Shown here in pieces: positions 1 through 64,000 of a stretch of 64,000 nucleotides of DNA. Below the pieces are notes generated by a model. That model made no database searches, was not told the origin of the DNA, and worked only from the letters and a program-made list of their open reading frames with translations. This DNA is from Candidatus Staskawiczbacteria bacterium (GTDB taxonomy: Bacteria; Patescibacteriota; Minisyncoccia; Minisyncoccales; Staskawiczbacteraceae). Made by a program: the position numbers and the translations under genes. The DNA is taken from the NCBI GenBank assembly GCA_963778905.1, contig CAVZWH010000014.1:1254-65253 (forward strand), read 5' to 3'. Positions within the stretch are counted from its first letter, which is position 1; each line of letters opens with the position of its first letter.

Positions 1-290
1 GTCTTTTCGCGAAGATAGAAACCGAAGAAAGTTTATTTTTATGGGGATTTATCAGCCTCATAATAGGTCTCGCTATGGTGCTGTCGTATAATGTATGGAC
101 GCAAAGCTGGCAGGTTATTATTACAATTCTTGGCTGGTTGGCTTTATTAAAAGGATTAGCGCTTCTGTTCTTGCCTGAGTATATAAAAAAATGGGCGAAA
201 AAAATGGAAAACGCTCCGTTTTTATCTTATGCATTGATTATTATGGTTTTAATCGGCCTCGTTATCACTTACCTCGGATTTACAGCATAA
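1..290 (+). CDS. 3' end of a small membrane protein gene (5' end outside window)
   Basis: The frame of the listed 75..290 ORF stays open back to position 3 (LFAKIETEESLFLWGFISLIIGLA-MVLSYNVW...). Hydrophobic helices; followed by a hairpin terminator. No family recognised. Confidence 0.4.
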   Translation, partial: LFAKIETEESLFLWGFISLIIGLAMVLSYNVWTQSWQVIITILGWLALLKGLALLFLPEYIKKWAKKMENAPFLSYALIIMVLIGLVITYLGFTA

Positions 291-296
291 TCTAAA

Positions 297-328
297 ACAA
301 AAAAACCGCGCCGTGCGCGGTTTTTTTG
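297..328. terminator. bidirectional rho-independent terminator between convergent genes
   Basis: AAAAACCGCGC-CGT-GCGCGGTTTTT hairpin with an A-run and a T-run, between the + gene ending at 290 and rpoD ending at 331. Confidence 0.65.
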
Positions 329-330
329 TT

Positions 331-1473
331 TTAATAGTAGTCTTTTACTTTTTTTAATTCTTTGTGCTTGCGAAGTTTTTCTAAAGCCTTTGCTTGAATC
401 TGACGAATTCTTTCACGGGTGACGCCAAATTCTTCTCCGGTTTCTTCCAACGTGTGCATCACGCCGTCGTCCAAACCAAACCTCATTCCTAAAATTTTTA
501 ATTCGCGCGGAGTCAACTCGCTGGAAATTTCTTTTAATCTTTCTTTTAATAATTTTCTTGAAGCTTCGGTATTTGGCGCAATTGTTTTGTCATCTCTAAT
601 AAATTCTGCTAAAACACTGTCTTGCTTATCTTTGTCTTCGCCAACCGGAGTTTCCAGCGAAACTGCTTTCTGCGCAATTTTTCTTATATGATGCACTTTT
701 TCCACATCCAAGCCCATTTCAGCTGCAATTTCTTCAGCCAAGGGTTCTCTTCCCAATTCCTGCAAAAGATTTTTTCTGATTTTTGTATACTTTGAAATTG
801 TTTCAATCATGTGCACAGGAATTCTGATGGTCCTTGCCTGGTCGGCCAAAGCTCTTGTAATTGATTGTCTAATCCACCAAGTTGCATAAGTTGAAAACTT
901 ATATCCTTTTCTCCAGTCAAACTTTTTTACTGCCTTAAATAATCCTAAATTTCCCTCCTGGATTAAATCAAGCAAAGTTAAGTTTGGCGACCTGCCCACA
1001 TATTTTTTTGCGATGGAAACCACCAACCTTAAATTTGCCAAAGCTAATCTGTTTTTTGCTTCTTCGTCGCCAACTTCAATTCTTTTGGCTAATTCTTTTT
1101 CCTCTTTTGCTGTCAAAAAACTGGACTTGCCGATTTCTTTCAAGTACATTTGTATAGGGTCAATTTTTCCAATAAGCGCTTTTCTGCCTTTCTTTTCTTT
1201 GGGGTGCCCTTTGGGTCTTTTTGTTTCCAAAAATTCCTGCACTTCCTTTATCAAAATGCCTCTCTCCTTAAAATCATCATAAATTTTTTCCAATCCGCCA
1301 ATGTCCCTTTCAATTTTTGGAAAAGCATACAAAATTTCTGACGTCGTAACAAAACCACGTTCTTGGCCTTTTTTCAAAAGTGTTTCTAACTGGGTTTGAT
1401 CTATGACAGATTTTTTGTTGACCCTTTTTGCTCTATAGGATTTTTTTTTTGAAACTTTTTTAACTTTTTTCAT
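331..1473 (-). CDS. rpoD: RNA polymerase sigma factor, sigma-70 (RpoD) family
   Basis: 380 aa with conserved region 2-4 sequence ([64 protein letters not shown]). Lies downstream of dnaG as in the classical operon. Confidence 0.93.
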
Positions 1474-1477
1474 ATAA

Positions 1478-3235
1478 TTATGCTATTTTGTTGAATTCGC
1501 CAATCAAAATATTTACCTTTTCAAAATCTTTTTCTTGCTCTGCTTTTTTAAGCTCTTGTGAAATTTTTGAACGCCTTTCTCTTATGTTTATATCCTTTAA
1601 TTCCGAGAGGCAAAGTAAAATTTCATCCGATCCGTCTTCCTGAAAATCCACCTCTGCTCTTAAAAAAAGCGTATTCAAAAAATCCTTATATTCTTCTTTT
1701 TGTGAAAAATCGGCAAAAGATGTTTTTAAGTCAATCCCCTCCTCCGGTTTTATTTTTTTTACACTTTCTATAAAATTTTTGGTTTTTTCGCAGAATAAAT
1801 TATGGTGCGGCTCTTCAATCAAATTTAAATTTTCCGGATCCTTAAACACCAATGAAATAATTTTATCTTCCAAAAGTTTTTTTCTGCCCTCTGCTGTAAG
1901 ATTATTAATTTTTACAACATTTGTCTCCTGCCGAGGTTGATTTATATTTTCTAATCTTACATTTTTTAATTCATCTAAAACAGCTTCTTCTTTCACTCCC
2001 AACTTCTCTGACAATTTTTGAACCCAATAAGACTGCTCTATTTTATTCTGCAATCTTTTTATTGCAGGCAGAATAATTTTTCCGATATCTTTTTTCCCTC
2101 CCGGATTTTTGCTGTCAAACTTTGCAAAAGCAGAATCAAAATAAAAATCCATTATTGTTCTTGCATTTTTCACCGATTCTTCCCAATTTTGCGGATTTTC
2201 TAAAATAATTTCTGCAGGATCTTTTGCTCCAGAATAAGTATCAATAATTTTAATATTAAACGCCTGTGATTCAGCTAAATTAATTCCTCTTTTTGTTGCG
2301 GTATCTCCAGCTAAATCCATATCAAAAGCCAAAAGCAAATTATCAGAATATCTTTTCAAAAGATTCAAATGCCTGCCAGTCAGCGCAGTTCCAGAAACAG
2401 CCACAGTATTTTCAAAACCCGCCTGATGGCACATTATGGCGTCTGTATATCCTTCTGTCAAAACGCACTGATTTTTTTTTCTTACAGATAATTTTGCAAA
2501 ATTTATTCCATAAAGAACATTGCTTTTGTCATACAACATTGTTTGGGGGGTATTTATATATTTTGCTGTTTCTTTTTTGTCGGCCTCCTTAAAAATTCTG
2601 GCGCCAAATCCAATTATCTGCGAATTCAAATCAAAAATTGGAAAAATAATTCTGCCGCGAAATCTGTCATATGGATTATTCCCTTTGTCTGATTGCACTG
2701 CCAATCCTGCTTTTACAATTTCTTCCCTTGTGTATCCTCTGCCGACAAGAAAATCCGACAAACCCTGCCATGTGTCCGGCGAATAGCCCAGTCTCCATTT
2801 TTTAATTGTTTCTTCTTTAATTCCTCTTTTTAATAGATATTCTTTTGCCTCTTTTCCAACTGCGCTGTTTCCCAATTGTTTTTCAAAAAAAGAAGCAGAC
2901 AGGTCGCAAATTTCATACAATTTTTTTCTCTCGCTTACAATCTGCGGATTTTCTCTTTTTAGTTCAACGCCGGCTTTGGCCGCCAAAATTCTCAATGCAT
3001 CTCCAAATTCCACTCCTTCAATTTTCATTATAAAATCAAAAATTGAACTGCCGGCTCCGCATCCAAAACAATGCCACATTTGCCTTGCAGGACTTACAAA
3101 AAAAGACGGCCCTTTTTCAGAATGAAACGGACAAACGCCACGATAGTTTACTCCGGTTTTAGAAAGCTTGACATAACTGCCTACAACATCCACGATGTTA
3201 AGCTTATTTTTGATTTCTTCAATCTGCGAGTCCAT
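1478..3235 (-). CDS. dnaG: DNA primase
   Basis: 585 aa. N-terminal zinc ribbon ([26 protein letters not shown]) and TOPRIM region ([26 protein letters not shown]). Confidence 0.93.
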
Positions 3236-3241
3236 TGCGAT

Positions 3242-3565
3242 TTATATTATTGCATCTCCACTCAACAAATGCAAATGTAAATGGTCAACAAGCTGACCGC
3301 CTTCTCTGCCCACATTTATAACCAATTTATATCCTGCCAAATTTTTATCTTTTGCAATTTTTTGAGCTGCCAAAAACATTTCTCCAATTAATTCTTTATC
3401 AATCAACTCCAAATGTTTTATTGATTCAATGTGTTTTTTAGAAACAATCAAAATATGCACTTTTGCCTTTGGATTAATGTCGGCAAAAGCAATCAGACTT
3501 TCAGTCTCAAAAACTTTTGCAGACGAAATTTCGCCTTTTATAATTTTGCAAAAAATGCAGTCCAT
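3242..3565 (-). CDS. HIT (histidine triad) family protein
   Basis: 107 aa; CIFCKII N-terminus and the HLHLHLL histidine triad motif. Confidence 0.85.
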   Translation of the reverse strand: MDCIFCKIIKGEISSAKVFETESLIAFADINPKAKVHILIVSKKHIESIKHLELIDKELIGEMFLAAQKIAKDKNLAGYKLVINVGREGGQLVDHLHLHLLSGDAII

Positions 3566-4323
3566 TATTTCACCTGGTAAGTTAAATTAATTGTTACATC
3601 TATTTCCTGCTGGCCCGGCTGAACCGTGGGGGCAACGGATGAAACAGCAGCTCCGCCGCCCAATTTCATCGCAGAATTATACACAACAGGAGAAGGGTTT
3701 TCATTATTTTCGTAAACATTAATTATTTTTCCTAAATTTACGCCAGATTCTTTTGCTAAATTTTGAGCATCGGCTTTTGCCTGCGCAATTGCTTTTGCCC
3801 TTGCCTGCTCTTGAAACTGCTCTGGGTTGTCAATTGTAAACTGCAAATCGCCGACTAAATTGGCTCCCTTTATTGTTGCCTGCGACAAAACATCTCCAAT
3901 CTTTGTAAAATCTCTTATTTTTACCTGCACATCCTGCTCCAATGTATAACCTTGAAAAACATTGCCCATTTTTTCTGTATAATTGTAGCTCGGAGACAAA
4001 TTATAATTTGTTGTCTGAATATCTTTATCATCAATCTTCAAATTTTTTATCGCATCTATCACCGCGTTCATTTCCTCTGTGTTGCTTTTTGTCACATCGG
4101 CAACTGTTGAACCTTGGGTTGTAACTCCCAAACTAACAATAGCCACATCCGGCTTTGCGTAAACCTTTCCTTCGCCGGAAACCGTAATTTGATTTTGGTT
4201 TTGCTGACTAATTGTCTGCTGCTGCAAAATTATTTCACCAACCAAAAATACTAAAACTCCCACAACCAAAATCGCCGAGAGCGTAAATGTTTTATTCAAA
4301 AATTTTATTGTTTCTTGCTCCAT
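3565..4323 (-). CDS. SIMPL/DUF541-family periplasmic protein
   Basis: 252 aa; N-terminal TM helix and typical SIMPL strings (ITVSGEGKVYAKPDVAIVSLGV, IQTTNYNLSPSYNY, AKAIAQAKADAQNLA). Confidence 0.7.
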   Translation of the reverse strand: MEQETIKFLNKTFTLSAILVVGVLVFLVGEIILQQQTISQQNQNQITVSGEGKVYAKPDVAIVSLGVTTQGSTVADVTKSNTEEMNAVIDAIKNLKIDDKDIQTTNYNLSPSYNYTEKMGNVFQGYTLEQDVQVKIRDFTKIGDVLSQATIKGANLVGDLQFTIDNPEQFQEQARAKAIAQAKADAQNLAKESGVNLGKIINVYENNENPSPVVYNSAMKLGGGAAVSSVAPTVQPGQQEIDVTINLTYQVK

Positions 4324-4428
4324 ATTTTTTTTAATTTAATAATATTTTTCGTCTGCGGGACATCGCAGACAATTGTTAGAACCATTATCCAGCAATCCAC
4401 TGAATATATTTATTTTTCTTTTGTATTT

Positions 4429-4584
4429 TTATTTGAATGCAAAAGACATCAATACGATAGTTAAAGCATTAAGAATCACCAATATTGACGCTGTTTGCCA
4501 TTTCGTTGGAAGGGGGTTCATCAAAATATAAACCGTGTAGATTATTGCAACAATCGCCGCGCCAATAAAATTTCCTTTTACCAT
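4429..4584 (-). CDS. possible small membrane protein (51 aa, below the ORF-track cutoff)
   Basis: Hand translation gives ATG..TAA encoding MVKGNFIGAAIVAIIYTVYILMNPLPTKWQTASILVILNALTIVLMSFAFK, with two hydrophobic helices. No homology recognised. Confidence 0.3.
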   Translation of the reverse strand: MVKGNFIGAAIVAIIYTVYILMNPLPTKWQTASILVILNALTIVLMSFAFK

Positions 4585-4807
4585 ATTTTTATAATTAGGT
4601 TAATTAAATATCTTGACCTTTAATGAATTATAACATTTTTTTATTTGCCCCTAAAAGGCGATACTGGTACTTACTCGTTTATACCCAGTTTATCACTTGA
4701 AACCGCAAAAATCAATTAACCCAACCCTTCAACTCACTATTGTTTTCAAACAAAAAGCCCCATTCAACAAATCGGGCTTTTTGTATTTGCACTAATGCGA
4801 AATGTTT

Positions 4808-5230
4808 TTATAAATTATCTGCTGTTGTGCTTTCTCCTGTTGCAGGAGCTTTGCACGCCTTCCTTGCAGTTGAAAATGCAGACCAAGCAGATTTTACAGC
4901 ACTATTGTATGTCTGTCTTGCTGTTTTTTTGGCTTGATTGAAAGTTGACCAAGCGGTTTTAATGTCTTGGTTTCTTGTCTTGGCAGTTGATACGCCCCAA
5001 GCAGTTGCCAACGCAGATGACCTCGCTGTAAATGCGGCAGTCATTGAAGTTGAGAATGTGCTGAAAGCTGTCTGTATGGCAGTTTCTCTAGTAGATACTG
5101 CGGCGGCAACACAAGTCAACATAGTTGATTGTGTGTTTGTTGTTGTGCCACCTGTTGTTTGGGCAACAACTACCAAACCAACGGCTAATGAGGAAACTAT
5201 TAAAGCTGATACAATTATTTTTTTAACCAT
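4808..5230 (-). CDS. secreted Ala/Thr/Ser-rich hypothetical protein
   Basis: 140 aa; signal-like N-terminus (MVKKIIVSALIVSSLAVGLVVVAQ); reiterated AW.xF..A.K motifs; a hairpin plus T-run lies downstream at about 4752-4786. GC is higher than the flanks. Confidence 0.5.
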   Translation of the reverse strand: MVKKIIVSALIVSSLAVGLVVVAQTTGGTTTNTQSTMLTCVAAAVSTRETAIQTAFSTFSTSMTAAFTARSSALATAWGVSTAKTRNQDIKTAWSTFNQAKKTARQTYNSAVKSAWSAFSTARKACKAPATGESTTADNL

Positions 5231-5348
5231 ATTTGCATTTTTTTTATTTTTGTATTAACGACCTTTTACAATTTTTATTATACTCATTTTAAAATTAAAA
5301 ACCACTCTGTTAAGAATGGCTTTTAATACTTTAGTCTCTTTTGGTTTA

Positions 5349-5741
5349 TTACTTTCCCCCGCAATTGGCGTTAGTAGAACACTGGTTCGCTCCTGCGCCA
5401 TTTATAATCACGCATGATCTATTCATACATTGTGTATGGGTCGGTATACAATTGCGATCAGTAGAACACTGACTTGCTCCCACACCGCTTACAGTTATAC
5501 ATTTCTGATTGACGCACGAAGTATGAGTGGCACAACTATTAGGATCGGTAAAAGAACATTGGTTCGCTCCTGCGCCATTTACAGACAAACATCTTTGGTT
5601 GACGCATTGTGTGTGAGTTACTATTGGCGCTGCGGAAAGACCCGCGGGGCCAAGATTTTTGGCATTCTTCAGCATCAATACCCCTACTACAACGACTAAA
5701 ATTATTATTACCACAATGGTTATTATTACGGACTTTTTCAT
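5349..5741 (-). CDS. secreted Cys-rich protein with three roughly 30-aa tandem repeats
   Basis: 130 aa; N-terminal TM/signal, then THTQCVNQRCLSVNGAGANQCSFTDPNSCA / THTSCVNQKCITVSGVGASQCSTDRNCIP / THTQCMNRSCVIINGAGANQCSTNANCGGK. Confidence 0.55.
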   Translation of the reverse strand: MKKSVIITIVVIIILVVVVGVLMLKNAKNLGPAGLSAAPIVTHTQCVNQRCLSVNGAGANQCSFTDPNSCATHTSCVNQKCITVSGVGASQCSTDRNCIPTHTQCMNRSCVIINGAGANQCSTNANCGGK

Positions 5742-5773
5742 AATATTTTTATTTTAATGATATTTATTTATAG

Positions 5774-6130
5774 TTAACCAAAAACTACCTCGGATGGAAA
5801 ACGACGCGGGGGTTGGAAAAAATCATTAAAATATTTTTTAGATATCAACCGATTAAAAATTGTATAATATCTATTTTCAACGCCGCAAATAAAACCGCCG
5901 TTCTTTCTAGCTAACATATCTACTTTAGGGTCTTTGAGTTTAGGTTCTTTGGGTTTTTTATTCTTGGCAACGCTCTTGGTCGCATTTTTCCCACCTGCGG
6001 TAATATTTATCACCCGGATATTGTATGTTATACTTTTTACCGCAAAATATTTATACGTAAAGAGCCCGCCAAATAAAACAACAACGGACATTAGAATAAT
6101 GATTATGCCGACTAGTATTGATTTTTCCAC
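5774..6130 (-). CDS. hypothetical membrane-anchored protein
   Basis: 118 aa with an N-terminal TM helix and a Lys-rich linker. No family recognised. Confidence 0.4.
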   Translation of the reverse strand: MEKSILVGIIIILMSVVVLFGGLFTYKYFAVKSITYNIRVINITAGGKNATKSVAKNKKPKEPKLKDPKVDMLARKNGGFICGVENRYYTIFNRLISKKYFNDFFQPPRRFPSEVVFG

Positions 6131-6177
6131 GGGTTTTTATCTATTATCTTATTTTACCAAGAAACCGCCCCAATTAA

Positions 6178-6386
6178 AAGGTGCTATCAATGCCCGTTTT
6201 CTTTCTTTTATTCACACCCATAAATTGAGTTCAAATATTCTCGTTAAAGATAACGAAGTAAATATCCGACAGTATGCAAAATACCTTCTTAAGGAAGGCA
6301 GCACATCTGACAAGCGGGAACTGCTCGGAAATCTAAGAAGCCGACTCAGCTACAAAGACAAAAAGATTACGATGATTGCGGAGTAG
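6178..6386 (+). pseudogene. probable C-terminal remnant of a serine-recombinase-type integrase
   Basis: The tail of ORF 5934..6386 (...NIRQYAKYLLKEGSTSDKRELLGNLRSRLSYKDKKITMIAE) resembles, from memory, the C-terminal ends of recombinase-family proteins. No catalytic domain is present; it sits next to a tRNA and is followed by a terminator. Confidence 0.35.
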
Positions 6387-6397
6387 TAAACAAAAAA

Positions 6398-6434
6398 AAT
6401 AACAGGACGAAATTATCGCTCTGTTATTTTTTTT
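6398..6434 (+). terminator. rho-independent terminator
   Basis: AATAACAG...CTGTTATT stem followed by a T-run. Confidence 0.5.
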
Positions 6435-6514
6435 GTTTTCAATTTCTTTTTAGGCATTCGGGTCGCAAATAGTACTCAACTATTCGGGAACACACCGATA
6501 GTAAGTTGTCAATG

Positions 6515-6598
6515 CGGAGGAGGTGGGACTCGAACCCACGAGACCCTTTCGGGTCACGGCTTTCCAAGCCGTTGCAATGGCCGCTATGCGACTCCTCC
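6515..6598 (-). tRNA. tRNA-Ser (anticodon GGA)
   Basis: Reverse complement reads GGAGGAGTCGCATAGCGGCC...ACGGC-TTGGAAA-GCCGT with a long variable arm (GACCCGAAAGGGTC), T arm GTGGGTTCGAGTCCCAC and acceptor CTCCTCC-G. CCA is not encoded. Confidence 0.9.
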
Positions 6599-6605
6599 AG
6601 CCAAA

Positions 6606-6887
6606 CTAGTGCGTCGTTTTAGTTTTGTTTTTTACTGGTTTTTCAACCTCTTTTGTCAGCCCAGTAATTATATTTTCTCTTATTACTCCCAACTTATGAT
6701 GCGAAACAATATTTTTTTTACTATAATATAATTCGTCAATCTTATATTTTAATCCGGCTATTGTTAATCCGCCAGCTAAATTATTTGCAAAAACTTCGTC
6801 TAAATATGCTCTTTCCTTTGAAGAAATACCAAGAGTTTTTTTTACAATCTTATCAAATTCACGTTTATAAATTCTGTCTTTGGTCAT
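6606..6887 (-). CDS. hypothetical protein
   Basis: 93 aa; 4-nt overlap with the htpX stop suggests co-transcription. No family recognised. Confidence 0.5.
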   Translation of the reverse strand: MTKDRIYKREFDKIVKKTLGISSKERAYLDEVFANNLAGGLTIAGLKYKIDELYYSKKNIVSHHKLGVIRENIITGLTKEVEKPVKNKTKTTH

Positions 6888-7786
6888 ACTTCCATATCTC
6901 TTAATGCTTTTATTCTTTCTTCAATTGGCGGATGGGTGGAAAATAATTTTGTAAACCAATGAGTTTTTTGCTGGCCTTTGTATGGCGAATCAATAAATAA
7001 AGAACTGGCTGCGTCGTTTGTAATTTTCATTGGAGTTTGGTCTGAAGAAATTTTTTCTAACGCGCGAGCCAAACCTTCAGGATATCTTGTAAGCAAAGCG
7101 CCGTCAGCATCTGCCAAAAATTCTCTTTTTCTTGAAATTGCAAGCTGAACTAATGTTGCGGCAATCGGAGCTAAAATGGCGGCAAAAATTCCAACAATGG
7201 CCAAAATTGCTCCGGCTTCGCCGTCGTTTCTGCCTCTTCTTTGACCGCCAAAAAAACTAATTCTTAAAAAGAAATTTGCAAGTATCGCAATAACTCCTGC
7301 CAAAACCGCAACAACCGTGGACAACAACATATCTTTATTTCCAATGTGTGAAAGTTCGTGAGCCAAAACTCCCTGCAATTCCGTTTTGTCTAATCTGTTC
7401 AAAAGTCCTTGTGTCACACAAACTACTGCATGATTTTTGTCTCTGCCGGTTGCAAAAGCATTTGGCTGCATGTCCGGAGTGATATAAATTTTTGGAAAGG
7501 GCAAACCGGCTGTGATGCAAAGATTTTCAACAACTCTGTAAAGTTCCGGATTATCTTTTTTTTCTATAGCCTCTGCTTTGTACATTTTCAAAACAATTTT
7601 ATCTGACCACCAATAACTTCCGAAAGACATAAAAACGCTCAGAAATACGGCGATATATAAAATTATGTCGCTGTTTAAGAGATAAGAAAAAAGCCAGCCT
7701 AAAGCTATGATAAAGACCAAAAACCCAGTTAATAAAAACCAGGTTTTTCTAGTGTTTGAATCTGCTTGCGTATAAATGCTAGCCAT
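6884..7786 (-). CDS. htpX: M48-family zinc metalloprotease HtpX
   Basis: 300 aa; HELSHI zinc motif and multiple TM helices; adjacent lemA, a typical pairing. Confidence 0.9.
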   Translation of the reverse strand: MASIYTQADSNTRKTWFLLTGFLVFIIALGWLFSYLLNSDIILYIAVFLSVFMSFGSYWWSDKIVLKMYKAEAIEKKDNPELYRVVENLCITAGLPFPKIYITPDMQPNAFATGRDKNHAVVCVTQGLLNRLDKTELQGVLAHELSHIGNKDMLLSTVVAVLAGVIAILANFFLRISFFGGQRRGRNDGEAGAILAIVGIFAAILAPIAATLVQLAISRKREFLADADGALLTRYPEGLARALEKISSDQTPMKITNDAASSLFIDSPYKGQQKTHWFTKLFSTHPPIEERIKALRDMEV

Positions 7787-7791
7787 AAAAA

Positions 7792-8373
7792 TTAAAACTT
7801 TACTGCAACTGGTTGTTTTTCTGCATCGTTTGCTGTTTGAAACAATTCCATTTCTGTAAATCCAAATGATTTTGCAATTAAATTTGCGGGAAAACTTTCA
7901 ATTTTAATATTAAGATCCCTGACATTTGTGTTGTAAAATCTGCGGGCTGCCTGAATTTTGTCTTCTGTGTCGGTAAGTTCATTTTGCAAATCCAAAAAGT
8001 TTTGCGAAGCTTTTAAGTCAGGATAATTTTCAGCTACGGCAAACAAACTTTTTAAGGTGCCCGAAAGCGCGTTTTCAGCTTTTTCTTTGGCTCCTGTTCC
8101 TTGAGCATTCATTGCGTTAGCTCTTGCTTGCGTAACTTTTTCAAAAACTCCGCTTTCGTGAGAGGCATATCCTTTTACGGTCTCAACTAAATTTGGAATC
8201 AAATCATATCTTCTTTTTGTCTGAACACCAATATCCGACAAGGCTTCCTTTGCCCTATTTTTTAACGTAACTAAGCCATTAAAAGCAGCTATTATCCATA
8301 AAATAACAACTACTACAACTGCTAAAATAATCCACAATATTATTGGCATAATTCTATTTTGGCAAACTATCAA
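7792..8373 (-). CDS. lemA: LemA family protein
   Basis: 193 aa; N-terminal TM plus LemA strings (RRYDLIPNLVETVKGYASHE, ARRFYNTNVRDLN). Confidence 0.88.
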   Translation of the reverse strand: MIVCQNRIMPIILWIILAVVVVVILWIIAAFNGLVTLKNRAKEALSDIGVQTKRRYDLIPNLVETVKGYASHESGVFEKVTQARANAMNAQGTGAKEKAENALSGTLKSLFAVAENYPDLKASQNFLDLQNELTDTEDKIQAARRFYNTNVRDLNIKIESFPANLIAKSFGFTEMELFQTANDAEKQPVAVKF

Positions 8374-8899
8374 TCAAATCCTCTAAATAAGGATGTTGTA
8401 TGATAAATTTGTAATTAAATAATTTTATAAGTGTAAAAAAATCTTCCAGCTCTTCTCTAAATGTCTCGGGTCCAGAAAAAACCTCCCACAATTGTACTAC
8501 GATATTTTTTGTGTAATGGTGCAAAATTTCATAGTCAGATTTTTGCTTCAAATAATTTATTATTTGCTTAAATTCTCCCCTGTCTAACCAAATGCCCTGG
8601 CACATTTTGCAAAAATCAACTTTGGTTTTTGACTCGTCATATTTTATTTCCATCAATCCAGCTCGGCAAACAGGACAATGTTTGTCGCTTCGTGAAACTT
8701 TGAATTTTGATTTATCTCTCCACAAATCAATATCTAACCAATTCAAATTTTTATCTTTATCATCTTTTGCTTGTCTCAATTCATCTTTGTCAAACCAAAT
8801 GCCCAAACACTTCGGACAATAATCAACTTCCACATTATGAAACAAAGCTCTTTCTAATTGTTCATTATCATTGGGGCAATTCATATTATTATAATACAT
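8354..8899 (-). CDS. double zinc-ribbon (zf-TFIIB-like) protein
   Basis: 181 aa; two CP..C...C.xCxGxW[FL]D modules (CPNDNEQL..CPKCLGIWFDKDEL; CPVCRAGL..CKMCQGIWLDRGEF). Confidence 0.6.
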   Translation of the reverse strand: MYYNNMNCPNDNEQLERALFHNVEVDYCPKCLGIWFDKDELRQAKDDKDKNLNWLDIDLWRDKSKFKVSRSDKHCPVCRAGLMEIKYDESKTKVDFCKMCQGIWLDRGEFKQIINYLKQKSDYEILHHYTKNIVVQLWEVFSGPETFREELEDFFTLIKLFNYKFIIQHPYLEDLIDSLPK

Positions 8900-8961
8900 A
8901 AAAATACCAATTTATGCAAATAAAAAAGCTCCGCGACACATGCAGAGCAACCAAATTGTTT

Positions 8962-9240
8962 TCAACCGCCTTCTTTGGCGAGAGATCTGTTGTGGGCTAG
9001 AGACCTCCTTTGACCCAGGTCGTCGTAATATCTTTTCAGTTCTTTTTCGTCCATTACCATCATGGCTTCTATATCCGTGTTCAAAGACGGATGAAATTCA
9101 TTTTTTCTCACAAAGAGCTGATACCACCAAAGTTTCAGGCGCTTGTTCCAGATTCTCCGCCGGATGTTTTTCAAACTTTCCGAAAGATCGTAACGAAAAT
9201 ACAAATACAATTCATGCTTAAATTTTTCCCATTTTGTCAT
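8962..9240 (-). CDS. hypothetical helical protein
   Basis: The minus-strand frame reads like a real protein from MTKWEKFKHELYLYF...; the two overlapping + ORFs look like noise. Start moved to the internal Met. Confidence 0.4.
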   Translation of the reverse strand: MTKWEKFKHELYLYFRYDLSESLKNIRRRIWNKRLKLWWYQLFVRKNEFHPSLNTDIEAMMVMDEKELKRYYDDLGQRRSLAHNRSLAKEGG

Positions 9241-9305
9241 GAAAACTCTCCTTGCTTTGGGGTTAACGAGACGAAAGGATACCAACTTTATTTAATTTCT
9301 ATTTT

Positions 9306-10943
<1,638 letters not shown>

Positions 10944-10951
10944 TTATTAAA

Positions 10952-11032
10952 GCGAGGCAAATAAATTTTTGCAGCCTCCGCAGTGCCGCGAAGCGGACAC
11001 GAGGACTAGCAAAAAAATTTATTTGCCGAGCG
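10952..11032. repeat. long imperfect palindromic element filling the groES-groEL intercistronic gap
   Basis: GGCAAATAAATTTTTGC (10956-10972) pairs with GCAAAAAAATTTATTTGCC (11009-11027). The GC-rich inner hairpins include CCGCGAAGCGG. The spacer is 101 nt. Confidence 0.55.
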
Positions 11033-11323
11033 CTATTCTATAATTGCTAATATGTCGCTTTCTGTGGCGATTAAATATTCTTTGTTATCAATTTTTATTT
11101 CATTCGGCCCGTATTTTGTAAACAAAACTTTGTCGCCGGGTTTCACTGACATCATCATTATTTTTCCATCTTCTGTTTTTTTGCCGGGGCCTACGGCAAT
11201 AACTTTTCCTTCTTCTGATTTTTCTTTTGAAGCCGTGTCAGGCAAAAAAATTCCGGCTTTTGTTTTTTCTTCTTCCTTTATCGGCTCAATTAAAATATGA
11301 TCTGATAATGGTTTGATTGTCAT
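11033..11323 (-). CDS. groS: co-chaperonin GroES
   Basis: 96 aa, canonical (IKPLSDHILIEP..., AGIFLPDTA, GKVIAVGPG). Confidence 0.96.
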   Translation of the reverse strand: MTIKPLSDHILIEPIKEEEKTKAGIFLPDTASKEKSEEGKVIAVGPGKKTEDGKIMMMSVKPGDKVLFTKYGPNEIKIDNKEYLIATESDILAIIE

Positions 11324-11340
11324 CTTTTTTTATTTAATTA

Positions 11341-12106
11341 GGCTCTAGACTAGCAGTCTGTCATGGTATAATGACAAAATGTTAGTAAATAGTCTCAAAA
11401 ACTCTAAATTATCGACATTTAAAATTAAAAAAATTATTGAACACTTTTGTTTGGATATTAACGCCTCCAAAGCAGCTCCTCTGGTGGGCGTAAATCGCAA
11501 CACGATAAATTACTGGTACAACAGATTTCGTGTGGCAATTTATGCTCATCAGCACAAAGAATTTGAAAAGATTTTCGGAGAAGCGGAAGTGGACGAATTA
11601 TATTTCGGAGCAAGACGCAAACGCGGATTCCATGGCAAGCTGAAACGCGGACGAGGCACGCAGAAGCAACCGGTGTTCGGAATACTGAAACGCAACGGAC
11701 ATGTTTACACAGAAATCGTCCCTAACTGCAAAAAAGACATTCTGCAAAGCATTATCAGAGGGAAAGTAGATAAATCAGCAGTAATTTATTCGGACAGCTG
11801 GCGTAGCTATGACGGACTTGTTGATGTAGGATACGACAAACATTTCAGGGTTAATCACGGAGACAATGAATTTGCAAGGAAAGGTACAGGTATTCACATC
11901 AACGGCATTGAAAATTTCTGGAGCTTCACCAAACGTCGACTGGCTAAATTTAATGGTGTAAAAAAGAATTTCGAACTGCATCTTAAAGAGTTCAGAGTGG
12001 CGCTACGGAAAAACAAATGATACAATGAAAAAAGAATTGTGGAAAATTATTAAAAAATATTATTAAATTAATCGGCTACTTTGACTAGTCTTGCTAGTCT
12101 AGAGCC
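11341..12106 (+). mobile_element. IS1595-family insertion sequence (766 bp)
   Basis: Terminal inverted repeats GGCTCTAGACTAGCA (11341-11355) and TGCTAGTCTAGAGCC (12092-12106). TTAATTA lies on both flanks (11334-11340 and 12107-12113). Single DDE transposase ORF. Confidence 0.8.
11379..12020 (+). CDS. IS1595 (ISXO2-like DDE) transposase, C-terminus apparently frameshifted
   Basis: 213 aa with candidate DDE residues in EVDELYFG, IYSDSWRSY and NGIENFWS. An extended -10 (TGGTATAAT, 11364-11372) ends 6 nt before the ATG. See the finding on the 3' frameshift. Confidence 0.8.
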   Translation: MLVNSLKNSKLSTFKIKKIIEHFCLDINASKAAPLVGVNRNTINYWYNRFRVAIYAHQHKEFEKIFGEAEVDELYFGARRKRGFHGKLKRGRGTQKQPVFGILKRNGHVYTEIVPNCKKDILQSIIRGKVDKSAVIYSDSWRSYDGLVDVGYDKHFRVNHGDNEFARKGTGIHINGIENFWSFTKRRLAKFNGVKKNFELHLKEFRVALRKNK

Positions 12107-12142
12107 TTAATTAATATAATGTAATTTAGAAAATTTTGAAAC

Positions 12143-14935
12143 TTATGTCAAGTTTTTAAGATATTTTCCCGTGTAGCTGTTTTTAATTTTTGCGATGTCA
12201 GCTGGCGTGCCTTCTGCCACAATGTTTCCGCCCGCATCGCCGCCTTCGGGGCCCAAATCAATTAACCAATCAGAATTTTTTATCAAATCCAAATTGTGCT
12301 CAATCACCAAAACAGTATTTCCTTTTTCAACCAATCCCGCCAAAACAGAAATTAACTTTTTTATGTCGTCAAAGTGCAAACCGGTTGTCGGTTCGTCTAA
12401 AATATATAAAGTTCTGCCGGTTCCTTTTCTGGAAAGTTCTGTTGCCAATTTTACTCTCTGCGCTTCTCCGCCAGACAAAGATGTGGCCGATTGCCCAAGC
12501 GAAACATAAGACAAGCCAACTTCTTTCAAGGTTTTCATTTTTTCATAGAGGCCCGGAATATTTTTGAAAAATTCCATTGCTTCTTCAACTGTCATTTCCA
12601 AAACCTCGGCAATGTTTTTGTCTTTGTAAGCAATTTCTAAAACTTCTTTGCTGTATCTTTTGCCATGGCATTCCTCGCATTCAACATAAATGTCGGGCAA
12701 AAAATACATTTCAACTTTTTTCTGACCCTGGCCTTCGCAAGCCTCGCATCTGCCGCCTTTTACGTTAAAACTAAATCTGCCAGCTGAATATCCGCGGACT
12801 CTTGCCTCTTTTGTTTTGGTAAAAATATCTCTTATATATGAAAATGCTCCGGTATATGTTGCCGGGTTTGACCTTGGAGTTCTGCCAATCGGCGACTGGT
12901 CAACTAAAACAACTTTATTTAAATTTTCAATTCCCAAAATTTCTTTATGTTTTCCCGGCTCATCTTTTGCCCTGTAAAATTTTCTTAACAATGACTTTGC
13001 TAAAATATCATTTACCAAAGACGATTTTCCGGAACCGGAAACTCCGGTCACGCAAACAAATTTTCCTAAAGGAATTTTTACGTCAATATTTTTTAAGTTA
13101 TGTTCTTCTGCTCCTTTTATGACCAAAAATTTGGCAACGTCGGACGTAGCCTTTTTTATTTTTGGTTTATCAATTTCAACTTTTTTTCTGCCAGATAAAT
13201 AGTCGCCTGTAAGCGTATGAGCTTTCAATATTTCTTTGTACATTCCTTCAAAAACAACTTTTCCTCCGTGCTTTCCAGCTCCCGGCCCAATATCCACAAT
13301 CCAGTCAGATGCCCTCATTGTCTGAGGATCATGTTCTACGACAACAACAGTATTTCCCAATTCTTTTAATTTTATTAATGTGTCTATTAATTTATGCTGG
13401 TCTCTGGCATGCAAGCCGATTGACGGCTCGTCTAAAATATATAAAACTCCTGACAATTTTGAACCAATTTGAGTTGCCAATCTTATTCTTTGCTCTTCTC
13501 CGCCGGCCAAAGTTCCGGCTTTTCTGGACAAAGTCAAATAAGAAAGACCAACGTCATTCAAAAATTGCGTGCGGTCAATTATTTCTTTTGTAATCGGCTG
13601 ACTAACTTTTGTTTCGCCGGCATTTAGTTTTGCAGGAAGTTTTTCAAAAAATTCTTTTACTTTATCAACGGGAAAATCAACAATTTTATCAATAGATAAA
13701 TCAGCAACAGTCACTGCCAAAACTTCCTGCTTTAATCTTTTGCCTTGACACTTCGGACAAATTTTGATTACCATATATTGCTCAATTTCCTGGCGGGTCC
13801 AATCAGAATCTGTTTCATGATATCTTCTTTCCAAATTTGGAATCACTCCCTGAAATTCGCCGTCTCCGTGCAAAATAATATCCACAATTTTCTTGGGTAA
13901 ATCTTTTACTTCTTCATCCAAAGAAAAATTATATTTTGCCGCCAAGCCGGAAAGAATTGAGTAATAATATCCCTGCCTGCCAACTTTATGGGAAGCCCGC
14001 GACCACGGCCAGATAGCTCCTTCGGCAATTGTCAATCTTTTATTTGGAATTACTAATTCCGGATCAACTTCCAATTTTTCGCCAAGACCTGTGCATTCAG
14101 GGCAAGCTCCATAAGGATTGTTAAAAGAAAATAATCTTGGCTCTAATTCTGGCAAGGAAATTCCGCAATCTTCGCAGGCAAAATGCTCTGAAAAAATTAA
14201 GTCTTCTTTTTTAGAATTTACAATCACAATTCCTTTACCGAGGCGAAGAGCAATTTCCAAAGAGTCAACTAATCTTGACCTGTCCAAGTCTTTATCTAAA
14301 ACTAACCTGTCGGCGACAACTTCTATGTCGTGCTTTTTTTGTTTATCTATTGGCTTTTCCAGAGATTCTTCAACCGGAAAAATCGTCCCATCAATTCTCA
14401 CGCGGACAAATCCTCCTCTTTGAATTTCTTCCAATACTCCATAGTGCTCTCCTTTTTTGCTTCTGATAACCGGCCCTAAAATTGTAATTTCAGATTTTTT
14501 GGGTAATTTCAAAACTTGGTCAACAATCTGATCAACTGTCTGCCGCGAAATTAACTTTCCGCAATTTGGGCAGTGTGGTTTTCCAATTCTTGCATACAAA
14601 AGGCGCAGATAATCATAAATTTCTGTGATTGTGCCAACTGTTGAGCGCGGGTTATGGGTTGATTTTCTCTGGTCAATGGAAATTGCCGGCGAAATTCCTT
14701 CAATTTTATCAACATCCGGCTTATCCATAACTCCCAAAAACTGCCTGGCATAAGCTGACAAACTTTCAACATATCTTCTCTGGCCTTCGGCATACAAAGT
14801 ATCAAAAGCTAAAGAAGACTTTCCAGACCCAGAAAGCCCGGTAATTACAATCAATTTATTCTTCGGCAAATCTAAATCTATATTTTTTAGATTGTGAACT
14901 CTTGCGCCTCTAATTTTTATATATTCATTTTGCAT
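12143..14935 (-). CDS. uvrA: excinuclease ABC subunit A
   Basis: 930 aa; two ABC modules ([27 protein letters not shown]), zinc-finger cysteines and canonical UvrA N-terminus ([14 protein letters not shown]). Confidence 0.98.
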
Positions 14936-15015
14936 TGCAAAAAGTTTAGTGGTTCATTATACAACTTTTTTATATCGGGCGCAATAGCCACGCACACATG
15001 CAAATCATAAAATTT

Positions 15016-16062
15016 TTAAGAAACGTTAATCCAAAATCTATTTTTGAAATAATGCTGAATTTTGTGTGTATTGGCATGGGACAGAAATCCAAGATATGAC
15101 TGCAACGATTGGAGAAGCGAATTTCTGGAAATAAGTCCTTGATTGTATTTTTTTATTCTTGATTCAAATTTTTTTATAATTCTCTTTTTTGTTTTTGTTC
15201 TGACCAATCTATGCTTTTGAAAAACTACATAGCCAAGAAAATCTATTCCTTGGCTCGTTTTTCGTATTTTTGTTTTCTCTTCGTGAATTTTTAACAAAAG
15301 ATTTTCTTCTAAGAAATCTATTATTTGCGGCACAAGATTTTCTAAATATTTTCTATTTTCCGAAAGTATCAAAAAATCGTCTGTATAGCGAAGATAATAT
15401 TTTACTTTTAGTTCTTGTTTTATAAATTTATCAAGCTCGTTTAGATAAATATTGGCAAAAAGCTGAGAAGTTAAGTTTCCAATAGGAACTCCTTTATTAA
15501 TGCCCAACACAGAATAACTTGACGAAAAGCTTGATATAATCTGCTCTAAAAGCCAAAGTGTATCATTCTCCTTTACTTTCTTTTTTAAGATTGTGAGCAG
15601 AACATTATGGTCTATTGTGTCAAAAAACTTTTTAATGTCGCACTTCAGAGAAAAGCATGAAACCTTATTATTTTTGCTTACTTTTCTTAATATGCTTTGC
15701 AAAAAATCCACTCCTTTATGAGTGCCGTAGCCCTCCCTGCAAGAAAAAGATGCGGAGATAAAGCCAGCTTCAAAGATGGGATTTAGAACCTGGAAAACAG
15801 CATGGTGCAAAATGCGGTCTAAAACTTGCGCCTTATGGATGTTTCTTGGCTTCGGGTCTGAAATATTAAAAGAAATGTAATTTGAATGTTTGTAGGTTTT
15901 GCTTTTTAGCTCTCTGTGCAGTTTAAATATATTTTCTTCAAGGTTCCATTCAAAAAGCTGAACATCTTTTTTGTTTCTTTTGCCGTTTTTAAATTTATCC
16001 CAGGCTAAAAATAGGTTCTCTGAAGAAGTAATCTCGCTAAATAGGTCTCTATAAATCTTCAT
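15016..16062 (-). CDS. DGR-type reverse transcriptase
   Basis: RT motifs including YTDDFLIL, plus the DGR-diagnostic IGNLTSQLFANIYL motif ([ILV]GxxxSQ). Start moved to Met19 (MKIYRDLF...), because the longer ORF would overlap the divergent avd start. Confidence 0.9.
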   Translation of the reverse strand: MKIYRDLFSEITSSENLFLAWDKFKNGKRNKKDVQLFEWNLEENIFKLHRELKSKTYKHSNYISFNISDPKPRNIHKAQVLDRILHHAVFQVLNPIFEAGFISASFSCREGYGTHKGVDFLQSILRKVSKNNKVSCFSLKCDIKKFFDTIDHNVLLTILKKKVKENDTLWLLEQIISSFSSSYSVLGINKGVPIGNLTSQLFANIYLNELDKFIKQELKVKYYLRYTDDFLILSENRKYLENLVPQIIDFLEENLLLKIHEEKTKIRKTSQGIDFLGYVVFQKHRLVRTKTKKRIIKKFESRIKKYNQGLISRNSLLQSLQSYLGFLSHANTHKIQHYFKNRFWINVS

Positions 16063-16091
16063 AATAAAAAAATAACTAATTAATAAAAAAT

Positions 16092-16445
16092 ATGACAGAA
16101 GAATTTGATATACCAATATTTAAAAAAGTTTATGATTTGTATAAAACGTTTTATGCTTTCAGGACTACGGTTCCAAAACAAGAAAAATATACTGTCTGGC
16201 AAAAATCTGAAAATCTGATTTTGGAAATCTTGGAAGGGATATTATCGGCCAGCTATAAACATAAATTTGAGAAAACTCCCATATTAGAAAAAACTAGTCT
16301 AAAGCTTAATGTCCTCCGTGTTCTTATCAGGCTGATGAAAGATATTAAAGCAATCGATAATAAAAAGTATTCCTTGTTAGAGGAAAACATAGATGAAATT
16401 GGAAGGATGCTTGGCGGATGGCTGCGATCCACCGTCAGCAGATAG
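16092..16445 (+). CDS. avd: four-helix-bundle protein, Avd-like DGR accessory protein
   Basis: 117 aa, all-helical, ends ...EIGRMLGGWLRS as in Avd/23S-IVS four-helix-bundle proteins. Lies between TR and RT but on the opposite strand. Confidence 0.75.
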   Translation: MTEEFDIPIFKKVYDLYKTFYAFRTTVPKQEKYTVWQKSENLILEILEGILSASYKHKFEKTPILEKTSLKLNVLRVLIRLMKDIKAIDNKKYSLLEENIDEIGRMLGGWLRSTVSR

Positions 16446-16452
16446 ATTCAAT

Positions 16453-16490
16453 ATTACAAAAGGCATTCAAAAATGAATGCCTTTTGTAAT
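16453..16490. other. perfect 17-bp hairpin 13 nt downstream of the TR (minus-strand sense)
   Basis: ATTACAAAAGGCATTCA-AAAA-TGAATGCCTTTTGTAAT. No T-run on either strand, so it is not an obvious intrinsic terminator. It occupies the position of a DGR spacer RNA structure. Confidence 0.5.
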
Positions 16491-16502
16491 TGGTGAGGAG
16501 AG

Positions 16503-16650
16503 ACTTCGGGGCGAAGAACGACGAGGAGCCATAGTTGTCGTTGGCATTGTCGACATACTTCGTGTCGAACTTGACCTTGCCGTCGTTGAAGTTGAAGTAC
16601 GGAGCGTGGTCAAACTGGCCCGAGCCATCATCGCAAAATTTGCCTTTATC
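16503..16650 (-). repeat. DGR template repeat (TR)
   Basis: Ungapped alignment to 17070-17217 at offset 567. 27 of 28 mismatches fall where this copy has A on the minus strand. Confidence 0.9.
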
Positions 16651-16930
16651 CATCCTTGGGTTTGAAGTACTAATTAAAATTAGTACTTCAAACCCTTACA
16701 CTGGATATAGAGGTTTACTTCTGCGTTAGCAAACTATATCCTCTCAATCCTGTATTTTATTCGACGGCATTTCTTAAAAAAGAAAACCCGCCACAGATAA
16801 GGCAAGCAGTATCTCCCCAAGACAACGCGCTCTTTGCATCCGTGAACGCAAAGACTCTGGTTGTTTTATGAAAAGAGAGTTCGGTGACAGTCATCCTTAA
16901 ACAACTGTTCATTAACCTAATCTCAAATCA

Positions 16931-16958
16931 AGTATACACAAAATATATTTTTTTGCAA
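16931..16958 (-). promoter_or_regulatory. candidate sigma70 promoter for the TR-containing transcript
   Basis: On the minus strand: TTGCAA, 16 nt, TATACT. Overlaps the T-tract of the target-gene terminator. Confidence 0.3.
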
Positions 16959-16996
16959 AAAAAAGATGGCGTTGTCTGCAGAGCAAACAACGCCAT
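16957..16996 (-). terminator. rho-independent terminator of the DGR target gene
   Basis: On the minus strand: ATGGCGTTGT-(11 nt)-ACAACGCCAT followed by T8. Confidence 0.6.
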
Positions 16997-17067
16997 GTGC
17001 CGCGAACGAAAGGTTCAAGGAATAAGAATTCGAAAGAACCAAGCGTTCGAAGCTTGAGGAACAGGTT

Positions 17068-17979
17068 TTACTGCGGGGCGAAGAACGACGAGGAGCCATA
17101 GCGGTCGTAGGCAATGCCGACATACCCCGTGCCGAACCCGACCTCGCCGACGCGGAAGAAGAAGCACGGAGCGCGGCCAAACCGGCCCGAGCCATCATCG
17201 CAAAACTCGTCGCCAGCGCAATCGATGTCCAGCTCTTCCCAGCGAACGAGTCGCTCGGGATGAGTCAGGATAATGGAACCGACTGCGAGACTGGTGAGGC
17301 CGAACTCGTTGGTCTTAAAGACCTCGCGAGCCCGACGTACCGAACGTCCGCGGTGGCGCATGCCGAGCTGACCAGCGATGATCAGGATGTCGCCCTTTTG
17401 CGTTTGGGTGATCTGATTGATCATCTGTGCCGTGCGAGTGTGAACTCGCAGGTGAGCCGTGTCGATCTGGCCTTGGCGGTAGTTGTAGAACGACCGCGAA
17501 CCAGCGACCTTCTCGTGAACCAGTTGGACAGCGCGGCAGTACTTCTCGGTCGGGTCTTTGACCTCCGGGAAAAACCTGGAAGCCAAAGCATCAACCGACG
17601 GAATGGCGAACCATCCTTCGGCGCCTTCAGGAAGTTCGGGAAGATTTTTCGCGAACTCAAGGGCTTGACTCGGGTCGAGGTTGAAGATCGCGGCAAGTGC
17701 CTTGATCTGCGCCTCGATCTGCTTGGGCCCCTTGTACTCCTTGGGGTACGTGTAGCTGGAACAAACTTCTTCGTTCTTGAACCTGTCGGTGAGACAATTC
17801 TCGGCGATGAAGCTGCTTACCAGATCGGAAAGACCCGGAGCTTCGTTAACTCGCTGAGATTCCTCCTCGGACAGTCCGGCCTTGTTGTAGGCAGCCTCGA
17901 CAACCGAGATGAACTTGAGACCCTTTGGGTCCCGAGCTGTAACAATAGACGGAGCCAATGTCGTAGACATCGGAGCCAT
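17068..17979 (-). CDS. DGR variable (target) protein, family unknown
   Basis: 303 aa; GGAGAAAGG Shine-Dalgarno; the C-terminal roughly 49 codons are the VR. No signal peptide seen, no domain recognised by eye. GC is far above the window background. Confidence 0.85.
   Translation of the reverse strand: MAPMSTTLAPSIVTARDPKGLKFISVVEAAYNKAGLSEEESQRVNEAPGLSDLVSSFIAENCLTDRFKNEEVCSSYTYPKEYKGPKQIEAQIKALAAIFNLDPSQALEFAKNLPELPEGAEGWFAIPSVDALASRFFPEVKDPTEKYCRAVQLVHEKVAGSRSFYNYRQGQIDTAHLRVHTRTAQMINQITQTQKGDILIIAGQLGMRHRGRSVRRAREVFKTNEFGLTSLAVGSIILTHPERLVRWEELDIDCAGDEFCDDGSGRFGRAPCFFFRVGEVGFGTGYVGIAYDRYGSSSFFAPQ
17070..17217 (-). repeat. DGR variable repeat (VR)
   Basis: See the TR entry. This is the 3' end of the target ORF and abuts its stop codon. 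Confidence 0.9.
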
Positions 17980-18066
17980 CCTTTCTCCGCGTCAAACGCG
18001 GTTTAACAAAGTGCATGTTGCGAAAGCCTGCAACTGGGCAACCAAACACTCGTTTAGTATGAATAT

Positions 18067-18095
18067 ATTATATCAAATGGACACACTCTTGTCAA
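18067..18095 (-). promoter_or_regulatory. consensus sigma70 promoter upstream of the DGR target gene
   Basis: On the minus strand: TTGACA (18095-18090), 17 nt, TATAAT (18072-18067), about 85 nt upstream of the ATG at 17979. Confidence 0.6.
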
Positions 18096-18139
18096 TGATT
18101 TTGACTTGAAAAATTGCCAATTTATGTTAATCTAAAAAC

Positions 18140-19444
18140 ATGGATAAATTCAAATTTCTGCCGAAATCAAAACTCAACAACCTCCCGAAAACAAGCGGAG
18201 TATATTCTTTTTATGATAAAAAAGAACTTGTTTATATTGGCAAGGCAATAAATATACAAAACAGAGTTAAAAACCACTTTCATCGGGTTAAATACCGCGA
18301 AGCGGTAATTTCGCCTTCGGCGAAATTATTTAACCCGATGAAGCAACCGTCTTACAGAGATGATTTATTTATAGAAAAAGTAAATAAAATTAGTTTTTTT
18401 GTGACCAATTCAGAAATTGAAGCGTTAATTTTGGAAGCAAATTTAATTAAAAAATATCAGCCAAAATTCAATGTTGTCTGGCGAGATGATAAAAATTATT
18501 TTTATGTGGCGATAACAAAAGGCGAAAAGCCGATTGTTTATATAACACACCAAAAAAATGAGCCGGCAGAATACATTGGACCTTTTGTGGAGGGAAATGC
18601 CTTAAAAAAAACTTTAAGGTTTTTGAGAAGAGTGTTCCCCTACTACACAACAAAAAATCATCCTAAAATAAAATGCACCTATTGCCATTTGGGTTTATGC
18701 CCGGGGCCAAATCCAAATTTAACAGAATACAAAAAAAATATAAAAAAATTAATTTCTATTTTGCAGGGAAAAAGAAATGCTGTTTTAAATTCTCTAAAAA
18801 AAGAAATGAAAAAACTTTCAAGAGAGAACAGATTTGAGGAAGCTGGAAAAATTAGGGACAGAATTTTTAATTTACAGCAGGTAATGTCGCACACAAATGT
18901 AATCAGCAGCGAAAAAGTTAGTGCGAGGTCGGATCTCGCCCAAATTTTAGGCAAGATTCTGCATATGGAGAATAAAATAGAAAGAATTGAGTGTTATGAT
19001 GTTTCCAATATCCAGGGAAAATCTGCAACCGGGTCCATGATTGTTTTTGCAGATGGAAAACCAGATAAAAGTCAGTACAAAAAATTTAAGATAAAAATGG
19101 AAAATGAACCGAACGACATCGCTATGTTAAAAGAAGTGCTGGAAAGAAGATTTGCGCATCCAGAATGGAAATATCCCGAGGTAATTTTAATAGACGGCGG
19201 AATCGGCCAACTAAACGTTGGCCTCAAAATCAAAAATCAAAATCCAAAAATCAAAAATATTTTATTTATATCTTTGGCGAAAAGAAACAAAGAATTATTT
19301 ATTGAGGGCAAGCAAAAACCAATTTTGTTAAAATCTTTGCCTCAAGAAATTTATAATCTGATTTTGCAGCTTGACGACGAAGCGCATAAATTCGCAATAG
19401 CTTACCACAAAAAACTAAGAAGTCGGGATTTATTATTGCACTAA
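18140..19444 (+). CDS. uvrC: excinuclease ABC subunit C (short form, no C-terminal HhH domain visible)
   Basis: 434 aa; GIY-YIG (GVYSFYDKKELVYIGKA), UVR domain (RFEEAGKIRDRIFNLQ) and endonuclease domain (IECYDVSNIQG, ILIDGGIGQL). Contains a 20-codon palindromic insertion. Confidence 0.9.
   Translation: MDKFKFLPKSKLNNLPKTSGVYSFYDKKELVYIGKAINIQNRVKNHFHRVKYREAVISPSAKLFNPMKQPSYRDDLFIEKVNKISFFVTNSEIEALILEANLIKKYQPKFNVVWRDDKNYFYVAITKGEKPIVYITHQKNEPAEYIGPFVEGNALKKTLRFLRRVFPYYTTKNHPKIKCTYCHLGLCPGPNPNLTEYKKNIKKLISILQGKRNAVLNSLKKEMKKLSRENRFEEAGKIRDRIFNLQQVMSHTNVISSEKVSARSDLAQILGKILHMENKIERIECYDVSNIQGKSATGSMIVFADGKPDKSQYKKFKIKMENEPNDIAMLKEVLERRFAHPEWKYPEVILIDGGIGQLNVGLKIKNQNPKIKNILFISLAKRNKELFIEGKQKPILLKSLPQEIYNLILQLDDEAHKFAIAYHKKLRSRDLLLH
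18281..18340 (+). repeat. 60-nt in-frame palindromic insertion inside uvrC
   Basis: CATCGGGTTAAA..TTTAACCCGATG forms a 12-bp outer stem. It encloses CCGC-GAA-GCGG and TAATTTCGCC-TTC-GGCGAAATTA hairpins. Encodes HRVKYREAVISPSAKLFNPM. Confidence 0.65.
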
Positions 19445-19472
19445 TGCCAAAAATCTGCTACAATATATAAAG

Positions 19473-19862
19473 ATGAAGAGGTTATTCTCTCAAGTTGTCG
19501 CTGCCATACTTGGATTATGGCTGGCGACATTATTTGTGCCCGGGGTTGTAATCAGGACATATCCTAAATCAAACTTCTTCGGTTTTCCTTTAACAGCACA
19601 ATGGGAAATTTTTTTGGTCTTAGGAATTGTTTTAGGATTGCTAAACTATTTTCTAAAACCGCTTTTGAAAACGCTGGCTCTGCCTTTGGAAATAATTACC
19701 CTCGGACTTTTTACAATTGTGATAAATATGGCTCTGTTGTGGCTTTTGGACGTAATGTTTGACGAATTATATGTGCCGCTATTGTTGCCGCTTTTGTACA
19801 CAACATTAATTATTTGGGGGTTAAATATTATTATTAGTTTTTTTATAGCAAAAAATAAATAA
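19473..19862 (+). CDS. DUF360 / phage-holin-4-like membrane protein
   Basis: 129 aa; four TM helices; strings typical of the family (LLNYFLKPLLKTLALPLEIITLGLFTIVINMALLWLL). Confidence 0.6.
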   Translation: MKRLFSQVVAAILGLWLATLFVPGVVIRTYPKSNFFGFPLTAQWEIFLVLGIVLGLLNYFLKPLLKTLALPLEIITLGLFTIVINMALLWLLDVMFDELYVPLLLPLLYTTLIIWGLNIIISFFIAKNK

Positions 19863-19866
19863 AAAA

Positions 19867-20085
19867 ATAAATCAAATTTTATTTTATACACAAATCGCTG
19901 TTTCTGTAATTTTAATTGTGCTTATTGCAATACAGCAAAGAGGAGCTACTTTAGGCGCCGGATTTGGCGGTGGCGGAGAAATTTATTCCACCAAGCGCGG
20001 AGCGCAAAAAAAAATATACTACGCAACAATAGCAATTGCAACTATTTTTCTCGTTTTGGGCGTATTAAACATATTGATACAATAG
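19867..20085 (+). CDS. secG: preprotein translocase subunit SecG (no canonical start codon)
   Basis: Not in the ORF track. Hand translation: (I)NQILFYTQIAVSVILIVLIAIQQRGATLGAGFGGGGEIYSTKRGAQKKIYYATIAIATIFLVLGVLNILIQ*, a typical SecG layout. The frame opens after TAG at 19846-19848 and contains only ATA/ATT as possible starts. Confidence 0.6.
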   Translation: MNQILFYTQIAVSVILIVLIAIQQRGATLGAGFGGGGEIYSTKRGAQKKIYYATIAIATIFLVLGVLNILIQ

Positions 20086-20094
20086 ATTTAACAA

Positions 20095-22092
20095 ATGAAA
20101 AAACTTCCAAGTTTTTCTCAATGGAAGCAAATTTTTAAGATATTAAAAGGAACTGAAAGAATATTTTTTTTAGTTTTTGTTGGTTTAGCTTTGATATCTG
20201 CAATTTATCTTGCAACTGATTTTTATATAAATAATACAAAAACAGCTCCTGCCTATGGCGGAAGTTATACGGAAGGAGTTGTTGGCCAGCCACGATTTAT
20301 AAATCCTATTTACGGAGAGACAGATGACGTTGACAGAACATTAATTGATTTAGTTTATTCGGGGCTGATGGCATATGACAAAGATGGAAAAATAATTAAC
20401 GACCTGGTAAAAAGTTATCAGGTTTCTGATGATGGAAAAACTTATACTTTTCAGTTAAAAGATAATCTTTACTGGCAAGATGGAATGCCCTTAACGGCTG
20501 ACGATGTTATTTACACAATAAAAACAATTCAAAATTCCGATTACAAAAGTCCCCAAAGAGCAAATTGGCTTAACGTGGATGCAGAAAAAATATCCGACAA
20601 ATCTTTTTCTTTTTCTCTTGATGCCCCATATAATTCTTTTTTAGAAAACTGCACGGTAAAAATAATTCCTTCTCATATATGGGAAAAAGTTTTGCCTGAA
20701 AATTTTGCTTTGTCTACTTATAATTTACAACCTATTGGTTCCGGCCCTTATACTCTTTCGGGATTGGAACAAACAAATACTGGTTTTATAAAAAACCTAA
20801 GTTTAACAGCCAACAACAAATATTACAATAAAGTGCCTTATATATCTAACATTTATTTTCAGTTCTTTGCAAACAAAGATGACCTGATTAAGGCTGCCAA
20901 CCAAAAAACAATTGATGGATTTTCTATCACAGATTTAGATGACAATGAGGCTTTGGCTGAAAAACAAGTTCGCCAGGGCTGGTCTGCAAATGAAAAATTT
21001 GATGTTTACTCTTTTACAATGCCAAGATATTTTGCCGTGTTCTTTAACACTCAGAAATCAAAAATTTTATCGGACAGCAATATAACGCAGGCTCTTAATT
21101 ATTCGGTTAACAAACAAGAGTTGGCACAAAAAATAAGCGACTCGTTCAAAGAAAAAATTTCTGTTGTTGACTCGCCAATTCTTCCTGATTATTTTGGCTA
21201 TGCGCAGCCTACAATAACTTATGATTTTAATACAGACACAGCAAACAAACTTTTAGACAAATCTGGATATGTGGATTCGGGCAATAATACAAGGGCAAAA
21301 GCAAATGATAAAAAACCAGCTTTTCAATTCAAAAGTTATTTGTCTCAAGGATCCAAAGGAAACGAAGTTGTGGAGCTGCAAGGATGTTTGGCAAGATTGG
21401 ATCCAAGCTTTGCAACTCTTTTGCAGGGAGAAACCAGTGGAAAATATGGAACAGGAACCGGAAACGCAGTAACAGCGTTTCAAAAAAAATATATGCCCGG
21501 CGTGCCTTCAACTGGCGAGGTTGGAGCAGGAACAAGAAAGGAATTAAACCAACTTTGTCTGGTTCCCCAAGCCAATTCTTTGCCATTGAAGTTTACTTTA
21601 ACTACCATAGACCAGCCTCAGCTTGTTATGGCGGCTAACCTTCTGAAAGATTACTGGCAAAAAGTTGGGGTCACCGTAGACGTAAAAGCATTGGATTTAT
21701 CAGACTTAAAAGACGCAATTAAAAACAGAGATTATGATGCCTTGCTTTACGGTCAAGCTCTTGGAAGCCTGCCCGATTTATATCCTTTTTGGCATTCTAC
21801 GCAAATAAATGATCCCGGATTAAATCTTGCAGAATATCAAAATAAAAATGTCGACCAATTGTTAAAAGATTCCAGAGAAACGCAGGATGAGCAAGCAAAA
21901 GCGCAAGATTACGAAAAACTGCAAGACACAATACTTTCAGACGCCCCTGCCCTGTTTTTATACAACCCTGATTACATTTATTGGGTTTCAGAAAAAATAA
22001 AAGGCGTAGACACAACAAAAATTGTCGACCCGGCAAAAAGATTTGCTAATATAGAAAATTGGTACATACAAACCCGAAGAGTATGGAAATAA
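20095..22092 (+). CDS. family-5 (OppA/DppA-like) ABC substrate-binding protein with an inserted peptidoglycan-binding domain
   Basis: 665 aa; N-terminal TM and SBP_bac_5-like sequence throughout. The insert GSKGNEVVELQGCLARL...TGNAVTAFQKKYMP...GEVGAGTRKELNQL looks like PG_binding_1. Confidence 0.75.
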   Translation: MKKLPSFSQWKQIFKILKGTERIFFLVFVGLALISAIYLATDFYINNTKTAPAYGGSYTEGVVGQPRFINPIYGETDDVDRTLIDLVYSGLMAYDKDGKIINDLVKSYQVSDDGKTYTFQLKDNLYWQDGMPLTADDVIYTIKTIQNSDYKSPQRANWLNVDAEKISDKSFSFSLDAPYNSFLENCTVKIIPSHIWEKVLPENFALSTYNLQPIGSGPYTLSGLEQTNTGFIKNLSLTANNKYYNKVPYISNIYFQFFANKDDLIKAANQKTIDGFSITDLDDNEALAEKQVRQGWSANEKFDVYSFTMPRYFAVFFNTQKSKILSDSNITQALNYSVNKQELAQKISDSFKEKISVVDSPILPDYFGYAQPTITYDFNTDTANKLLDKSGYVDSGNNTRAKANDKKPAFQFKSYLSQGSKGNEVVELQGCLARLDPSFATLLQGETSGKYGTGTGNAVTAFQKKYMPGVPSTGEVGAGTRKELNQLCLVPQANSLPLKFTLTTIDQPQLVMAANLLKDYWQKVGVTVDVKALDLSDLKDAIKNRDYDALLYGQALGSLPDLYPFWHSTQINDPGLNLAEYQNKNVDQLLKDSRETQDEQAKAQDYEKLQDTILSDAPALFLYNPDYIYWVSEKIKGVDTTKIVDPAKRFANIENWYIQTRRVWK

Positions 22093-22670
22093 ATTTGAAA
22101 AAATTTACACCTGATGTTCGCTATTTAGATGATATGCGCGAAGTTTTGTTTGACAAAGATTTTGCAAAAAATTCTCCAAATGTCCCTTTGTATTTTATGT
22201 ACAGAGGTTTAGATAAAAAAGATGGACTAAGATATGACATCACAATTATTCCGGCAAAAATGCTTGGCGATGAATTTAATAAAACAAAAGGGCATTATCA
22301 TGTCGGCGCGTATCAAGAGCTTTATATGGTTTTGCAAGGAACAGCAATATATTTAATGCAGAAAAAAAACTCCGACGACAAAATTAAGGATGCTTATTTT
22401 GTTAAAGCAAAAAAAGGAGATTCTATTATGATTCCTCCATACTATGGACACGTTACGATAAATCCTTCGGAAACTGAAGAATTAAAAATGGCAAATTGGG
22501 TTTCGGAAAATTGCAAAAGCGATTATTCTTTTTTTGAAAAAATGCACGGCGCTTGTTATTATTATACAAATCAAGGCTGGATAAAAAACGAAAATTATAA
22601 ATTGATTCCAGAACTTAGACAAGAGCAACCTCAAAAATCTCTTCTGCAAGATTTAAGTTTTCTAAAGTAA
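22083..22670 (+). CDS. pgi: cupin-type glucose-6-phosphate isomerase
   Basis: About 195 aa from MEINLKKF; cupin metal motifs TKGHYH and PPYYGHVTINP, as in archaeal-type cPGI. Confidence 0.65.
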   Translation: MEINLKKFTPDVRYLDDMREVLFDKDFAKNSPNVPLYFMYRGLDKKDGLRYDITIIPAKMLGDEFNKTKGHYHVGAYQELYMVLQGTAIYLMQKKNSDDKIKDAYFVKAKKGDSIMIPPYYGHVTINPSETEELKMANWVSENCKSDYSFFEKMHGACYYYTNQGWIKNENYKLIPELRQEQPQKSLLQDLSFLK

Positions 22671-22671
22671 A

Positions 22672-22800
22672 CCCCGTTAGAAGTCTTAATAACCTGATAA
22701 AATTTTTTGCTGGTTAAAATTACAAATGGCGAAAAATATTGAAATGAGATTGCAAAAATATTTTCAAAAAAAATATTTTTGCTCAAGACTTCTAACGGGG
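22672..22800 (+). mobile_element. MITE-like element, copy A (129 bp)
   Basis: TIRs CCCCGTTAGAAGTCTT / AAGACTTCTAACGGGG. TAAA direct repeats at 22668-22671 (which contains the pgi stop codon) and 22801-22804. Internal AT-rich hairpin. Confidence 0.65.
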
Positions 22801-22808
22801 TAAAATCC

Positions 22809-22891
22809 GCGGGTATGGCGGAACAGCAGACGCGCTGGCTTCAGGAGCCAGTGGGAGAAATCTCGTGGAGGTGCAAATCCTCCTACCCGCA
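22809..22891 (+). tRNA. tRNA-Leu (anticodon CAG)
   Basis: GCGGGTA acceptor, anticodon arm CTGGC-TTCAGGA-GCCAG, long variable arm, T arm GGAGGTGCAAATCCTCC, TACCCGC-A. Confidence 0.9.
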
Positions 22892-22921
22892 CAGATAAAA
22901 ATTTAAAAATTATAAATATTT

Positions 22922-24676
22922 ATGATAAATTATAGACAAAATAAGATTAATGTACCGCAAAAAAACCCCATTGAGAAGCCTTTGGCTTCCAGCGGGGTCG
23001 GTAATTTAAGAATTATTCCTTTGGGCGGATGCGAAGAAGTTGGAAGAAACATGACTGTTTTTGAATATGGACAAGATATTGTGATTTTGGATATGGGACT
23101 TCAATTTCCAGAAGAAGATATGCCGGGAATTGATTATGTAATTCCAAATATAGAATATCTAAAAGGAAAAGAGAGAAATATCCGCGCAGTTATTTTTTCT
23201 CACGGGCACTTAGACCACATTGGAGCTGCCCCAATATTGTTGCAAAAACTTGGAAATCCGCAAATTATCGGCAGGCCGCTTACTCTTGAAATGGTAAAAC
23301 ACAGAGTTGAAGATTTATACCACGGCGCCTCAAAAAAATTAAGAACAATATATGTAAAAGATTTACAGCAAAAAATAAATCTTGGAGTTTTTACGTTAAG
23401 TTTTTTTGCAATTGACCATAGCGTCATGGATGCAGTCGGGGTAATTTTAGAAACTCCGGTGGCTACAGTAATACATCCGGGAGACTGGACAATTGAAAAA
23501 AATCCAATTGGCAGAAAGGCTATAGATTATTCTCTCTTGGCCAGATTAAAAAAGCCAACAATATTGATGCTTGAATCTTTGGGATCTACAATTTCCAAAG
23601 AACCTGTGACCGAAGAAGAAATGTTAAAAAATCTTTACAAGTTGATAACAAAAGCTCCCGGCAGAACTATTATTGCCACATTTTCTTCGCAAATCCAAAG
23701 AATAAAACAAATCATGGAATTTGCGGCAGAGACCAATAAAAAAGTTGCTTTAGATGGTTTTTCAATGAAATTAAATGTTGAGCTTGCAACAAAATTGGGG
23801 TATATAAAAATTCCCAAAGGAGTTATAATTTCAACGGACAAGGCGCGCAATTATCCCGACAACAAAGTAATTATTGTTTGCACCGGAGCGCAGGGCGAAG
23901 AAATGGCGGCATTGTCAAGAATTGTTGCCGGCAACCACAAACACATAAAAATTAAAAAAGAAGATACTGTAATATTTTCTTCATCTGTAATTCCGGGCAA
24001 CGAACGCACTGTTCAAAGAGTAAAAGATAATCTTTACCGCCAATCTGACAATGTTTATCATTCGGATATTATTGACATCCACATTTCAGGACACAGCAAC
24101 ATAAATGGAATCAAGGAAATGCTTGGCGAAATAAAACCGACTTATTTTATTCCTGTCTATGGTAACCATTATTTCTTAAAAGAAGCGGCAAAAATTTCTT
24201 ATGAAATGGGCTTTCCAAAAGACAAGGTTTTTGTGCCAGACAACGGATCTATAATAAAATTTACAAATGGGGCACACTCTGGGTCTGCAGAAATGTTGAA
24301 AGAAAAAGTTCCTTCAAATTATGTTTTTGTTGACGGGCTTGGAGTTGGCGATGTTGGAGAAATTGTTTTGAGGGACAGGCAAATGTTAGCCGAAGACGGA
24401 ATGTTTGTTATAGTGGCCGTAATAGACAAACGAACAGGCAGAGTAAAAGGTTCGCCCGATATTATCTCGCGCGGATTTGTTTATTTAAGAGAATCAAAAG
24501 ATTTGCTTAGCCAAACGCGCAAAAAAGTTATTGAAATCGTTGATAAATCTGCCGGCCACGGAGGGCCGGTAAACTGGACTTATGTAAAAGACGAAATAAG
24601 AAACAAAGTCGGCGACTTCTTGCATTCAAAAACTTCAAGAAGGCCAATGATTTTGCCAGTAGTTATTGAAGTTTAA
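22922..24676 (+). CDS. rnj: ribonuclease J (beta-CASP metallo-beta-lactamase)
   Basis: 584 aa; HGHLDHIG motif and RNase J-like organisation (LRIIPLGGCEEVGRNMTVFEY, ISGHS). Confidence 0.88.
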   Translation: MINYRQNKINVPQKNPIEKPLASSGVGNLRIIPLGGCEEVGRNMTVFEYGQDIVILDMGLQFPEEDMPGIDYVIPNIEYLKGKERNIRAVIFSHGHLDHIGAAPILLQKLGNPQIIGRPLTLEMVKHRVEDLYHGASKKLRTIYVKDLQQKINLGVFTLSFFAIDHSVMDAVGVILETPVATVIHPGDWTIEKNPIGRKAIDYSLLARLKKPTILMLESLGSTISKEPVTEEEMLKNLYKLITKAPGRTIIATFSSQIQRIKQIMEFAAETNKKVALDGFSMKLNVELATKLGYIKIPKGVIISTDKARNYPDNKVIIVCTGAQGEEMAALSRIVAGNHKHIKIKKEDTVIFSSSVIPGNERTVQRVKDNLYRQSDNVYHSDIIDIHISGHSNINGIKEMLGEIKPTYFIPVYGNHYFLKEAAKISYEMGFPKDKVFVPDNGSIIKFTNGAHSGSAEMLKEKVPSNYVFVDGLGVGDVGEIVLRDRQMLAEDGMFVIVAVIDKRTGRVKGSPDIISRGFVYLRESKDLLSQTRKKVIEIVDKSAGHGGPVNWTYVKDEIRNKVGDFLHSKTSRRPMILPVVIEV

Positions 24677-24702
24677 TAAACAAAATAATAAGATATATTA
24701 AC

Positions 24703-25677
24703 ATGAGAATATTTTCAGGCATAAGACCAACAGGCAACATTCATATAGGAAATTACTTGGGAGCTGTAAAGCAATGGATAGAGCTTCAGGAAAAAAATGA
24801 ATGTGTTTTTTGCATAGTTGATTTGCACGCAATCACCACTCCGTACGACCCGAAAGAATTGCAAAAAAATATTATTGATGCGGCCAGTATTTATTTAGCC
24901 GCCGGAGTAAATCCAGAAAAATCAATTATTTTTGTGCAGTCAGAAGTAAAAGAGCATGCCGAACTGGCCTGGCTTTTGGAAACCATAACTCCAATGGGAG
25001 AACTTTCCAGAATGACCCAATTCAAAGAGAAATCAAAGCAACATAAAGATTATATAAATGCAGGATTATTTAATTACCCTGTTTTGATGGCGGCAGATAT
25101 TCTTTTATACAAAAGCCAAGGCGTTCCGGTTGGCAAAGACCAAGAACAGCACGTTGAGCTAGCCCGCACTATTGCCAAAAAATTCAACCAAAAATTCGGC
25201 GAAGTTTTTCAAGAGCCGGAAACAATCTTGCCAAAAACAGGAGCTAAAATAATGTCGCTTCAAGATCCCAAAAAGAAAATGTCTAAGTCAGACGATACAA
25301 AAAGCTACATTTCCCTATTTGATACTCCAGAAGATATTACAAGAAAAATAATGAACAGCCAAACCGATTCTGGCAAAGAAATAATTTATAACGTCACAAA
25401 AAAACCAGGGATTTCAAATCTTTTAACAATTTATAGTTTGTTAACCGACAAAACAACTCAGGAAATTGAAAAACAATTTAAGGGCAAGGGCTATGGAGAT
25501 TTCAAAAAATCATTGGCAAAAGTGGTTATAGATTATTTAGAGCCATTTCGCAGAAAACAAAAAGAACTTGCCACAAGAGATATTTATGTAAAAGAAATTT
25601 TGAACAAAGGCGCCTCGCGCGCCAAAATTATTGCAGAAACCACAATGAAAGAAGTTCGCGAAAAAATGGGATTATAG
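24703..25677 (+). CDS. trpS: tryptophan--tRNA ligase
   Basis: 324 aa; class I motifs (IFSGIRPTGNIHIGNYLGA, KMSKS). Confidence 0.95.
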   Translation: MRIFSGIRPTGNIHIGNYLGAVKQWIELQEKNECVFCIVDLHAITTPYDPKELQKNIIDAASIYLAAGVNPEKSIIFVQSEVKEHAELAWLLETITPMGELSRMTQFKEKSKQHKDYINAGLFNYPVLMAADILLYKSQGVPVGKDQEQHVELARTIAKKFNQKFGEVFQEPETILPKTGAKIMSLQDPKKKMSKSDDTKSYISLFDTPEDITRKIMNSQTDSGKEIIYNVTKKPGISNLLTIYSLLTDKTTQEIEKQFKGKGYGDFKKSLAKVVIDYLEPFRRKQKELATRDIYVKEILNKGASRAKIIAETTMKEVREKMGL

Positions 25678-25691
25678 AAAATTATATAATT

Positions 25692-25721
25692 AAAAAACAG
25701 CCCAGGAATAGGGCTGTTTTT
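25692..25721. terminator. bidirectional terminator
   Basis: AAAAACAGCCC-AGGAATA-GGGCTGTTTTT between convergent trpS and the PMM/PGM gene. Confidence 0.65.
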
Positions 25722-25722
25722 G

Positions 25723-27054
25723 CTATTTAGAAACAATCTTTATCAGTTCTTTTTGTTTTTGATCTAAAATTTCTTGGGTGTCAGCTTCAATTGTTAAACG
25801 CAGCACTGGTTCTGTATTTGACGGCCGCACATTAAACCACCAGTCATTATATTCCACTGTAATGCCGTCTAAAAAATCTTGCTTTCCGTCTGAATATTTT
25901 TGTTTTACTTTTTCTAAAATTGCATCTTTATCTGCAACCTTAAAATTAAGTTCTGGAGATTTTTTATATGGAGATAATTCTTTCACAATTTCAGAAACCT
26001 TTCTGCCGTCTTTTGAAATTATCTGCAACAGAACCAAAAAACTTATCATTCCAGAATCCATATAAAAATTATCTTTGAAACAATAATGTCCTGACAATTC
26101 GCCGCCCATAATTCCATTGTTTTGCATAAGGCCTTCTCTTACATTTACAAAACCAACCTGGGTTTTTATCGGCTTTCCGCCCCATTTTTCAACAAACTCC
26201 GGAACTGCTTTTGAGCAAATTGCGTTGTAAGCGATTGCCATGCCTGGATTTTTTTCCAAAAAATATTTTGCCAAAAGTAAAAGTGTGGCATCGGCTCTGA
26301 CCAATTGACCTGTTTCATCTGCCAAAAAAATTCTGTCTGCATCGCCGTCAAACATTATGCCAAAGTCTGCTTTCTGGTTTTTTATCGTTTCACTTATTTT
26401 GTCTGAGGAACCTTCCTCCAATGGATTTGGACTGTGATTTGGAAAATTTCCGTCTGGTTCAAAATTTAATGGAATAATTTCAACTGGCAGCTTGTCTTTT
26501 ATTTTTTCTAATACAATCCCCGCCACGCCGCTTGAAGCATCAACAACAATTTTCATCGGCACAATTTCGCTTAAATCTACAAAAGACAAAATGTGATTAA
26601 TAAAATCTTTCCAAATATCTTTTTTGTTTATTTGCGGGTCTCCATCTGTCTTAAAATGGTCTAGCTCTATTTTTAGCAATAAATCTTTGCCCCTGACCAT
26701 TTCAATATCATTGCCAAATTTTTTCATCATTTTTAGCCCATTATATTCTTTTGGATTATGGCTGGCAGTTATCATAATTCCCGCATCAAAATCATAATTT
26801 CCTACGGCAAAATAAAGGCATTCTGTGGGCGCCTGACCGATGTCATAGACCTGGCCGCCTTGGGCTTGAATACCTTTTGCAAGAGCCAAAAATACCGCTG
26901 GCGACGAAATGCGGGCATCTTGTCCCAACACCACTCTTTTTACTCCAGCATACTGAACAAAACTCCTGCCTATATCAAAAGCCAAGTCCTCATTTAATTC
27001 CGAAGGATAAATTCCTCTTATGTCGTATGACTTAAAAATTTCTTTATTTAACAT
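25723..27054 (-). CDS. phosphomannomutase/phosphoglucomutase
   Basis: 443 aa; TASHNP active-site loop, FDGDADR metal loop, GGELSGH. Confidence 0.9.
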   Translation of the reverse strand: MLNKEIFKSYDIRGIYPSELNEDLAFDIGRSFVQYAGVKRVVLGQDARISSPAVFLALAKGIQAQGGQVYDIGQAPTECLYFAVGNYDFDAGIMITASHNPKEYNGLKMMKKFGNDIEMVRGKDLLLKIELDHFKTDGDPQINKKDIWKDFINHILSFVDLSEIVPMKIVVDASSGVAGIVLEKIKDKLPVEIIPLNFEPDGNFPNHSPNPLEEGSSDKISETIKNQKADFGIMFDGDADRIFLADETGQLVRADATLLLLAKYFLEKNPGMAIAYNAICSKAVPEFVEKWGGKPIKTQVGFVNVREGLMQNNGIMGGELSGHYCFKDNFYMDSGMISFLVLLQIISKDGRKVSEIVKELSPYKKSPELNFKVADKDAILEKVKQKYSDGKQDFLDGITVEYNDWWFNVRPSNTEPVLRLTIEADTQEILDQKQKELIKIVSK

Positions 27055-27117
27055 AAAATACTTGCAATTTAGTCTAATTTATTATAGTATTATAACATAA
27101 TTTAGTAAATCTTTTTT

Positions 27118-27579
27118 ATGACAACATACGAATTAACATACATAGTTTCGCCGGAAATAACATCAGAGGAGGCGGAAGCAAAAAGCAAAGACATTGAATC
27201 TTTGATACAAAGCAAAGAAGGGACAATTGTGAAACAGAATAATCCTATTGCAAAAACATTAGCATATCCTGTTGCAAAAAAAGCTTCCGGGTTTTTGGGT
27301 ATTTTAGAATTTCAATTAGAGCCGGAAAAATTAATTGAGCTTAAAGAAATTATCAGAAAAGATGGAAAAATTGTGCGCCATATGGTTATAATAAAAGAAC
27401 TAGCCAAGCCAAAAAAAATGAGAAGGGCTAAAATAATTGTTCCTGAAACAATTGCGGTTAAAAAAACAGAAAATGAACCGGAAAAAGAAGAAAAATTGGC
27501 TAGCGCCAAATCAACAATTGAAAAAGAAAAGGTCGAATTAAAAGATATAGATCAACAATTAGACGAGATTCTAGGTTAG
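27118..27579 (+). CDS. rpsF: 30S ribosomal protein S6
   Basis: 153 aa; MTTYELTYIVSPE... N-terminus and the rpsF-ssb-rpsR gene order. Confidence 0.85.
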   Translation: MTTYELTYIVSPEITSEEAEAKSKDIESLIQSKEGTIVKQNNPIAKTLAYPVAKKASGFLGILEFQLEPEKLIELKEIIRKDGKIVRHMVIIKELAKPKKMRRAKIIVPETIAVKKTENEPEKEEKLASAKSTIEKEKVELKDIDQQLDEILG

Positions 27580-27588
27580 TAAAAACAT

Positions 27589-28113
27589 ATGAATCTAAAT
27601 AAAGCATTCGTTTTAGGAAATGTCACCCGAGATCCGGAAGTAAGGTCGTTGCCATCAGGTCAGCAAGTAACAAATTTTAGCATAGCAACAAACAGGTTTT
27701 ATACATCAAGCGCGGGAGAAAAAAAACAGGACGCAGAGTTTCATAATATTGTTTGTTTTGGAAAATTGGCTGACATCTCTTCAAGATACTTGAACAAAGG
27801 TTCTTTGGTTTTAATTGAAGGAAGGATAAAAACAAGAAACTGGCAAGATTCTGCAGGAGTAAAACATTATAAAACAGAAATAATTGCTGAAACAATGCAA
27901 TTAGGGCCAAGAGGCGCCGGATCATCTGGCAATTCAAATTATCAAAAATCATCTTTCCAAGGTCCTGAACCGGAATCAGTAAAGCCAGAAGAAATTCCTG
28001 TAATTGAAGAAAATTATACTCCCCCATCGCCCGACAATTCGGGAGACCAGAAAACAGTTTCCTTTGACGGCGACGCTGCAGACGAAATTGACGTTAAAGA
28101 CATACCTTTTTAA
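27589..28113 (+). CDS. ssb: single-stranded DNA-binding protein
   Basis: 174 aa; OB fold (MNLNKAFVLGNVTRDPEVR...), acidic tail ending DIPF. Confidence 0.92.
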   Translation: MNLNKAFVLGNVTRDPEVRSLPSGQQVTNFSIATNRFYTSSAGEKKQDAEFHNIVCFGKLADISSRYLNKGSLVLIEGRIKTRNWQDSAGVKHYKTEIIAETMQLGPRGAGSSGNSNYQKSSFQGPEPESVKPEEIPVIEENYTPPSPDNSGDQKTVSFDGDAADEIDVKDIPF

Positions 28114-28159
28114 CTTTTAATTCGCAATAAACTAAACTAATTAGAATAAATTTTTTATT

Positions 28160-28354
28160 ATGTGCTATTTTTGCCAAAAAAATATTGACGACATAGATTT
28201 CAAAAACACAGAGATGCTATCTCGTTATGTTTCTAGTTTTTATAAAATAAAACCAAGAAAAAAAACAAATCTGTGTAGCTATCATCAAAAAAAGATTGCA
28301 GTTGCAATCAAGCGCGCCCGTCAGATGGGCTTAATGGCCTATGTTCCAAAATAA
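28160..28354 (+). CDS. rpsR: 30S ribosomal protein S18
   Basis: 64 aa; CYFC...IDFKN...LSRYVS...AIKRARQMGLM. Confidence 0.85.
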   Translation: MCYFCQKNIDDIDFKNTEMLSRYVSSFYKIKPRKKTNLCSYHQKKIAVAIKRARQMGLMAYVPK

Positions 28355-28355
28355 A

Positions 28356-28382
28356 CAAAAAGCCCCCAATTGGGGGCTTTTT
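28356..28382. terminator. bidirectional terminator
   Basis: AAAAAGCCCCCAATTGGGGGCTTTTT perfect palindrome between rpsR and recA. Confidence 0.7.
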
Positions 28383-28384
28383 GT

Positions 28385-29386
28385 TTATTCCTTAACCTTA
28401 ATCGCTTCTTCCTTTATCAGTTTCATAGCCTCTGGATGTTCTTTCAAATATGTTTTTGCCCCTTCTGTCCCCTGCCCAATTTTTTCTGCTCCAATAGTAA
28501 AGTAGCTTCCCGATTGTTTAATTATTCCTGAAGTTAATCCAGCTCTCAAAGCATCTCCTGATTTTGAAATTCCTTCGTTGTAATAAATATCAAATTCTGC
28601 GGTTTTGAAAGGAGCGGCAACTTTATTTTTTACAACTTTTGCTTTTACTCTGTTTCCAATAATTTCGTCTCCTGATTTTATTTGGGCGGTTCTGGCCAAA
28701 TTAATTCTTACCGAAGCATAAAATTTTAATGCTAATCCGCCGGGCGTTGTTTCTGGATTTCCAAAAACCATTCCAATTTTCATTCTTGTCTGGTTCAAAA
28801 ATATAACCATCGTATTTGTTTTCGCCATAACTGCGGAAAGTTTTCTGCACGCCTGCGACATTAACCTTGCCTGCAAACCCATGTGCTGGTCGCCAATTTC
28901 TCCTTCAATTTCCCTCTGCGGAGTTAAAGCTGCGACAGAGTCCACAACAATTACGGCGATTGTTCCTGTTTTTACAAGGGTTTCAACAATCTGCAAAGCT
29001 TGTTCTCCGGAATCCGGCTGGGAAATTAGCAAATCATCAACATCAACGCCAATTCTTCTGGCGTAATCCGGATCCATTGCGTGCTCGGCATCAACAAATG
29101 CGCAAGTTCCTCCTTTTTTTTGCGCTTCAGCTAAAACATGCAAAGACAAAGTTGTTTTGCCGGAAGATTCTGCTCCGTATATTTCTATAATTCTGCCTCT
29201 CGGCATTCCGCCAACGCCCAAAGCCATATCCATTGCAATAGAGCCGGTAGGAATTACATCAACATTAACTGCGTGGATTTCCCGCATTTTCATAATCGCT
29301 CCCTCGCCAAATCTTTCTTTTATCTCATCAATAGCGCTATTCAACGCTTTATTTTCTTTTTTTTCTTTTTTATTTTCTTTTACCAT
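28385..29386 (-). CDS. recA: recombinase A
   Basis: Canonical RecA ([32 protein letters not shown]). Start moved to MVKENKK..., which removes the overlap with ftsK. Confidence 0.97.
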
Positions 29387-29405
29387 AATATTTTTGTTTA
29401 TAAAA

Positions 29406-31634
29406 TTAAACTTTTTTCCAGTCGCTGTCTGCACTCCCATCTTCTGATTCGTCTAAACCTCCACTTTCAATCATATTTACTTTTGTTCCCTGGACGATGT
29501 CGCCATAAACTTCGCGAGGTTTTGCACCATCAGCAGGTCCCACAATTCCTTTTTCTTCCAACATATCAATTAATCTGGCAGCTCTTGAATAGCCAATTCT
29601 TAAACGCCTCTGCAAAAATGATGCTGAAGCTTTTTTTGTTTCCAAAACAATTTTTTTAACTTCTTGAAATAAAGGGTCATCGCCTCCAAAAAATTCTCCT
29701 GAATCTCCACTGCCGCTGCCCTCTCTGACATCTTGCTGGTCTAAGGCATCTTTTAAGTTTTGCACCAAAACTGATTGCGGCTCTTGAACATTTTTATCTT
29801 GCTCTATAATAAAGTCAGCAACTTTTTTAACTTCTTTTTCCGAAATATACGGGCCCTGAATTCTGCTAATTTTTGCTGATTTGGCAGAAGAAAATAACAT
29901 ATCTCCAGCTCCCAATAATTTTTCAGCGCCGGAAGTGTCTATAACAGTTCTTAAGTCAACCTGCGAGGCAACTTGAAAAGTAATTCTGGTTGGCACATTG
30001 GCTTTGATTAAACCAGTGATAACTTCTACTGACGGCCTCTGCGTTGCCAGCACCAGATGGATTCCAGTTGCTCTTGCCATCTGAGCTAGTCTTACAACAC
30101 CTGCTTCAATTTCTCTGCCTTTTGCCGCCATTAAGTCAGCCAACTCATCAACCACAAAAACAATGTATGGCAATTGCAAACCAGAAGCAATAATAGATTT
30201 ATTTTGATTATACGCGGCTAAATTTCTTGCAGGTACCTCGGAAAAAACCTCAAACCTTCTTTCCATTTCACGTGTTAACCACTGCAAAGCATTTATTGTT
30301 TTTGTTGCGTCATAAATTACCGGGCACAACAAATGCGGAATGTCGTTGTAATGCTGAAACTCAACTCTTTTCGGGTCAACCATAATCATTCTTAAATTTT
30401 CAGGAGTGCATTTGTAAAGCAAACTTAAAATCAAAGTATTCAAAAAAATTGTTTTTCCGGTACCGGTTGCTCCGGCCACTAAAACGTGAGGACCTTCTGT
30501 AATATCCATATAAACTGGCGCGCCGGAAACATTTCTTCCTAAAGCAACCATCAAAGGACTTGTGGCGTTTTGAAAGGATGACTGCGCCATTAAATTTCTC
30601 AAAGTAACAATTGATCTCACTTTATTCGGCACTTCAATTCCCACCAAAGATTTCCCTGGAATTGGAGCCTCAATTCTGATTGGGTGAGCAGCCAAAGCTA
30701 AAGCTAAATTATTTGATAAAGTTGTAATTTTTGAAAGTTTTACTCCTTCGGCCGGCTTAAAAGCATATTGCGTAACCGTTGGTCCAACATTTACTTCTGC
30801 CATTTCAACCGGAATTCCAAAATTTTCCAGAGTGCTTTTAATAATCATTGAGTTTTCTTTGATGTTTCCGGAAGTCGGAGCCGCCTCATTTTTATTTAAT
30901 AAATCCAGCGGAGGCAAAATATAATTATTTTTGTTTGTTGTTGGTTTTTTAATTTCTGCTTTTTCCGGTTCATCGTTTCCTTTTTTGAATAAAGTTATTC
31001 TTGAATTATTTGGTTTTGCATCTCGTTTTTCTGACTCTATGCCTTTAATTTTTAAGTTTTCCTCGCTGGTTCTGTTAACTGCAAAAGTCGGCTTTTCTTC
31101 TTTTTCTTTCTTTGGGAGCTCCTGCCAAATAAATTGTAAAAATATAAACAAACCAATCAGCAAAACAGCCGCAAAAACAATATTGGCAACTATAATTCCA
31201 AAAAAATGAATAAGCAGCCAGCCCAGCAAATATCCTATCCATCCGCCGCTTTTTACCGTTAAATCTTTTACTGCCAAAATTCCCGACACGCCAACGAGAG
31301 AAATTATCAGCGCCAAACCCATTGCCAAATCTTTGCCTTTTTTTCTGGTTCTTAAAAATATCAAACCAGCTACAAAGAAAAATAAAGGTATTGAGTAAAA
31401 TGCTTTTCCAATTAAAAAGTCGCAAACTTTTATAAAAAGTTCACCTGCAGAACCAGCTAAATTAAAACGGGGAAAAGACAAAACCGTAATTACTGCCACC
31501 AAAAACATCAAAATCGCTTTTATCCATCTTTTAGTCCAGTTGCTCAAAAGCGACTCTTTTTTCTTCTCCTCTTTTCCGTTTTTCCTATTTTTCCCGTTAT
31601 TTTTTTCTTCTTTTTTTGCCATGGTCCAATTCAC
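29406..31634 (-). CDS. ftsK: DNA translocase FtsK/SpoIIIE
   Basis: 742 aa; N-terminal TM helices, motor domain ([21 protein letters not shown]) and C-terminal gamma wHTH ([21 protein letters not shown]). Confidence 0.92.
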
Positions 31635-31690
31635 TAAATTACTCTATTATACCACTCACATTTTTTCCTTCAAGGCGGTTTTTACACAAC

Positions 31691-31719
31691 AAAAAACCAA
31701 GCAATTTGCTTGGTTTTTT
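31691..31719. terminator. terminator downstream of rpoC
   Basis: AAAAAACCAAGCA-ATT-TGCTTGGTTTTTT. Confidence 0.65.
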
Positions 31720-31726
31720 GTTCTTA

Positions 31727-34700
31727 TTAGTCTTTTTCTTTTATTTTCGGAATAAATCCTGTGCCGACCGGAATAAGTTTTCCGATGATTACGTTTTCTT
31801 TTAATCCGCGGAGCTTGTCTTCCTTGCCTTCAAGAGCCGCTTTAATCAAAACTCTGGAAGTTTGCTGGAAAGAAGCGGCTGACAAAAATGATTCGGAATT
31901 CAAAGAAACTTCTGAAATTCCAAGCAGTATTTGTATTGATGTCGGCGGTTCTTTTTTGAGTTTTTTTAATCTTTCCACTTCTTCATTAAAGACAACTCTT
32001 TCCACAACTTCTCCTTTTATCCAATCTGAGTCGCCCTCTTCTTTAATTCTTACTCTTGAAAACATTTTTGAAATAATTACTTCAACGTGCTTGTCGTGGA
32101 TATCAACTCCTTGTGAAGAATAAATTTTTTGGACTTCCTGCAAAATATATCTTTGCGTTAACTCAACTCCAGCTGACTTGTAAAGTTTTTTCAAATCCAA
32201 ACTTCCTTCGCACAACGGCTGATTTTCTTTTACATCCTGGCCTTTCTCAACCATGATTGCGATTCTGCCGGGAATTTTGTATTCCATTATTTCTTTTTTC
32301 GGGGTGCCCTTTGGGCCGTTTTTTTTATCCGAAGGTTTAATTGAGACAATTCTCGTTTCTTCGTTTATTCCCACAATTTTTCCTTCGGTCAAAGACATTA
32401 TGGCTTCTCCTTTTGGAGACCTGCATTCAAAAATTTCTTCAATTCTTGGCAAACCTTGAGTAATGTCTCCGGCTCCCACAATGCCTCCTAAGTGGTGGGT
32501 TCTTAATGTTAACTGAGTGCCAGGTTCACCAATTGCCTGAGCGGCAACAATTCCAACTGCTTCTCCCAATTTTATCAAATTATTTCTGCCCAGATCCCAG
32601 CCATAACATTTTTGGCAAACTCCCTGATTTGATTTGCAGGTTAATGGCGAGGCAACAACAACTCTTTCAATTCCTTCTTCTTCTGAAATTGCCTTGGCCG
32701 CCTGCCAATTTATTAATTCATTCTTTTTAACAAAAACTAATTTACCGTGCTCAACTGTTTCCAGCGCAGTTCTGCCTACGATTTTGAAAATAAAATCTTG
32801 GTCTAACAAATCAGCGTCTTTCTTGTAGACAACCAATCCTGTTTTGTCTCCGCAATCTTCATCTGCAACAATTACATCGTGAGCAACATCAACCAATCTT
32901 CTGGTTAAATAACCTGCTGAAGAAGTTCTTAAGGCCGTGTCAGCTGTTCCTTTTCTGGCTCCGTGAGTTGAAATAAAATATTCCAAAACATTAAAACCTT
33001 CTGTAAAAGATGATTTTACCGGAAGTTCAATAATATCTCCCGAAGGATTATTTACCAGGCCTTTCATTCCAGCCATCTGAACCGGCTGAGCCCAAGTGGC
33101 TCTGGCTCCGGCTGAAATAATTGACATAACAGGACCGTCCGGCGGCAAAGTGGTTTTTAGCAATGCCTCCAATTTTGTCTTTACTGTTTGCCAAATTAAA
33201 ATTTTCTGGGAAGTTTTTTCTTCCGGGCTTAATAATCCTTTTTCAAAGTGGCTGTCAATTTTTCTTACTTCGGCTTCCGCCGCGTCAATTAATCCTTTCT
33301 TTTCTTTTGGAACAATCAAGTCGTCCATGCCCCAAGAAACTCCGGACAACGTGCAATATTCAAATCCCAATGTTTTTATTTTATCAATAATAACCACTGC
33401 CTCTTCATTAGAATATTTTTCAATAACATCCCTGACCAATCCCTTCAATGCTTTATTATCAATCAATTTATTTATGTACGGATAATCGTGCGGCAAAACA
33501 GCATTCAAAATTAATCTGCCTACAGACGTTTCAATCATTTCTATTTTTTCTGTATTTTTGGGACTTGGAACTTTTATTTTTTCATTCTGTCCCAAAAATC
33601 CGTATTCAAAAGCAGTAATCGCTTCAGAATCCGAAGAATAAACTTTTACTTTTTCGTCTGCTGAATCTTTTTGTTTTGTTAAATAATAACAGCCCAAAGC
33701 AATGTCACGAAAAGGACCCATTATCGGCATTCCGGTTGCCGGCCTTAAAAGATTCAGAGTTGAAAGCATAATTTCCCTGGCTTCTTTTTGCGCCTCGTCT
33801 GACAAGGGCAAATAAACCGCCATCTGGTCGCCGTCAAAGTCAGCGTTAAAAGCCTCGCAGACCAACGGGTGCAATTTTATTGTTTCTCCTTCTGTTAAAA
33901 GCGGCCTAAATGCCTGAATGCCGAGCCTGTGCAAAGTTGGAGCCCTGTTTAACAAAACTAATTTGTCTTTTATAATTTCTTCTAAAATTGCCCAAACTTC
34001 CGGAGTTTTTTCGTCAATTAATCTGGCAGCTCCGCGAATATTAAAAGCCAATTCTTTATCCAAAATTCTCTTGATTACAAATGGCTTAAAAATTTCCAAA
34101 GCTAAAGTTTTTGGCAAACCGCATTGCGAAAAATGCAATTCAGGTCCCACGGCAATAACCGATCTTCCGGAATAATCAACACGTTTTCCTAAAAGATTTT
34201 GCCTAAACCTTCCTTGTTTTCCGGCGAGCATGGCAGCCAAAGATTTTAATAATCTTTTTCCGCCGGTCGTGGCTGTTGTTGTGACTCCTTTTCTCATTTC
34301 ATTGTCAATCAAAGCGTCAACAGCTTCCTGCAACATTCTTTTTTCGTTTCTGACAATTACCGGCGGAGCTTTAATTTCCTGCAAATATTTTAACCTGTTG
34401 TTTCTGTTTATAACTCTTCTGTACAAATCATTTAAGTCAGAAGACGCATATCTTCCGCCATCCAACTGAACCATTGGCCTCAAATCCGGCGGTAAAATCG
34501 GCAAGACATCCATAAACATCCATTCCGGTTTCACTCCTGCCTTTAACATTCCCTGAAAAAGTTTTAATCTTCTCAAAACTTTTTTTCTCATTGCCGGCGG
34601 AGCTTCCTTGGCTTCCTTAGCTATCTGTTTGGTTTCTTTTTCCAAATCAATTTTTGAAAATATTTCTTTTACAACTTCTGCTCCGGTTCCCGCCTCAAAA

Positions 34701-35314
34701 ACTTCTCCGTATTTCATAGATAATGTGTGATATACAACCTCAGACAAAATTCTCATTTCCTTTATTTCCAAAACTTCTTCCTTGGCTTTTTCTCTTGCCT
34801 GTTTTAAGTCATTTTTGCCAGCTTCTGTTTTTTCTTTCTTAACTTTTGATTTGTATTCTGACTCAATTGCTTCCATAATTCCGTCGCGGGCTTTTTCATT
34901 AACTTTGGTAATAATATATGAAGAAAAATAAATAACTTTTTCCAATTGCTGAGAAGATTTATTCAAAACCAAGCCCATTCTTGAAGGAACCCCCCTTAAA
35001 AACCAAATATGCGAAACCGGAGTATACAATTTAATATGTCCCATTCTTTCACGTCTTACTGACGACTTTGTAACTTCAACTCCGCACCTGTCACAGACAA
35101 CTCCTTTGTATCTTATTCTTTTGTATTTTCCGCAGGCGCATTCATAATCTTTTTCAGGACCAAAAATTCGCTCATCAAAAAGCCCGTCCTTTTCAGGCTT
35201 CTGAGTTCTGTAATTAATTGTTTCCGGTTTTGTTACTTCGCCATGAGACCAGGACATAATATCCTCGGGCGAAGCAATTTTGATTCTTATTGATTCTAAA
35301 TCTAATACTCGCAT
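31727..35314 (-). CDS. rpoC: RNA polymerase subunit beta'
   Basis: 1195 aa; zinc motif CxC..C..C near the N-terminus and the NADFDGD catalytic motif. Confidence 0.98.
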   Translation of the reverse strand: MRVLDLESIRIKIASPEDIMSWSHGEVTKPETINYRTQKPEKDGLFDERIFGPEKDYECACGKYKRIRYKGVVCDRCGVEVTKSSVRRERMGHIKLYTPVSHIWFLRGVPSRMGLVLNKSSQQLEKVIYFSSYIITKVNEKARDGIMEAIESEYKSKVKKEKTEAGKNDLKQAREKAKEEVLEIKEMRILSEVVYHTLSMKYGEVFEAGTGAEVVKEIFSKIDLEKETKQIAKEAKEAPPAMRKKVLRRLKLFQGMLKAGVKPEWMFMDVLPILPPDLRPMVQLDGGRYASSDLNDLYRRVINRNNRLKYLQEIKAPPVIVRNEKRMLQEAVDALIDNEMRKGVTTTATTGGKRLLKSLAAMLAGKQGRFRQNLLGKRVDYSGRSVIAVGPELHFSQCGLPKTLALEIFKPFVIKRILDKELAFNIRGAARLIDEKTPEVWAILEEIIKDKLVLLNRAPTLHRLGIQAFRPLLTEGETIKLHPLVCEAFNADFDGDQMAVYLPLSDEAQKEAREIMLSTLNLLRPATGMPIMGPFRDIALGCYYLTKQKDSADEKVKVYSSDSEAITAFEYGFLGQNEKIKVPSPKNTEKIEMIETSVGRLILNAVLPHDYPYINKLIDNKALKGLVRDVIEKYSNEEAVVIIDKIKTLGFEYCTLSGVSWGMDDLIVPKEKKGLIDAAEAEVRKIDSHFEKGLLSPEEKTSQKILIWQTVKTKLEALLKTTLPPDGPVMSIISAGARATWAQPVQMAGMKGLVNNPSGDIIELPVKSSFTEGFNVLEYFISTHGARKGTADTALRTSSAGYLTRRLVDVAHDVIVADEDCGDKTGLVVYKKDADLLDQDFIFKIVGRTALETVEHGKLVFVKKNELINWQAAKAISEEEGIERVVVASPLTCKSNQGVCQKCYGWDLGRNNLIKLGEAVGIVAAQAIGEPGTQLTLRTHHLGGIVGAGDITQGLPRIEEIFECRSPKGEAIMSLTEGKIVGINEETRIVSIKPSDKKNGPKGTPKKEIMEYKIPGRIAIMVEKGQDVKENQPLCEGSLDLKKLYKSAGVELTQRYILQEVQKIYSSQGVDIHDKHVEVIISKMFSRVRIKEEGDSDWIKGEVVERVVFNEEVERLKKLKKEPPTSIQILLGISEVSLNSESFLSAASFQQTSRVLIKAALEGKEDKLRGLKENVIIGKLIPVGTGFIPKIKEKD

Positions 35315-35339
35315 GGGTTTAAAATTAAATGATTAATTT

Positions 35340-38300
35340 CTACTTTTTTTCGTCGCGGTAATCTCTTCTTTCTTCCCGATCATCTCTGAGTTCTCTTGGT
35401 TTTTCTTTTACTTCAACAGCCAAGCCCAAAGATTTTAACTCGGCAACAAGCAGGTTAAAAGATGCCGGAATGTTTGGATTTCTAATCGGTTCGCCCTTCA
35501 AAATTGATTCGTAGGCCGCGGCGCGTCCTTGCACATCGTCAGATTTTATTGTAAGCATTTCCTGCAAAGTGTGGGCAACTCCATAGCCTTCCAGCGCCCA
35601 GACTTCCATTTCTCCAAATCTCTGGCCTCCAAATTGCGCTTTTCCTCCAAGTGGCTGCTGAGTAATTAATGAATAAGGGCCAATTGACCTGGCGTGCACT
35701 TTATCGTCAACCATGTGGATTAATTTCATAACATACATATATCCGACTGTAATTGGCTTTGGAAACGGCAAACCGGTTCTGCCGTCGTAAACCGTAACCT
35801 GTCCTGATTCTGGCAACCCCGCTTCTTTTAATTCCGCTTTTACATCTGCTTTATTTGCTCCCAATAATGCCGGCGAAATTGCAATGTAATTTAATTTGTG
35901 AGCTGCCCAGCCAAGATGAGTTTCCAAAATCTGTCCCAAGTTCATACGAGAAGGAACCGACAATGGAGAAATTACCAAATCAATTGGAGTTCCGTCAGCC
36001 AAAAACGGCATTTCTGCTTCCGGCAAAATTTTTGAAACAACTCCTTTGTTTCCGTGACGGCCCACTAATTTGTCTCCAACTTTTGCTTTTCTAGTTTCAG
36101 CAATTTCAACCTGAATTCTTTTTATAACTCCCGGCTCTAATTTGTGTCCAAGGTCTCTTGAAAATATTTTTACATTTACAACTTTTCCTTTTTTTCCGTG
36201 CTCCATTCTCAAAGAAGAATCTTTTACATCTTTTGCTTTTTCGCCAAAAATTGCCCTCAGTAATCTTTCTTCCGGAGTTAATTCTGCTTCGCCTTTTGGA
36301 GAAATTTTTCCAACCAAAATATCATTCGGACCAACTTCGGCTCCAACTCTTACAATTCCCTCTTCGTCTAAATCTTTTAATTTTTCTTCGCCAACATTTG
36401 GAATGTCCGAAGTTGTAACTTCGGGTCCAAGTTTTGTTTCACGGACATCACAGGTAAAATCTTCAATATGAATTGATGTAAATTCGTCTTCTTTCCCCAA
36501 TCTTTCTGAAATTGTAATTGAGTCCTCAAATCCTCCTCCACGCAACGGCAAAAAACAAACCAAAACATTTCTGCCCAAAGCCAATCTGCCCTGAGAAATG
36601 GCAGCGCCATCAGCCAAGACATCTCCTTTTTTAAATTCTTCGCCTTTTACAACAATCGGTTTCTGGTGAAAGCATGAATATTGGTTTGTTCTTACAAAAG
36701 TTTGCAATTCATAATCTTCTTCCGATTTTTTTCCTGAGATATCATACTGAACTTTTATATGGCTGGCATCAACTTCTTTTACAACTCCATTGGCTTTTGC
36801 CAAAATAACTTGTCCCGAATCTCTGGCAACATTTCTTTCTGTGCCAGTTCCAACCAACGGAGCTTCCGGCCTTATCAAAGGCACGGCTTGTCTTTGCATG
36901 TTTGAACCCATTAAAGCTCTGGAAGCGTCGTCATTTTGCAAAAATGGAATTAAAGAAGTGGCGACAGAAATAAATTGTTTTGAAGAAACATCAATATAAT
37001 CTATTTGTGAAATCTCAACTTCAGCCGGCTCGCCTTTGACTCTGGCCTCAACTTTATTTGGCGGAATTTCAGGCAAAATTTTTCCGGTTTTTTCGTCAAT
37101 TGGCACTGAAGCCGGAGCAATGCTGTGGCGCTCTTCTTCCTGAGCTGAAAGATATTCTATTTGGTCAGTTACTTTTCCATTTTTTACCTTAAAATATGGA
37201 GCTTCAATAAAACCATAAGGATTTATTCTGGCAAAAGATGCCAAGTGTCCAACAAGACCAACGTTTGGACCTTCGGGAGTTTCAATAGGACAAATTCTTC
37301 CGTAGTGAGACGGCTGCACGTCTCTGACCTCAAATCCCGCTCTTTCTCTTGTCAAACCTCCGGGGCCCGTTGTTGTTAATCTTCTTTTGTGTTCTAATTC
37401 TGCCAATGGATTTTCGTTATCCATAAATTGCGAAAACTGCGAAGAAGTGTAAAATTCTTTCACAACTGCCATCAACGGCCTTGGGTTAATTAACTGAATC
37501 GGAGTAATTGTATCAACTTCCAAGGTAGACATTTTGTCTTTGATAATTCTTTCCATTCTCATCAAGCCAACTCTCAATCTGTTCTGCAAAAGTTCAGACA
37601 AAGTTCTTACTCTTCTGTTTCCCAAATGGTCAACCTGATCAGCTTTTGCGGCCGGGTCGTTATTTAATCTAATTACTTCTTTCACAACTTCAATTAAATC
37701 TCCTATGCTTAAAATTCTTTCTTCTTTTGTAATTTCTTTGTTTAAATCTTTTGGAGCTATGTTTGGCAATCTTAACCAAGTTTTCCATCTGCCGACTTTT
37801 GACAAATCGTACCTGTCAAAATTAAAAAACATATTAAAAATCAAATCTTGGGCAGTGTCGGGAGTCACCAAGTCTCCGGGCCTCAACCTTCTGTAAATTT
37901 CCACCAAAGCTTCTTTCTGGTCTTTGCAGGTATCTCTTTTTAAGGTTTCCTTTATATATTTTATTTCTCCTGTATCAACATCACCAAATGCTTTTTCAAC
38001 TTTTTCAACATTATCCAAACCCAAAGCCATAAGCAAAGTTGTTGCGGGCACTTTTCTTTTTCTGTTAATTTTTACTCCAATAAATCCCGATTCTTCTGTT
38101 TCAAATTCAAGCCATGCACCTCTGTTTGGAATAATTTTTGATCCAAAATAATTTTTTCCTCTCCAAAGTCGCGCGGTAAAAAATGCCCCGGGGCTTCTGA
38201 TAAGCTGGGAAACAACAACTCTTTCAACTCCGTTTACAACAAAAGTTCCCCTCTCTGTCATGACAGGAAAATCAGCTAAATAAACTTCTTGCTCTTTTAC

Positions 38301-38606
38301 CTCTTTTGTTTTGAGGTTTACCAATTTTATTTTTACCCTTAACGCAGCTTCCAGAGAATCGTTATTTTTTTTGGCTTCCAACCCGTTTTTATAATTTGGC
38401 TTGCCCAGTTTATAATCTCCAAACCAAAGTTCAAATTCTTTTCCAGTGTAATCTCTGATTGGAGAAATTTCTTCTAAAAGTTCCTTGACTCTTACTTTCC
38501 AAAAATCCTCCCAAGTTTCCTTTTGCATTGTCAAAAGGTGGGGAGTTGAAAAAGAGAGTTTAGATTTTGAAAAATTCCTTACTTTTTTTATAATCTCAGC
38601 CATCAA
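35340..38606 (-). CDS. rpoB: RNA polymerase subunit beta
   Basis: 1088 aa; conserved beta motifs (GRHGNKGV, FGEMEVWALE). Confidence 0.98.
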   Translation of the reverse strand: MMAEIIKKVRNFSKSKLSFSTPHLLTMQKETWEDFWKVRVKELLEEISPIRDYTGKEFELWFGDYKLGKPNYKNGLEAKKNNDSLEAALRVKIKLVNLKTKEVKEQEVYLADFPVMTERGTFVVNGVERVVVSQLIRSPGAFFTARLWRGKNYFGSKIIPNRGAWLEFETEESGFIGVKINRKRKVPATTLLMALGLDNVEKVEKAFGDVDTGEIKYIKETLKRDTCKDQKEALVEIYRRLRPGDLVTPDTAQDLIFNMFFNFDRYDLSKVGRWKTWLRLPNIAPKDLNKEITKEERILSIGDLIEVVKEVIRLNNDPAAKADQVDHLGNRRVRTLSELLQNRLRVGLMRMERIIKDKMSTLEVDTITPIQLINPRPLMAVVKEFYTSSQFSQFMDNENPLAELEHKRRLTTTGPGGLTRERAGFEVRDVQPSHYGRICPIETPEGPNVGLVGHLASFARINPYGFIEAPYFKVKNGKVTDQIEYLSAQEEERHSIAPASVPIDEKTGKILPEIPPNKVEARVKGEPAEVEISQIDYIDVSSKQFISVATSLIPFLQNDDASRALMGSNMQRQAVPLIRPEAPLVGTGTERNVARDSGQVILAKANGVVKEVDASHIKVQYDISGKKSEEDYELQTFVRTNQYSCFHQKPIVVKGEEFKKGDVLADGAAISQGRLALGRNVLVCFLPLRGGGFEDSITISERLGKEDEFTSIHIEDFTCDVRETKLGPEVTTSDIPNVGEEKLKDLDEEGIVRVGAEVGPNDILVGKISPKGEAELTPEERLLRAIFGEKAKDVKDSSLRMEHGKKGKVVNVKIFSRDLGHKLEPGVIKRIQVEIAETRKAKVGDKLVGRHGNKGVVSKILPEAEMPFLADGTPIDLVISPLSVPSRMNLGQILETHLGWAAHKLNYIAISPALLGANKADVKAELKEAGLPESGQVTVYDGRTGLPFPKPITVGYMYVMKLIHMVDDKVHARSIGPYSLITQQPLGGKAQFGGQRFGEMEVWALEGYGVAHTLQEMLTIKSDDVQGRAAAYESILKGEPIRNPNIPASFNLLVAELKSLGLAVEVKEKPRELRDDREERRDYRDEKK

Positions 38607-38732
38607 AAATTTTGTTATAGAGAGAGTTCGACTTTATAATTTAAAAATATTAAAAAATAAAATGATAATCCTGCCAAATGATAGCATTTTGCGTGTCGCA
38701 AAATGCTATTTGCCAGGATGCTTATGCAACAA

Positions 38733-38763
38733 CAAAAAATTTCGGTGTTAAGACAACCGAAAA
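38733..38763 (-). terminator. rho-independent terminator after ftsW/rodA
   Basis: On the minus strand: TTTCGGT-(9 nt)-ACCGAAA followed by TTTTTT. Confidence 0.5.
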
Positions 38764-38848
38764 TTAGGATATTTGATTTTCCTTAGAGTAAAGTGGCCAC
38801 TTCTTTTTGTATACTATATAGTATATTCTTTTCTAAAAACAATGTCAA

Positions 38849-38972
38849 CCCCGTTAGAAGTCTGACTACTAAAAATGAGCATTTACTAAGCAGAATATTG
38901 AAAATCAATTATTTCAGCGTATATGAAAAATAATTTATATAAATTATTTTTCATCAAGGACTTCTAACGGGG
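38849..38972. mobile_element. MITE-like element, copy B (124 bp)
   Basis: TIRs CCCCGTTAGAAGTC / GACTTCTAACGGGG; TCAA direct repeats at 38845-38848 and 38973-38976; internal AT hairpin. Lies 2 nt past the ftsW stop codon. Confidence 0.6.
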
Positions 38973-38978
38973 TCAATA

Positions 38979-40070
38979 CTATCTTCTGGTTTTTATTGAT
39001 TGCAAAATACCGAGTGAAATAAAATTACCTATTAAGCCCGAACCGCCGTAACTGATAAACGGCAAATAAATTCCTACAACCGGCAGCAAAGATAAATTCA
39101 TTCCAATATTAATAAAAAATTGGACTGTTAAAATTATTGCAAACCCCGAGGCAAAAAGACGCGGAAAGTTTGACTTAGATTCAATTGCAATTTTTAGAAC
39201 GCGCCAGACCAAAAATCCATAAATTATAAATAATGCTAAAACTCCAATCATTCCCCACTCTTCTGCAATTACAGAAAAAATAAAATCAGTGTGGGGCTCG
39301 GGCAAAAATCCGTATTGCACCTGGCTTCCTTTTGCCAAGCCTTGGCCAAAAATTTGGCCGGAGCCAATTGAAATTTTTGTCTGGTTCTGGCTCCACGAAG
39401 CTCCCAAATAATCATAAGGAAATAAAAAAGCAGTTATTCTTTGTTTTTGATAATCCTTTAATAAAAAATGCCACGAAAACCCAGCTACCAACACAAAACA
39501 TATAGAAAGAATTAAAAAGTGTTTTATTTTAATTCCAGATATCAATAAAATTCCCAGCCATATTAATAACAAAACCATAGTTCCGCCCAAATCCGGTTTT
39601 ATAAAAACAAAAATTGCCAGCGGCAAAACGTACAAGCCCGAAAAAATAATATGCCTGAATTTATACATTTCAACGTGCCTCATTGAAAAATATTTTGCCA
39701 GCAAAACCACCAAAACAATTTTTGTCGGCTCAATCGGGTCCAAAGACAAAAGCCCAACCTTGTACCAGCCTCTTGTTCCCCTGATTACCGGAGCAAAAAA
39801 ATGAAGGCCAGCCAACAAAAATAAACATATTCCGTACAAAATTAAAATTAAATAAGAATTATTTCTTAATATTCTGTAATCAAAAAAACTTACAGCAATC
39901 ATGACTAAAAATCCAAACGCAAAAAAAATAATTTGCTTTTCAAAATTTGAAAAATTGTTTTTTGCCACGCAGGTGCTATAAATTGCAGCCAAACCAAAAC
40001 AAACCAGCAAAAATGCTGGAATTGTTAGTCCCCAATCAAGTTTTTTTAATTGACTCGTTAAAACACCCAT
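38979..40070 (-). CDS. SEDS-family peptidoglycan glycosyltransferase (FtsW/RodA)
   Basis: 363 aa; about 10 TM helices; family strings (GTRGWY, EPTKI, PEPHTDFIFSVIAEEWG, LPFISYGGS). Confidence 0.85.
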   Translation of the reverse strand: MGVLTSQLKKLDWGLTIPAFLLVCFGLAAIYSTCVAKNNFSNFEKQIIFFAFGFLVMIAVSFFDYRILRNNSYLILILYGICLFLLAGLHFFAPVIRGTRGWYKVGLLSLDPIEPTKIVLVVLLAKYFSMRHVEMYKFRHIIFSGLYVLPLAIFVFIKPDLGGTMVLLLIWLGILLISGIKIKHFLILSICFVLVAGFSWHFLLKDYQKQRITAFLFPYDYLGASWSQNQTKISIGSGQIFGQGLAKGSQVQYGFLPEPHTDFIFSVIAEEWGMIGVLALFIIYGFLVWRVLKIAIESKSNFPRLFASGFAIILTVQFFINIGMNLSLLPVVGIYLPFISYGGSGLIGNFISLGILQSIKTRR

Positions 40071-40133
40071 TCTATTTTACCCAGTTAAATAAAATCCTTC
40101 GGGATTTTAATTTTTAGTATTACTAAAAATTAT

Positions 40134-42134
40134 TTAACCAGGGTGAATCAGTTTCAAAAATTCCTGTTCATCCAAGATTTTTACTCCCAATTTTTTTGCT
40201 TTTTCCGCCTTGTTTCCCGACTCTGAGCCTTGCACAACGTAATCTGTTTTTGAAGACACAGATTCGGAAACATCTCCGCCAAGCTCTCTTATTTTTGCCC
40301 GGGCTTCATCCCGCGACATTTTTTCCAAACTTCCGGTTAAAACAAATGTTTTTCCTTTCAATTTGTCGCTTCCGGCTTTTGGTTTTGGATTTGTAATTTT
40401 AACTTTTTTTTCTAATTTTTCCAAAAATTTTAAGTTGTCTTTTTCTTTGAACCATTCGTAAATTGATTTTGATACAACCGGCCCAATATCCAAAATTTTC
40501 TCAAAATCTTCCAATTTTGCCTTTCTTATTTTTTTAATTGAGCCAAAATATTTTGCCAAATCAATTGCGGTTTTTTCTCCCACATTTCTAATTCCTAAAG
40601 CATAAATAAATTTTGCCAAAGTAATTTCTTTTTTATCCTGAATTGATTTTATTAAATTTTCCGCTGATTTTTCCGCAAACCTCTCTAAATTTTTGACATC
40701 TCCTTCTTTCAATTCAAACAAATCGCTTGGATTTTGCACCAAACCTTCGTCCAATAATCTATCAATAATTTTTGGCCCCAATCCATCAATATTAAAAGCA
40801 ATGCGCGAAACAAAATGATAAAAATTTCTTCTTTTTTGCGCAAAACAATTTTTATTTGGGCACCTTAAAAGAACTTCTGTTTCTAATTTTATCAGCTTTG
40901 TTCCGCAAGCCGGACATTTTTTTGGCATTTTGAATTTTTTTTCATGTCCGGTTCTTAATTCCGGCAAAACTTTTATAATATCCGGAATAACGTCTCCTGC
41001 CCTGCCCACAATTACTGTGTCCCCAATTTTTAATCCCAATCTTTTTATTTCATCTTCGTTGTGCAAGGTTGCTCTGGTAATTGTAATTCCTGTAACTTGC
41101 ACCGGCTCTAAAATCGCAACCGGAGTCATGGCTCCGGTTCTGCCAACTTGAACTGTGATTCCTAAAACTTTTGTGGTTGCTTGGACTTGAGGAAACTTAA
41201 AGGCAATTGCTCCCCTCGGCGCTTTTCCGACAACTCCCAATTTTTCAAAAATTTCATTATCATTTACCAAAACAACAACGCCGTCAATTTCATAATCCAA
41301 TTTTTCTCTTTCTTTTATCCAATGCTCGCGGAATTTCAAAATTTCTTCCAAATTTTTGCAATATTTATTATGTTTGTTTGTCTTAAATCCTAAATCTTTT
41401 AATATCTTATGCTTGTCTTCATGAGTTTTTTGGCCAAGGTCAGTCAGCAATTCGTAGGCAAATGAATCTAATTTTCTGCCAGCAGTAATTTTTGGGTCTA
41501 ACTGCCTCACAGAACCCGCCGCAATATTTCTTGGATTTGCATAAACCGCTAAACCCTTTTCTTTTTGTAACTTATTCATTTTCTCAAATTCTTTTTTGGT
41601 AACAAAAACTTCACCGCGGACAATTATTTCCCGCTTGTCATCAATTTTTAGCGGAATTGCCTCAACTGTTTTTAAGTTTTGAGTTATGTCTTCTCCAATG
41701 TTTCCATCCCCTCTTGTGGCGCCTGTTTGCAAAAGTCCGTCTTTGTAAATTAATTCAATGGCCAATCCGTCAATTTTTAATTCGCAATAGAAATCTATTT
41801 TATTTTTTTCATTTTCAGCAACTAATTTTACAAATCTTTCCTGCCAGTCTTCCATGTCTTCTTTGGAAAACGCATCGTTGAAAGAAAGCATTCTTTGAAG
41901 ATGCTTTACTTTTTTGAATTCCTTTAAGGGCTCTCCCCCTACTCTTTGCGTTGGCGAATCAGGAGTTATTAAATCAGGATATTTTTGTTCTAAATCAAAA
42001 AGCTCCTTTTTCAAGGAGTCCAAGGCAGAGTCAGATATCTCTTGTTTGTCTAAAACATGATAAAGATACCTGTGGTGGTTTATAACCTCTCTTAATTTAT
42101 TTATTCGTTGTTGGTACTGATATTTGTTGTCCAT
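40134..42134 (-). CDS. ligA: NAD-dependent DNA ligase
   Basis: KxDG adenylation motif (ELKIDGLA), Zn finger (CPACGTKL..CPNKNC), HhH and BRCT. Start moved to MDNKYQYQQRINKLREVI. Confidence 0.95.
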   Translation of the reverse strand: MDNKYQYQQRINKLREVINHHRYLYHVLDKQEISDSALDSLKKELFDLEQKYPDLITPDSPTQRVGGEPLKEFKKVKHLQRMLSFNDAFSKEDMEDWQERFVKLVAENEKNKIDFYCELKIDGLAIELIYKDGLLQTGATRGDGNIGEDITQNLKTVEAIPLKIDDKREIIVRGEVFVTKKEFEKMNKLQKEKGLAVYANPRNIAAGSVRQLDPKITAGRKLDSFAYELLTDLGQKTHEDKHKILKDLGFKTNKHNKYCKNLEEILKFREHWIKEREKLDYEIDGVVVLVNDNEIFEKLGVVGKAPRGAIAFKFPQVQATTKVLGITVQVGRTGAMTPVAILEPVQVTGITITRATLHNEDEIKRLGLKIGDTVIVGRAGDVIPDIIKVLPELRTGHEKKFKMPKKCPACGTKLIKLETEVLLRCPNKNCFAQKRRNFYHFVSRIAFNIDGLGPKIIDRLLDEGLVQNPSDLFELKEGDVKNLERFAEKSAENLIKSIQDKKEITLAKFIYALGIRNVGEKTAIDLAKYFGSIKKIRKAKLEDFEKILDIGPVVSKSIYEWFKEKDNLKFLEKLEKKVKITNPKPKAGSDKLKGKTFVLTGSLEKMSRDEARAKIRELGGDVSESVSSKTDYVVQGSESGNKAEKAKKLGVKILDEQEFLKLIHPG

Positions 42135-42561
42135 TTTTAATAGCGCTTGCTGAAGCTTGGAATAGAAGAATGCCAAAAGCTTTTGCCACTGATTTATCTT
42201 TAAAATCTATAACTCCAAAAAAACCATTACTGCCGGTCTTATCCATTAACTGAACTTTCATATATCTGTTGTCTTCCAAAGCCAAACCATAATAAAGCGG
42301 CTGCAAACTTTGTCCATTTTGGCCAGCCAAAATATTGTCCCTTGTCAAAATTTCTTTGTCAACTATCTTAAAGTCGCTGTATTTCTGAGTATAATTTTTA
42401 ATATCCTTATTCGTTTCCAAAATTTTTATAATTTCCTCATTGCTTACTGCTGACAAATTTTTTATCTGGCTTTTAGAATTTTTATTTTGGAAAATAAGAT
42501 AGATGCAAACAACAATTAACAATAAAACAACTAACAAAATTATCAATATGTTTTTTTTCAT
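42097..42561 (-). CDS. hypothetical membrane-anchored protein
   Basis: 154 aa with an N-terminal TM helix. No family recognised. Confidence 0.45.
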   Translation of the reverse strand: MKKNILIILLVVLLLIVVCIYLIFQNKNSKSQIKNLSAVSNEEIIKILETNKDIKNYTQKYSDFKIVDKEILTRDNILAGQNGQSLQPLYYGLALEDNRYMKVQLMDKTGSNGFFGVIDFKDKSVAKAFGILLFQASASAIKNGQQISVPTTNK

Positions 42562-42571
42562 AGAAAATCAA

Positions 42572-43294
42572 TTAAAAACTCGGGGTAAATGAGAAGGTAA
42601 AGTTAGGCGAATTATAATTCCAATTGGTATTGCAGTAACATACGCGCACCAGACTGCTTCCTAACGTAGCGCTAGTACTGGCGCCACCACTTGTAGTGTA
42701 ATAACAATCGTTGGTGGAAGGATTATAATAATTATAATTGCTGGTTGCTGTACAAGTAGCGCACGTTCCGCCCATTAAAAAGGCCTCTACGGAACAATCG
42801 CCTTGGGTGTCATCAGTACTTGCCACTGATGCATGATGTGAGCATACATCGTCACAACTCTTATTTTGTCCAGAAGTATTCCATGACGTAAAACATCTCC
42901 AATCAGTGTTCCACCCCGAACAATAAGCAAAATAATAATTACCATCACTAACGTTTTCACCTGGCACTATATATACCTGGTAGGTTGTTCCGCTGGTAAG
43001 ATTAAATAATCCTGACCATATTGTTGTTCCGGCGCAACCTGGAGCAGAAATTGGCACTGGATTGGTAGTTGGGCTTATGGCTGTAAGATTGTTTCCATTA
43101 TTGTCTCTAATATATAAATTAGTGCCATATAGCAAACACCAGTTGTTGTCTGTGGTTCCGCTATTATATCCAGGTGCTTGAGCTGAAGCAATAGTTACTC
43201 CTACAAAATATTGAGCCGTGGTAGCTCCAACTTTTCCTGCCGGAATAATTATTAAAAAAGCTAAAAAAATGAGCAATAATATTTTTTTTGTCAT
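42572..43294 (-). CDS. secreted Cys/Asn/Thr-rich hypothetical protein
   Basis: 240 aa; signal peptide and many Cys in the C-terminal half. Confidence 0.5.
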   Translation of the reverse strand: MTKKILLLIFLAFLIIIPAGKVGATTAQYFVGVTIASAQAPGYNSGTTDNNWCLLYGTNLYIRDNNGNNLTAISPTTNPVPISAPGCAGTTIWSGLFNLTSGTTYQVYIVPGENVSDGNYYFAYCSGWNTDWRCFTSWNTSGQNKSCDDVCSHHASVASTDDTQGDCSVEAFLMGGTCATCTATSNYNYYNPSTNDCYYTTSGGASTSATLGSSLVRVCYCNTNWNYNSPNFTFSFTPSF

Positions 43295-43319
43295 AATATT
43301 ATTTTTTTAAAATTTAATA

Positions 43320-43751
43320 TTAAATTGCTTTCATTGATACCCATTCAATTTTATTGTCTTGTGTAAATCTTCCTTGAATCTGGACTTTATCACCATTTTT
43401 AACTCCAAAAGATCCGTAAATAGCTTCGGGCTGATCCGGCGATATAGTATATTCTTTTCCATCACTGGTTTTAATTGTAGCTTTAACTGTACTGCCCTTA
43501 CCTGAAAAATTAATTGTTCCAGTTATTGTTTCTGGATAATTTTTGTTATTTTGCGCTGTAATTTCTTCTGGAGTAAGCTGCTTAACTTTTTGGGGAGGAG
43601 GTGGCGTTGCATTTTTTGCACCATTTTTAACCTGATTGGTTGCGGTTTTTGGAAGATTAAAATTATCATTAACCAAATAATAAATACCTACACCAACTGC
43701 AATTAATATTAAAATAACTATTACTATGATAACTATTTTTTTATTTTCCAT
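43320..43751 (-). CDS. hypothetical membrane-anchored protein
   Basis: 143 aa with an N-terminal TM helix. Confidence 0.45.
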   Translation of the reverse strand: MENKKIVIIVIVILILIAVGVGIYYLVNDNFNLPKTATNQVKNGAKNATPPPPQKVKQLTPEEITAQNNKNYPETITGTINFSGKGSTVKATIKTSDGKEYTISPDQPEAIYGSFGVKNGDKVQIQGRFTQDNKIEWVSMKAI

Positions 43752-43805
43752 GTTTTTTAATTAATATTTTTTAATTATAACATATTTAAAATTTATGCAA
43801 AATAA

Positions 43806-45740
43806 CTAGTGCGAAGTTGCAATTGTTGGCACCTGTATACACAATGCCTCAGACCCCGAATTCTGACATAATCCTGAAACAGTTAACGATGCTGTTTTGT
43901 ACGACGGAGACAAACCGAGCAGGTTGTCGCCCTGGTAAACTGCTTCTAAGGTGTGAGTTCCTGAGAAGGACGGAGTGTAGGTGTAGGTGGCTGTGCCACT
44001 TGAGTTTGTGGTAACAGGAGTGCTGTTGATGAGGGTTGCAGAATCATTGTCTCTAAATGTAATTGGTTCGCCTGCAACAGCTGAAGACAGCGTGGCTGTC
44101 AGAGTTACTGCGGTTCCCACTGAAATGCTTGATGAGCTTAAAGTAAAGGTGTTGATGGTAGTTGGGTTGCTCTGGGCCGGAGTCTGCACGCACAATATCT
44201 CAGAGCCCGAGGTTGAACAGCTGCCGGAAATGGCAAGCTGGGCTGTTTTGTACGACGGAGACAAACCGAGCAGGTTGTCGCCCTGGTAAACTGCTTCTAA
44301 GGTGTGAGTTCCTGAGAAGGACGGAGTGTAGGTGTAGGTGGCTGTGCCACTTGAGTTTGTGGTAACAGGAGTGCTGTTGATGAGGGTTGCAGAATCATTG
44401 TCTCTAAATGTAATTGGTTCGCCTGCAACAGCTGAAGACAGCGTGGCTGTCAGAGTTACTGCGGTTCCCACTGAAATGCTTGATGAGCTTAAAGTAAAGG
44501 TGTTGATGGTAGTTGGGTTGCTCTGGGCCGGAGTCTGCACGCACAATATCTCAGAGCCCGAGGTTGAACAGCTGCCGGAAATGGCAAGCTGGGCTGTTTT
44601 GTACGACGGAGACAAACCGAGCAGGTTGTCGCCCTGGTAAACTGCTTCTAAGGTGTGAGTTCCTGAGAAGGACGGAGTGTAGGTGTAGGTGGCTGTGCCA
44701 CTTGAGTTTGTGGTAACAGGAGTGCTGTTGATGAGGGTTGCAGAATCATTGTCTCTAAATGTAATTGGTTCGCCTGCCACAGCTGAAGACAGCGTGGCTG
44801 TCAGAGTTACTGCGGTTCCCACTGAAATGCTTGATGAGCTTAAAGTAAAGGTGTTGATGGTTGTTGGGTTGCTTGGCGGTGGTATCTGTACACATAACAA
44901 CATAGATCCTGAGGTGGCCAGCACACCACAACCTGTTACATTAAAAGGCCCTATTTGAGATTGAGACGGCAGAGTTTCTATTTGAGCGTCCCCATTATAT
45001 TTGGCCTGAATAGTAATATTGCCTGTTGCGCTAAAAGTAATATAATAATATGCTCTAGCTACTCCGAGAGAATCAGTGGTTGCTGTTCCTATGGTAATTG
45101 GCGAACCTGGATTTGTTATGTCAGTAAAAGTGATTGTTTGGCCAGCTATTACCGGACCATTTGTGTATTTCAAAGCAGCCGAAAGATTAATTGTAGAACC
45201 CTGTGTTATTGGTAAAGGAGAAGCTGTAAAATTAATTATTTGGGTTTGCGCTGCGTTGCTTATGACAAAACTTGTTATATGATTATAATCTGTTCCTGAA
45301 GATTCTTGCATGCTGTTATTTAACAAATTATCTGTCGCAGAAATGTCAACCCAGTAAGTGGCGTTGGGATCCCAAACAGAAGTATTAGAAACATCAATAA
45401 TCAAGCCAAAAGTGCCGTCTCCGGCGGCGCCATCGCGATGCGAGCCGTCGTCGGACATTGTGCCATCTATAGAATATACGTCATTCATATATTGCACAGG
45501 ACTGCTGTTGGGCACCTCAATGTTTGCTACTGAAGAGTAAACTCCGGAAACATCCGTGACATCAGCCGTTATAACAATAAAATTAGAATATTTATAAACT
45601 TTAACGTTTGCAACGCTTGGATATGCAGTTCCGCCGGGAGGGACAACTTCAAAAGTTGGCATGGCATAACATGCATTAAAAGAAAAACAGAAAATAAGCG
45701 ATACAAAAATTAAAATTGTATAAAAGAAAAACTTTCTCAT
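43806..45740 (-). CDS. secreted Ig-like-repeat surface protein (candidate pilus-associated adhesin)
   Basis: 644 aa; signal peptide; four Ig-like modules, of which the last three are near-identical 117-aa repeats. Immediately downstream of the minor pilin genes. Confidence 0.7.
   Translation of the reverse strand: MRKFFFYTILIFVSLIFCFSFNACYAMPTFEVVPPGGTAYPSVANVKVYKYSNFIVITADVTDVSGVYSSVANIEVPNSSPVQYMNDVYSIDGTMSDDGSHRDGAAGDGTFGLIIDVSNTSVWDPNATYWVDISATDNLLNNSMQESSGTDYNHITSFVISNAAQTQIINFTASPLPITQGSTINLSAALKYTNGPVIAGQTITFTDITNPGSPITIGTATTDSLGVARAYYYITFSATGNITIQAKYNGDAQIETLPSQSQIGPFNVTGCGVLATSGSMLLCVQIPPPSNPTTINTFTLSSSSISVGTAVTLTATLSSAVAGEPITFRDNDSATLINSTPVTTNSSGTATYTYTPSFSGTHTLEAVYQGDNLLGLSPSYKTAQLAISGSCSTSGSEILCVQTPAQSNPTTINTFTLSSSSISVGTAVTLTATLSSAVAGEPITFRDNDSATLINSTPVTTNSSGTATYTYTPSFSGTHTLEAVYQGDNLLGLSPSYKTAQLAISGSCSTSGSEILCVQTPAQSNPTTINTFTLSSSSISVGTAVTLTATLSSAVAGEPITFRDNDSATLINSTPVTTNSSGTATYTYTPSFSGTHTLEAVYQGDNLLGLSPSYKTASLTVSGLCQNSGSEALCIQVPTIATSH
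43885..44880. repeat. tandem repeat, 351-bp unit, about 2.8 copies
   Basis: Shadow ORFs at 43987, 44338 and 44689 are spaced 351 nt apart, and the first two are identical over 100 aa. I saw one synonymous difference (44778 C versus A). Confidence 0.9.
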
Positions 45741-45748
45741 CTTTTTAA

Positions 45749-46609
45749 TTATGGCATATATGGAGGAATATTTGTAGCTAAAAATTCTATGTTGTGTCCG
45801 TCAATAATATCAATGTCTACATAATAGACGCCTGAAGGAAATGTTTGCGAACCTATGCAATTGCGATCCTGAAAGCCCATACCACAAGTAAGAGGCACCG
45901 CAGTCCAAGTGGTGGCATCCGGAGAATTTTTGATATGAGCTGTTACTGTGCTTATGCCATTGGGACTTTTAACTTCTGTTTGAATATCAATTGCTACTCC
46001 GTTTGGCACAGACCTCGGAGTTGCAATTGCATAAACCACAGTAATTACTTGCTGCGGAGTTGCTTTTGTAATAAATATATTAATTGCCCTTGTCACATCT
46101 TTATAAGAACCGGCAGAATTAATACTGAAATCAGTGGATTCTCCATCTGGATCGGGCGAAACTGTGGCTTTTACGACATAACTCTTGTCGTCATTTACAT
46201 TAGTAGAAAAATCTATTTCGCAATTGTTGCATTTGTCAACATCACAACCGTCGGGATTGGTTGGATCTATAACTCCCATATAAGGACTTGTAGCTGGTGA
46301 AACCGCGTTGCAACTCAGTGGGCTAGAATCTGCAAGGCAAGGATTTGGATTATTTGTAGCATCCAGCGGACGAAGCATTGAACACAAACCTCTTACGGCG
46401 CCATCTGGTATTACTTGCTTGTCGTAAAAAAGAACTTTTTCAACTCCGCTGTCAGCAGCGTAAAAAGCAATTACAGAATTTCCTATATTTCTTATGACTT
46501 TAATTTGGCTATATAAAAGTGTGCTTATGGCTAAAACCACAGCTAATATAATTATCATTATAAAAAAAGTAATAATTAATGAAATGCCTTTTTGTTTATC
46601 TGCAATCAT
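45749..46609 (-). CDS. PilX-N-like minor pilin / pilus-associated protein
   Basis: 286 aa; MIADKQKG|ISLIITFFIMIIIL pseudopilin-like N-terminus. Confidence 0.5.
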   Translation of the reverse strand: MIADKQKGISLIITFFIMIIILAVVLAISTLLYSQIKVIRNIGNSVIAFYAADSGVEKVLFYDKQVIPDGAVRGLCSMLRPLDATNNPNPCLADSSPLSCNAVSPATSPYMGVIDPTNPDGCDVDKCNNCEIDFSTNVNDDKSYVVKATVSPDPDGESTDFSINSAGSYKDVTRAINIFITKATPQQVITVVYAIATPRSVPNGVAIDIQTEVKSPNGISTVTAHIKNSPDATTWTAVPLTCGMGFQDRNCIGSQTFPSGVYYVDIDIIDGHNIEFLATNIPPYMP

Positions 46610-46611
46610 TT

Positions 46612-47346
46612 TTATTGTGCGTTAAGATTTCTTTGTGAGACCGTTGTTTGGATTGTTCTTGTCGGCTCTTGGCTGTCTCCTGGAATTTGGATTTGCATAG
46701 TAACGGTTACTCTTGGCTGAAAATATTCTAAGCCGGTGTCTTGGTCGTCAATAGGATAACCAGCGCCATAAATTCCATTAAACCCGTCTATTCCAAACCT
46801 GATTGAATTTATATTAAGCTCTTTTGAAGTAAGAGCCACTGCGTTTTCGTCGCCAACTTTGGCATAGGGCGAGTATGTTTTTAATTCTTTCAAAATATAC
46901 GGAGTTGAGCTTGTGTCTAAATAAAATTCTTGGCAAACGGGAACTCCTGAATTATCTGTATTGGATTGGTTCAAAAATTTTATGCCGGTAAAAAAACTGG
47001 CGCCGGAAATGGTAACTGGCCTGGTGAGCAGATATGTGTATCCTGAATAATATGTCTCGGGATTCGGGCTTAAAGAAGAGTTATCAACAAGACAATTTCC
47101 CGCAGTATCTTTTGTCGCCATTCTCATTGCTTTTGACATATATTCTTCAACATAACTCACTTGATTCAAAAGTTCCTGCTCGGCCAAAATTTTCTTCTGG
47201 TGCTGAACAATTGAAATAAAAATTCCTATAGCAGCTCCGATGACAAACATAAATACGCCCATAACCACAATCAATTCTATTAAAGTAAACCCCGTTAGAA
47301 GTTTGCCATCCTTAGAATATTTTTTTGTAGTTATTGATGATTTCAT
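46612..47346 (-). CDS. minor type IV pilin (PilW-like) whose leader is encoded by a MITE-like element
   Basis: Starts at ATG 47346: MKSSITTKKYSKDGKLLTG|FTLIELIVVMGVFMFVIGAAIG. The ORF-track TTG start at 47406 is inside the element and less likely. Confidence 0.7.
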   Translation of the reverse strand: MKSSITTKKYSKDGKLLTGFTLIELIVVMGVFMFVIGAAIGIFISIVQHQKKILAEQELLNQVSYVEEYMSKAMRMATKDTAGNCLVDNSSLSPNPETYYSGYTYLLTRPVTISGASFFTGIKFLNQSNTDNSGVPVCQEFYLDTSSTPYILKELKTYSPYAKVGDENAVALTSKELNINSIRFGIDGFNGIYGAGYPIDDQDTGLEYFQPRVTVTMQIQIPGDSQEPTRTIQTTVSQRNLNAQ

Positions 47347-47419
47347 TGTTAATTTGTGGCGGTAGAAGTCCAGCTGGACTTCTACCGCGATATTATTTAA
47401 TCGCAAACTTCTAACGGGG
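47290..47419 (-). mobile_element. MITE-like element, copy C1 (130 bp), inside the 5' end of a pilin gene
   Basis: TIRs CCCCGTTAGAAGTTTG / CAAACTTCTAACGGGG; TAAA direct repeats at 47286-47289 and 47420-47423; 100% identical to copy C2. Confidence 0.7.
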
Positions 47420-47450
47420 TAAACCTTTTGATTTTCTCTGCATTTTGAAA

Positions 47451-48050
47451 TTAACTATTATAGTTGTACCAATTATAAAAATATTCTTCTGCTGTAATAG
47501 AGCCGGGAGCGCCAGTTGGATTCAAAACATTTGGCTTTTCATCCCAATAAACAGTGACAGCAATTTTTGCAACGTAATCAATGCCAGGTAAAAAACTTAC
47601 TAAAATTTGCCTCCTAAATTTTGTCTTCTGGCCGCTGCTGTAATTATAAAATCCGTTTGTATCTATTTTCAAATAATCATTTTGGTATGTAGCCATTGCA
47701 AAAGGTACTGTTGCGCCCGAACCAGTTGTGTAATCTGCTTCGCATCCTCCAATATCGCTTGTGCAAGCAGAAAGGCTTTGAAGCCAATCAGTGGTGGTGC
47801 CAGAATCCGAGGCAAGCCAGTTGGTATCTCTTATATTTCTTGCTATCTCTATGCCCTCCTGAGCTAAATAAGCTGCTGTAAGACGGTCGGAGGCATCGGC
47901 AGTTAAAACAACTATCATGGAAAAAGCGCCATAAATGCCCACAATAGCAACGGACAAAATAAAAATAGAAATAATCAGTTCAATAATTGTAAACCCCGTT
48001 AGAAGTTTGCCATCCTTAGAATATTTTTTTGTAGTTATTGATGATTTCAT
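47451..48050 (-). CDS. minor type IV pilin (PilV-like) whose leader is encoded by a MITE-like element
   Basis: Starts at ATG 48050: MKSSITTKKYSKDGKLLTG|FTIIELIISIFILSVAIVGIYGAF. Confidence 0.7.
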   Translation of the reverse strand: MKSSITTKKYSKDGKLLTGFTIIELIISIFILSVAIVGIYGAFSMIVVLTADASDRLTAAYLAQEGIEIARNIRDTNWLASDSGTTTDWLQSLSACTSDIGGCEADYTTGSGATVPFAMATYQNDYLKIDTNGFYNYSSGQKTKFRRQILVSFLPGIDYVAKIAVTVYWDEKPNVLNPTGAPGSITAEEYFYNWYNYNS

Positions 48051-48123
48051 TGTTAATTTGTGGCGGTAGAAGTCCAGCTGGACTTCTACCGCGATATTAT
48101 TTAATCGCAAACTTCTAACGGGG
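47994..48123 (-). mobile_element. MITE-like element, copy C2 (130 bp), inside the 5' end of a pilin gene
   Basis: Same sequence as C1; TAAA direct repeats at 47990-47993 and 48124-48127. Confidence 0.7.
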
Positions 48124-48147
48124 TAAACCTTTTGACATATTGTTTTA

Positions 48148-48759
48148 TTATTTTACTTCTATAAGACCGGATGTATTTATGGATACGGTCCTTGACGGAA
48201 TTGAAGAATCAGAGCTTACGGCCAAAACTATTTCTATATCGGTTTGCCCGCTGCTAATATTTTCTATTGATAAATATGGATTAGGCGGACTAAAATTTAT
48301 ACTGGTCCACTGTTGGTCAATATTATTAACAGCTTCTATATATACACCTACTTTATCCTCGTTAACATTCACCGTATCAATAATATAATCGCCGCTTACA
48401 CATGAAGGATCTGAAAGAGTATACTGATAATCTGGATTGCCAACCGGACACGAGTCGCCGTATATTATATATTGTTGCGGCGTATCAAGATTTATATAAA
48501 GCCCATAGCCGCCAACCTTCACTAATTGGCCGGTATTATCTGTTATTTTGACTCCCGACAACCCTAAATCCTGAACCCTCCTTAAATTTTGAGCTAATTT
48601 GTAAGTGGCTCTTGAAAGCGCGTATTCCCTTTGAATTTTAGGAAAATTAGAAATTAAAATTGCAGAAAATATTGCAATAATAAAAATTACTACAATAAGT
48701 TCAATTAAAGTAATTCCTTTTTCTAACTTTTTTATATTTGGAATAAATTTAAGTACCAT
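48148..48759 (-). CDS. minor pilin (FimT/GspH-like)
   Basis: 203 aa; ...KKLEKG|ITLIELIVVIFIIAIFSAILI prepilin N-terminus. Confidence 0.65.
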   Translation of the reverse strand: MVLKFIPNIKKLEKGITLIELIVVIFIIAIFSAILISNFPKIQREYALSRATYKLAQNLRRVQDLGLSGVKITDNTGQLVKVGGYGLYINLDTPQQYIIYGDSCPVGNPDYQYTLSDPSCVSGDYIIDTVNVNEDKVGVYIEAVNNIDQQWTSINFSPPNPYLSIENISSGQTDIEIVLAVSSDSSIPSRTVSINTSGLIEVK

Positions 48760-49490
48760 TGAATTATCTGATTTCCGTAAAGCATTGCCACAAATGTTCC
48801 CGCAATTAAAAATGGGCCAAAGGGTATTTCGCTTTTTAGGTTCTTTCCCTCAAAAACCATCAATATTACTCCTATTATAGCACCAAAAAAGAATGCCAAA
48901 AATAGAGCCGTAAAAACATTTGGCAAGCCCAGCAGAAGACCCATTAAAATAGCCAATTTTACATCTCCAAAACCCATCCACTTCCCTTTTGAAATTAAAA
49001 AAATTATTAGAAAAAATGCAGATGCGATTATCGCCGCCAAAAAATTATTTAATATCAAATGAAAATTAAATAAATCGTAAATCAGAGCAATCGCAATCGC
49101 TGGGAATAAAACTTTGTCAGGAATTATATAGTGTTTTAAGTCGTAAATAAAAAGAACAATCAAAAAACAAATTATTATCAAATAAAAAATTGAATATAAA
49201 ATATTTTGCGGATTGAAAAATAATATAAATAAAATACCTGTTGCCAGTTCTACTAAAGGATATTGGATTGAAATTTTATTTTTGCAATATCTGCACTTGC
49301 CTTTCAAAAATAAAAAACTAAAAACAGGAAACAAATCTTTCCACGACAAAGCGTGTTTGCAGTGCGGACAGAAAGATCGGCCATTCAGACTTTTTTTCTG
49401 CTCTAACCTGTAAATTACGCAGTTCAAAAAGCTTCCAATGCAAACCCCAAATATAAATATAAAAATGTAAATTAAAAATTCTAAAATCAT
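48732..49490 (-). CDS. pilD: prepilin peptidase (A24 family)
   Basis: 252 aa; Cys-pair motif (CPHCKH...CRYCKN), multiple TM helices and a GFGDVKL active-site region. Confidence 0.9.
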   Translation of the reverse strand: MILEFLIYIFIFIFGVCIGSFLNCVIYRLEQKKSLNGRSFCPHCKHALSWKDLFPVFSFLFLKGKCRYCKNKISIQYPLVELATGILFILFFNPQNILYSIFYLIIICFLIVLFIYDLKHYIIPDKVLFPAIAIALIYDLFNFHLILNNFLAAIIASAFFLIIFLISKGKWMGFGDVKLAILMGLLLGLPNVFTALFLAFFFGAIIGVILMVFEGKNLKSEIPFGPFLIAGTFVAMLYGNQIIQWYLNLFQI

Positions 49491-49503
49491 TATTAAATTA
49501 TAA

Positions 49504-49537
49504 CAAAAAAACAGACCATATTAAATGGCCTGTTTTT
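49504..49537 (-). terminator. terminator after the last pilin gene
   Basis: On the minus strand: AAAAACAGGCCAT-TTAAT-ATGGTCTGTTTTTTT (one mismatch in the stem). Confidence 0.5.
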
Positions 49538-49579
49538 AATTTTAACTTACAAAATAGTGGCTAACCCCATTTCTCTCCG

Positions 49580-50035
49580 TTACGGACACACAAAAGTACC
49601 AGTATTACAAGTAGTACCTGTTAGACAAGTAGCAAATTCAGATTTTAATACCCCGGTTAAATCTATACACCACCAAACAGCGGCATTGCTACTTGGAGCA
49701 CAAGCACAAAATGCAGTAGTTGAAGCCCCGCATGTAGCGGTTGATTGATATGTTGTAACAGCAGTCCATGCAGACGCACTAGTAGTACCAGCGCAAGGAG
49801 TAGCAGCACTACCGGCAGTGTTAGCATGGGCAGTAAAAGCAAGACCCGAAGAAGTAGTATTGTCTGATATAACGCCCGTTTGTACTGTGTGCAATTCCTC
49901 CTCCATTGCTCCGTCTTTTGCTTTGTTTATATATTGAGTAACATTAACAAGCACAATCGCTGCTAAAATTGCGATAATTGCAATAACCACGATTAACTCG
50001 ATAATTGTGAAACCTTTTGATTTATTTGTCTTCAT
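49580..50035 (-). CDS. type IV pilin
   Basis: MKTNKSKG|FTIIELIVVIAIIAILAAIVL; Cys-rich C-terminal half; followed by a terminator. Confidence 0.85.
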   Translation of the reverse strand: MKTNKSKGFTIIELIVVIAIIAILAAIVLVNVTQYINKAKDGAMEEELHTVQTGVISDNTTSSGLAFTAHANTAGSAATPCAGTTSASAWTAVTTYQSTATCGASTTAFCACAPSSNAAVWWCIDLTGVLKSEFATCLTGTTCNTGTFVCP

Positions 50036-50168
50036 TTTTCGTTTATTTTTAAGTTTAAATTTTTTAGAGTTTAAGGAATTGACCTTTTAAAATTTTATTT
50101 AATCTTATTTTATTATATACCACTTTTAAAAATATCAATAGTGGATAACTAAATAATAGACACAACAA

Positions 50169-50582
50169 TTAATCTAAACATACGCCAGTAGAACATCTGG
50201 CAGAACACGCACTCCCTGTTTCTTTTTTATAGCCGGTATCATCTATACAATAGGTGTCGCCAGATACAACTTTTAATTGCGAACAAACACAGAAATGGTA
50301 ACCGGTAGGGTCTAAACTTGGGACAAGAGGAGTGCCTCCATTTTCACTTTGCGCCGCGGCTGCTGGAGCTGTGTATCCTGGATCACTAAAAAACCCTGTG
50401 TAATTAGAATTATTATTTGAATATACTGCTGAATTTGTAAAAATAGTGTAAAAATTTGCTTTGATTGAGGTGTCTTCTCCTTTGTTGATATATTGAGTTA
50501 CGTTAAGCAACACAATAGCTGCTAAAATCGCGATGATGGCGATGACAATAATTAATTCAATAATTGTGAAACCTTTATTCAT
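50169..50582 (-). CDS. type IV pilin
   Basis: Start moved to MNKG|FTIIELIIVIAIIAILAAIVL. Confidence 0.85.
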   Translation of the reverse strand: MNKGFTIIELIIVIAIIAILAAIVLLNVTQYINKGEDTSIKANFYTIFTNSAVYSNNNSNYTGFFSDPGYTAPAAAAQSENGGTPLVPSLDPTGYHFCVCSQLKVVSGDTYCIDDTGYKKETGSACSARCSTGVCLD

Positions 50583-50592
50583 TTTATAAAAT

Positions 50593-51027
50593 TTAATTGC
50601 AAGATGCAATAGTGCTTATGCAGGCGCTGTTGCTTATCTCTTTTTTCACGCCCCTGCTGTCAACGCAATATGCATTTGAAGAATTTGCAAATTCTTTGTC
50701 GCATGCAGCCCACATATCGCCATTTACGCTGTTATCATAGCAACAAACTCCAGCAAGATTACTTTGGCAATCGCCCGAAGGATTTTGCGGCATCTGAGAT
50801 TCGGCATTGGTAACCACGCTGGAAGCGCAAAAACCAACATAACTGTCTCCGTTTGCATTGTAAAAAACTTCGCCAGCCGGAATTAAAACAACCAGGTTGC
50901 CAGATATATTAGAATCTTTGCCCATATTTATATATTGAGTAACGCTAAATAAAATAATACCGGATAAGATAGATATTATCGCGATAACAACAATTAATTC
51001 TATAAGTGTAAATCCTTTGTTTTGCAT
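50593..51027 (-). CDS. type IV pilin
   Basis: MQNKG|FTLIELIVVIAIISILSGIIL. Confidence 0.85.
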   Translation of the reverse strand: MQNKGFTLIELIVVIAIISILSGIILFSVTQYINMGKDSNISGNLVVLIPAGEVFYNANGDSYVGFCASSVVTNAESQMPQNPSGDCQSNLAGVCCYDNSVNGDMWAACDKEFANSSNAYCVDSRGVKKEISNSACISTIASCN

Positions 51028-51030
51028 AAA

Positions 51031-52239
51031 TTAAATTGTGCCAAGAGCGCCGTAAAGCGGCTCTATTACAGAAATTGCCAAAAGGGCAACGATTATTCCT
51101 AAAAAAATTATTAATGCCGGCTCCAAAAGCGCTGTAAAAGTTTCCACCGCCTGCTGAACATCTTTCTCATAAAAATTAACTATCTCCATTAAATTTTTAT
51201 CCAATTTTCCTGTCTCTTCTCCAACCTGAATCATCTGCACAACAAACGGCGGAGCATAGTCGGGATATTTTACCAATACCGAACTTATTTTTTCTCCTTC
51301 TGAAACTTTTTCTTCTGTTTCTGTCAAAATTTTCTTGTAAACAAAATTGTCAACCGTATCTCTGGTAATTTTTAGCGCGTTATTTATTGAAAGCCCGGCT
51401 GAAATTAAAGTGGAAATATTTTCGGCAAAATTAATAAGAAATATTTTTTTCAAAAATCCGCCGACAAATGGAATTTTTAGAGATAATTCATCGTATCTTT
51501 TTTTGCCTTCTTTGGTTGTAAAATAATAAACTATAAACAAAACCAAAAGAATAAAACCAACCATCACAATCCAGCCATAATTTGCCAAAAAGCTGTAAAA
51601 ATTAATCATCATTTGTGTAAACATCGGGGGCTTGTTGGTGGTTTGTTTTAACAAATTGACAAGCTGAGGCATAACAAAAAGTATGACTAATGTAATTACA
51701 ACAAACAAAACAACTATAACAAATATAGGATAAATCATTGCTCCGGTTATTTTGGAGGTTATATCGTGCTCACGTTCTAAGTGGTCTGAAAGATAATAAA
51801 GAGACTCAGAAATCTTTCCCGATGCCTCGCCAGTTTTTACTAAGCTTACATAAAAAACATTAAAAACTTCGGGAAACGTGGCAAACGCCTCTGACAAAGA
51901 ATTTCCCTCTTCAACTAACTGAGAAATTTTTAAGATCTTTTGCTTAAAACTTGGATTTCTTATCTGCACCGCCAAGCTTTTCAAACTTTGAGTAACCGGC
52001 ACGCGCGACTGCAACATTACAGATAACTGCCTTGAAAAAATGGCTAAATCTTTTTTGGAAACCCTGTTCAAAAAACTGATATTTTCTGTGCGCAAAATCA
52101 AGGGAGTTTCCTCTTTTATAGATGTGACAAAAATATTGTATTTTTGCAGAAGAAGAGCGGCCGCCTCTTTAGAAGAAGCTTCCACTGTGCCCGATTCTAT
52201 TTTGCCCTCCTTGTCTCTGGCTTGATAAATATATTTCAT
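51031..52239 (-). CDS. pilC: type IV pilus platform protein PilC (GspF family)
   Basis: 402 aa; duplicated GspF domains and 3 TM segments. Confidence 0.9.
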   Translation of the reverse strand: MKYIYQARDKEGKIESGTVEASSKEAAALLLQKYNIFVTSIKEETPLILRTENISFLNRVSKKDLAIFSRQLSVMLQSRVPVTQSLKSLAVQIRNPSFKQKILKISQLVEEGNSLSEAFATFPEVFNVFYVSLVKTGEASGKISESLYYLSDHLEREHDITSKITGAMIYPIFVIVVLFVVITLVILFVMPQLVNLLKQTTNKPPMFTQMMINFYSFLANYGWIVMVGFILLVLFIVYYFTTKEGKKRYDELSLKIPFVGGFLKKIFLINFAENISTLISAGLSINNALKITRDTVDNFVYKKILTETEEKVSEGEKISSVLVKYPDYAPPFVVQMIQVGEETGKLDKNLMEIVNFYEKDVQQAVETFTALLEPALIIFLGIIVALLAISVIEPLYGALGTI

Positions 52240-53303
52240 TATTTTAGCAAATTTCTAACTTCACTGGGGTCTGACGCATAATCCGTTGCATTTTTCAAAG
52301 ATATTTCTTTTTTTCTTACCAAATCAACCATTGCCCTGCTCAAAGAAATCATCCCCTCTTTTGCCGATGTCTCTATTACAGCCGGAATTTCGTGCACTTT
52401 ATTTTCTCTTATTAAAGTTGAAACTGCATTATTGCAAATCAAAACTTCGCAGACAGGAATAAATCCTCCTTTAATTCTTGGAATTAATCTTTGGGAAATT
52501 ATGCCCAAAAGAGAGCTTGATAATTGAAATCTTATCTGGCCCTGCTGTTCTGCCGGAAAAACATCTACAATTCTGTGGATTGTCTGGGGAGCTGAATTGG
52601 TGTGCAGAGTTGCAAAAACCAAATGTCCGGTTTCAGCTGCAGTAATTGTTGTGGAAATTGTTTCCAAATCCCTCATCTCGCCAACCATAATTACATCCGG
52701 ATTCTGGCGCAAACTGGCTCTTAAAGCATTATTAAAATTTAGAGTATCTATTATAACTTCTCTCTGGTCAATAATTGCCCTGTCAACAGGATAAGTATAT
52801 TCTATTGGGTCTTCTACCGTAATTATGTGCACAGACCTTGTATGATTTATTTCGTCTATCATTGCAGCCAGCGTGGTGGATTTTCCCTGGCTGGTGGCTC
52901 CGGTCACCAAAACAAGTCCCTGCGGACGCGAAGTAAAATCGTGCAAAACAGGAGGAAGATTCAAATCTTCTATTGTTCTTATTTTTGAAGGAATAAAACG
53001 CAAAGCCAAACTGATACTTCCCCTTTGAAAAAAAATATTAACTCTAAATCTGCCTTTATCTTCGTGCTGGTAAGAAAAATCAAGCTCTTTTTCTTCTAAA
53101 AGTTTTTTGCGCTGCAATTCCGACATTATAGAAAACGCCAGACCCTCGGAATCTTTTGGCAAAATTATTTTTTCCTGGCTAAGCGGAACAAGCTGTCCGG
53201 TAATGCGTATATTGGGCACATGACCTACAGAAATATCCAAATCAGAGGCTTCTTGTTGAACCACGGTGTCTAAAAGTTTTTTGAAATAGGATAAATATTC
53301 CAT
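52239..53303 (-). CDS. pilT: twitching-motility retraction ATPase PilT
   Basis: 354 aa; GLVLVTGATSQGKSTT Walker A, IMVGEMRD, HLVFATLHTNSA. Confidence 0.9.
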   Translation of the reverse strand: MEYLSYFKKLLDTVVQQEASDLDISVGHVPNIRITGQLVPLSQEKIILPKDSEGLAFSIMSELQRKKLLEEKELDFSYQHEDKGRFRVNIFFQRGSISLALRFIPSKIRTIEDLNLPPVLHDFTSRPQGLVLVTGATSQGKSTTLAAMIDEINHTRSVHIITVEDPIEYTYPVDRAIIDQREVIIDTLNFNNALRASLRQNPDVIMVGEMRDLETISTTITAAETGHLVFATLHTNSAPQTIHRIVDVFPAEQQGQIRFQLSSSLLGIISQRLIPRIKGGFIPVCEVLICNNAVSTLIRENKVHEIPAVIETSAKEGMISLSRAMVDLVRKKEISLKNATDYASDPSEVRNLLK

Positions 53304-53315
53304 GTTGTGATTTTT

Positions 53316-53687
53316 TTAGCTTAATATTTTTTTTATTTCATTTGCTATTTCCTCGGCGGTATACTCTGCTTTCGCAAAAAATTTAATAACTCCGAAATCA
53401 AAAATTTTCCTTGTATCTTCTTCCTGAAAATAATTTGAAAGCATTATTATTTTTAATTCTTTCAGACCCAAATCTTCTCTTATTATTTTCAAAACCGAAA
53501 ATCCGTCAATTTTAGCCAAAGATGCGTCCAAAATTAACAAATCCGGATTAATAATTTTAATACGGCTAATGGCAATTTCTCCGTCTGGAGCTACGCTGAC
53601 GGCGCCTAATTTTCTAAGTTCGTTGGCATAAACGTTTATTAAAAAAGCGTCGTCTTCTGCTAATAAAATCTTCTTTGCGCTATTCAT
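53316..53687 (-). CDS. stand-alone response-regulator receiver protein
   Basis: KILLAEDD..., ...LLILD..., ...IIMLSN receiver pattern. Start moved to MNSAKK. Confidence 0.8.
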   Translation of the reverse strand: MNSAKKILLAEDDAFLINVYANELRKLGAVSVAPDGEIAISRIKIINPDLLILDASLAKIDGFSVLKIIREDLGLKELKIIMLSNYFQEEDTRKIFDFGVIKFFAKAEYTAEEIANEIKKILS

Positions 53688-55419
53688 TTTCTTCCGTGGC
53701 TCTGGCCAACTCTTCAATAGTGGTTTGGCCGCTTAAAATTTTTAATATGCCTTCTTGCTCCATGGTAAGCATGCCCTGTTTCTGGGCCACCTTAAAAATT
53801 AAACTTTCTAAAGGATTTTTTTGTATTAATTCTGCCAATTCGTCTGACATGGACAAAACTTCAAAAAGTCCTGTTCTGCCTGTGTACCCGGTAAATCCGC
53901 AGATTTCGCATCCCTTTGCCGCGTATATTAAAAGAGGCTCTTGTATTTTTACCTGACTTTTAGCATAAAGCGGCATGCTTTTAATTTTTTCTAAAATATA
54001 ACTTTTTATTTTTTCTGTTGGCCTTACTTTAATTTTGCAGTGCGGACACAAAACTCTAATCAATCTCTGAGAAATAACAACTTTCAAAGTAGATGGAATT
54101 AAAAATGGCCTGACTCCCATATCTATTAACCTGGGAACCACTCCAACAGAAGAATTTGTGTGCAAAGTAGACAGCACAATGTGGCCGGTCAGGGAAGCGT
54201 TTACAACCAAACTGGCTGTTTCTTCGTCTCTAATTTCTCCAACCATAATAATGTTTGGATCTTGTCTTAAAATTTGGCGGAGTCCGTGGGCAAAAGTATA
54301 TCCGATTTCCGGTTTCACTTGGGATTGGTTTATTCCGGCAATAGAATATTCTATTGGATCTTCAACCGTAACAATATTTACCGAGTCTTGATTTAAAATG
54401 CGCAAAATTGCATACTGAGTTGTGGTTTTTCCGGAACCGGTGGGACCGGTAAATAAAATCATTCCATATGGTTTTTTTATTGCTGTTTTTACTACTTCCA
54501 AATTTCTTCCTGTTAATCCCAATTGCTCAAAAGATCTTAATCCGGTGGAAGGATCCAAAACCCTCATCTCAACTTTTTCTCCATAAAGAGTTGGAAATGT
54601 TGAAACCCTGAAATCAATGTCATTATTATTTATTCTTGCAGAAAATCTGCCGTCCTGAGGAACTCTGTTTTCATCTATTTTTAATCCGGCAAGAATTTTA
54701 ATCCTGGCAACAATGGCCGGGTGCACTTTCAGCGGCAAAAATAAACTTGGGTGCAAAATTCCATTCAGGCGAAAACGCACGGTTAATTTTTCTCTTGAAG
54801 GCTCAATGTGAATATCAGAGGCCTGCCCCTCAATGGCGTGTCTTAAAATAACCAAAACCATTTTAATAATTGGGGCCTCTTCTGCTATTGCCTGCGTTGA
54901 CAAAGCCCCTGCCGGCTGATTGCTTCCCAGCGCTTCCAAAATTTCTCCTTTTTCTTTGCTTAACTCTTCTAAAGCTTTTCTTGTTTCTGCCGATATGTTT
55001 TTGCGCTGCTTCAAAATGCTGGCTAAATTGCTGATTGTTATTAAATAAACCTGGTAAGTAAAGTTTTCCTGATTGGCTAAAAATCTTAAAGCGTTTTGAG
55101 CCGCAATATCTTCCGGATAAACCATTCCAACCTGAACAAAATTTTCACTCTTTGCCAGGGGTACCATTTTATAATTTACAGACGCTTCTTCAGGCATCAA
55201 TTCTAAAACGTCTGAAGGAATTTCTTCCGGTTTTATTTTTTTGAGAGGGATGCCCAAGACTTTGCTTTTTAATTCAAACAAAGAATCTTCCGAAACAATC
55301 TTTTTTTCTAAAATAATTTCTTCTTCCGTTTTGCCGGTTTTTTCAATTTGTTTTTGCAAATCATTTTGTTTATCCTCCGACAAAAGCCCTTGCGCAAATA
55401 ATTCTTGTAATAATTTCAT
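53680..55419 (-). CDS. pilB: type IV pilus assembly ATPase PilB (GspE family)
   Basis: 579 aa; MILFTGPTGSGKTTT, IMVGEIRD, tetracysteine motif (CPHC...CEIC). Confidence 0.92.
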   Translation of the reverse strand: MKLLQELFAQGLLSEDKQNDLQKQIEKTGKTEEEIILEKKIVSEDSLFELKSKVLGIPLKKIKPEEIPSDVLELMPEEASVNYKMVPLAKSENFVQVGMVYPEDIAAQNALRFLANQENFTYQVYLITISNLASILKQRKNISAETRKALEELSKEKGEILEALGSNQPAGALSTQAIAEEAPIIKMVLVILRHAIEGQASDIHIEPSREKLTVRFRLNGILHPSLFLPLKVHPAIVARIKILAGLKIDENRVPQDGRFSARINNNDIDFRVSTFPTLYGEKVEMRVLDPSTGLRSFEQLGLTGRNLEVVKTAIKKPYGMILFTGPTGSGKTTTQYAILRILNQDSVNIVTVEDPIEYSIAGINQSQVKPEIGYTFAHGLRQILRQDPNIIMVGEIRDEETASLVVNASLTGHIVLSTLHTNSSVGVVPRLIDMGVRPFLIPSTLKVVISQRLIRVLCPHCKIKVRPTEKIKSYILEKIKSMPLYAKSQVKIQEPLLIYAAKGCEICGFTGYTGRTGLFEVLSMSDELAELIQKNPLESLIFKVAQKQGMLTMEQEGILKILSGQTTIEELARATEENE

Positions 55420-55424
55420 TGTTT

Positions 55425-55892
55425 TTACTTAGTTGTTGTTTTAGCTGGCGTTGTTGTTGTTTTAGTTGTTGTGCCACCCGTTGTTGGAGCTGATGATTGA
55501 AGATATGGCGCAAAAGGATTATCTCTGCCAATTTTTACTTCCTCTATGTCAACTACTACCAGATCCATGCTTTCTAATATTTGTCTTGCCTCGTCTGAAG
55601 AAACCGCTGAAATAAGCCCCTGCGTGTCTTTGCCCTGACTTGTTGTGGCGTCATAGGTAAATTGCAATTCCATCTGTGGAAAAGGTGCAAGATTTTTGAA
55701 TTGATCCGAATCTAAAATTGCAAAATCAATGTTAACTTTTGGCTTGTTAAAAACTAACTGAATTCCTTTTTGGCTGGGCTGCGAAAGAAAAACTATCAGT
55801 GATACGGCAACCAAAAATAACAGAACTGCTGCGGTAATTCCCATAAAAAATACTTTTTGCCTTTGTTTTGGTGATATAAAAACTACTGCCAT
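55425..55892 (-). CDS. membrane-anchored pilus-cluster protein (PilP-like position)
   Basis: 155 aa; TM helix, GRDNPF motif, Thr-rich tail. Assignment by position and motif only. Confidence 0.35.
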   Translation of the reverse strand: MAVVFISPKQRQKVFFMGITAAVLLFLVAVSLIVFLSQPSQKGIQLVFNKPKVNIDFAILDSDQFKNLAPFPQMELQFTYDATTSQGKDTQGLISAVSSDEARQILESMDLVVVDIEEVKIGRDNPFAPYLQSSAPTTGGTTTKTTTTPAKTTTK

Positions 55893-55893
55893 G

Positions 55894-56466
55894 TTAATAC
55901 GAATGCGTTTTTATTTCTAAATTAAACGAATATATCTGTTGTATTTGGAATTGCGATGAATTATTTGAACTGGAACCCGAAGGAGATCCGCCGTTGTCTG
56001 AATTGAAAGAAATGCTTGTAATTTCAAACAATCTTGATGATTTTTCCAAAGACCTGATAAAGTCTCCCAGCGCAGCATAGCTTCCCAATAAATTTACAGA
56101 AAGTCCCACATCTTTGATATTTCCTCCCGACAGGGCGGGAGAAGATTTGCTCAAAAAAACATTATTGATTATCAAGCCGCTGTCTGCCCCATTTTTCTGC
56201 AAAAAATAAACTAATCTTCCCAGGCTTGAATCGGTGGGCAGCGCGTCGTCAATTTTTTGGAGGCTGTCCTTGTAACCCTGCAATTTATAAAAAGTTGTAT
56301 CTATGGAATTATAATAATCGTGCTCTGCGTTAAATTCTGCTGTTTTTTCGCCTAATTCCTGCTGAAGAGATCTAAATTTATTATATTCCGGAGTTACTAA
56401 AAAGAATATCAAAAGCAAGATGATAAAAAGTGTTAAAGCTATAGCAATGGGGCGATCTATTTGCAT
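55894..56466 (-). CDS. pilO: PilO-like pilus assembly protein
   Basis: 190 aa; TM helix, coiled coil and a ferredoxin-like C-terminus; gene order pilM-N-O. Confidence 0.6.
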   Translation of the reverse strand: MQIDRPIAIALTLFIILLLIFFLVTPEYNKFRSLQQELGEKTAEFNAEHDYYNSIDTTFYKLQGYKDSLQKIDDALPTDSSLGRLVYFLQKNGADSGLIINNVFLSKSSPALSGGNIKDVGLSVNLLGSYAALGDFIRSLEKSSRLFEITSISFNSDNGGSPSGSSSNNSSQFQIQQIYSFNLEIKTHSY

Positions 56467-57503
56467 TAAATTTTTGGCTTAATATTTAACCATGTGAATC
56501 TTTTTTTATACAGAAAGAATGCTCCGGCGATTACAGCGGCCACCAGCAATATTGATAAAATTATTGTCAAAATAGTAATCCATACAGGAGCAGACTTTTT
56601 AACAACTTTCGGCAAAACTTTTACTGCAACAGTATAATCTTGCGTTGAACCGTCTTGGGCTGTAATTCTGTAAACAACTGGGTTTGTAAAATCCTGACGT
56701 ATGCCGGAATCTGGCGAAACAGCGGCATTGGGAGAGATAACCATTGACGGAGTCAAATTAGAAACATTTGTGCCGAAAGGAACATTTACCGTCACGGTAT
56801 TATTTGTTAAATCAACTATTCCGTTAACTTGATTTAGTTGAGGAAATTTGAAAATAATCATTAGCTTGTCGCTGCTCAGACTTTGAGAATTATTTTGATT
56901 ATTTCCTGTTTGAGTTGCTGGTTGATTAGACGGCGTAGTGGTTGCCAAAATTGGCTCTAAATCAGCGATGTAACTGAATATTTTTGGATCTAAAGAAAGA
57001 GACAAATTAAATTTTATTCCGGAAGATTCGGTCAATGAAGAATTGAGTATGTCTATGCTCTTTATGTATTCGCTTTTTTCAAAAACATCTATTTGGCGTG
57101 AAAATGCTTCGTTGTCGTCGGCTTGGCCGGACAAATCAACTGTTGCCTCCTTTTGCTGCAAATCAAATCTGTCAAACCAAACATTTGGCCTGGTCTCTTG
57201 CTGCATAAAATAAAATACCTGTGAAGCAAATCCATGATTTTTGAAAAGATCTGAAAAATCGTTAATTTTTTTCTGATATTCTATAACTTCTGTTTCGTGT
57301 TCTTTTTGCTGGTCGGTTCCAACTGTTTGCAACGAATTAATTTCTTTTTGTATGTCGAGCCTCTGAATGCTATTTTTAATTAAAAAAATAAGATAACAAA
57401 TTATAGTTGCAACCAACAAAGACATCACAAAATAGAAGATGACGTCCATCCACCAAAACTTTTTTGTTCTTAGCTGAAAAATTACAGAAAAATCCATGGA
57501 CAA
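56466..57503 (-). CDS. pilN: PilN-like protein with an extra beta-sandwich domain and a C-terminal TM helix
   Basis: 345 aa; N-terminal TM, coiled coil and PilN-like core. This is followed by ...VYRITAQDGSTQDYTVAVKV and a second TM helix. Confidence 0.5.
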   Translation of the reverse strand: MSMDFSVIFQLRTKKFWWMDVIFYFVMSLLVATIICYLIFLIKNSIQRLDIQKEINSLQTVGTDQQKEHETEVIEYQKKINDFSDLFKNHGFASQVFYFMQQETRPNVWFDRFDLQQKEATVDLSGQADDNEAFSRQIDVFEKSEYIKSIDILNSSLTESSGIKFNLSLSLDPKIFSYIADLEPILATTTPSNQPATQTGNNQNNSQSLSSDKLMIIFKFPQLNQVNGIVDLTNNTVTVNVPFGTNVSNLTPSMVISPNAAVSPDSGIRQDFTNPVVYRITAQDGSTQDYTVAVKVLPKVVKKSAPVWITILTIILSILLVAAVIAGAFFLYKKRFTWLNIKPKI

Positions 57504-57562
57504 AGTTTATGATTTTTATATTTAATTATACCAAAGATATTCCGATTAATGAAATTAATTTT

Positions 57563-58687
57563 TTATGTTTCCAGACCCCCTAACGCAACGCCGGCTGCAA
57601 CGGAAAAACTTGGCGCCATTTGTTCAAGGGTTTTGCCAAGTATTGGCGGATATAAAAAATCTGCAAAACAATTGGGAATTTCTACTTTCTTTTTCAAAAC
57701 TTCTGAAAAATATTCTTTCAATCCCGGCAAACCCGAAGTTCCGCCGGTTAAATATACCATATCCACTTCCTTATTTTCTTGAATATAAAAATCCGACAGA
57801 ATTTTTTTTACTTCAAGCAAAAGAGGATCAATTAGCAAGTACAAAGTTTTAGAAATATTTTCTTTTGCAGAAATCAGTCCTTCTTTATTTTTTATTTCTT
57901 CTGCCTCAACATGACCCAATCCCAAAGCAGCAGATATTGCATAAGTAAGCTGGCTGCCGGCAAAATCAAAACTATAACTCTTTTTTAAGTTTTTTTTGTC
58001 TACTATATTAATTGTTGTGCTTTGAACGCCTATGTCAACTAAACACACGCAACTTCTGTTTTCTCCCACCAAAGATCTGGCCAGCGCCAATGATTCTGCT
58101 TCAACAGCATAAAGTTCAAGGCCGGCCAGCTGAGCAACTTTTTGATAATCCTGTATAATTTGATTTGGAATGGCAACTAAAAATATTTTAAGAGATGATT
58201 TTTTATCGCCAGGACTCCCTGATATCAATTTCCAATCCAAGGTTGTTTCTGTTATGGGCAATGGAATATATTGCGGAGCATTGTAGTAAACCGCGTCAGG
58301 CAATTCTGCTTTTGTCATCGGGGGCAGCTCAAACGATGTGCAAAAAGTTGAAAAATCCGGAATTGAAAATATTACTGCCTTTGTTCTTATTCTTGCTTCG
58401 TCTAAAACAGCTCTGACAGCTCTTGAAACAAAATAATTTGAAAGCAAATAGCTTCCTTTTTCAACGTTGCGAAACGGTTCCTTGTAAAGCGCCGCAGACT
58501 TAATTTCCCCGTAATTTTCCAATGTTTTTCCTTGACCCCATCTTGATATTTCAACAACTTTTACGGAGGCCGTTCCAACATCAATTCCCACCATTTTTTT
58601 AGGAAAAAACATCTTCAAAGGATTTGAAAAAATATTCAATTTTTCTAATTTTTCTATATTAAAATTTTCCAAAAAATTTGGGCTCAT
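57563..58687 (-). CDS. pilM: PilM (actin-like ATPase)
   Basis: 374 aa; MVGIDVGTASVKVVE, VDIGVQSTTI, YLTGGTSGLPGL. Confidence 0.85.
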   Translation of the reverse strand: MSPNFLENFNIEKLEKLNIFSNPLKMFFPKKMVGIDVGTASVKVVEISRWGQGKTLENYGEIKSAALYKEPFRNVEKGSYLLSNYFVSRAVRAVLDEARIRTKAVIFSIPDFSTFCTSFELPPMTKAELPDAVYYNAPQYIPLPITETTLDWKLISGSPGDKKSSLKIFLVAIPNQIIQDYQKVAQLAGLELYAVEAESLALARSLVGENRSCVCLVDIGVQSTTINIVDKKNLKKSYSFDFAGSQLTYAISAALGLGHVEAEEIKNKEGLISAKENISKTLYLLIDPLLLEVKKILSDFYIQENKEVDMVYLTGGTSGLPGLKEYFSEVLKKKVEIPNCFADFLYPPILGKTLEQMAPSFSVAAGVALGGLET

Positions 58688-58727
58688 ATGTTCTTATATT
58701 ATATAATGAAGTCAACAAAATAGCACT

Positions 58728-59465
58728 GTGGATAAAATAATGCCAAAAACAAAGGATTTTTTACTTGATTTGTTCTTCCCAAAATTCTGTTTGGGATGCC
58801 AAAAAGAAGGCACATATTTATGCGACGACTGTCGCACGCTTTTAGATATTTCTGAATATAATTATTGCCTTTGCGACACAAAACCACAGCGCTTGCCGCC
58901 GGATTCAAAATCTGGAAAATGTTCGCGATGCGACGACAAAAAACTTTCCGGCCTTTATTTTGCGCTTCCCTACAAAGAAAAAGCTCTCACCAAAAAATTA
59001 ATTTACCAATTCAAATACCAGCCGTACTTAAAAGATTTAGCAGAAACTTTAGCATCAATTTTAATTGAGCATTTTATAAAAACCGGAAAAAATACCAATG
59101 AAATTTGGGGAAATTCGGTTTTAATTCCGGTTCCATTAGACAAAAAGAAATTAAAAATCCGCGGATACAATCAATCAGAAGAACTGGCAAAAGAGTTGTC
59201 AAAAGTTTTACAAATTCCAGTGATTTCTGACAATTTAATAAAAATAAAATCCACAAAACCGCAAATGGAATTGACCAAAGAGGAAAGAGAAAAAAACTTG
59301 GAAGGAGTTTTTGCGGTCTCCGACACCGCAAAGTTTACTGGCAAAAAGGTGTTTTTAGTTGATGATGTTTATACAACCGGCTCCACAATGCAAGAATGCG
59401 CAAAAATTCTCAAGGAATCCGGCGCCAAGTCTGTTTGTGGCATATGTATTGCCCGTGAAGGTTAA
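58728..59465 (+). CDS. comFC: ComF-family phosphoribosyltransferase (ComFC)
   Basis: 245 aa; N-terminal Cys4 (CLGC...CDDC) and PRT motif VFLVDDVYTTGST. Confidence 0.85.
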   Translation: MDKIMPKTKDFLLDLFFPKFCLGCQKEGTYLCDDCRTLLDISEYNYCLCDTKPQRLPPDSKSGKCSRCDDKKLSGLYFALPYKEKALTKKLIYQFKYQPYLKDLAETLASILIEHFIKTGKNTNEIWGNSVLIPVPLDKKKLKIRGYNQSEELAKELSKVLQIPVISDNLIKIKSTKPQMELTKEEREKNLEGVFAVSDTAKFTGKKVFLVDDVYTTGSTMQECAKILKESGAKSVCGICIAREG

Positions 59466-59848
59466 ATTTTTTTCACTGTTGTCCAATCGCCGTCAACCCA
59501 CAAAAGAATTATTTCAACCGGAAAGCCGAAAGATTTTACAATTTTTTCGGCTTTTTTTAGATGTACAACTTGTGTTTCTTTCTCTGTTGGATTTCCCGCG
59601 CAACCAAAATGCCCCACAATCGCCACAATTTTTGAGCCGTGATGATGAACTGAAATTTCAACTCTTTTTTTTATGTTTTCAATTACGGCTTTGTCTAAAT
59701 TATCAGCTAAAATTTTATTTGGGCCTGGCTCTGTAACCATATCCACAAAATCTGCGCCATAATTTTTTTGCATATAGTTTTTTACAGCATCCTGAACCCT
59801 GCCGTCCATGCAATTTATCGCGCATGCAAACTTTTTTTGATTTTCCAT
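59462..59848 (-). CDS. hypothetical protein with beta-carbonic-anhydrase-like Cys/His pattern
   Basis: 128 aa; CMDGR and GHFGCAGNP recall the CxDxR/HxxC pattern. Assignment is weak. Confidence 0.35.
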   Translation of the reverse strand: MENQKKFACAINCMDGRVQDAVKNYMQKNYGADFVDMVTEPGPNKILADNLDKAVIENIKKRVEISVHHHGSKIVAIVGHFGCAGNPTEKETQVVHLKKAEKIVKSFGFPVEIILLWVDGDWTTVKKI

Positions 59849-59857
59849 AATTTTAAT

Positions 59858-60949
59858 TCAAAAATTTATTGTAACCGGGCTTCCCAAACCGGTGATGTAA
59901 TCATAATGTTTGGCGGCTTGGCAATAATATTTGCAATCACCATTTGAACCGCTTACAATGTCTCGAAAATATTTTGCATAAGAACCAGACGATTTATCTG
60001 AATAAAGATTTTTATCTGTTGCCGAAAGCCCAAGCGATTGAATTGCCGCCCATTGCGGAGCCGCGTCCGATGTTCCGCCAACAACATACCATTTTCCTTT
60101 TATGTAAACCGAAAATCCAGATTGCGGATCGGCGTCATAAGAAACATCTGGAATTGCGCGCATGCCATTGCATTTTGGAATAGAATAATTTTTTTGAAAA
60201 TTCGGCTGAGTTTCATAAGCTGACACTCCGCCGCCAGATCCTGACCACGCGGTTTCTTTATTTAATGTTCCGTCGCTTTTTAATGAAAGTGATGTTCCAC
60301 CAACAGAAACCACGTTTGGCGAAGCAGCCGGCCACGAAGCTCCCCATCCATCGTCGCCCGACGAAGCAAAAAATACAGCTCCGAATTTACTTACGAAATG
60401 CGAATCCAAAGTTTTTTCTTCTGTAAATTCTTCACCACCCCAACTCATTGAAACTGCCACAACGTCAGACCTCGAATCTGCATAATCAATCGCATTCAGA
60501 AGATTTGCTCCGCTTGGAGTTTTTGCCTCAACCAAAAGAATTTTTGCATTTGGAGCAATGGCGTGCGCCCATTCAACATCAAGCGAAGTTTCTCCCGACC
60601 AGCCGGAATTTGTTGAGGTTTTTGAAACCATTAAATGTTTTTCAAAGCATCCATTTTTGGTTGTGCAATCTGGCAGATTAAAAGTTTTGTCAAAAACTGC
60701 CAAATCAGTTTCAATTGTTGCATCATCGTAAGCTCCAATAATTGCGATTGTTCCGTGTCCGCCGGTTTTTGGCAAATTGTAAATCTTTTTTATTTGATCT
60801 GGCGAAATTCCCTGCGGAGATTTGGTATTTGATTTATAAATATGAATAGGATTTTTTCCTTTATAATTTGAAAAACGGTATACGGCCATCGCATTTTGCG
60901 CGCCAAACAAAAATAAAATAATTAAAAATAAAATATAATAATGTTTCAT
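59858..60949 (-). CDS. secreted S8/S53 (sedolisin-like) serine peptidase
   Basis: Signal peptide from MKHYYILFLI...; VSMSWGG and GGTSDAAPQWAA motifs. Confidence 0.7.
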   Translation of the reverse strand: MKHYYILFLIILFLFGAQNAMAVYRFSNYKGKNPIHIYKSNTKSPQGISPDQIKKIYNLPKTGGHGTIAIIGAYDDATIETDLAVFDKTFNLPDCTTKNGCFEKHLMVSKTSTNSGWSGETSLDVEWAHAIAPNAKILLVEAKTPSGANLLNAIDYADSRSDVVAVSMSWGGEEFTEEKTLDSHFVSKFGAVFFASSGDDGWGASWPAASPNVVSVGGTSLSLKSDGTLNKETAWSGSGGGVSAYETQPNFQKNYSIPKCNGMRAIPDVSYDADPQSGFSVYIKGKWYVVGGTSDAAPQWAAIQSLGLSATDKNLYSDKSSGSYAKYFRDIVSGSNGDCKYYCQAAKHYDYITGLGSPVTINF

Positions 60950-61020
60950 ATTTTTATTTTTTATATATTTTTTGATTCTACCACAAAACAAAAAATCACC
61001 CAAAAGGCGACTCTTCAATG

Positions 61021-61102
61021 CGGAGGGCAGAGGATTCGAACCTCTAAGAGCTTTCGCTCGCCGCTTTTCAAGAGCGGTGCCATACCGTTAGGCGAGCCCT
61101 CC
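61021..61102 (-). tRNA. tRNA-Ser (anticodon UGA)
   Basis: Reverse complement: GGAGGGC..., anticodon arm CCGCT-CTTGAAA-AGCGG, long variable arm, T arm GAGGTTCGAATCCTC. Confidence 0.9.
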
Positions 61103-61120
61103 AATTATTATTTTTTATTT

Positions 61121-61825
61121 TTACAAACCTAATAACTGCAAAAAATCTGCTGACTCTTTTCCTCTAATTTCCCTGAAATCACCTGCCTGCAAACTGCCTA
61201 ATTTAATGTTCATTATTCTCCTTCTTTCCAGGTGCACAACTCCATATCCAAGCGCGTCGCACATTCTTCTTATCTGGTGTTTTTTCCCTTCTGTTAAAAT
61301 TATTGAAAAACGTTCCGAACTAATTTTTGTCACTCTGCATTTTTTTGTTACATATCCGTCATCAAGCTTTACTCCCTCAGACATTTTTTTCAAAAATAAG
61401 TTTTCTATTTGCTTGTTTACTTTTACAATATACTCTTTTTCGTGCTCGTATTCTGGATTCAAAAGTCTGTCGGTCAGCCGGCCGTCATTTGTTAAAATTA
61501 TTAATCCCGAAGAACTTTTATCTAACCTGCCAACCGGGAATACTCCCTTAATTTGCAAAATATCTTTTATTTCCGATTCCCCATTTTGCGGAGTGTGCGT
61601 GATAATTCCTTTCGGCTTATTGAAAGCTAAATAAACTAAATTTTTTTTAGAATTTTCAACAACAACTTTATCTTTTTCTAAAACCTTGTCTCCCAAAACA
61701 GCAATTCTGCCGTTTATTTTAACTTTTTTTTGCGAAATTAATTCATCTGCCTCGCGTCTGGCGCAAATTTTTTTATAAGCTAAATATTTATTAATCCTTA
61801 TCGGATATTTAATTTTTTCTTCCAT
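61121..61825 (-). CDS. pseudouridine synthase (RsuA/RluB family, S4 domain)
   Basis: IRINKYLA... S4 domain, VGRLDKSSSGLIILTNDG catalytic motif. Start moved to MEEKIKY, because the longer ORF overlaps a tRNA. Confidence 0.85.
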   Translation of the reverse strand: MEEKIKYPIRINKYLAYKKICARREADELISQKKVKINGRIAVLGDKVLEKDKVVVENSKKNLVYLAFNKPKGIITHTPQNGESEIKDILQIKGVFPVGRLDKSSSGLIILTNDGRLTDRLLNPEYEHEKEYIVKVNKQIENLFLKKMSEGVKLDDGYVTKKCRVTKISSERFSIILTEGKKHQIRRMCDALGYGVVHLERRRIMNIKLGSLQAGDFREIRGKESADFLQLLGL

Positions 61826-61839
61826 TTTATAAATTAAAG

Positions 61840-61923
61840 CGGAGGAGGTGGGAGTCGAACCCACAAGCCCCGTAAGGGGCAGAGATTAGCAATCTCTTGC
61901 AATAACCATTATGCGACTCCTCC
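61840..61923 (-). tRNA. tRNA-Ser (anticodon GCU)
   Basis: Reverse complement: GGAGGAG..., anticodon arm AGAGA-TTGCTAA-TCTCT, long variable arm (GCCCCTTACGGGGC), T arm GTGGGTTCGACTCCCAC. Confidence 0.9.
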
Positions 61924-62007
61924 ATGATTAGCTTTTATTTTATACTTAAAAACCCATTAAGTCAATTTGATTTTATTAATATTTTGTTGTATCGTTAAAC
62001 CTGAAAA

Positions 62008-62079
62008 GCCCCCATAGTTCAGTGGACAGAATACAAGCTTGCGGAGCTTGGGACAGAAGTTCGAATCTTCTTGGGGGCA
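62008..62079 (+). tRNA. tRNA-Arg (anticodon GCG)
   Basis: GCCCCCA acceptor, D loop AGTGGACA, anticodon arm CAAGC-TTGCGGA-GCTTG, T arm AGAAGTTCGAATCTTCT, TGGGGGC-A. Confidence 0.85.
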
Positions 62080-62093
62080 CATCAAAATTATAC

Positions 62094-64000
62094 ATGATTT
62101 CGTTATTAACTCCGGTACAAGAACTTCCAAAAATTGGGACAGCTTACGCAAAAAGATTAAAAAAGTTCGGCATAAAAACAGTGCAGGATTTGCTTTTTTA
62201 TTTTCCGGCAAGATACGATGATTTTTCAGAAATAATTTCAATAAAAGCGGCGCGGCAGAAATTGGGCCAAACTTGTTGCGTGCAAGGACAAATTACGGAA
62301 ATTGAGAACACCAATACTTTCAAAAATCAAATGAGCATGACCGAAGCGACAGTTAGAGACAACACCGATAAAATAAAAGTTATTTGGTTTAACCAGCCGT
62401 ATTTGGCAAAATCGTTGAAAGAAGATGATTTTGTTTGCCTGGCCGGAAAAATTTCTCTTTATAAAGAAGGAGTTTATTTTAACAATCCAACTTACGAAAA
62501 AATAAATGAAATTGGAGAAAATGAAGAGTTAACTCACACAGGCAGAATTGTGCCGGTTTATTCTGAAACAAGAGGAGTTTCTTCGCGTTGGCTAAGATAT
62601 ATTATAAAACCTTTGCTTTACCAGTTTTGCGAACAAATTAAAGAATCTTTGCCCGAAGAAATAATTAAAAAATATAAATTTTTACCGACACAAGAAGCTG
62701 TCTGGCAATTGCATTTTCCAGATACATTTGAACACGCTGATGCCGCAAAATCGCGTTTTTCTTTTGAAGAATTATTTTTAATACAGCTGAATGTTTTGAA
62801 AGAAAAAATAAAATTAATGCAAAAAAAATCTGCTGCTTGTCCGATGGACTCAGATTTAATGAAAAAATTTACTGATGCGTTGCCGTTTCAACTCACTGAT
62901 TCTCAAAAAAAATGCGCATTTGCAATTTTGAAGGATTTGGAAAAAACAGTTCCAATGTCCAGACTGCTTGAGGGAGATGTTGGCTCCGGAAAAACAGTTG
63001 TTGCAACAATGGCGGCCTTAAATGTGGTAAAATGCGGGCATCAAGTTGCATTTATGGCGCCAACGGAAATTTTGGCAAAACAGCATTTCAAATCTATTTC
63101 CGATTTATTGAAAAATTTTGATGTTATAGTCGGCATGATGACCGGCAAAGATGCAAGAATTGCCAAAGACGGCGAAACCTTTGAAGTTTCCAAAAAAAGT
63201 TTTAACGGTGATTTGGAAAATAAACAAATAGATATTGCAATTGGCACGCATTCTTTGATTCAAAAAGCAGTTGCTTTCAAAGATTTGGCCTTGGTAATTT
63301 TGGACGAGCAGCACAGATTTGGAGTTGAGCAAAGAGACCACTTAATTAAAAATAAAAAATTAGTCCCCCATTTGCTTTCAATGACAGCAACTCCAATTCC
63401 AAGAACTTTGGCCTTAACAGCTTATGGAGATTTGGATTTGTCTTTAATTGACGAAATGCCAAAAAACAGAAAAAAAATAAAAACAATTATTGTAGAACCT
63501 TCTCAAAGAAAAGAATCCTACGAATTTATAAAAAAAGAAGTTGCAGAAGGCAAAGGAGTTTTTGTGATTTATCCAAAAATTGAATTGAACGCCTCAAAAC
63601 TTGCAGAAATAATAAAAAGCAAAGGAGAAATTTCTGGTTCGTTTATTCCACAAAATTATGATTTAAGAAGCTTATCAATGATGGAGGTAAAAGCTCTAAA
63701 AGAAGAATATGAAAAATTATCAAAAGAAATTTTTCCCGATTTAAGAATTACAATGTTGCACGGAAAAATGAAAGCCCCAGAAAAAGAAAAAATAATGCAA
63801 GATTTCAAAAAAGGAGAAATTGATATTTTGCTTTCCACTTCTGTTGTTGAGGTTGGCGTTGATGTTCCGCGCGCCACAATTATGATGATTGAGGGAGCAG
63901 AACGTTTTGGACTTAGCCAGCTTCACCAGTTTCGCGGCAGAGTTGGCAGAAGCGATATGCAGTCATATTGCTTTTTATTTACCACTGATCCTTCCATGTT
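62094..64000 (+). CDS. recG: ATP-dependent DNA helicase RecG (3' end outside window)
   Basis: Not in the ORF track because it has no stop in the window. Hand translation: MISLLTPVQELPKIGTAYAKRLKKFGIKTVQDLLFYFPARY..., Walker A GDVGSGKTVVA, DEQHRFGV (63303 is in frame with 62094), QFRGRVGR. Confidence 0.9.
   Translation, partial: MISLLTPVQELPKIGTAYAKRLKKFGIKTVQDLLFYFPARYDDFSEIISIKAARQKLGQTCCVQGQITEIENTNTFKNQMSMTEATVRDNTDKIKVIWFNQPYLAKSLKEDDFVCLAGKISLYKEGVYFNNPTYEKINEIGENEELTHTGRIVPVYSETRGVSSRWLRYIIKPLLYQFCEQIKESLPEEIIKKYKFLPTQEAVWQLHFPDTFEHADAAKSRFSFEELFLIQLNVLKEKIKLMQKKSAACPMDSDLMKKFTDALPFQLTDSQKKCAFAILKDLEKTVPMSRLLEGDVGSGKTVVATMAALNVVKCGHQVAFMAPTEILAKQHFKSISDLLKNFDVIVGMMTGKDARIAKDGETFEVSKKSFNGDLENKQIDIAIGTHSLIQKAVAFKDLALVILDEQHRFGVEQRDHLIKNKKLVPHLLSMTATPIPRTLALTAYGDLDLSLIDEMPKNRKKIKTIIVEPSQRKESYEFIKKEVAEGKGVFVIYPKIELNASKLAEIIKSKGEISGSFIPQNYDLRSLSMMEVKALKEEYEKLSKEIFPDLRITMLHGKMKAPEKEKIMQDFKKGEIDILLSTSVVEVGVDVPRATIMMIEGAERFGLSQLHQFRGRVGRSDMQSYCFLFTTDPSM

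Follow-up and report, generated by a model that had tools for sequence, protein, structure and literature searches.

A conserved structured leader RNA upstream of the template repeat in a CPR-type diversity-generating retroelement of Candidatus Staskawiczbacteria

The DGR locus

Between uvrA and uvrC the chromosome carries a diversity-generating retroelement (DGR), the features of which are compiled in Table 1 (coordinates refer to the window, i.e. the whole stretch of 64 kb that was analysed). The translated reverse transcriptase (RT) shows the motifs PIGNLTSQ and YTDD, the first of which conforms to the (I/L/V)GxxxSQ motif that is a hallmark of the RTs of DGRs. In addition, the accessory protein Avd is present, as recognised by Pfam bAvd. 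The template repeat (TR) and the variable repeat (VR) share 85 % identity, and their 21 mismatches are found without exception (21/21) on adenines of the TR. The VR (17205 to 17070) lies inside the open reading frame 17979 to 17068, which is the target gene and which reaches a GC content of 54–63 % (200-nt windows) vs about 32 % for the genome. The VR is unchanged in L161, another assembly of this strain with 99.9 % identity; the comparison comprises just these two assemblies. Genes, repeats, stems, promoter-like match and terminator were all recovered at the places given in the original prediction, as were the divergent start codons of RT (16062) and avd (16092). The distance between VR and TR, put at about 370 nt, had to be corrected to 431 nt; among the 97 loci in which a TR was identified the median of this spacing is 379 nt (interquartile range 355–409).

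Table 1 Features of the DGR locus
Feature	Position	Strand	Description
Target-gene promoter	18067–18095	−	TTGACA-17-TATAAT with TG; hexamer matches 12/12
DGR target gene	17068–17979	−	303 aa; no Pfam match
Variable repeat (VR)	17070–17205	−	136 nt; at the 3' end of the target gene
Conserved non-coding element	16998–17067	−	Directly 3' of the VR; 22 nhmmer matches
Target-gene intrinsic terminator	16957–16996	−	14-bp stem 16996–16966, then T8; same position filled in relatives
Candidate DGR RNA promoter	16931–16958	−	TTGCAA-16-TATACT; −10 box kept in relatives
Conserved structured leader RNA	16696–16925	−	About 230 nt, about 10 helices; two helices with UACG/UAAG tetraloops
Leader strand of the predicted duplex	16808–16819	−	UGGGGAGA-U-ACU; then conserved GCUUGC 16807–16802
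Leader helix 6, internal hairpin	16786–16807	−	GGCGG..UUUCUU-UUUU-AAGAAA..CCGUC; 7/10 pairs change on both sides
Leader terminal long interrupted helix	16703–16750	−	Minimum-energy fold and covariation; contains the predicted 16703–16741 stem in another register
Perfect palindrome	16658–16695		Arms 16658–16675/16678–16695, 18 nt; insertion of about 39 nt between leader and TR
Template repeat (TR)	16503–16638	−	136 nt
Tail strand of the predicted duplex (TR 3' boundary and tail)	16494–16505	−	AGU-C-UCUCCUCA
Post-TR hairpin	16453–16490		16453–16469/16474–16490; 17 bp, UUUU tetraloop; spaced 12 nt from the TR and 7 nt from the stop codon of avd
avd (accessory variability determinant)	16092–16445	+	117 aa; ATG 16092; Pfam bAvd 1.2e-18; inverted relative to TR and RT
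avd/RT head-to-head gap	16063–16091		29 bp, AT-only
DGR reverse transcriptase (RT)	15016–16062	−	348 aa; ATG 16062; Pfam RVT_1 3e-25; IGNLTSQ and YTDD motifs

The non-coding element behind the VR is a candidate for the target-recognition region. In relatives it follows right after the VR wherever a VR was mapped, including one locus (L031) with the VR on the opposite side, and in another (L021) a second copy occurs about 1 kb from the mapped VR.

The placement of an oppositely oriented avd between TR and RT, which had been considered atypical, is that of architecture B3, TR-(avd)-RT, to which 90 % of the CPR DGRs belong (Wu, Zimmerly et al., NAR 2018, PMC5758913). A survey for cassettes with inverted avd, as suggested along with the original prediction, gave the same picture: in 144 of the 148 relatives with enough sequence upstream avd is inverted and adjoins RT, and a same-strand avd was found in none. 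The gap between both genes has a median of 3 bp in relatives, so that the 29 bp at this locus are large; gaps of 0–5 bp occur, many of them consisting of CATATG. An inverted avd together with a tiny head-to-head avd/RT gap is the norm for CPR-type DGRs. The locus further resembles the published B3 type (PMC5758913), which corresponds to DGR clade 2 (Roux et al. 2021, PMC8144416), in gene order and orientation, patescibacterial host, chromosomal location and a target without recognisable domain, and in gene architecture no difference was seen. RT homologues of this DGR clade number thousands, the nearest named relatives belonging to Candidatus Staskawiczbacteria.

Hairpins around the template repeat

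Three stems, all said to be devoid of T-runs, had been proposed to bracket the TR. Both perfect stems, the one of 17 bp at 16453-16490 and the one of 18 at 16658-16695, do exist; the first is kept in position among relatives, the second is not conserved and the third (16703-16741) recurs only in another register. Bracketing hence does not describe the locus: conservation is confined to the hairpin downstream, the 18-bp stem having been inserted in this lineage only and the third stem belonging to a larger RNA.

The hairpin downstream of the TR lies between two convergent units, avd and TR, and reads GGCATTCA-loop-TGAATGCC followed by TTTTGT on each strand. T-runs are thus present on both strands, the T-tract being paired with an A-tract, and because this tract is paired inside the stem the terminator scanner made no call on 16453-16490. 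Two terminators of the host (28350-28389 and 31688-31722) have the same shape with the same pairing of tracts. Among 65 loci with a gap of at least 25 nt between TR and avd, 56 possess a hairpin with 7 bp or more (median 13 bp); it starts at a median of 15.5 nt past the TR, and a median of 2 nt separates its end from the stop codon of avd. The ends of these hairpins hold 5.5 T and 4.95 A per 10 nt vs 3.3 expected, and in 29 of the 56 both flanks reach A/T counts of 5 or more per 10 nt. Stem sequences differ completely between clades, as judged from folds of the single sequences, and compensatory changes are found in the near clade (L085, L086); a column-wise analysis of covariation is impossible because varying loop lengths shift the register between clades. 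At the post-TR hairpin the DGR RNA would terminate, and so would the avd mRNA that runs towards it. Termination at such a hairpin is not universal, since the TR directly adjoins the stop codon of avd in 26 more distant relatives, only eight of which have a hairpin with 7 bp or more at this place.

The original prediction had placed this hairpin at the position of the spacer RNA of the Bordetella phage DGR, and its position does agree with the start of that spacer, more exactly with the Avd-binding stem-loop Sp3-33 (bioRxiv 10.1101/2023.10.23.563531). It might therefore be asked whether it serves as a Bordetella-like binding site for Avd only, with the RNA running on instead of being terminated. 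For 207 out of 278 DGRs with Avd, among them those of CPR, Handa et al. (bioRxiv 10.1101/2023.10.23.563531) reported putative Avd-binding stem-loops just 3' of the TR, and in the near clade the stem is nearly invariant while the loop is variable, both in favour of such a binding site. On the other hand, the stems are perfect and have none of the flipped-out bases described for Bordetella, they differ wholly between clades though Avd is conserved, and A- and T-tracts flank about half of them right next to the avd stop codon. Binding and termination are compatible roles, and an exclusive binding function is regarded as unlikely. Besides its proposed role in termination, the hairpin probably serves as the Avd-binding stem-loop as well.

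On the leader side, the 18-bp stem is a private, lineage-specific insertion as far as can be judged from related sequences: it is missing in all eight closest relatives aligned and was seen elsewhere only in the second assembly of the same strain. A repeated element was considered and rejected, as the search for further copies in the window and among 160 loci yielded none. For the third stem, the complementarity of GGATATAG (16703-16710) to CTATATCC (16734-16741) is real. Its register is not, as both minimum-energy fold and covariation favour pairing of GAGG (16743-16740) with CCTC (16713-16710) and of GGAT (16750-16747) with ATCC (16706-16703), so that the proposed stem is the final leader helix seen out of register.

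Expression of RT and avd

The narrow gap between RT and avd raises the question of where both genes are expressed from. The identity of synonymous codons is 0.73 in codons 1–10 of RT vs about 0.45, and it is raised in codons 1–20 of avd, too. Together with the gaps of 0–5 bp in relatives this is indirect evidence in line with the earlier view that promoter signals lie inside the coding region of the partner, and the divergent signals for RT and avd would each lie within the first codons of the other gene. In distant relatives with a wider avd-RT gap a poly-G followed by a TAATAT box suggests that RT has a promoter of its own there.

TR and brt of the Bordetella phage share one strand. Here it had been suggested that RT lacks a promoter of its own and that its message is a long TR transcript which passes the hairpin and antisense avd, the hairpins being brackets of the TR and not terminators. 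This reading could draw on the Bordetella precedent of one shared strand, on a gap too small for a complete promoter and leader, on the frequent absence of a separate post-TR hairpin in distant relatives and on the short U-tract (UUUUGU), because of which read-through into antisense avd and RT is possible. However, the hairpin abutting the avd stop codon is shaped like the bidirectional terminators of the host, two of the three supposed brackets are not conserved hairpins, and the raised identity in avd codons 1–20 as well as the poly-G and TAATAT box of distant relatives fit separate expression of RT. Moreover, codons 81–117 of avd, whose antisense RNA would lie just beyond the hairpin, have a synonymous identity of 0.38–0.59, equal to the rest of the gene; extra synonymous constraint was sought at the avd 3' end and none was found. 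A TR-RT co-transcript is unsupported because antisense avd shows no such constraint, and this reading is regarded as quite unlikely. For the same reason a spacer-like RNA within antisense avd was rejected.

The leader RNA upstream of the template repeat

The order on the minus strand is promoter right after the target-gene terminator, leader (16925 to 16696), TR, a 12-nt tail and the hairpin at the avd stop codon. The candidate promoter gained support from the comparison with 43 relatives, nearly all of which possess, by eye, a −10-like box after the target-gene terminator, with conservation beginning just downstream of it.

The leader was detected in 73 loci by nhmmer. A covariance model recovered it from 121 of the 160 related loci, where it invariably lies on the RT-sense strand and just upstream of the TR. 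Within the window the model (R1) has its sole match at the leader, with 198.9 bits. In a 9-way alignment the leader is more conserved than the proteins. The fold prediction proposed for the region of TR and hairpin gave a z-score of −9.2 vs shuffles for the minus strand from 16930 to 16440, and compensatory changes occur in 29 of the 37 pairs assigned by RNAalifold in the leader. For a structure of 65 pairs, 90.9 % of the cells of the seed alignment are paired vs 39–49 % with slid partners, with 517 double-change cells vs 83–135 (observed value reached in 0 of 500 shuffles), and the 49 non-seed sequences gave 88.9 % vs 41–47 % paired cells and 887 vs 122–241 double-change cells; alignment A3 is fitted to the structure of the model and favours that structure. 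The strand of the RNA is fixed because many G-U pairs are conserved. Single-stranded parts hold the invariant motifs GCUAAUG, CCAGAGU, CGAAUAAAAU, GGAUAUA and GUAAACC, and a single strand of the leader reads CGAAUAAAAUACAGG.

Two other explanations for parts of the leader were discarded. The site 16807-16786, termed terminator-like by the scanner and considered as an attenuator, is in fact an internal, co-varying hairpin of the leader, and a 51-aa open reading frame (16757-16912) is contradicted by non-triplet indels and compensatory changes in the stems.

In Rfam release 15 no family was found for 15900-17300 at E values up to 10, with only chance-level miRNA and snoRNA matches (E ≥ 0.04), and at the gathering score the entire window contains five tRNAs only. 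Herein the leader differs from the RT-1 to RT-19 motifs, likewise structured RNAs beside bacterial RT genes, which are, as far as is known, all included in Rfam. One of these, the RT-10 motif, is located between TR and brt in BPP-1 and was proposed to be part of the DGR (Weinberg et al. 2017, PMC5737381). The leader RNA is not in Rfam and seems to be undescribed in the literature searched, coverage of which was incomplete.

A long-range duplex between leader and TR 3' boundary

The central strand of the leader is complementary to the TR 3' boundary and the tail. In different clades the same leader columns take part in this duplex with differing sequences. A column-wise count in the MAFFT alignment gave 70 % paired vs 45–61 % with slid partners, a moderate signal only because the tail aligns poorly, and the energies of own and swapped partners were used in its place. 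With its own tail the leader reaches −15.6 kcal/mol vs −11.6 kcal/mol with the tails of other loci, and for 38 non-seed loci the values are −14.7 and −11.5 kcal/mol, respectively; in both tests none of 10,000 permutations (0/10,000) reached the own-partner mean, to which shared ancestry may still contribute. By co-evolution of the two strands, 16819-16808 in the leader centre is the pairing partner of 16505-16494, and this duplex encloses the TR together with the remaining leader in one large loop.

That the leader is instead a cis-regulatory RNA, a riboswitch or attenuator acting on transcription or stability of the TR and not a scaffold for RT-Avd docking or priming, is very unlikely, for its 5' position, its many invariant single-stranded motifs and the internal hairpin with a U-run that the scanner called a terminator are set against a U-run paired inside helix 6, a central strand that co-varies with the TR 3' boundary 300–350 nt downstream and so fits template positioning better than attenuation, an occurrence only beside DGR TRs in the sequence searched, and no match in Rfam.

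Comparison with the Bordetella DGR and with retrons

The DGR RNA of Bordetella phage BPP-1 comprises the avd 3' end, the TR and a spacer (Sp) of 140 nt (Handa et al. 2018, PMC6182149; bioRxiv 10.1101/2023.10.23.563531), with the Avd-binding stem-loop Sp3-33 and a template:primer duplex of TR117-129 with Sp47-56 (bioRxiv 10.1101/2023.10.23.563531). Both systems possess a tetraloop stem-loop right 3' of the TR, matched here by position and shape only, and a TR 3' end in duplex with a strand in cis, which here lies 5' of the TR and has a putative role in priming. On inspection only, the 3' half of the leader even repeats the order of Sp47-139, i.e. duplex strand, short stem-loop, long conserved single strand and long interrupted stem-loop. 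In contrast to Bordetella, the strand that pairs with the TR 3' end, like every other structured part of the RNA, is situated 5' and not 3' of the TR, avd is inverted, and no sequence similarity was detected. The non-coding RNA 3' of the TR is confined to a tail of 12 nt, the hairpin and a further 7 nt; antisense avd then starts, whereas in Bordetella the stem-loop is followed by about 100 nt of functional RNA with primer strand, stop duplex, thumb ring and RT-binding stem-loop.

A structured RNA 5' of the template, closed by a duplex of a 5' strand with sequence just 3' of the template, is also known from the msr-msd RNA of retrons (a2/a1), and the conserved G near the end of the 5' strand (GCUUGC) adds to this likeness. 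Unlike in retrons, the RT has IGxxxSQ, and Avd, TR/VR and adenine-specific mismatches are present. Retrons are defined by an msr-msd RNA closed by a1/a2 with a branching G, an RT of the retron clade and msDNA as product, whereas RT, Avd and TR/VR place the locus among the DGRs; the likeness to retrons is a working analogy and no membership.

The proposed DGR RNA and its meaning

The locus is probably (about 0.7) a standard DGR of the CPR/Patescibacteria type with target gene and VR, TR, inverted avd and RT, in which promoter, leader, TR, 12-nt tail and hairpin follow each other and the leader is an RNA for docking and initiation in cis. The DGR RNA would consist of leader, TR, tail and hairpin, with a predicted 5' end at about 16925-16920 and a predicted 3' end at about 16452-16446; the avd mRNA would end at about 16490-16496, and the RT mRNA would start inside avd or beside it. 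The leader would supply in cis the elements for docking of RT and Avd and for initiation, which Bordetella phage has in the spacer 3' of the TR. Such elements 5' of the TR would explain why avd can lie inverted right behind it.

A more far-reaching idea, put forward tentatively as a doubtful but conceivable one, is that the DGR RNA of CPR-type DGRs is circularly permuted and retron-like. In this view the leader would recruit RT-Avd, the duplex would set the initiation site, and priming would start from a leader nucleotide in ACU-nCUUGC (16810-16802), an arrangement that would allow the inverted avd behind the TR in thousands of Patescibacteria.

Inverted avd, tight divergent gap and hairpins at the TR form the catalogued layout of CPR DGRs and are ordinary when taken alone. 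The published descriptions of CPR B3 DGRs that were searched make no mention of a leader RNA, a long-range duplex or head-to-head start codons 0–5 bp apart. New with respect to Rfam and the literature searched is that a very large DGR clade possesses, ahead of the template, a conserved RNA of several helices which pairs with the 3' boundary of the template. Pipelines for the detection of DGRs and comparative analyses of RNA would miss this leader if their view is limited to about 40 nt on the upstream and 100 nt on the downstream side of the TR. Downstream of the TR, where the only characterised DGR has its essential spacer RNA, just a hairpin and an antisense gene are found here. Should the leader correspond to the spacer in function, it provides a concrete RNA for the reconstitution of CPR DGRs, would explain architecture B3 and links the RNA topologies of DGRs and retrons. 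The leader may thus show how CPR-type DGRs begin DNA copying.

Gene order of the cassette

The diversity-generating retroelement (DGR) lies between uvrA and uvrC, and every feature listed in the original prediction was located in the sequence where it had been placed. Template repeat (TR) and variable repeat (VR) are 85% identical, and all mismatches (21/21) fall on TR adenines.

Features of the DGR cassette and its neighbours
Feature	Position	Strand	Remarks
uvrC	18140..19444		neighbour
Consensus promoter	18095-18067	-	
Target-gene ORF	17979->17068	-	303 aa, without Pfam match
VR	17205-17070	-	last 136 nt of the ORF
Target-gene terminator	16996-16957	-	hairpin, then T8
Promoter-like site	16958-16931	-	
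Non-coding stretch		-	~290 nt, between promoter-like site and TR
TR	16638-16503	-	
Post-TR hairpin	16490-16453	- (as read)	perfect, 17 bp
avd	16092..16445	+	opposite to TR and RT; Pfam bAvd, 1e-18
avd-RT gap	between 16092 and 16062		29 bp, AT-only
RT	16062->15016	-	RVT_1, 3e-25; motifs IGNLTSQ and YTDD
uvrA	12143..14935		neighbour

The inverted avd had been taken for atypical wiring. This is wrong: the order TR-(avd)-RT, avd being encoded on the reverse strand, is catalogued as architecture B3 (Wu et al. 2018, PMC5758913). Homologues of the reverse transcriptase (RT) number in the thousands, the organism-named ones being Patescibacteria, e.g. Candidatus Staskawiczbacteria. Among 80 genome and 80 metagenome loci chosen for comparison, 148 have enough upstream sequence; avd is inverted directly upstream of RT in 144 of these and on the same strand in none. 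Relatives have a median avd-RT gap of 3 bp, which puts the window's 29 bp on the large side; in 66/124 loci the gap is within +/-5 bp, many of them with back-to-back start codons (CATATG). The VR is found upstream on the same strand in 85 loci, at a tightly kept distance from the TR (median 379 nt, interquartile range 355-409). What was originally described is thus an ordinary case of an architecture already on record.

Where the RT is less similar (46-51% identical; L053, L060, L064, L067, L068, L073, L075-L077, L079 and others), the avd-RT gap is wider and contains 9-11 consecutive G, usually with TAATAT after them; this tract may serve as a promoter element or be prone to slippage.

The target-gene body (17068-17979) has a G+C content of 57% compared with ~32% elsewhere in the cassette and in the host, and in 68 related loci the target gene averages 52% vs 35% for RT and avd. 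Since the excess holds outside the VR too, DGR mutagenesis alone is no explanation. The ~70 nt directly 3' of VR and stop codon (16998-17067, minus strand) form a conserved element in which TTCGAA and CTTGAAC motifs recur. It has 22 nhmmer matches, found directly after the VR wherever a VR was mapped, including L031, whose VR is on the other side of RT; L021 has two copies, the second ~1 kb from the mapped VR. The element may serve in target recognition, as an IMH or cruciform-like region. A conserved ATGGATAAAGG (16639-16655, minus strand) lies just before the TR/VR homology and shares the TR reading frame; the resulting ORF of 72 aa spans 16435..16653.

A structured leader RNA upstream of the TR

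When the cassette was aligned with its eight closest relatives (9-way alignment; RT 69-84% identical), conservation between TGAGATTAGG (~16925) and the TR, all of it non-coding, exceeded that of the proteins. This leader starts just 3' of a conserved -10 box, which itself follows the target-gene terminator. A sequence profile detects it in 73 loci, and the covariance model R1 (235 positions, 65 pairs) in 121/160, in every case in RT sense and shortly before the TR; the 64-kb window holds exactly one match (16696-16925, 198.9 bits).

RNAalifold predicted 37 pairs, 29 of them with compensatory changes. For the 65-pair structure, 90.9% of the cells of the 43-sequence seed pair, compared with 39-49% for slid partners, and double-change cells number 517 vs 83-135, a value reached by 0/500 shuffles. 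In 49 non-seed sequences, whose alignment was fitted to the model and so favours the structure, 88.9% pair vs 41-47%, with 887 double-change cells vs 122-241 and double changes in 60/65 pairs. The strand is fixed by many conserved G-U pairs. No Rfam family matches the leader, and no description was found in the literature searched, whose coverage was incomplete.

A stem had been proposed at 16703-16741. Structure does exist there, as part of the terminal helix of the larger RNA but in a different register (GAGG 16743-16740 with CCTC 16713-16710; GGAT 16750-16747 with ATCC 16706-16703), which both the minimum-energy fold and covariation favour. The terminator-like site at 16807-16786 was rejected as a terminator, being an internal hairpin of the leader. 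In L003, L028 and L016 the leader 5' motif is partly repeated (GCTAATGAACGG or GCTAATGGAGG) ~40-50 nt before the leader begins, which suggests local duplication.

Pairing of the leader with the TR 3' end

When each leader was run against its own TR 3' end plus tail with RNAduplex, the same leader columns were picked repeatedly across loci. In the window, UGGGGAGA-U-ACU (16819-16808) pairs with AGU-C-UCUCCUCA (16505-16494). The sequences vary by clade while complementarity is kept, e.g. GAGAGGAGACUUCUU with CGGAAGUCUCCCUUUUC, GGGAGGCGACACUUCG with CUGGAAAUUUCGCCUCCC, AGAGACAAAACUACUU with CGGUAGUCUUGUCUCC and AAUAAAGAUA with UAUCUUUAUU. Own partners give -15.6 vs -11.6 kcal/mol for swapped ones in 36 loci, and -14.7 vs -11.5 kcal/mol in 38 non-seed loci; the own-partner mean was reached by 0/10,000 permutations in each of the two swap tests. 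The column-wise count is weaker (70% vs 45-61%) because the tail is poorly aligned. After the leader duplex strand comes a conserved ACU-nCUUGC motif (ACUUGGUGC in distant relatives).

Hairpins around the TR

The three structures described as bracketing the TR differ in kind. The one after the TR is kept: where TR and avd stop codon are 25 nt or more apart, 56/65 relatives have a hairpin with a stem of 7 bp or longer. The median stem is 13 bp and loops are mostly of 3-6 nt; median distances are 15.5 nt from the TR to the start of the hairpin and 2 nt from its end to the avd stop codon. Stem sequences are wholly different from clade to clade; those of the near clade hardly vary, and L085 and L086 show compensatory changes. 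Many stems consist of A-tract, GC core and T-tract, and arm ends hold 5.5 T and 4.95 A per 10 nt vs 3.3 expected. The claim that the stem lacks a T-run fails for 16453-16490, which reads GGCATTCA-loop-TGAATGCC-TTTTGT on either strand. Its A/T tracts are paired as in the window's own terminators at 28350-28389 (convergent genes) and 31688-31722, which are the same kind of perfect palindrome.

The other perfect hairpin, at 16658-16695, is a private insertion of ~39 nt, confined to the window in the 9-way alignment and without a further copy in the window or among the 160 loci. It is present in L161, an independent assembly of the same strain (Logan ERR11523660), which is 99.9% identical to 12081-19062. 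Of the seven differences, four sit close together in the target gene but not in the VR (17848-17855), and one turns a leader C-G pair into U-G (16853); the VR is identical.

Unrelated palindromic insertions occur in close relatives, in the avd-RT gap (L081, 3404-3501), in the leader (L090, 2188-2542; L086, 222-478; L089, 184-506) and upstream of it (L083), which suggests that hairpin-forming insertions are frequent in these genomes. A perfect 30-nt palindrome (GCGGTAGAAGTCCAG/CTGGACTTCTACCGC) occurs twice in identical form, at 47359-47388 and, 704 bp away, at 48063-48092.

Expression of RT and avd

RNA beyond the post-TR hairpin would be antisense to avd. At avd codons 81-117, synonymous-codon identity (0.38-0.59) is not above the rest of the gene, so a Bordetella-like spacer RNA is not hidden there. 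Higher values mark avd codons 1-20, both in close relatives (0.72 and 0.63 vs ~0.55) and in more distant ones (0.58 vs ~0.44), and RT codons 1-10 (0.73 vs ~0.45). The pattern fits expression signals of RT and avd embedded in each other's first codons, as had been reasoned for the avd promoter from the narrow gap, and makes the proposed TR-RT co-transcript through avd less likely. In small-gap loci and the window (16040-16062, 16092-16150), the RT N-terminal codons (M-K-I/T-Y-K/R) read TTATAAAT on the other strand, ~10 nt ahead of the avd start codon. Together with the raised identity in RT codons 1-10 and avd codons 1-20, this hints at 5' UTRs that are very short or missing.

A model of the DGR RNA

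In the most likely mechanism, the DGR RNA would comprise leader, TR, tail and hairpin, starting from the promoter at 16958-16931 and ending at the post-TR hairpin, which would also stop the convergent avd mRNA. This hairpin probably binds Avd; it occupies the position of the Avd-binding stem-loop Sp3-33 of the Bordetella spacer (11-bp stem, UNCG tetraloop), and putative Avd-binding stem-loops 3' of the TR are reported for 207/278 Avd-containing DGRs, CPR included (Handa et al., bioRxiv 10.1101/2023.10.23.563531). The leader would take the part of the Bordetella spacer, but 5' of the TR, in a retron-like topology, and the duplex polarity would suit priming by a leader nucleotide on the TR 3' end. 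We infer this from resemblance: the leader 3' half and Bordetella Sp47-139 share their element types in the same order, namely duplex strand, short stem-loop, long conserved single strand (CGAAUAAAAUACAGG in the leader) and long interrupted stem-loop. The leader is apparently an undescribed feature of the whole clade, with an RNA organisation unlike that of the only characterised DGR.

Follow-up and report, generated by a model that had tools for sequence, protein, structure and literature searches.

Compositional split between a GC-rich target gene and the AT-rich enzyme genes of a CPR-type diversity-generating retroelement

The stretch of DNA analyzed here (64,000 nt; hereafter the window) carries a canonical CPR-type diversity-generating retroelement (DGR), in a small AT-rich bacterium from the CPR (candidate phyla radiation), and the target gene of this DGR is ~20 percentage points richer in GC than its own DGR enzyme genes and the host genome. 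The excess, limited to the target ORF, recurs throughout a CPR-wide family of target genes, whose constant part is exchanged between genomes apart from the module formed by the template repeat (TR), the accessory gene avd, and the reverse transcriptase (RT). The explanation we place first, with about an even chance of being correct, is that the cassette is a mosaic, and that the GC excess is a decaying legacy of a GC-rich origin which allele replacement refreshes. DGRs are usually treated as co-evolving cassettes; in the case described here, the gene being diversified has a history separate from that of the machinery diversifying it. The features of the locus, in positions of the window, are as follows:

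18067..18095, minus strand: target promoter (TTGACA, 17-nt spacer, TG-TATAAT), matching the sigma-70 consensus at 12/12 positions with an extended -10; surroundings AT-rich (GC 0.37)
17980..18066, minus strand: target mRNA 5′ leader; a short GC hairpin (CCGCG..CGCGG) directly precedes the ribosome-binding site, as read from sequence
17260..18006, plus strand: shadow ORF of 248 aa, not a gene, in the codon-aligned antisense frame opposite the target
17068..17979, minus strand: DGR target gene, 303 aa, of a CPR-specific family; GC 0.577, GC3 0.694
17206..17979, minus strand: target constant part, the compositionally anomalous exchanged module; GC 0.566
17072..17205, minus strand: VR (variable repeat), comprising the final 45 target codons, in frame, a direct repeat with the TR; GC 0.649
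16966..16996, minus strand: intrinsic terminator 3′ of the target, a 14-bp stem followed by CTTTTTTTT
16931..16959, minus strand: promoter-like site (9/12 match) directly after the terminator, which could drive a TR RNA
16658..16695, unstranded: perfect 18-bp inverted repeat directly upstream of the TR, folding at -33.9 kcal/mol
16505..16638, minus strand: TR, on the RT strand; GC 0.530, non-A positions GC 0.69
16453..16490, unstranded: hairpin with a perfect 17-bp stem, immediately downstream of both the TR and the avd stop codon
16092..16445, plus strand: accessory gene avd, lying between TR and RT and antisense to both; GC 0.336
15016..16062, minus strand: reverse transcriptase of the DGR (348 aa, counted from an ATG at 16062), by profile matches and motifs; GC 0.315
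12143..14935, minus strand: uvrA flank, of host composition (GC 0.383)
18140..19444, plus strand: uvrC flank, of host composition (GC 0.330) and divergent from the target

The target with its C-terminal VR is followed by the terminator, the TR between two hairpins, the antisense avd, and the RT. The RT is of DGR type, matching RVT_1 at 3.3e-25 and phrog_1423 ('Reverse transcriptase') at 8e-114 over residues 1-344, with IGNLTSQLFANIY and YTDDF motifs in its translation; the patterns SQLFAN[IV]Y and DPKxR[HN]IHK retrieved 598 DGR-like RT relatives. The avd product scores 68 bits against Pfam bAvd (cut-off 40) and 86.1 bits against the NCBIfam equivalog DivGenRetAVD (cut-off 80), and avd lies antisense between TR and RT in all 19 loci that have both an RT and a target (window included), with the RT module downstream of the target except in L003 and L033, where it is upstream and inverted. 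The TR and VR form a 136-nt direct repeat (16503-16638 versus 17070-17205; 85% identical), with 23 of the 28 mismatches at TR adenines and the other five at the two ends of the local alignment. The VR occupies the 3′ end of an intact target gene, the C-terminus of which is hypervariable in an alignment of 25 homologues. An invariant stretch, CTATGGCTCCTCGTCGTTCTTCGCCCCG, is common to both repeats, with divergence setting in after the next codon; this GC-rich segment at the 3′ end of VR and TR is IMH-like and may function as an IMH. The DGR may be active in this strain; the VR is identical in both of its assemblies (the window contig and L148), which speaks neither for nor against such activity. 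The hairpin at 16453..16490, found at the equivalent position in 17/17 loci examined with differing stem sequences, is probably a bidirectional terminator or a structural element of the TR RNA. The target itself had no match in Pfam, NCBIfam, or PHROGs, and its AlphaFold model (mean pLDDT 63.8) no PDB fold match at E ≤ 0.001. We also noted an IS1595-family transposase 3 kb from the cassette.

The original prediction, made from hand counts of 60-nt lines, was of a compositional split inside the DGR, with flanking genes resembling the RT. All four counts were exact (40/60 and 33/60 in the target, 18/60 in the RT, and 21/60 in avd), and full segment counts confirm both the split (target 0.577 versus RT 0.315 and avd 0.336) and the RT-like composition of uvrA (0.383) and uvrC (0.330), the whole window having a GC of 0.368. 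By sliding comparison, the target (GC1 0.595, GC2 0.441, GC3 0.694) lies 7.5 SD above all other 912-nt windows (z = 7.5 for GC), and its GC3 of 0.69 compares with 0.17-0.42 in every other window ORF of at least 120 aa, a composition atypical for the recipient genome. The GC-rich part had been described as one block from the TR to the target start codon; both ends are GC-rich, but they are two separate segments, the TR (134 nt) and the target ORF (912 nt), divided by a 429-nt spacer with a GC of 0.39. The framing by AT-rich promoter and terminator sequence was borne out in the 12/12 sigma-70 site and in the 14-bp stem with its T run, and leader and promoter together (160 nt) have a GC of 0.37. 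GC steps sharply at the edges of the target, and GC3 is uniform along the constant part, without a gradient towards the VR.

Both GC junctions are real and the contig is not a chimera, given that an independent Logan assembly (L148) reproduces them with the same gene order at 99.92% identity over 9.1 kb (window positions 12081-21172), which settles the concern over a chimeric assembly; the same GC pattern is present in 144 independent assemblies. The 248-aa plus-strand ORF opposite the target exists and is, as had been proposed, a shadow ORF. Among 41 homologues, the antisense frame has a mean of 3.1 stops per gene, being interrupted in 37 and fully open in 4, the longest open antisense stretch in one whole subfamily is 83 codons, and TCA is used as often as other A-ending codons. 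A real, dual-coding antisense gene was rejected on the broken frame and the lack of TCA avoidance. The sharpness of the GC steps and the length of this ORF might suggest that the contig is chimeric at its junctions or that a real gene on the opposite strand keeps the stretch GC-rich, a reading of practically no probability, already refuted by L148, by the 144 assemblies that look alike, and by the frame broken in 37/41 homologues.

The anomaly belongs to the whole target family and not, as the original prediction had suggested, to a single recent event in this genome. A word-indexed search yielded 1,843 target homologues, and the family comprises 1,818 clusters at 50% identity; the homologues named in protein searches are all CPR, and almost all homologue loci lie in a CPR/Patescibacteria context, the few titled otherwise (Gammaproteobacteria, Margulisiibacteriota) being taken to be mislabelled or mis-binned. 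Among loci with close homologues, GC in the target gene is above that of the flanks at 57/57 genome loci and at 144/144 loci overall (minimum excess +0.032), and its GC3 exceeds that of the host in 94/94 loci (mean +0.29). Across the family, the excess starts ~50 nt before the start codon and amounts to +0.07 to +0.21 inside the ORF; from the stop codon on and upstream of -50, it is near zero (within about ±0.09), without sustained excess. The RT and avd are host-like in composition: these genes have a GC of 0.29-0.49 in loci where the targets have 0.51-0.66, and the RT differs from its host by a mean of -0.03. The family alleles resemble genes of a ~60% GC genome (GC1 0.62, GC2 0.41, GC3 0.69).

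Within the family, sequence comparison demonstrates that the target constant part is replaced from one genome to another independently of the RT module. In the L029/L045 pair, the RT, Avd, and TR are 90%, 92%, and 91% identical, and the target only 55%, with a breakpoint ~100 nt upstream of the VR; in L003/L005, the target is 93% identical and the RT 57%. The L024/L029 pair shares 11 syntenic neighbours, including the RT, with a third-position identity of 0.46-0.58 (saturation), as opposed to 0.93 for the target, whose constant stretch is 93-100% identical between flanks of 45-83%, the identity stepping at the ORF start and the VR start. In all three pairs, the history of the target is incongruent with that of the neighbouring genes. 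Alleles that are 80-90% identical also occur in unrelated gene neighbourhoods, with hosts labelled Uhr-, Vogel-, Jorgensen-, and Paceibacteria (GC 0.36-0.53). Identity between TRs tracks that between RTs (r = 0.84) more closely than that between targets (r = 0.62), indicating that the TR co-evolves with the RT and avd and not with the target. The proposed capture of a foreign target together with its TR by a resident RT and avd is therefore correct in one half: the target is replaced apart from the RT, whereas the TR follows the RT (the correlations and L029/L045 agree) and is not captured along. The view that the target ORF has a compositional history unlike that of RT, avd, uvrA, and uvrC is supported by both GC content and family exchange.

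For the window's own allele, divergence from L001, the nearest host relative, equals that of the neighbouring genes. In these two low-GC hosts, the RT and target are mutually nearest and the target GC3 is ~0.7 in both, which could equally be read as long-term maintenance. Outside its own strain, the sampled relatives of the window allele reach at most 74% amino-acid identity, and its third-position identity to the nearest is 0.59, with synonymous sites near saturation; it therefore bears no sign of a recent donor. These observations count against the reading first put forward, that target and TR were acquired here in a single recent horizontal event from a GC-rich partner or host organism. The target composition is indeed foreign to the window, a transposase of the IS1595 family lies 3 kb away, and the L001 cassette sits on the other side of uvrC. 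However, the anomaly is family-wide, the homologues named in protein searches are all CPR, the TR tracks the RT and not the target, and L001 already has the same RT-target pairing, so that this reading is largely refuted already and highly improbable. Nor does any sampled homologue, nearly all being CPR/Patescibacteria, lie in a GC-rich context that would point to such an organism as the source.

The proposed mosaic has two units. By analogy with studied DGRs, the RT and Avd would copy the TR RNA into cDNA while misreading adenines, and this cDNA would overwrite the VR. The first unit, TR-avd-RT, is inherited together, with the RT and avd at or slightly below host GC; as the VR's master copy, the TR may stay GC-rich, and its third codon positions exclude adenine and prefer C, like DGRs in general. 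The second unit is the target constant part, a CPR-wide family whose alleles are exchanged among CPR genomes by homologous replacement, and we suggest that this replacement is confined to the ORF because homology to the incoming allele stops at the conserved N-terminus and the VR. The TR-avd-RT unit could adopt any target-body allele that arrives, as its TR would later rewrite the VR. Resident alleles would drift towards host composition, and the GC excess would therefore be a refreshed legacy rather than generated by the host. The compositional split would follow from the mosaic of these two units.

The direction of recent change agrees with such a drift. Whole-tree parsimony was discarded for equilibrium GC, as it pushed both target and RT towards 0.5, and shallow clusters were used because of this bias. 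Their third-position changes comprise 119 GC-to-AT and 51 AT-to-GC events (170 in total), implying a target equilibrium GC3 of 0.43-0.49 (95% interval 0.32-0.57) as opposed to the current 0.66-0.70, on modest counts and with parsimony estimates biased towards 0.5. The RT, as a control (~50 events), gave a nearby estimate of 0.39-0.46. Recent substitutions are thus directed towards host composition. A signature of GC-biased gene conversion, sought at low power, did not appear as an AT-to-GC excess or a clear rise in frequency: derived AT-to-GC alleles compared with GC-to-AT gave p = 0.18 in the larger cluster B and p = 0.05 in cluster A (n = 5, poor polarization). Allele GC3 spans 0.25 to 0.88 in similar low-GC hosts, and one distant homologue (L235) is fully host-like (GC 0.480 versus 0.488 in its host). 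Exchanged, decaying alleles of GC-rich origin are favoured because recent changes run from GC to AT and because this distant homologue has reached host composition.

A GC-rich source of the target alleles would be expected from this explanation. Among the 144 loci, a small part of the ~1,800 family clusters, no GC-rich donor context was found (highest flank GC 0.554), and a donor search with the most GC-rich allele (L051, GC3 0.90) against 5.8 billion protein clusters returned CPR only, the nearest at 69% identity. A GC-rich phage vehicle was rejected, as four viral-contig matches all have AT-richer flanks. Rocha and Danchin are said to have found in 2002 that mobile DNA usually has a higher AT content than its host, rather than a higher GC content. 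Further ORFs that are GC3 outliers close to homologues (L011, L027, L043, and L051) had no Pfam match. The lack of a donor context, the usual AT richness of mobile DNA, and the GC richness that persists in nearly all subfamilies with saturated synonymous sites count against the preferred explanation.

Comparison with other DGRs separates the repeats from the target body. Across the family, third codon positions of TRs are 1% A and 52% C, and AAC makes up 75% in TRs as against 34% in host genes, the TR keeping C over T at synonymous-equivalent positions; this AAC preference within an AT-rich module indicates that some nucleotide-level GC constraint acts on DGR substrates. Of 69 other DGRs, 67 have a TR GC of ~0.51-0.69, including where the context has a GC of only 0.31-0.34, and two are lower (0.37 and 0.45). 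The GC richness of TR and VR is a general DGR property, and TR composition is not the mark of capture it had been taken for. The target bodies of the same 69 DGRs exceed their flanks by only +0.027 ± 0.042, and just 3 exceed them by more than 0.1, two of these being CPR-type small targets (L066, a 300-aa family member, and L156, the founding locus of a second, 153-aa family). This second CPR target family, unrelated to the first, has the same GC excess in 8/8 copies. Target-body GC richness is not general to DGRs but recurs in a second CPR target family, which argues against a single-family historical accident.

We also weighed a direct effect of the enzyme, in which the DGR RT at times copies the whole target transcript, eroding adenines and raising GC over evolutionary time. 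The excess is roughly bounded by the transcription unit, and among third positions, relative to neighbour genes, A3 is the most depleted (0.48x). However, T3 is depleted too (0.61x), C3 rises more (1.95x) than G3 (1.34x), A and T are similar in the ORF (A 0.204, T 0.219, C 0.298, G 0.279, without GC skew or G runs), no gradient runs from the VR, and the VR-TR spacer is at background GC. On these grounds, adenine erosion was rejected, and we consider it barely credible. Translational selection is likewise unlikely: groEL and rpoB/rpoC (read from size and position only) have a GC3 of 0.28-0.33, and in the target the shift extends to GC1 and GC2.

The main rival to a decaying legacy is that GC is actively maintained, by selection on the nucleic-acid composition of the target (e.g., for retrohoming, transcript behaviour, or expression control) or by GC-biased conversion during allele exchange, so that the excess is an equilibrium. 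A locus-specific, GC-maintaining force is a candidate because no donor was found, and it would suit the excess in 144/144 loci, the GC-rich saturated subfamilies, the second target family, the C-rich third positions of a TR that co-evolves with an AT-rich RT, the shift of all three codon positions (as under general GC pressure), and the status of the target ORF as a demonstrated recombination hot spot. Copies next to an RT also have a larger logit GC3 offset (1.45 versus 1.16, p = 0.01, phylogeny not corrected for), and a precedent exists in the vls cassettes of Borrelia (49% GC in a 28.6% GC genome; PMC11499132). Against it stand the recent changes (119 to 51), with an equilibrium near host and RT values, derived AT-to-GC alleles that are not clearly commoner, a GC3 range of 0.25 to 0.88 in similar hosts, unlike the prediction of a constant force, the one distant member at host composition, the 66/69 other DGRs without a target excess above 0.1, and the absence of a GC3 gradient towards the VR. 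We regard maintenance as rather unlikely overall; the strong composition-dependent selection named in the original prediction is possible but not favoured.

The CPR-type DGRs already described (Wu et al. 2018, PMC5758913, as the 'CPR set'; Roux et al., bioRxiv 10.1101/2020.04.01.020958, as DGR clade 2) share with this locus the RT, Avd, and adenine-specific TR/VR, a small gene without assigned function that has the VR at its 3′ end, and a position on the chromosome among housekeeping genes. The compositional split inside the cassette, seen here, is in neither report. Wu et al. took as a sign of transfer only a whole-DGR GC deviation of at least 5% and found DGR genes to co-evolve largely as a cassette (PMC5758913), whereas in the present family the target body reassorts relative to the TR-avd-RT unit. 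The 69 viral-contig loci, from phage and other DGRs whose targets are Mtd-like, have a GC-rich TR/VR whatever the context and an RT slightly AT-richer than its surroundings (-0.04), as here, and differ in that their target bodies match the surrounding genome. In the model of Lawrence and Ochman, horizontally acquired genes reportedly undergo amelioration, and the target resembles such genes in its atypical composition at all three codon positions, phylogenetic incongruence, and host-ward recent substitutions. It differs from them in that homologous exchange replaces, in situ, just the body of one ORF, and in that the target is GC-richer than every sampled host, with no donor found.

Target history cannot be read off an RT tree, which affects inference of DGR evolution and host range in CPR. 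In AT-rich, poorly annotated CPR genomes, a sharp, ORF-limited GC island is a practical marker of a DGR target and also flags orphan target copies far from any RT. If the GC is instead maintained, this would point to an unrecognized demand that retrohoming places on the nucleic acid, or to biased gene conversion being strong in bacteria, and such islands would be a functional signature of CPR-type DGR targets that parallels, in prokaryotes, the Borrelia vls cassettes or the recombination hot spots of eukaryotes.

Like the target described here, Borrelia vlsE/vls is a hypervariable, recombination-driven, GC-rich island in an AT-rich genome, with cassettes of 49.1% GC in a genome of 28.6%, a composition its authors read as selected (PMC11499132); the likeness is a resemblance only and implies no homology. 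Variation in the vls system comes from segmental gene conversion, with silent cassettes as donors, and reverse transcription plays no part; vls shows a strong GC skew of 0.52 and G runs, whereas the target in the window has neither (C 0.298, G 0.279).

The window element is a canonical DGR carrying all the testable defining features of such elements, arranged as follows (GC in brackets where computed):

18095..18067 (-), perfect sigma-70 promoter upstream of the target
17068-17979 (-), target gene, 303 aa (0.577; GC1 0.595, GC2 0.441, GC3 0.694), with VR (0.649) and constant part (0.566)
16996..16966 (-), strong terminator after the target
(-), weaker promoter-like site between the terminator and the inverted repeat
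16658-16695, perfect 18-bp inverted repeat directly upstream of the TR
16638..16505 (-), TR (0.530)
16453-16490, perfect 17-bp hairpin just downstream of the TR
16092-16445 (+), avd, on the opposite strand (0.336), passing the NCBIfam DGR-Avd equivalog cut-off
16062..15016 (-), RT (0.315), matching RVT_1 and the PHROG reverse-transcriptase family phrog_1423

The TR is repeated as the VR over 136 nt, with 28 mismatches: 23 fall on TR adenines and the other five at one or other end of the local alignment. The VR is identical in L148, the sole other assembly of the strain. A strong hairpin of 10–16 bp was noted within ~10–25 nt 3′ of the TR in all 17 TRs examined (the window and homologous loci L001–L052); its stem sequence varies from locus to locus with pairing kept, and a conserved motif, CCGAAGT(C/A)TCTC, precedes it. 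This hairpin might serve as a terminator common to the TR-RNA and avd or as a structural element of the DGR RNA. Folding upstream of the TR also occurs at other loci, which have in common a GATGGA motif just before the TR.

The sharp GC split between the target and RT/avd, first noted from four 60-nt hand counts (all exact on recount), was borne out at full length. The target ORF lies 7.5 SD over all other 912-nt windows, and GC3 is ≤0.42 in every other ORF of the 64 kb. GC is 0.383 in uvrA, 0.330 in uvrC, and 0.368 over the whole window. The original prediction of an unbroken GC-rich block from the TR to the target start codon did not hold, however, as 429 nt of spacer with a GC of 0.39 lie between the TR (134 nt) and the target ORF; the leader and promoter of the target have a GC of 0.37. 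Given that L148, independently assembled from a separate sequencing run, matches window 12081–21172 with 99.92% identity and the same gene order, reproducing both junctions, these are not a chimeric assembly artefact. The two assemblies differ at seven positions, four of which fall within 8 nt of the target (window 17848–17855; L148 3318–3325); these four alter the family-invariant Gln42 and nearby Val44 and could reflect either micro-conversion or misassembly.

The compositional split belongs to the gene family and is not peculiar to this genome. Target homologues number 1,843 (~1,800 clusters at 50% identity), and no known family or fold was found via Pfam, NCBIfam, PHROG, or structure searches. 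All named homologues in protein searches belong to CPR/Patescibacteria; a few locus titles are labelled otherwise (Gammaproteobacteria, Margulisiibacteriota), which we take to be mislabelled or mis-binned. Target GC exceeds that of the flanks in 57/57 species-representative genomes (mean +0.15, up to +0.30) and, with metagenome and viral contigs included, in 144/144 loci (smallest excess +0.032), while target GC3 exceeds host GC3 in all 94 loci compared (mean +0.29). When 36 full-length loci were aligned on their start or stop codons, the excess was +0.07 to +0.21 inside the ORF and near zero (~±0.09, none sustained) from the stop codon on and upstream of −50. At the 19 loci with adjacent RT and avd, these genes lie at host GC (0.29–0.49) and the target at 0.51–0.66. 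Orphan copies (neither an RT nor a TR within 10 kb), which make up about half of the loci, are GC-rich all the same.

Several genomes contain 2–4 target-family members, in some cases arranged in tandem (L009, L014, L041, L229), with the RT adjoining one copy only; L027, L033, L040, and L043 all come from one Spechtbacteria genome. The extra copies may be remote targets or gene-conversion substrates. Three members (P0041, P0059, P0344) bear the JGI label 'ribosomal protein S16', despite matching no Pfam or NCBIfam model, and may correspond to the CPR DGR target that Wu et al. (PMC5758913) describe as 'ribosomal protein-related'.

For comparison, we located 69 other DGR loci via their RT in viral contigs. 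Their TRs have a GC of ~0.51–0.69 in 67 of 69 cases (the other two 0.37 and 0.45) in any context, including those of 0.31–0.34, indicating that the TR/VR part of the original observation is ordinary DGR biology; GC-rich segments are known to flank the mutagenic region (Wu et al., PMC5758913). Their RTs are slightly AT-richer than the surroundings (−0.04), and their target bodies resemble the surroundings (+0.027 ± 0.042), exceeding +0.1 in only three. The unusual part is thus the GC-rich target body. A second, unrelated CPR target family (~153 aa, 123 homologues) has the same cassette layout (founding locus L156, 4612–5073; L229–L234), and 8/8 of its copies are GC-richer than their flanks (+0.04 to +0.28; GC3 up to 0.91), some orphan copies adjoining dnaN, infB, or the ribosomal-protein/secY operon.

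The target and the TR-avd-RT unit have different histories. RT and target identity correlate moderately (r = 0.52) with large discordances: L029 and L045 share 90% (RT), 92% (Avd), and 91% (TR) identity but only 55% in the target, whereas L003 and L005 share 93% in the target and 57% in the RT. In the syntenic pair L024/L029, 11 neighbouring orthologues, including the RT, show third-position identities of 0.46–0.58, indicating saturation (family baseline 0.45–0.48), compared to 0.93 for the target, and the step in nucleotide identity falls at the ORF start and at the VR start. L029/L045 display the reverse pattern, with VR, spacer, TR, avd, and RT 73–93% identical, a target body 33–70% identical, and a breakpoint ~100 nt upstream of the VR. 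Moreover, alleles of 80–90% identity occur in unrelated gene neighbourhoods, in hosts labelled as different CPR classes (GC 0.36–0.53). Given these discordances, identity steps, and unrelated neighbourhoods, the constant part of the target has therefore been replaced horizontally, in place, and independently of the TR-avd-RT unit. Of the proposed capture of a target together with its TR, the foreign, exchanged target stands, but the TR belongs with the RT, whose identity it tracks (r = 0.84) more closely than that of the target (r = 0.62). As the TR rewrites the VR, a resident TR could adopt any incoming target allele.

Several causes of the GC-richness were rejected. The long ORF reported opposite the target is not a gene, as the shadow frame averages 3.1 stops per gene in homologues. 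Adenine erosion driven by the RT is contradicted by symmetric AT depletion (third positions relative to neighbouring genes: A3 0.48×, T3 0.61×, C3 1.95×, G3 1.34×) and by the lack of a gradient from the VR; GC3 is flat over the constant part. Selection on codons only is unlikely, given GC1 and GC2 are shifted too (family means: GC1 0.62, GC2 0.41, GC3 0.69), to values presumably expected of a gene from a ~60% GC genome, judging by whole-genome codon-position trends.

Two explanations were weighed further. Third positions in shallow clusters show 119 GC-to-AT versus 51 AT-to-GC changes, implying an equilibrium target GC3 of 0.43–0.49 (95% interval 0.32–0.57), below the current 0.66–0.70 and near the RT estimate (0.39–0.46) and host values. 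A derived-allele-frequency test gave no clear advantage of GC alleles, target GC3 spans 0.25–0.88 among similar low-GC hosts, and the four remoter members compared include one at fully host-like composition (0.480 vs. 0.488) and three that lie only 0.06–0.11 over the host. On these grounds we favour import and decay of GC-rich alleles, with confidence evenly poised. That a locus-specific force instead maintains the GC-richness appears rather unlikely, the direction of change and the GC3 range both counting against it. Its support begins with the donor: none of 144 loci offers the GC-rich donor context originally suggested, flank GC reaching at most 0.554. For the most GC-rich allele, relatives reach no more than 69% identity, nearly all synonymous-saturated subfamilies are GC-rich, and the window and L001 (the nearest host relative), which have mutually nearest RTs and targets, both combine a low-GC genome with a target GC3 near 0.7. 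The trait is also common to two unrelated target families, and a nucleotide-level preference for GC is seen in the TR itself, where, family-wide, A occupies 1% and C 52% of third positions and 75% of AAY codons are AAC (34% in host genes). The cause is the interesting residue of this analysis.

DGR genes have been treated as largely co-evolving cassettes, with GC deviation of the whole element a sign of transfer (PMC5758913). GC content is absent from a large metagenome survey of DGRs, and full-text searches of the accessible literature returned no report of an intra-cassette GC split or target-body replacement among the papers listed. The element described here is a DGR of mosaic composition and history, with an exchangeable GC-rich target body, and the pattern recurs across many CPR genomes and in two target families. 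Its closest counterpart in kind is the Borrelia vls cassette region, GC-rich (49%) in an AT-rich genome (28.6%), which its authors ascribe to selection (PMC11499132); unlike the target here, the vls region is strongly GC-skewed.

In one subfamily (L017, L019, L020, L024, L029, L030, and L062), the target genes are preceded, ~95 nt before their start, by a conserved 5′ leader containing a GC-rich hairpin (ACCCGAC...GTCGGGAC). Variants of the hairpin loop and ORF types occur in shuffled combinations, so mosaicism reaches into the leader. There has also been local movement of the cassette as a whole, which is located between uvrA and uvrC in the window and downstream of uvrC, in reversed orientation, in L001 (groEL 85% and uvrA 78% identical; window 12143–19444 vs. 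L001 5096–12958). An IS1595-family (ISXO2-like) transposase (window 11379–12020, +) lies between the groEL-like gene and uvrA, with no tblastn match in L001, whose locus spans this interval. Elsewhere in the window, GC shows a single further rise (0.45–0.49), accounted for by a 644-aa protein (43806–45740, −). This protein has a hydrophobic N-terminus, likely a signal peptide, and a ~100-aa unit rich in Ser, Thr, and Gly that is repeated in tandem, in three nearly identical copies.

Follow-up and report, generated by a model that had tools for sequence, protein, structure and literature searches.

In fungal mitochondria, GC clusters, double-hairpin elements and 'byp' elements invade AT-rich compact genomes, coding regions included. 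Among bacteria, the palindromic elements of Rickettsia (RPEs) add a peptide segment to proteins where this is predicted to be tolerable (Ogata et al. 2000, as summarised in PMC10969869). MITEs such as the Correia, ERIC and BOX elements give rise to occasional ORF fusions when they are intragenic (PMC10969869). For the REP and BIME sequences of enterobacteria and pseudomonads, PMC2817692 and PMC3733652 propose roles in mRNA stability or termination, and also a duplication-free mobilisation by a dedicated transposase. Here we describe a palindrome that lies inside the uvrC gene of a Candidatus Staskawiczbacteria bacterium, on a 64-kb stretch of DNA that was analysed as a whole and is called the window in what follows. 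We consider it likely that the 60 nt in uvrC are a copy of a dispersed, non-coding palindromic repeat of Parcubacteria-type CPR genomes, selfish or mobile in nature, which is translated as a tolerated surface loop.

Read as codons, the insertion occupies positions 18281-18340, and its 20 codons encode HRVKYREAVISPSAKLFNPM immediately after F47, the residue where helix alpha1 of the GIY-YIG domain ends (Table 1). The original prediction gave these 60 nt exactly and took them for an in-frame insertion in this domain, and the orthologue alignment, the DNA of three empty sites and the alignment to solved structures all agree with that reading. The 20 residues are absent from all 119 other proteins among the best 120 UvrC matches (60-74% identity), where ..RVKNHF continues directly into QQ or NQ without extra residues. 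In orthologue DNA, the empty sites read AAC CAT TTT CAA CAG CC. in loci L055 and L056, and CAT TTT CAG CAG in L053. When the 60 nt are put into a hypothetical CAC TTT CAG CAA CCG, the exact window sequence results; judged against these three empty sites, the insertion shows no target duplication and no direct repeat. Mapping onto the UvrC GIY-YIG structure, as had been proposed, was done with the solved N-terminal domains 1YD6 and 1YCZ. The alignment splits into two halves (query 9-48 with chain 6-46, and query 76-120 with chain 55-99), with about 20 surplus residues after helix alpha1. The AlphaFold2 model of the window protein keeps the flanking GIY-YIG strands and helices (helix 39-48, strand 83-88), while pLDDT is below 50 at residues 47-76 and 10-residue blocks average 26 and 28 over residues 51-70; confidence is low too for the native helix alpha2 right after the insert. 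All residues that are invariant in an 81-sequence UvrC alignment are present in the window protein, which is itself the reference sequence of that alignment. We infer that UvrC probably tolerates an extra loop of 20 residues. The uvrC copy is a clean, lineage-specific insertion of 20 codons at the end of helix alpha1. Perfect palindromes can also be produced by library artefacts, and a hairpin adaptor or a chimeric read might have left such an element in an assembly. To this explanation we give practically no credence: the independent Logan assembly of run ERR11523660 contains an identical uvrC, insertion included, dozens of unrelated assemblies, produced by many projects, contain the same family, and the insert is in frame and stop-free.

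Table 1. Features of the uvrC locus and related sequences in the 64-kb window.
Feature	Position	Strand	Remarks
uvrC, 434 aa, short CPR-type form	18140..19444	+	GIY-YIG, UVR and UvrC_RNaseH domains; otherwise intact
Net 60-nt insertion	18282..18341	+	Measured against orthologues with an empty site; 18283-18342 is an equally good placement (1-nt ambiguity)
Complete palindromic element	18279..18342	+	64 nt, pairing perfect
5' arm of outer stem	18279..18294	+	TTCATCGGGTTAAATA; conserved arm of the repeat family
3' arm of outer stem	18327..18342	+	TATTTAACCCGATGAA
Hairpin 1, CCGC-GAA-GCGG	18295..18305	+	Extendable to TACCGC/GCGGTA; 'TACCGC' subtype
Hairpin 2, TAATTTCGCC-TTC-GGCGAAATTA	18306..18328	+	Equivalent hairpin covaries across the repeat family
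Possible degenerate one-hairpin relative, downstream of ftsW	38660..38727	+	Model R1, 22.8 bits, E ~0.01; weak
Second family copy	40071..40152	+	Model R1, 75 bits, E = 3e-15; intergenic

The element in uvrC pairs perfectly along its arms, TTCAT-CGGG-TTAAATA / TATTTAA-CCCG-ATGAA. An outer stem had been predicted with a length of 12 bp; the stem exists, and its perfectly paired length is 16 bp (TTCATCGGGTTAAATA / TATTTAACCCGATGAA). The two inner hairpins foreseen within it were recovered in the fold, with an RNA minimum free energy of -36.1 kcal/mol versus -15.4 +/- 2.9 for shuffles (z = -7.1; none of 200 shuffles as good) and z = -7.9 when folded as DNA. By stability, the element ranks among the top three 60-mers of the window. 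Its GC content is about 0.46 versus 0.325 in the surrounding kilobase, richer than its surroundings as was also expected. On the uvrC coding strand the copy has the orientation that we call form 1, that is, the short hairpin first and the AATTT..AAATT hairpin second. Its hairpin 1 recurs unchanged in L012 (3911-3984) and in L058, and is near-identical in L001 and L057. A compensatory change of TAG to TAC that would have removed a stop codon from the uvrC copy was considered and dropped, as the same TACCGC hairpin is present in intergenic copies.

We found that this sequence belongs to a family of which Staskawiczbacteria, Portnoybacteria and other Patescibacteria carry 50 or more distinct copies. 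In each, an outer stem of 16-17 bp encloses two short hairpins, for a total of 58-66 nt; the order of the hairpins is fixed, with the short hairpin 1 preceding the AATTT..AAATT hairpin 2. When GTDB genomes were scanned with exact arms, two further CPR genome bins (MAGs) gave 8 copies, and a metagenome scan yielded 44 loci with the element. For the alignment, 36 exact-arm copies were taken and at least 15 copies with covarying arms were added. All copies have the stem TTYAY-CNNG-TTAAATA / TATTTAA-CNNG-RTRAA in common, an apparent conservation that is inflated because the search patterns themselves prescribed the arms; both inner hairpins covary. Pairing in the three helices extends to 95.9% of the cells of alignment A2, versus 32-59% in slid controls. 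None of 500 shuffles reached the observed value, and 12 pairs are changed on both sides. A covariance model (R1) built from 31 other copies of this alignment, the window uvrC copy being left out, matches the latter with 58.2 bits (E = 3.5e-11, spanning 18274-18347); it recognises about 56 copies across loci that total 278 kb, and two in the window. Between L025 and L036, 29 of 39 positions of the element interior are identical, versus an identity of 0.55 at the third positions of yebC. These data show that the family exists and that compensatory changes have conserved its structure, in agreement with the initial view of the 60 nt as a repeat element.

Searches of the window for exact or near-exact arms and hairpins returned only the uvrC element itself, so that the covariance model was needed to recognise the second copy. 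The statement that the window holds no second full copy is right for an exact copy and wrong for a member of the family, as the 75-bit match at 40071-40152 is one, with main-type hairpins and diverged arms (ACCCAGTTAAATA..TATTTAACCAGGGT). The gene ligA (40134-42176, minus strand) ends within an arm of this copy (..IHPG-stop), and the start of ftsW (38979-40070, minus strand) lies 10 nt beyond it. The weak one-hairpin candidate downstream of ftsW coincides with a stable hairpin in the fold scan of the window.

Readings of the element as an intrinsic terminator, a promoter or an integron attC site were examined and rejected. An intrinsic terminator does not fit, since the uvrC copy is directly followed on its 3' side by GAAGCAACCG, without a U run, and in most intergenic copies the T run and the flanking genes are on opposite strands. 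A consensus scan around 40071-40152 gave no terminator match at the element; it gave one weak promoter-like match (10/12) overlapping an arm, and 11 promoter-like matches versus 6.3 +/- 2.3 in shuffles, about 2 sd above. An integron attC site was considered because the arms fit GTTRRRY/RYYYAAC. The boxes GTTAAAT..ATTTAAC stand in the order opposite to RYYYAAC..GTTRRRY, and the perfectly paired stem lacks the extrahelical bases of an attC site.

The usual home of the family is the spacer between co-directional genes, where most copies are found, ribosomal-protein operons included. The junctions that carry a copy include ssb/rpsR, rplF/rplR, rpsB/tsf, rplJ/rplL and dnaG/rpoD, with one preferred orientation. 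The upstream gene often stops within one arm, and stops inside the 5' arm give the tails ..IHRVK-stop, ..NSSG-stop and ..IHPG-stop, while the downstream ATG often lies 4 nt past the other arm. Read on the other strand, this ATG is a CAT that occupies a fixed offset in 21 of 51 copies, and a gene start is called there in 17 of about 31 between-gene copies read as form 2. Orthologous spacers of different genomes keep the element with compensatory changes. This arrangement brings up the idea that the element is not selfish DNA and that it is a functional RNA or DNA structure, a portable intercistronic module, which we regard as unlikely. It could act as an RNase processing site, as an mRNA stabiliser or in translational coupling, where the stem would hide the downstream AUG until melted by a ribosome terminating in the other arm; in uvrC it would modulate expression, for example by ribosome pausing. 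The location in conserved operons with one preferred orientation, the upstream stop in the 5' arm, the fixed CAT offset with its called starts and the retention at orthologous spacers with compensatory changes speak for it. So do the synonymous sites, which are far more conserved in the element than in the host gene: between the UvrC genes of L057 and L058, 57 of 60 nt and 18 of 20 third positions of the element are identical, versus identities of 0.55 at third positions and 0.37 at four-fold sites in the rest of the gene. On the other hand, the uvrC copy is oriented opposite to most intergenic copies, the spacer between sodA and its neighbour gene carries the element in one orientation in the genome of L004 and in the other in that of L012, Rfam has no family for it, the arm conservation is inflated by the search patterns, and a regulatory role within coding sequence is not needed to explain in-frame survival. 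Conservation above that of neutral host sites, together with the fixed register and orientation, fits a selected RNA or DNA function no worse than it fits pure selfishness. A related proposal, possible although on the unlikely side, is that the family is a conserved portable intercistronic RNA module that bridges a stop and the next start, with a coding-competent subtype repeatedly exapted into proteins. In operons that are ultra-compact and poor in leaders, it may then serve in translational coupling or in processing, and the UvrC clade in which the element replaces helix alpha2 would keep it at both peptide and nucleotide level.

In-frame insertion had been put forward as a behaviour of such elements, and it recurs, with copies in other proteins and at other sites of UvrC. 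The MnmA of L012 contains the in-frame copy IHPVKYREAVISARPKLFDWVK (R1, 52.5 bits), a stretch that is surplus relative to solved MnmA structures. A Portnoybacteria UvrC (L057) has three copies, of 54.6, 38.7 and 28.3 bits with R1, one of them at the same ..NHF site as in the window protein, although in a distant UvrC clade; the UvrC of L058 has one copy (47 bits), and that of L053 a decayed one. The peptide signature is present in 29 of 244 retrieved sequences (25 of 240 of UvrC length), at about five sites. With a 30-aa segment, phmmer gave a single match at E <= 0.001 (P0125), which led to the Portnoybacteria UvrC clade. A word-indexed protein search is no means for a census of in-frame copies: queried with 44 concatenated residues, it gave only four spurious small ORFs and missed the window UvrC itself. 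Stop codons occur in all six frames in 37 of 51 copies; the window uvrC copy is open in exactly one frame, and all in-frame copies found use that same open frame. One UvrC clade has the encoded peptide in place of helix alpha2, and conserves its amino-acid sequence.

From these observations, the element probably spreads as a selfish or non-autonomous mobile sequence without target duplication. No target duplication was found, so mobility is deduced solely from the distribution of copies. Within genes, a copy would survive only in the single frame in which neither arm contains a stop (CAY CNN GTT AAA ... TTT AAC NNN RTN, encoding H-x-V-K...F-N-x-V/M), with a stop-free interior and a length divisible by three, and at a surface loop of the protein that permits the insert. 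The copy in uvrC agrees with all of these in frame, interior, length and position, so it would be transcribed and translated as the extra loop HRVKYREAVISPSAKLFNPM. The conserved K-N-H-F codons (AAA AAC CAY TTT) resemble the CATTT flank that adjoins many intergenic copies, and the site may also be mechanistically favoured. Bypass elements generally sit as stable hairpins in coding regions of AT-rich genomes, and a very stable, compact hairpin in such a region is what uvrC presents. The 60 nt could in that case be left untranslated, either through excision from the mRNA or through a ribosomal bypass of the kind known from T4 gene 60 and the mitochondrial 'byp' elements. This is very improbable, and a translational bypass element was rejected: the insert, a multiple of three in length, consists of 20 in-frame sense codons with no stop or frame break, there is no take-off codon with a stop codon after it, and the open frame is the same in every in-frame copy found. 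Moreover, the peptide that replaces helix alpha2 in one clade is conserved as protein, which makes sense only if it is translated.

How the copy at the ..NHF site arose was approached with a rough neighbour-joining tree based on identity distances, where the window UvrC falls inside carrier-free clades of 4, 10, 57, 90 and 96 leaves. The rough tree indicates that the element was probably gained independently in the lineage of the window. A quite improbable alternative is one ancient ..NHF insertion that the window lineage shares with the Portnoybacteria-type UvrC clade, precisely lost in all close relatives of the window genome. In its favour, the elements of L057 and L058 have the same codon boundary, 20-codon length, orientation and hairpin-1 subtype as that of the window, and AAG CAA directly follows the element in all three. 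Perfect palindromes can be lost precisely through replication slippage, which offers a route for such losses in general. However, the window UvrC is nested among 96 carrier-free homologues at 76-78% identity, whereas the carriers are only 52-61% identical to it. On the rough tree the carriers lie scattered, and Fitch parsimony requires at least 11 changes. Double changes separate the window from the Portnoybacteria-type carriers at four of the six outermost stem pairs. These carriers have no helix alpha2, while the window UvrC keeps it. Finally, the empty sites read CAA CAG, whereas precise excision would leave AAG CAA.

The genomes of CPR/Patescibacteria are regarded as extremely streamlined. 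The element has practical consequences for their annotation, as it creates spurious small ORFs (P0121-P0124), adds artificial C-terminal tails to genes (..IHRVK-stop, ..NSSG-stop) and, through inserts of 15-25 residues, lowers Pfam scores; the window UvrC reaches only 24.9 bits against Pfam GIY-YIG, with the cut-off at 22.6. It is also a source of ready-made peptide segments, which in one clade took the place of a nuclease-domain helix. Furthermore, the fixed stop and start register of the intergenic copies gives a testable handle on the translation of adjacent genes in these organisms.

The family of Parcubacteria (CPR) palindromic repeats appears to be previously undescribed. Rfam 15 gave no match over the window element at gathering thresholds, nor in five element-bearing loci at E <= 1, and the literature searched on palindromic elements, MITEs, REPs and repeats in CPR/Patescibacteria holds no description of it, within an incomplete coverage in which absence is not proof. 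As in REP and BIME sequences, these are small palindromes at intercistronic or 3' positions of operons with an orientation bias. REPs are imperfect palindromes of 20-40 nt with a GTAG or CGTC head and extragenic by definition, whereas the repeat described here is at least 60 nt long, has neither tetranucleotide at its ends and enters coding regions; its copy number also seems low, at 2 in 64 kb. With MITEs it shares a short, presumably non-autonomous form with terminal inverted repeats (here arms of 16-17 bp) and a mostly intergenic location, probably co-transcribed with its neighbours, with some in-frame fusions. It differs from them in that no target-site duplication is seen at the sole reconstructable empty allele (uvrC), and in being much shorter than most, the whole element forming one compact fold. 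The fungal mitochondrial elements are likewise GC-richer hairpins, some with two adjacent hairpins, but they are organellar, and the 'byp' elements are skipped by the ribosome, whereas the uvrC copy has an open frame; a relationship in sequence is not to be expected. The resemblance to RPEs noted in the original prediction holds for behaviour and fails for length (58-66 nt versus about 100-150 bp). Both are dispersed palindromes of a small AT-rich genome, found inside and outside genes, with recurrent in-frame entry into unrelated housekeeping genes. RPEs form ten sequence families in Rickettsia. The repeat described here differs in its phylum (CPR/Patescibacteria), in its three-way junction with two covarying inner hairpins, and in its mostly intergenic location, where its register relative to stop and start codons is fixed.

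Alignment of the window's UvrC to its orthologues confirmed the insertion proposed for its GIY-YIG domain. Among the 120 best UvrC matches (60-74% identity), ..RVKNHF|[QN]Q.. is ungapped in all but the window's own protein. The empty site reads AAC CAT TTT CAA CAG CC. in the DNA of the two closest homologues (L055 and L056) and AAT CAT TTT CAG CAG CTG in a third orthologue (L053), and the filled site reads CAC TTT CAT CGG ... CCG ATG AAG CAA CCG. A hypothetical CAC TTT CAG CAA CCG plus 60 nt gives the exact window sequence, the insert being 18282-18341 or equally 18283-18342. On that reconstruction the insertion would split one Gln codon into His...Lys, and the empty sites of the three orthologues reveal no target duplication. 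An identical uvrC gene is present in an independent Logan assembly (run ERR11523660), which rules out an assembly artefact as the source of the insertion. In agreement, the window UvrC aligns in two pieces with the solved N-terminal domains 1YD6 and 1YCZ (query 9-48 with chain 6-46, query 76-120 with chain 55-99), with about 20 surplus residues immediately past helix alpha1. In an AlphaFold2 model based on an 81-sequence alignment, the GIY-YIG strands (20-26, 29-36, 83-88) and helices (39-48, 92-106) are retained, and pLDDT is below 50 at residues 47-76 (means of 26 and 28 for the two 10-residue blocks that make up 51-70). The homologues' source names put the organism in or near Candidatus Staskawiczbacteria (CPR/Patescibacteria).

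The element (CATCGGGTTAAATACCGCGAAGCGGTAATTTCGCCTTCGGCGAAATTATTTAACCCGATG) has the fold originally described, an outer stem around CCGC-GAA-GCGG and TAATTTCGCC-TTC-GGCGAAATTA, but the outer stem, given as 12 bp, is a perfect 16 bp (18279-18294 paired with 18327-18342), for a total span of 64 nt (18279-18342). It is indeed GC-richer than its surroundings (about 0.46 vs 0.325 locally). With 10-nt flanks, its RNA minimum free energy is -36.1 kcal/mol vs -15.4 +/- 2.9 in dinucleotide shuffles (z = -7.1), a stability that none of 200 shuffles reached; folded as DNA, z = -7.9. In a sliding scan it ranks in the top three 60-mers of the window by stability, the other very stable ones being terminators, the neighbouring retroelement region and another repeat.

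We found that the uvrC element is a member of a dispersed repeat family. In GTDB species representatives, the pattern ATCGGGTTAAA-N(20-50)-TTTAACCCGAT returned eight copies in two other CPR (Patescibacteria) MAGs and one probable chance match, and a metagenome scan with CGGGTTAAATA-N(15-45)-TATTTAACCCG returned 44 loci; 37 copies were aligned once duplicates and some unrelated single-hairpin palindromes had been set aside. The consensus is CATTTAT-CGGGTTAAATA-[AAAATCC TTCG GGATTTT]-[AATTTTGC nnnn GCAAAATT]-ATTTAACCCG-ATGAATTTTT, and a mismatch-tolerant scan added copies with covarying arms, e.g. ACCCAGTTAAATA..TATTTAACTGGGT. In 31 main-type copies the three-helix structure has 95.9% of cells paired, with changes on both sides in twelve pairs; this pairing was matched by 0 of 500 shuffles, and slid controls gave 32-59%. 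A covariance model of the family (R1), trained without the window uvrC copy, scores that copy at 58 bits (E = 3.5e-11), and in the fetched loci (278 kb) it recovers about 56 different copies. It also detects a second copy elsewhere in the window, where the original prediction had found no second full one. The short inner hairpin occurs as subtypes AAAATCC, TAGCGC and TACCGC, and the window's TACCGC-GAA-GCGGTA is common to the intergenic L001 copies and the intragenic copies in L012, L057 and L058. Among the entries of the protein database are four small ORF predictions whose products include ..HPVKYREAVISPSAKLFN.., an interior that they share with the window copy. Rfam 15 contained no matching family. 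Separately, single-hairpin palindromes that may be relatives, with the exact arms CGGGTTAAATA..TATTTAACCCG but unrelated interiors and flanks, occur in L010, L021 and L030 (from human gut and other samples) and in L011, L034 and L046. Their R1 scores are only 28-40 bits, and one set sits within a more extended inverted repeat, gctcttaggtSg ... cSacctaagagc.

Almost every copy occupies a spacer between co-directional genes that read the element in reverse, with the AATTT..AAATT hairpin ahead of the short one; the gene names given for these spacers in the table were assigned from terminal peptide motifs alone. The 5' arm often holds the stop codon of the upstream gene, as in ATT CAT CGG GTT AAA TAA (..IHRVK*), TCA TCG GGT TAA (..NSSG*) and the C-terminus of the window's ligA (..IHPG*). 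In 21 of 51 copies a CAT, which on the other strand reads as the ATG of the downstream gene, keeps a constant distance from the arm (CCCGATAAATG). Of about 31 copies oriented in the usual way, 17 have a called gene start there. The same spacer may be occupied in different genomes: L023, L025 and L036 carry the element upstream of a yebC-like gene, and L017, L038, L042 and L051 upstream of a 59-aa zinc-ribbon ORF, with compensatory changes distinguishing same-spacer copies. Between L025 and L036, 29 of 39 interior positions are identical, vs 0.55 at yebC third codon positions; in the sodA-neighbour spacer, orientation is opposite in L004 vs L012. The 59-aa ORF is conserved and has two CxxC motifs (MFDRNNNDRGFAPREMIKGNWKCSECGVEITELPFEPAPDRPIYCKECWSKKRPPRFSR), and L017 and L051 have a second element copy about 100 nt away. 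An RNA-level role would fit the stop/start-codon register and orientation bias of the intergenic copies. One possibility is translational coupling, since the extended stem pairs with the first two bases (AU) of the downstream start codon; we consider such a role unlikely.

Two of the about 56 copies lie inside ORFs, the window's uvrC and an MnmA gene in L012 (IHPVKYREAVISARPKLFDWVK), where the stretch is surplus vs solved MnmA structures. A decayed copy lies near the N-terminus of the UvrC homologues P0006 and P0045. An exhaustive phmmer search with a 30-aa query across the insert retrieved a Candidatus Portnoybacteria UvrC (P0125, 48% identical to the window's) whose DNA, L057, contains the element in frame three times. 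In the first of these copies the arms are of the CCTG/CAGG type, and the 14 codons that would follow (helix alpha2) are absent. The peptide signature appears in 29 of 244 retrieved sequences, namely 25 UvrC-length proteins and four small ORFs (P0121-P0124). UvrC-borne copies occupy about five sites; 18 UvrCs have one after ..NHF, with helix alpha2 replaced in 16.

The window UvrC is nested in carrier-free clades of 4, 10, 57, 90 and 96 leaves in a rough neighbour-joining tree on masked identity distances, and its nearest neighbours are 76-78% identical to it, carriers 52-61%. On these grounds we take the copy in the window to have been gained independently, at the recurrently used ..NHF site; common descent of the ..NHF copies, which would entail precise losses, is a minor rival. 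The codons of the site, AAC CAY TTT, are similar to the CATTT that flanks intergenic copies. Unrelated short inserts in the same loop elsewhere (PSRSEGERRTNVLRT at ..NHF, and ..WEQ.LLRQGFGGQ.. in place of helix alpha2) show that the site is at least permissive, perhaps also favoured. In other UvrCs EFAEPSAHLTSHPASQGST precedes ..IEAL, its DNA forming the GC hairpins GAGCC-TTC-GGCTC and CCCTGC-TTC-GCAGGG. Such unrelated in-frame inserts, carried by P0193 (L058 1309-2889), P0139, P0157, P0176, P0185, P0233, P0146, P0171, P0205 and others, suggest further coding-invading hairpin repeats in Parcubacteria. The GIY-YIG beta-hairpin between GVY and YIGKA also has variable inserts at protein level, e.g. 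SPKPKGEGGFDVI and KNLKFKIKNLKLECI (P0014, P0033, P0038, P0107, P0110 and others; P0080, P0092, P0112, P0115), that may be further repeat-derived segments.

Both arms can be read without a stop in a single frame only (CAY CNN GTT AAA ... TTT AAC NNN RTN), and every in-frame copy found uses it; stops occur in all six frames in 37 of 51 copies, and the window copy has exactly one open frame. Such a pattern would be expected from selection against disrupted genes. Between L057 and L058 the elements share 57 of 60 nt and 18 of 20 third positions, vs identities of 0.70 (amino acid), 0.55 (third-position) and 0.37 (four-fold sites) for the rest of uvrC; the window element is identical to either at 45-47 of 60 positions, vs 0.25 at four-fold sites. 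Judged from these alignments, the element is conserved beyond neutral expectation, as would follow from recent independent insertions from conserved master copies, from gene conversion or from selection on the fold. In the sequence covered, 64 kb of this genome and short loci, neither a transposase nor a parent element nor a target duplication came to light, and we therefore infer the family's mobility from distribution alone.

The window contains further elements. Immediately upstream of uvrC is a diversity-generating retroelement, in which all 21 template/variable mismatches are at plus-strand T (A on the gene strand). Another MITE-like family, unrelated to that of the uvrC element, has copies of about 135-145 nt with terminal inverted repeats of 21 nt (GTAAACCCCGTTAGAAGT ... 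ACTTCTAACGGGGTAAA) and a GC hairpin in the interior; two of its copies are nearly identical. Two identical 60-mers, 351 nt apart in a GC-rich (49%), strongly GC-skewed kilobase (44001-45000), possibly form an intragenic tandem repeat.

Coordinates of the uvrC element, family copies and other features (window positions unless a fetched locus is named)
Feature	Location	Strand	Remarks
uvrC element (codon coordinates)	18281-18340		in-frame
uvrC host ORF	18140-19444	+	434 aa; GIY-YIG, UVR, UvrC_RNaseH domains
Family copy, ligA / ftsW spacer	40071-40152		75 bits
Doubtful one-hairpin relative (R1)	38660-38727		
Imperfect 42-nt inverted repeat	10929-11054		71% complementary; uvrC element's CCGC-GAA-GCGG mini-hairpin at centre; R1 13.6 bits, noise level only
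Family copy, ssb / rpsR spacer	L009		
Family copy, rplF / rplR spacer	L037		
Family copy, rpsB / tsf spacer	L040		
Family copy, rplJ / rplL spacer	L015		
Family copy, dnaG / rpoD spacer	L001		
Family copy, upstream of secE-nusG	L003		
Family copy, fur / sodA spacer	L004		
Decayed copy, UvrC N-terminus	L053 1461-1537		21.6 bits
UvrC copy 1	L057		..NHF site as in window; 20 codons, same orientation, then AAG CAA; 54.6 bits
UvrC copy 2	L057		between Cys motif and UVR domain; 38.7 bits
UvrC copy 3	L057		RNase H-like domain; 45-nt one-hairpin version; 28.3 bits
Perfect 16-bp hairpin in uvrC coding region	L055 3708-3750; L056 1432-1474		AAAGATTTTGTTAAGTC-CGA-GACTTAACAAAATCTTT; encodes ..ESKDFVKSDLTKSL..; weak R1 match (18-22 bits)
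Diversity-generating retroelement	15016-17979		
Reverse transcriptase	15016-16116	-	RVT_1
bAvd accessory gene	16092-16445	+	
Template repeat	16503-16638		
Variable repeat	17070-17205		at 3' end of target gene
Target gene	17068-17979	-	57% GC; no Pfam match
MITE-like copies	22671-22801; 47282-47427; 47993-48124		one adjoins tRNA gene (22809-22891); minus-strand predicted ORFs extend into other two
Identical 60-mers	44209-44268; 44560-44619		

As regards known systems, an integron attC site was rejected, its boxes being in the wrong order; the uvrC element does not qualify as a terminator on the sense strand, and translational bypass is not needed for it. Our literature search, of incomplete coverage, brought up no account of elements of this kind in CPR bacteria, which is not proof that none exists. 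The repeat lacks the head tetranucleotides of REPs. MITEs making ORF fusions are also close in behaviour, but at the one site with a reconstructed empty counterpart the repeat lacks the target duplication that marks them. The resemblance to Rickettsia palindromic elements (review: PMC10969869) seen in the original prediction holds for behaviour, in which they and such MITEs are the repeat's closest counterparts; its length excludes it from the RPE families.
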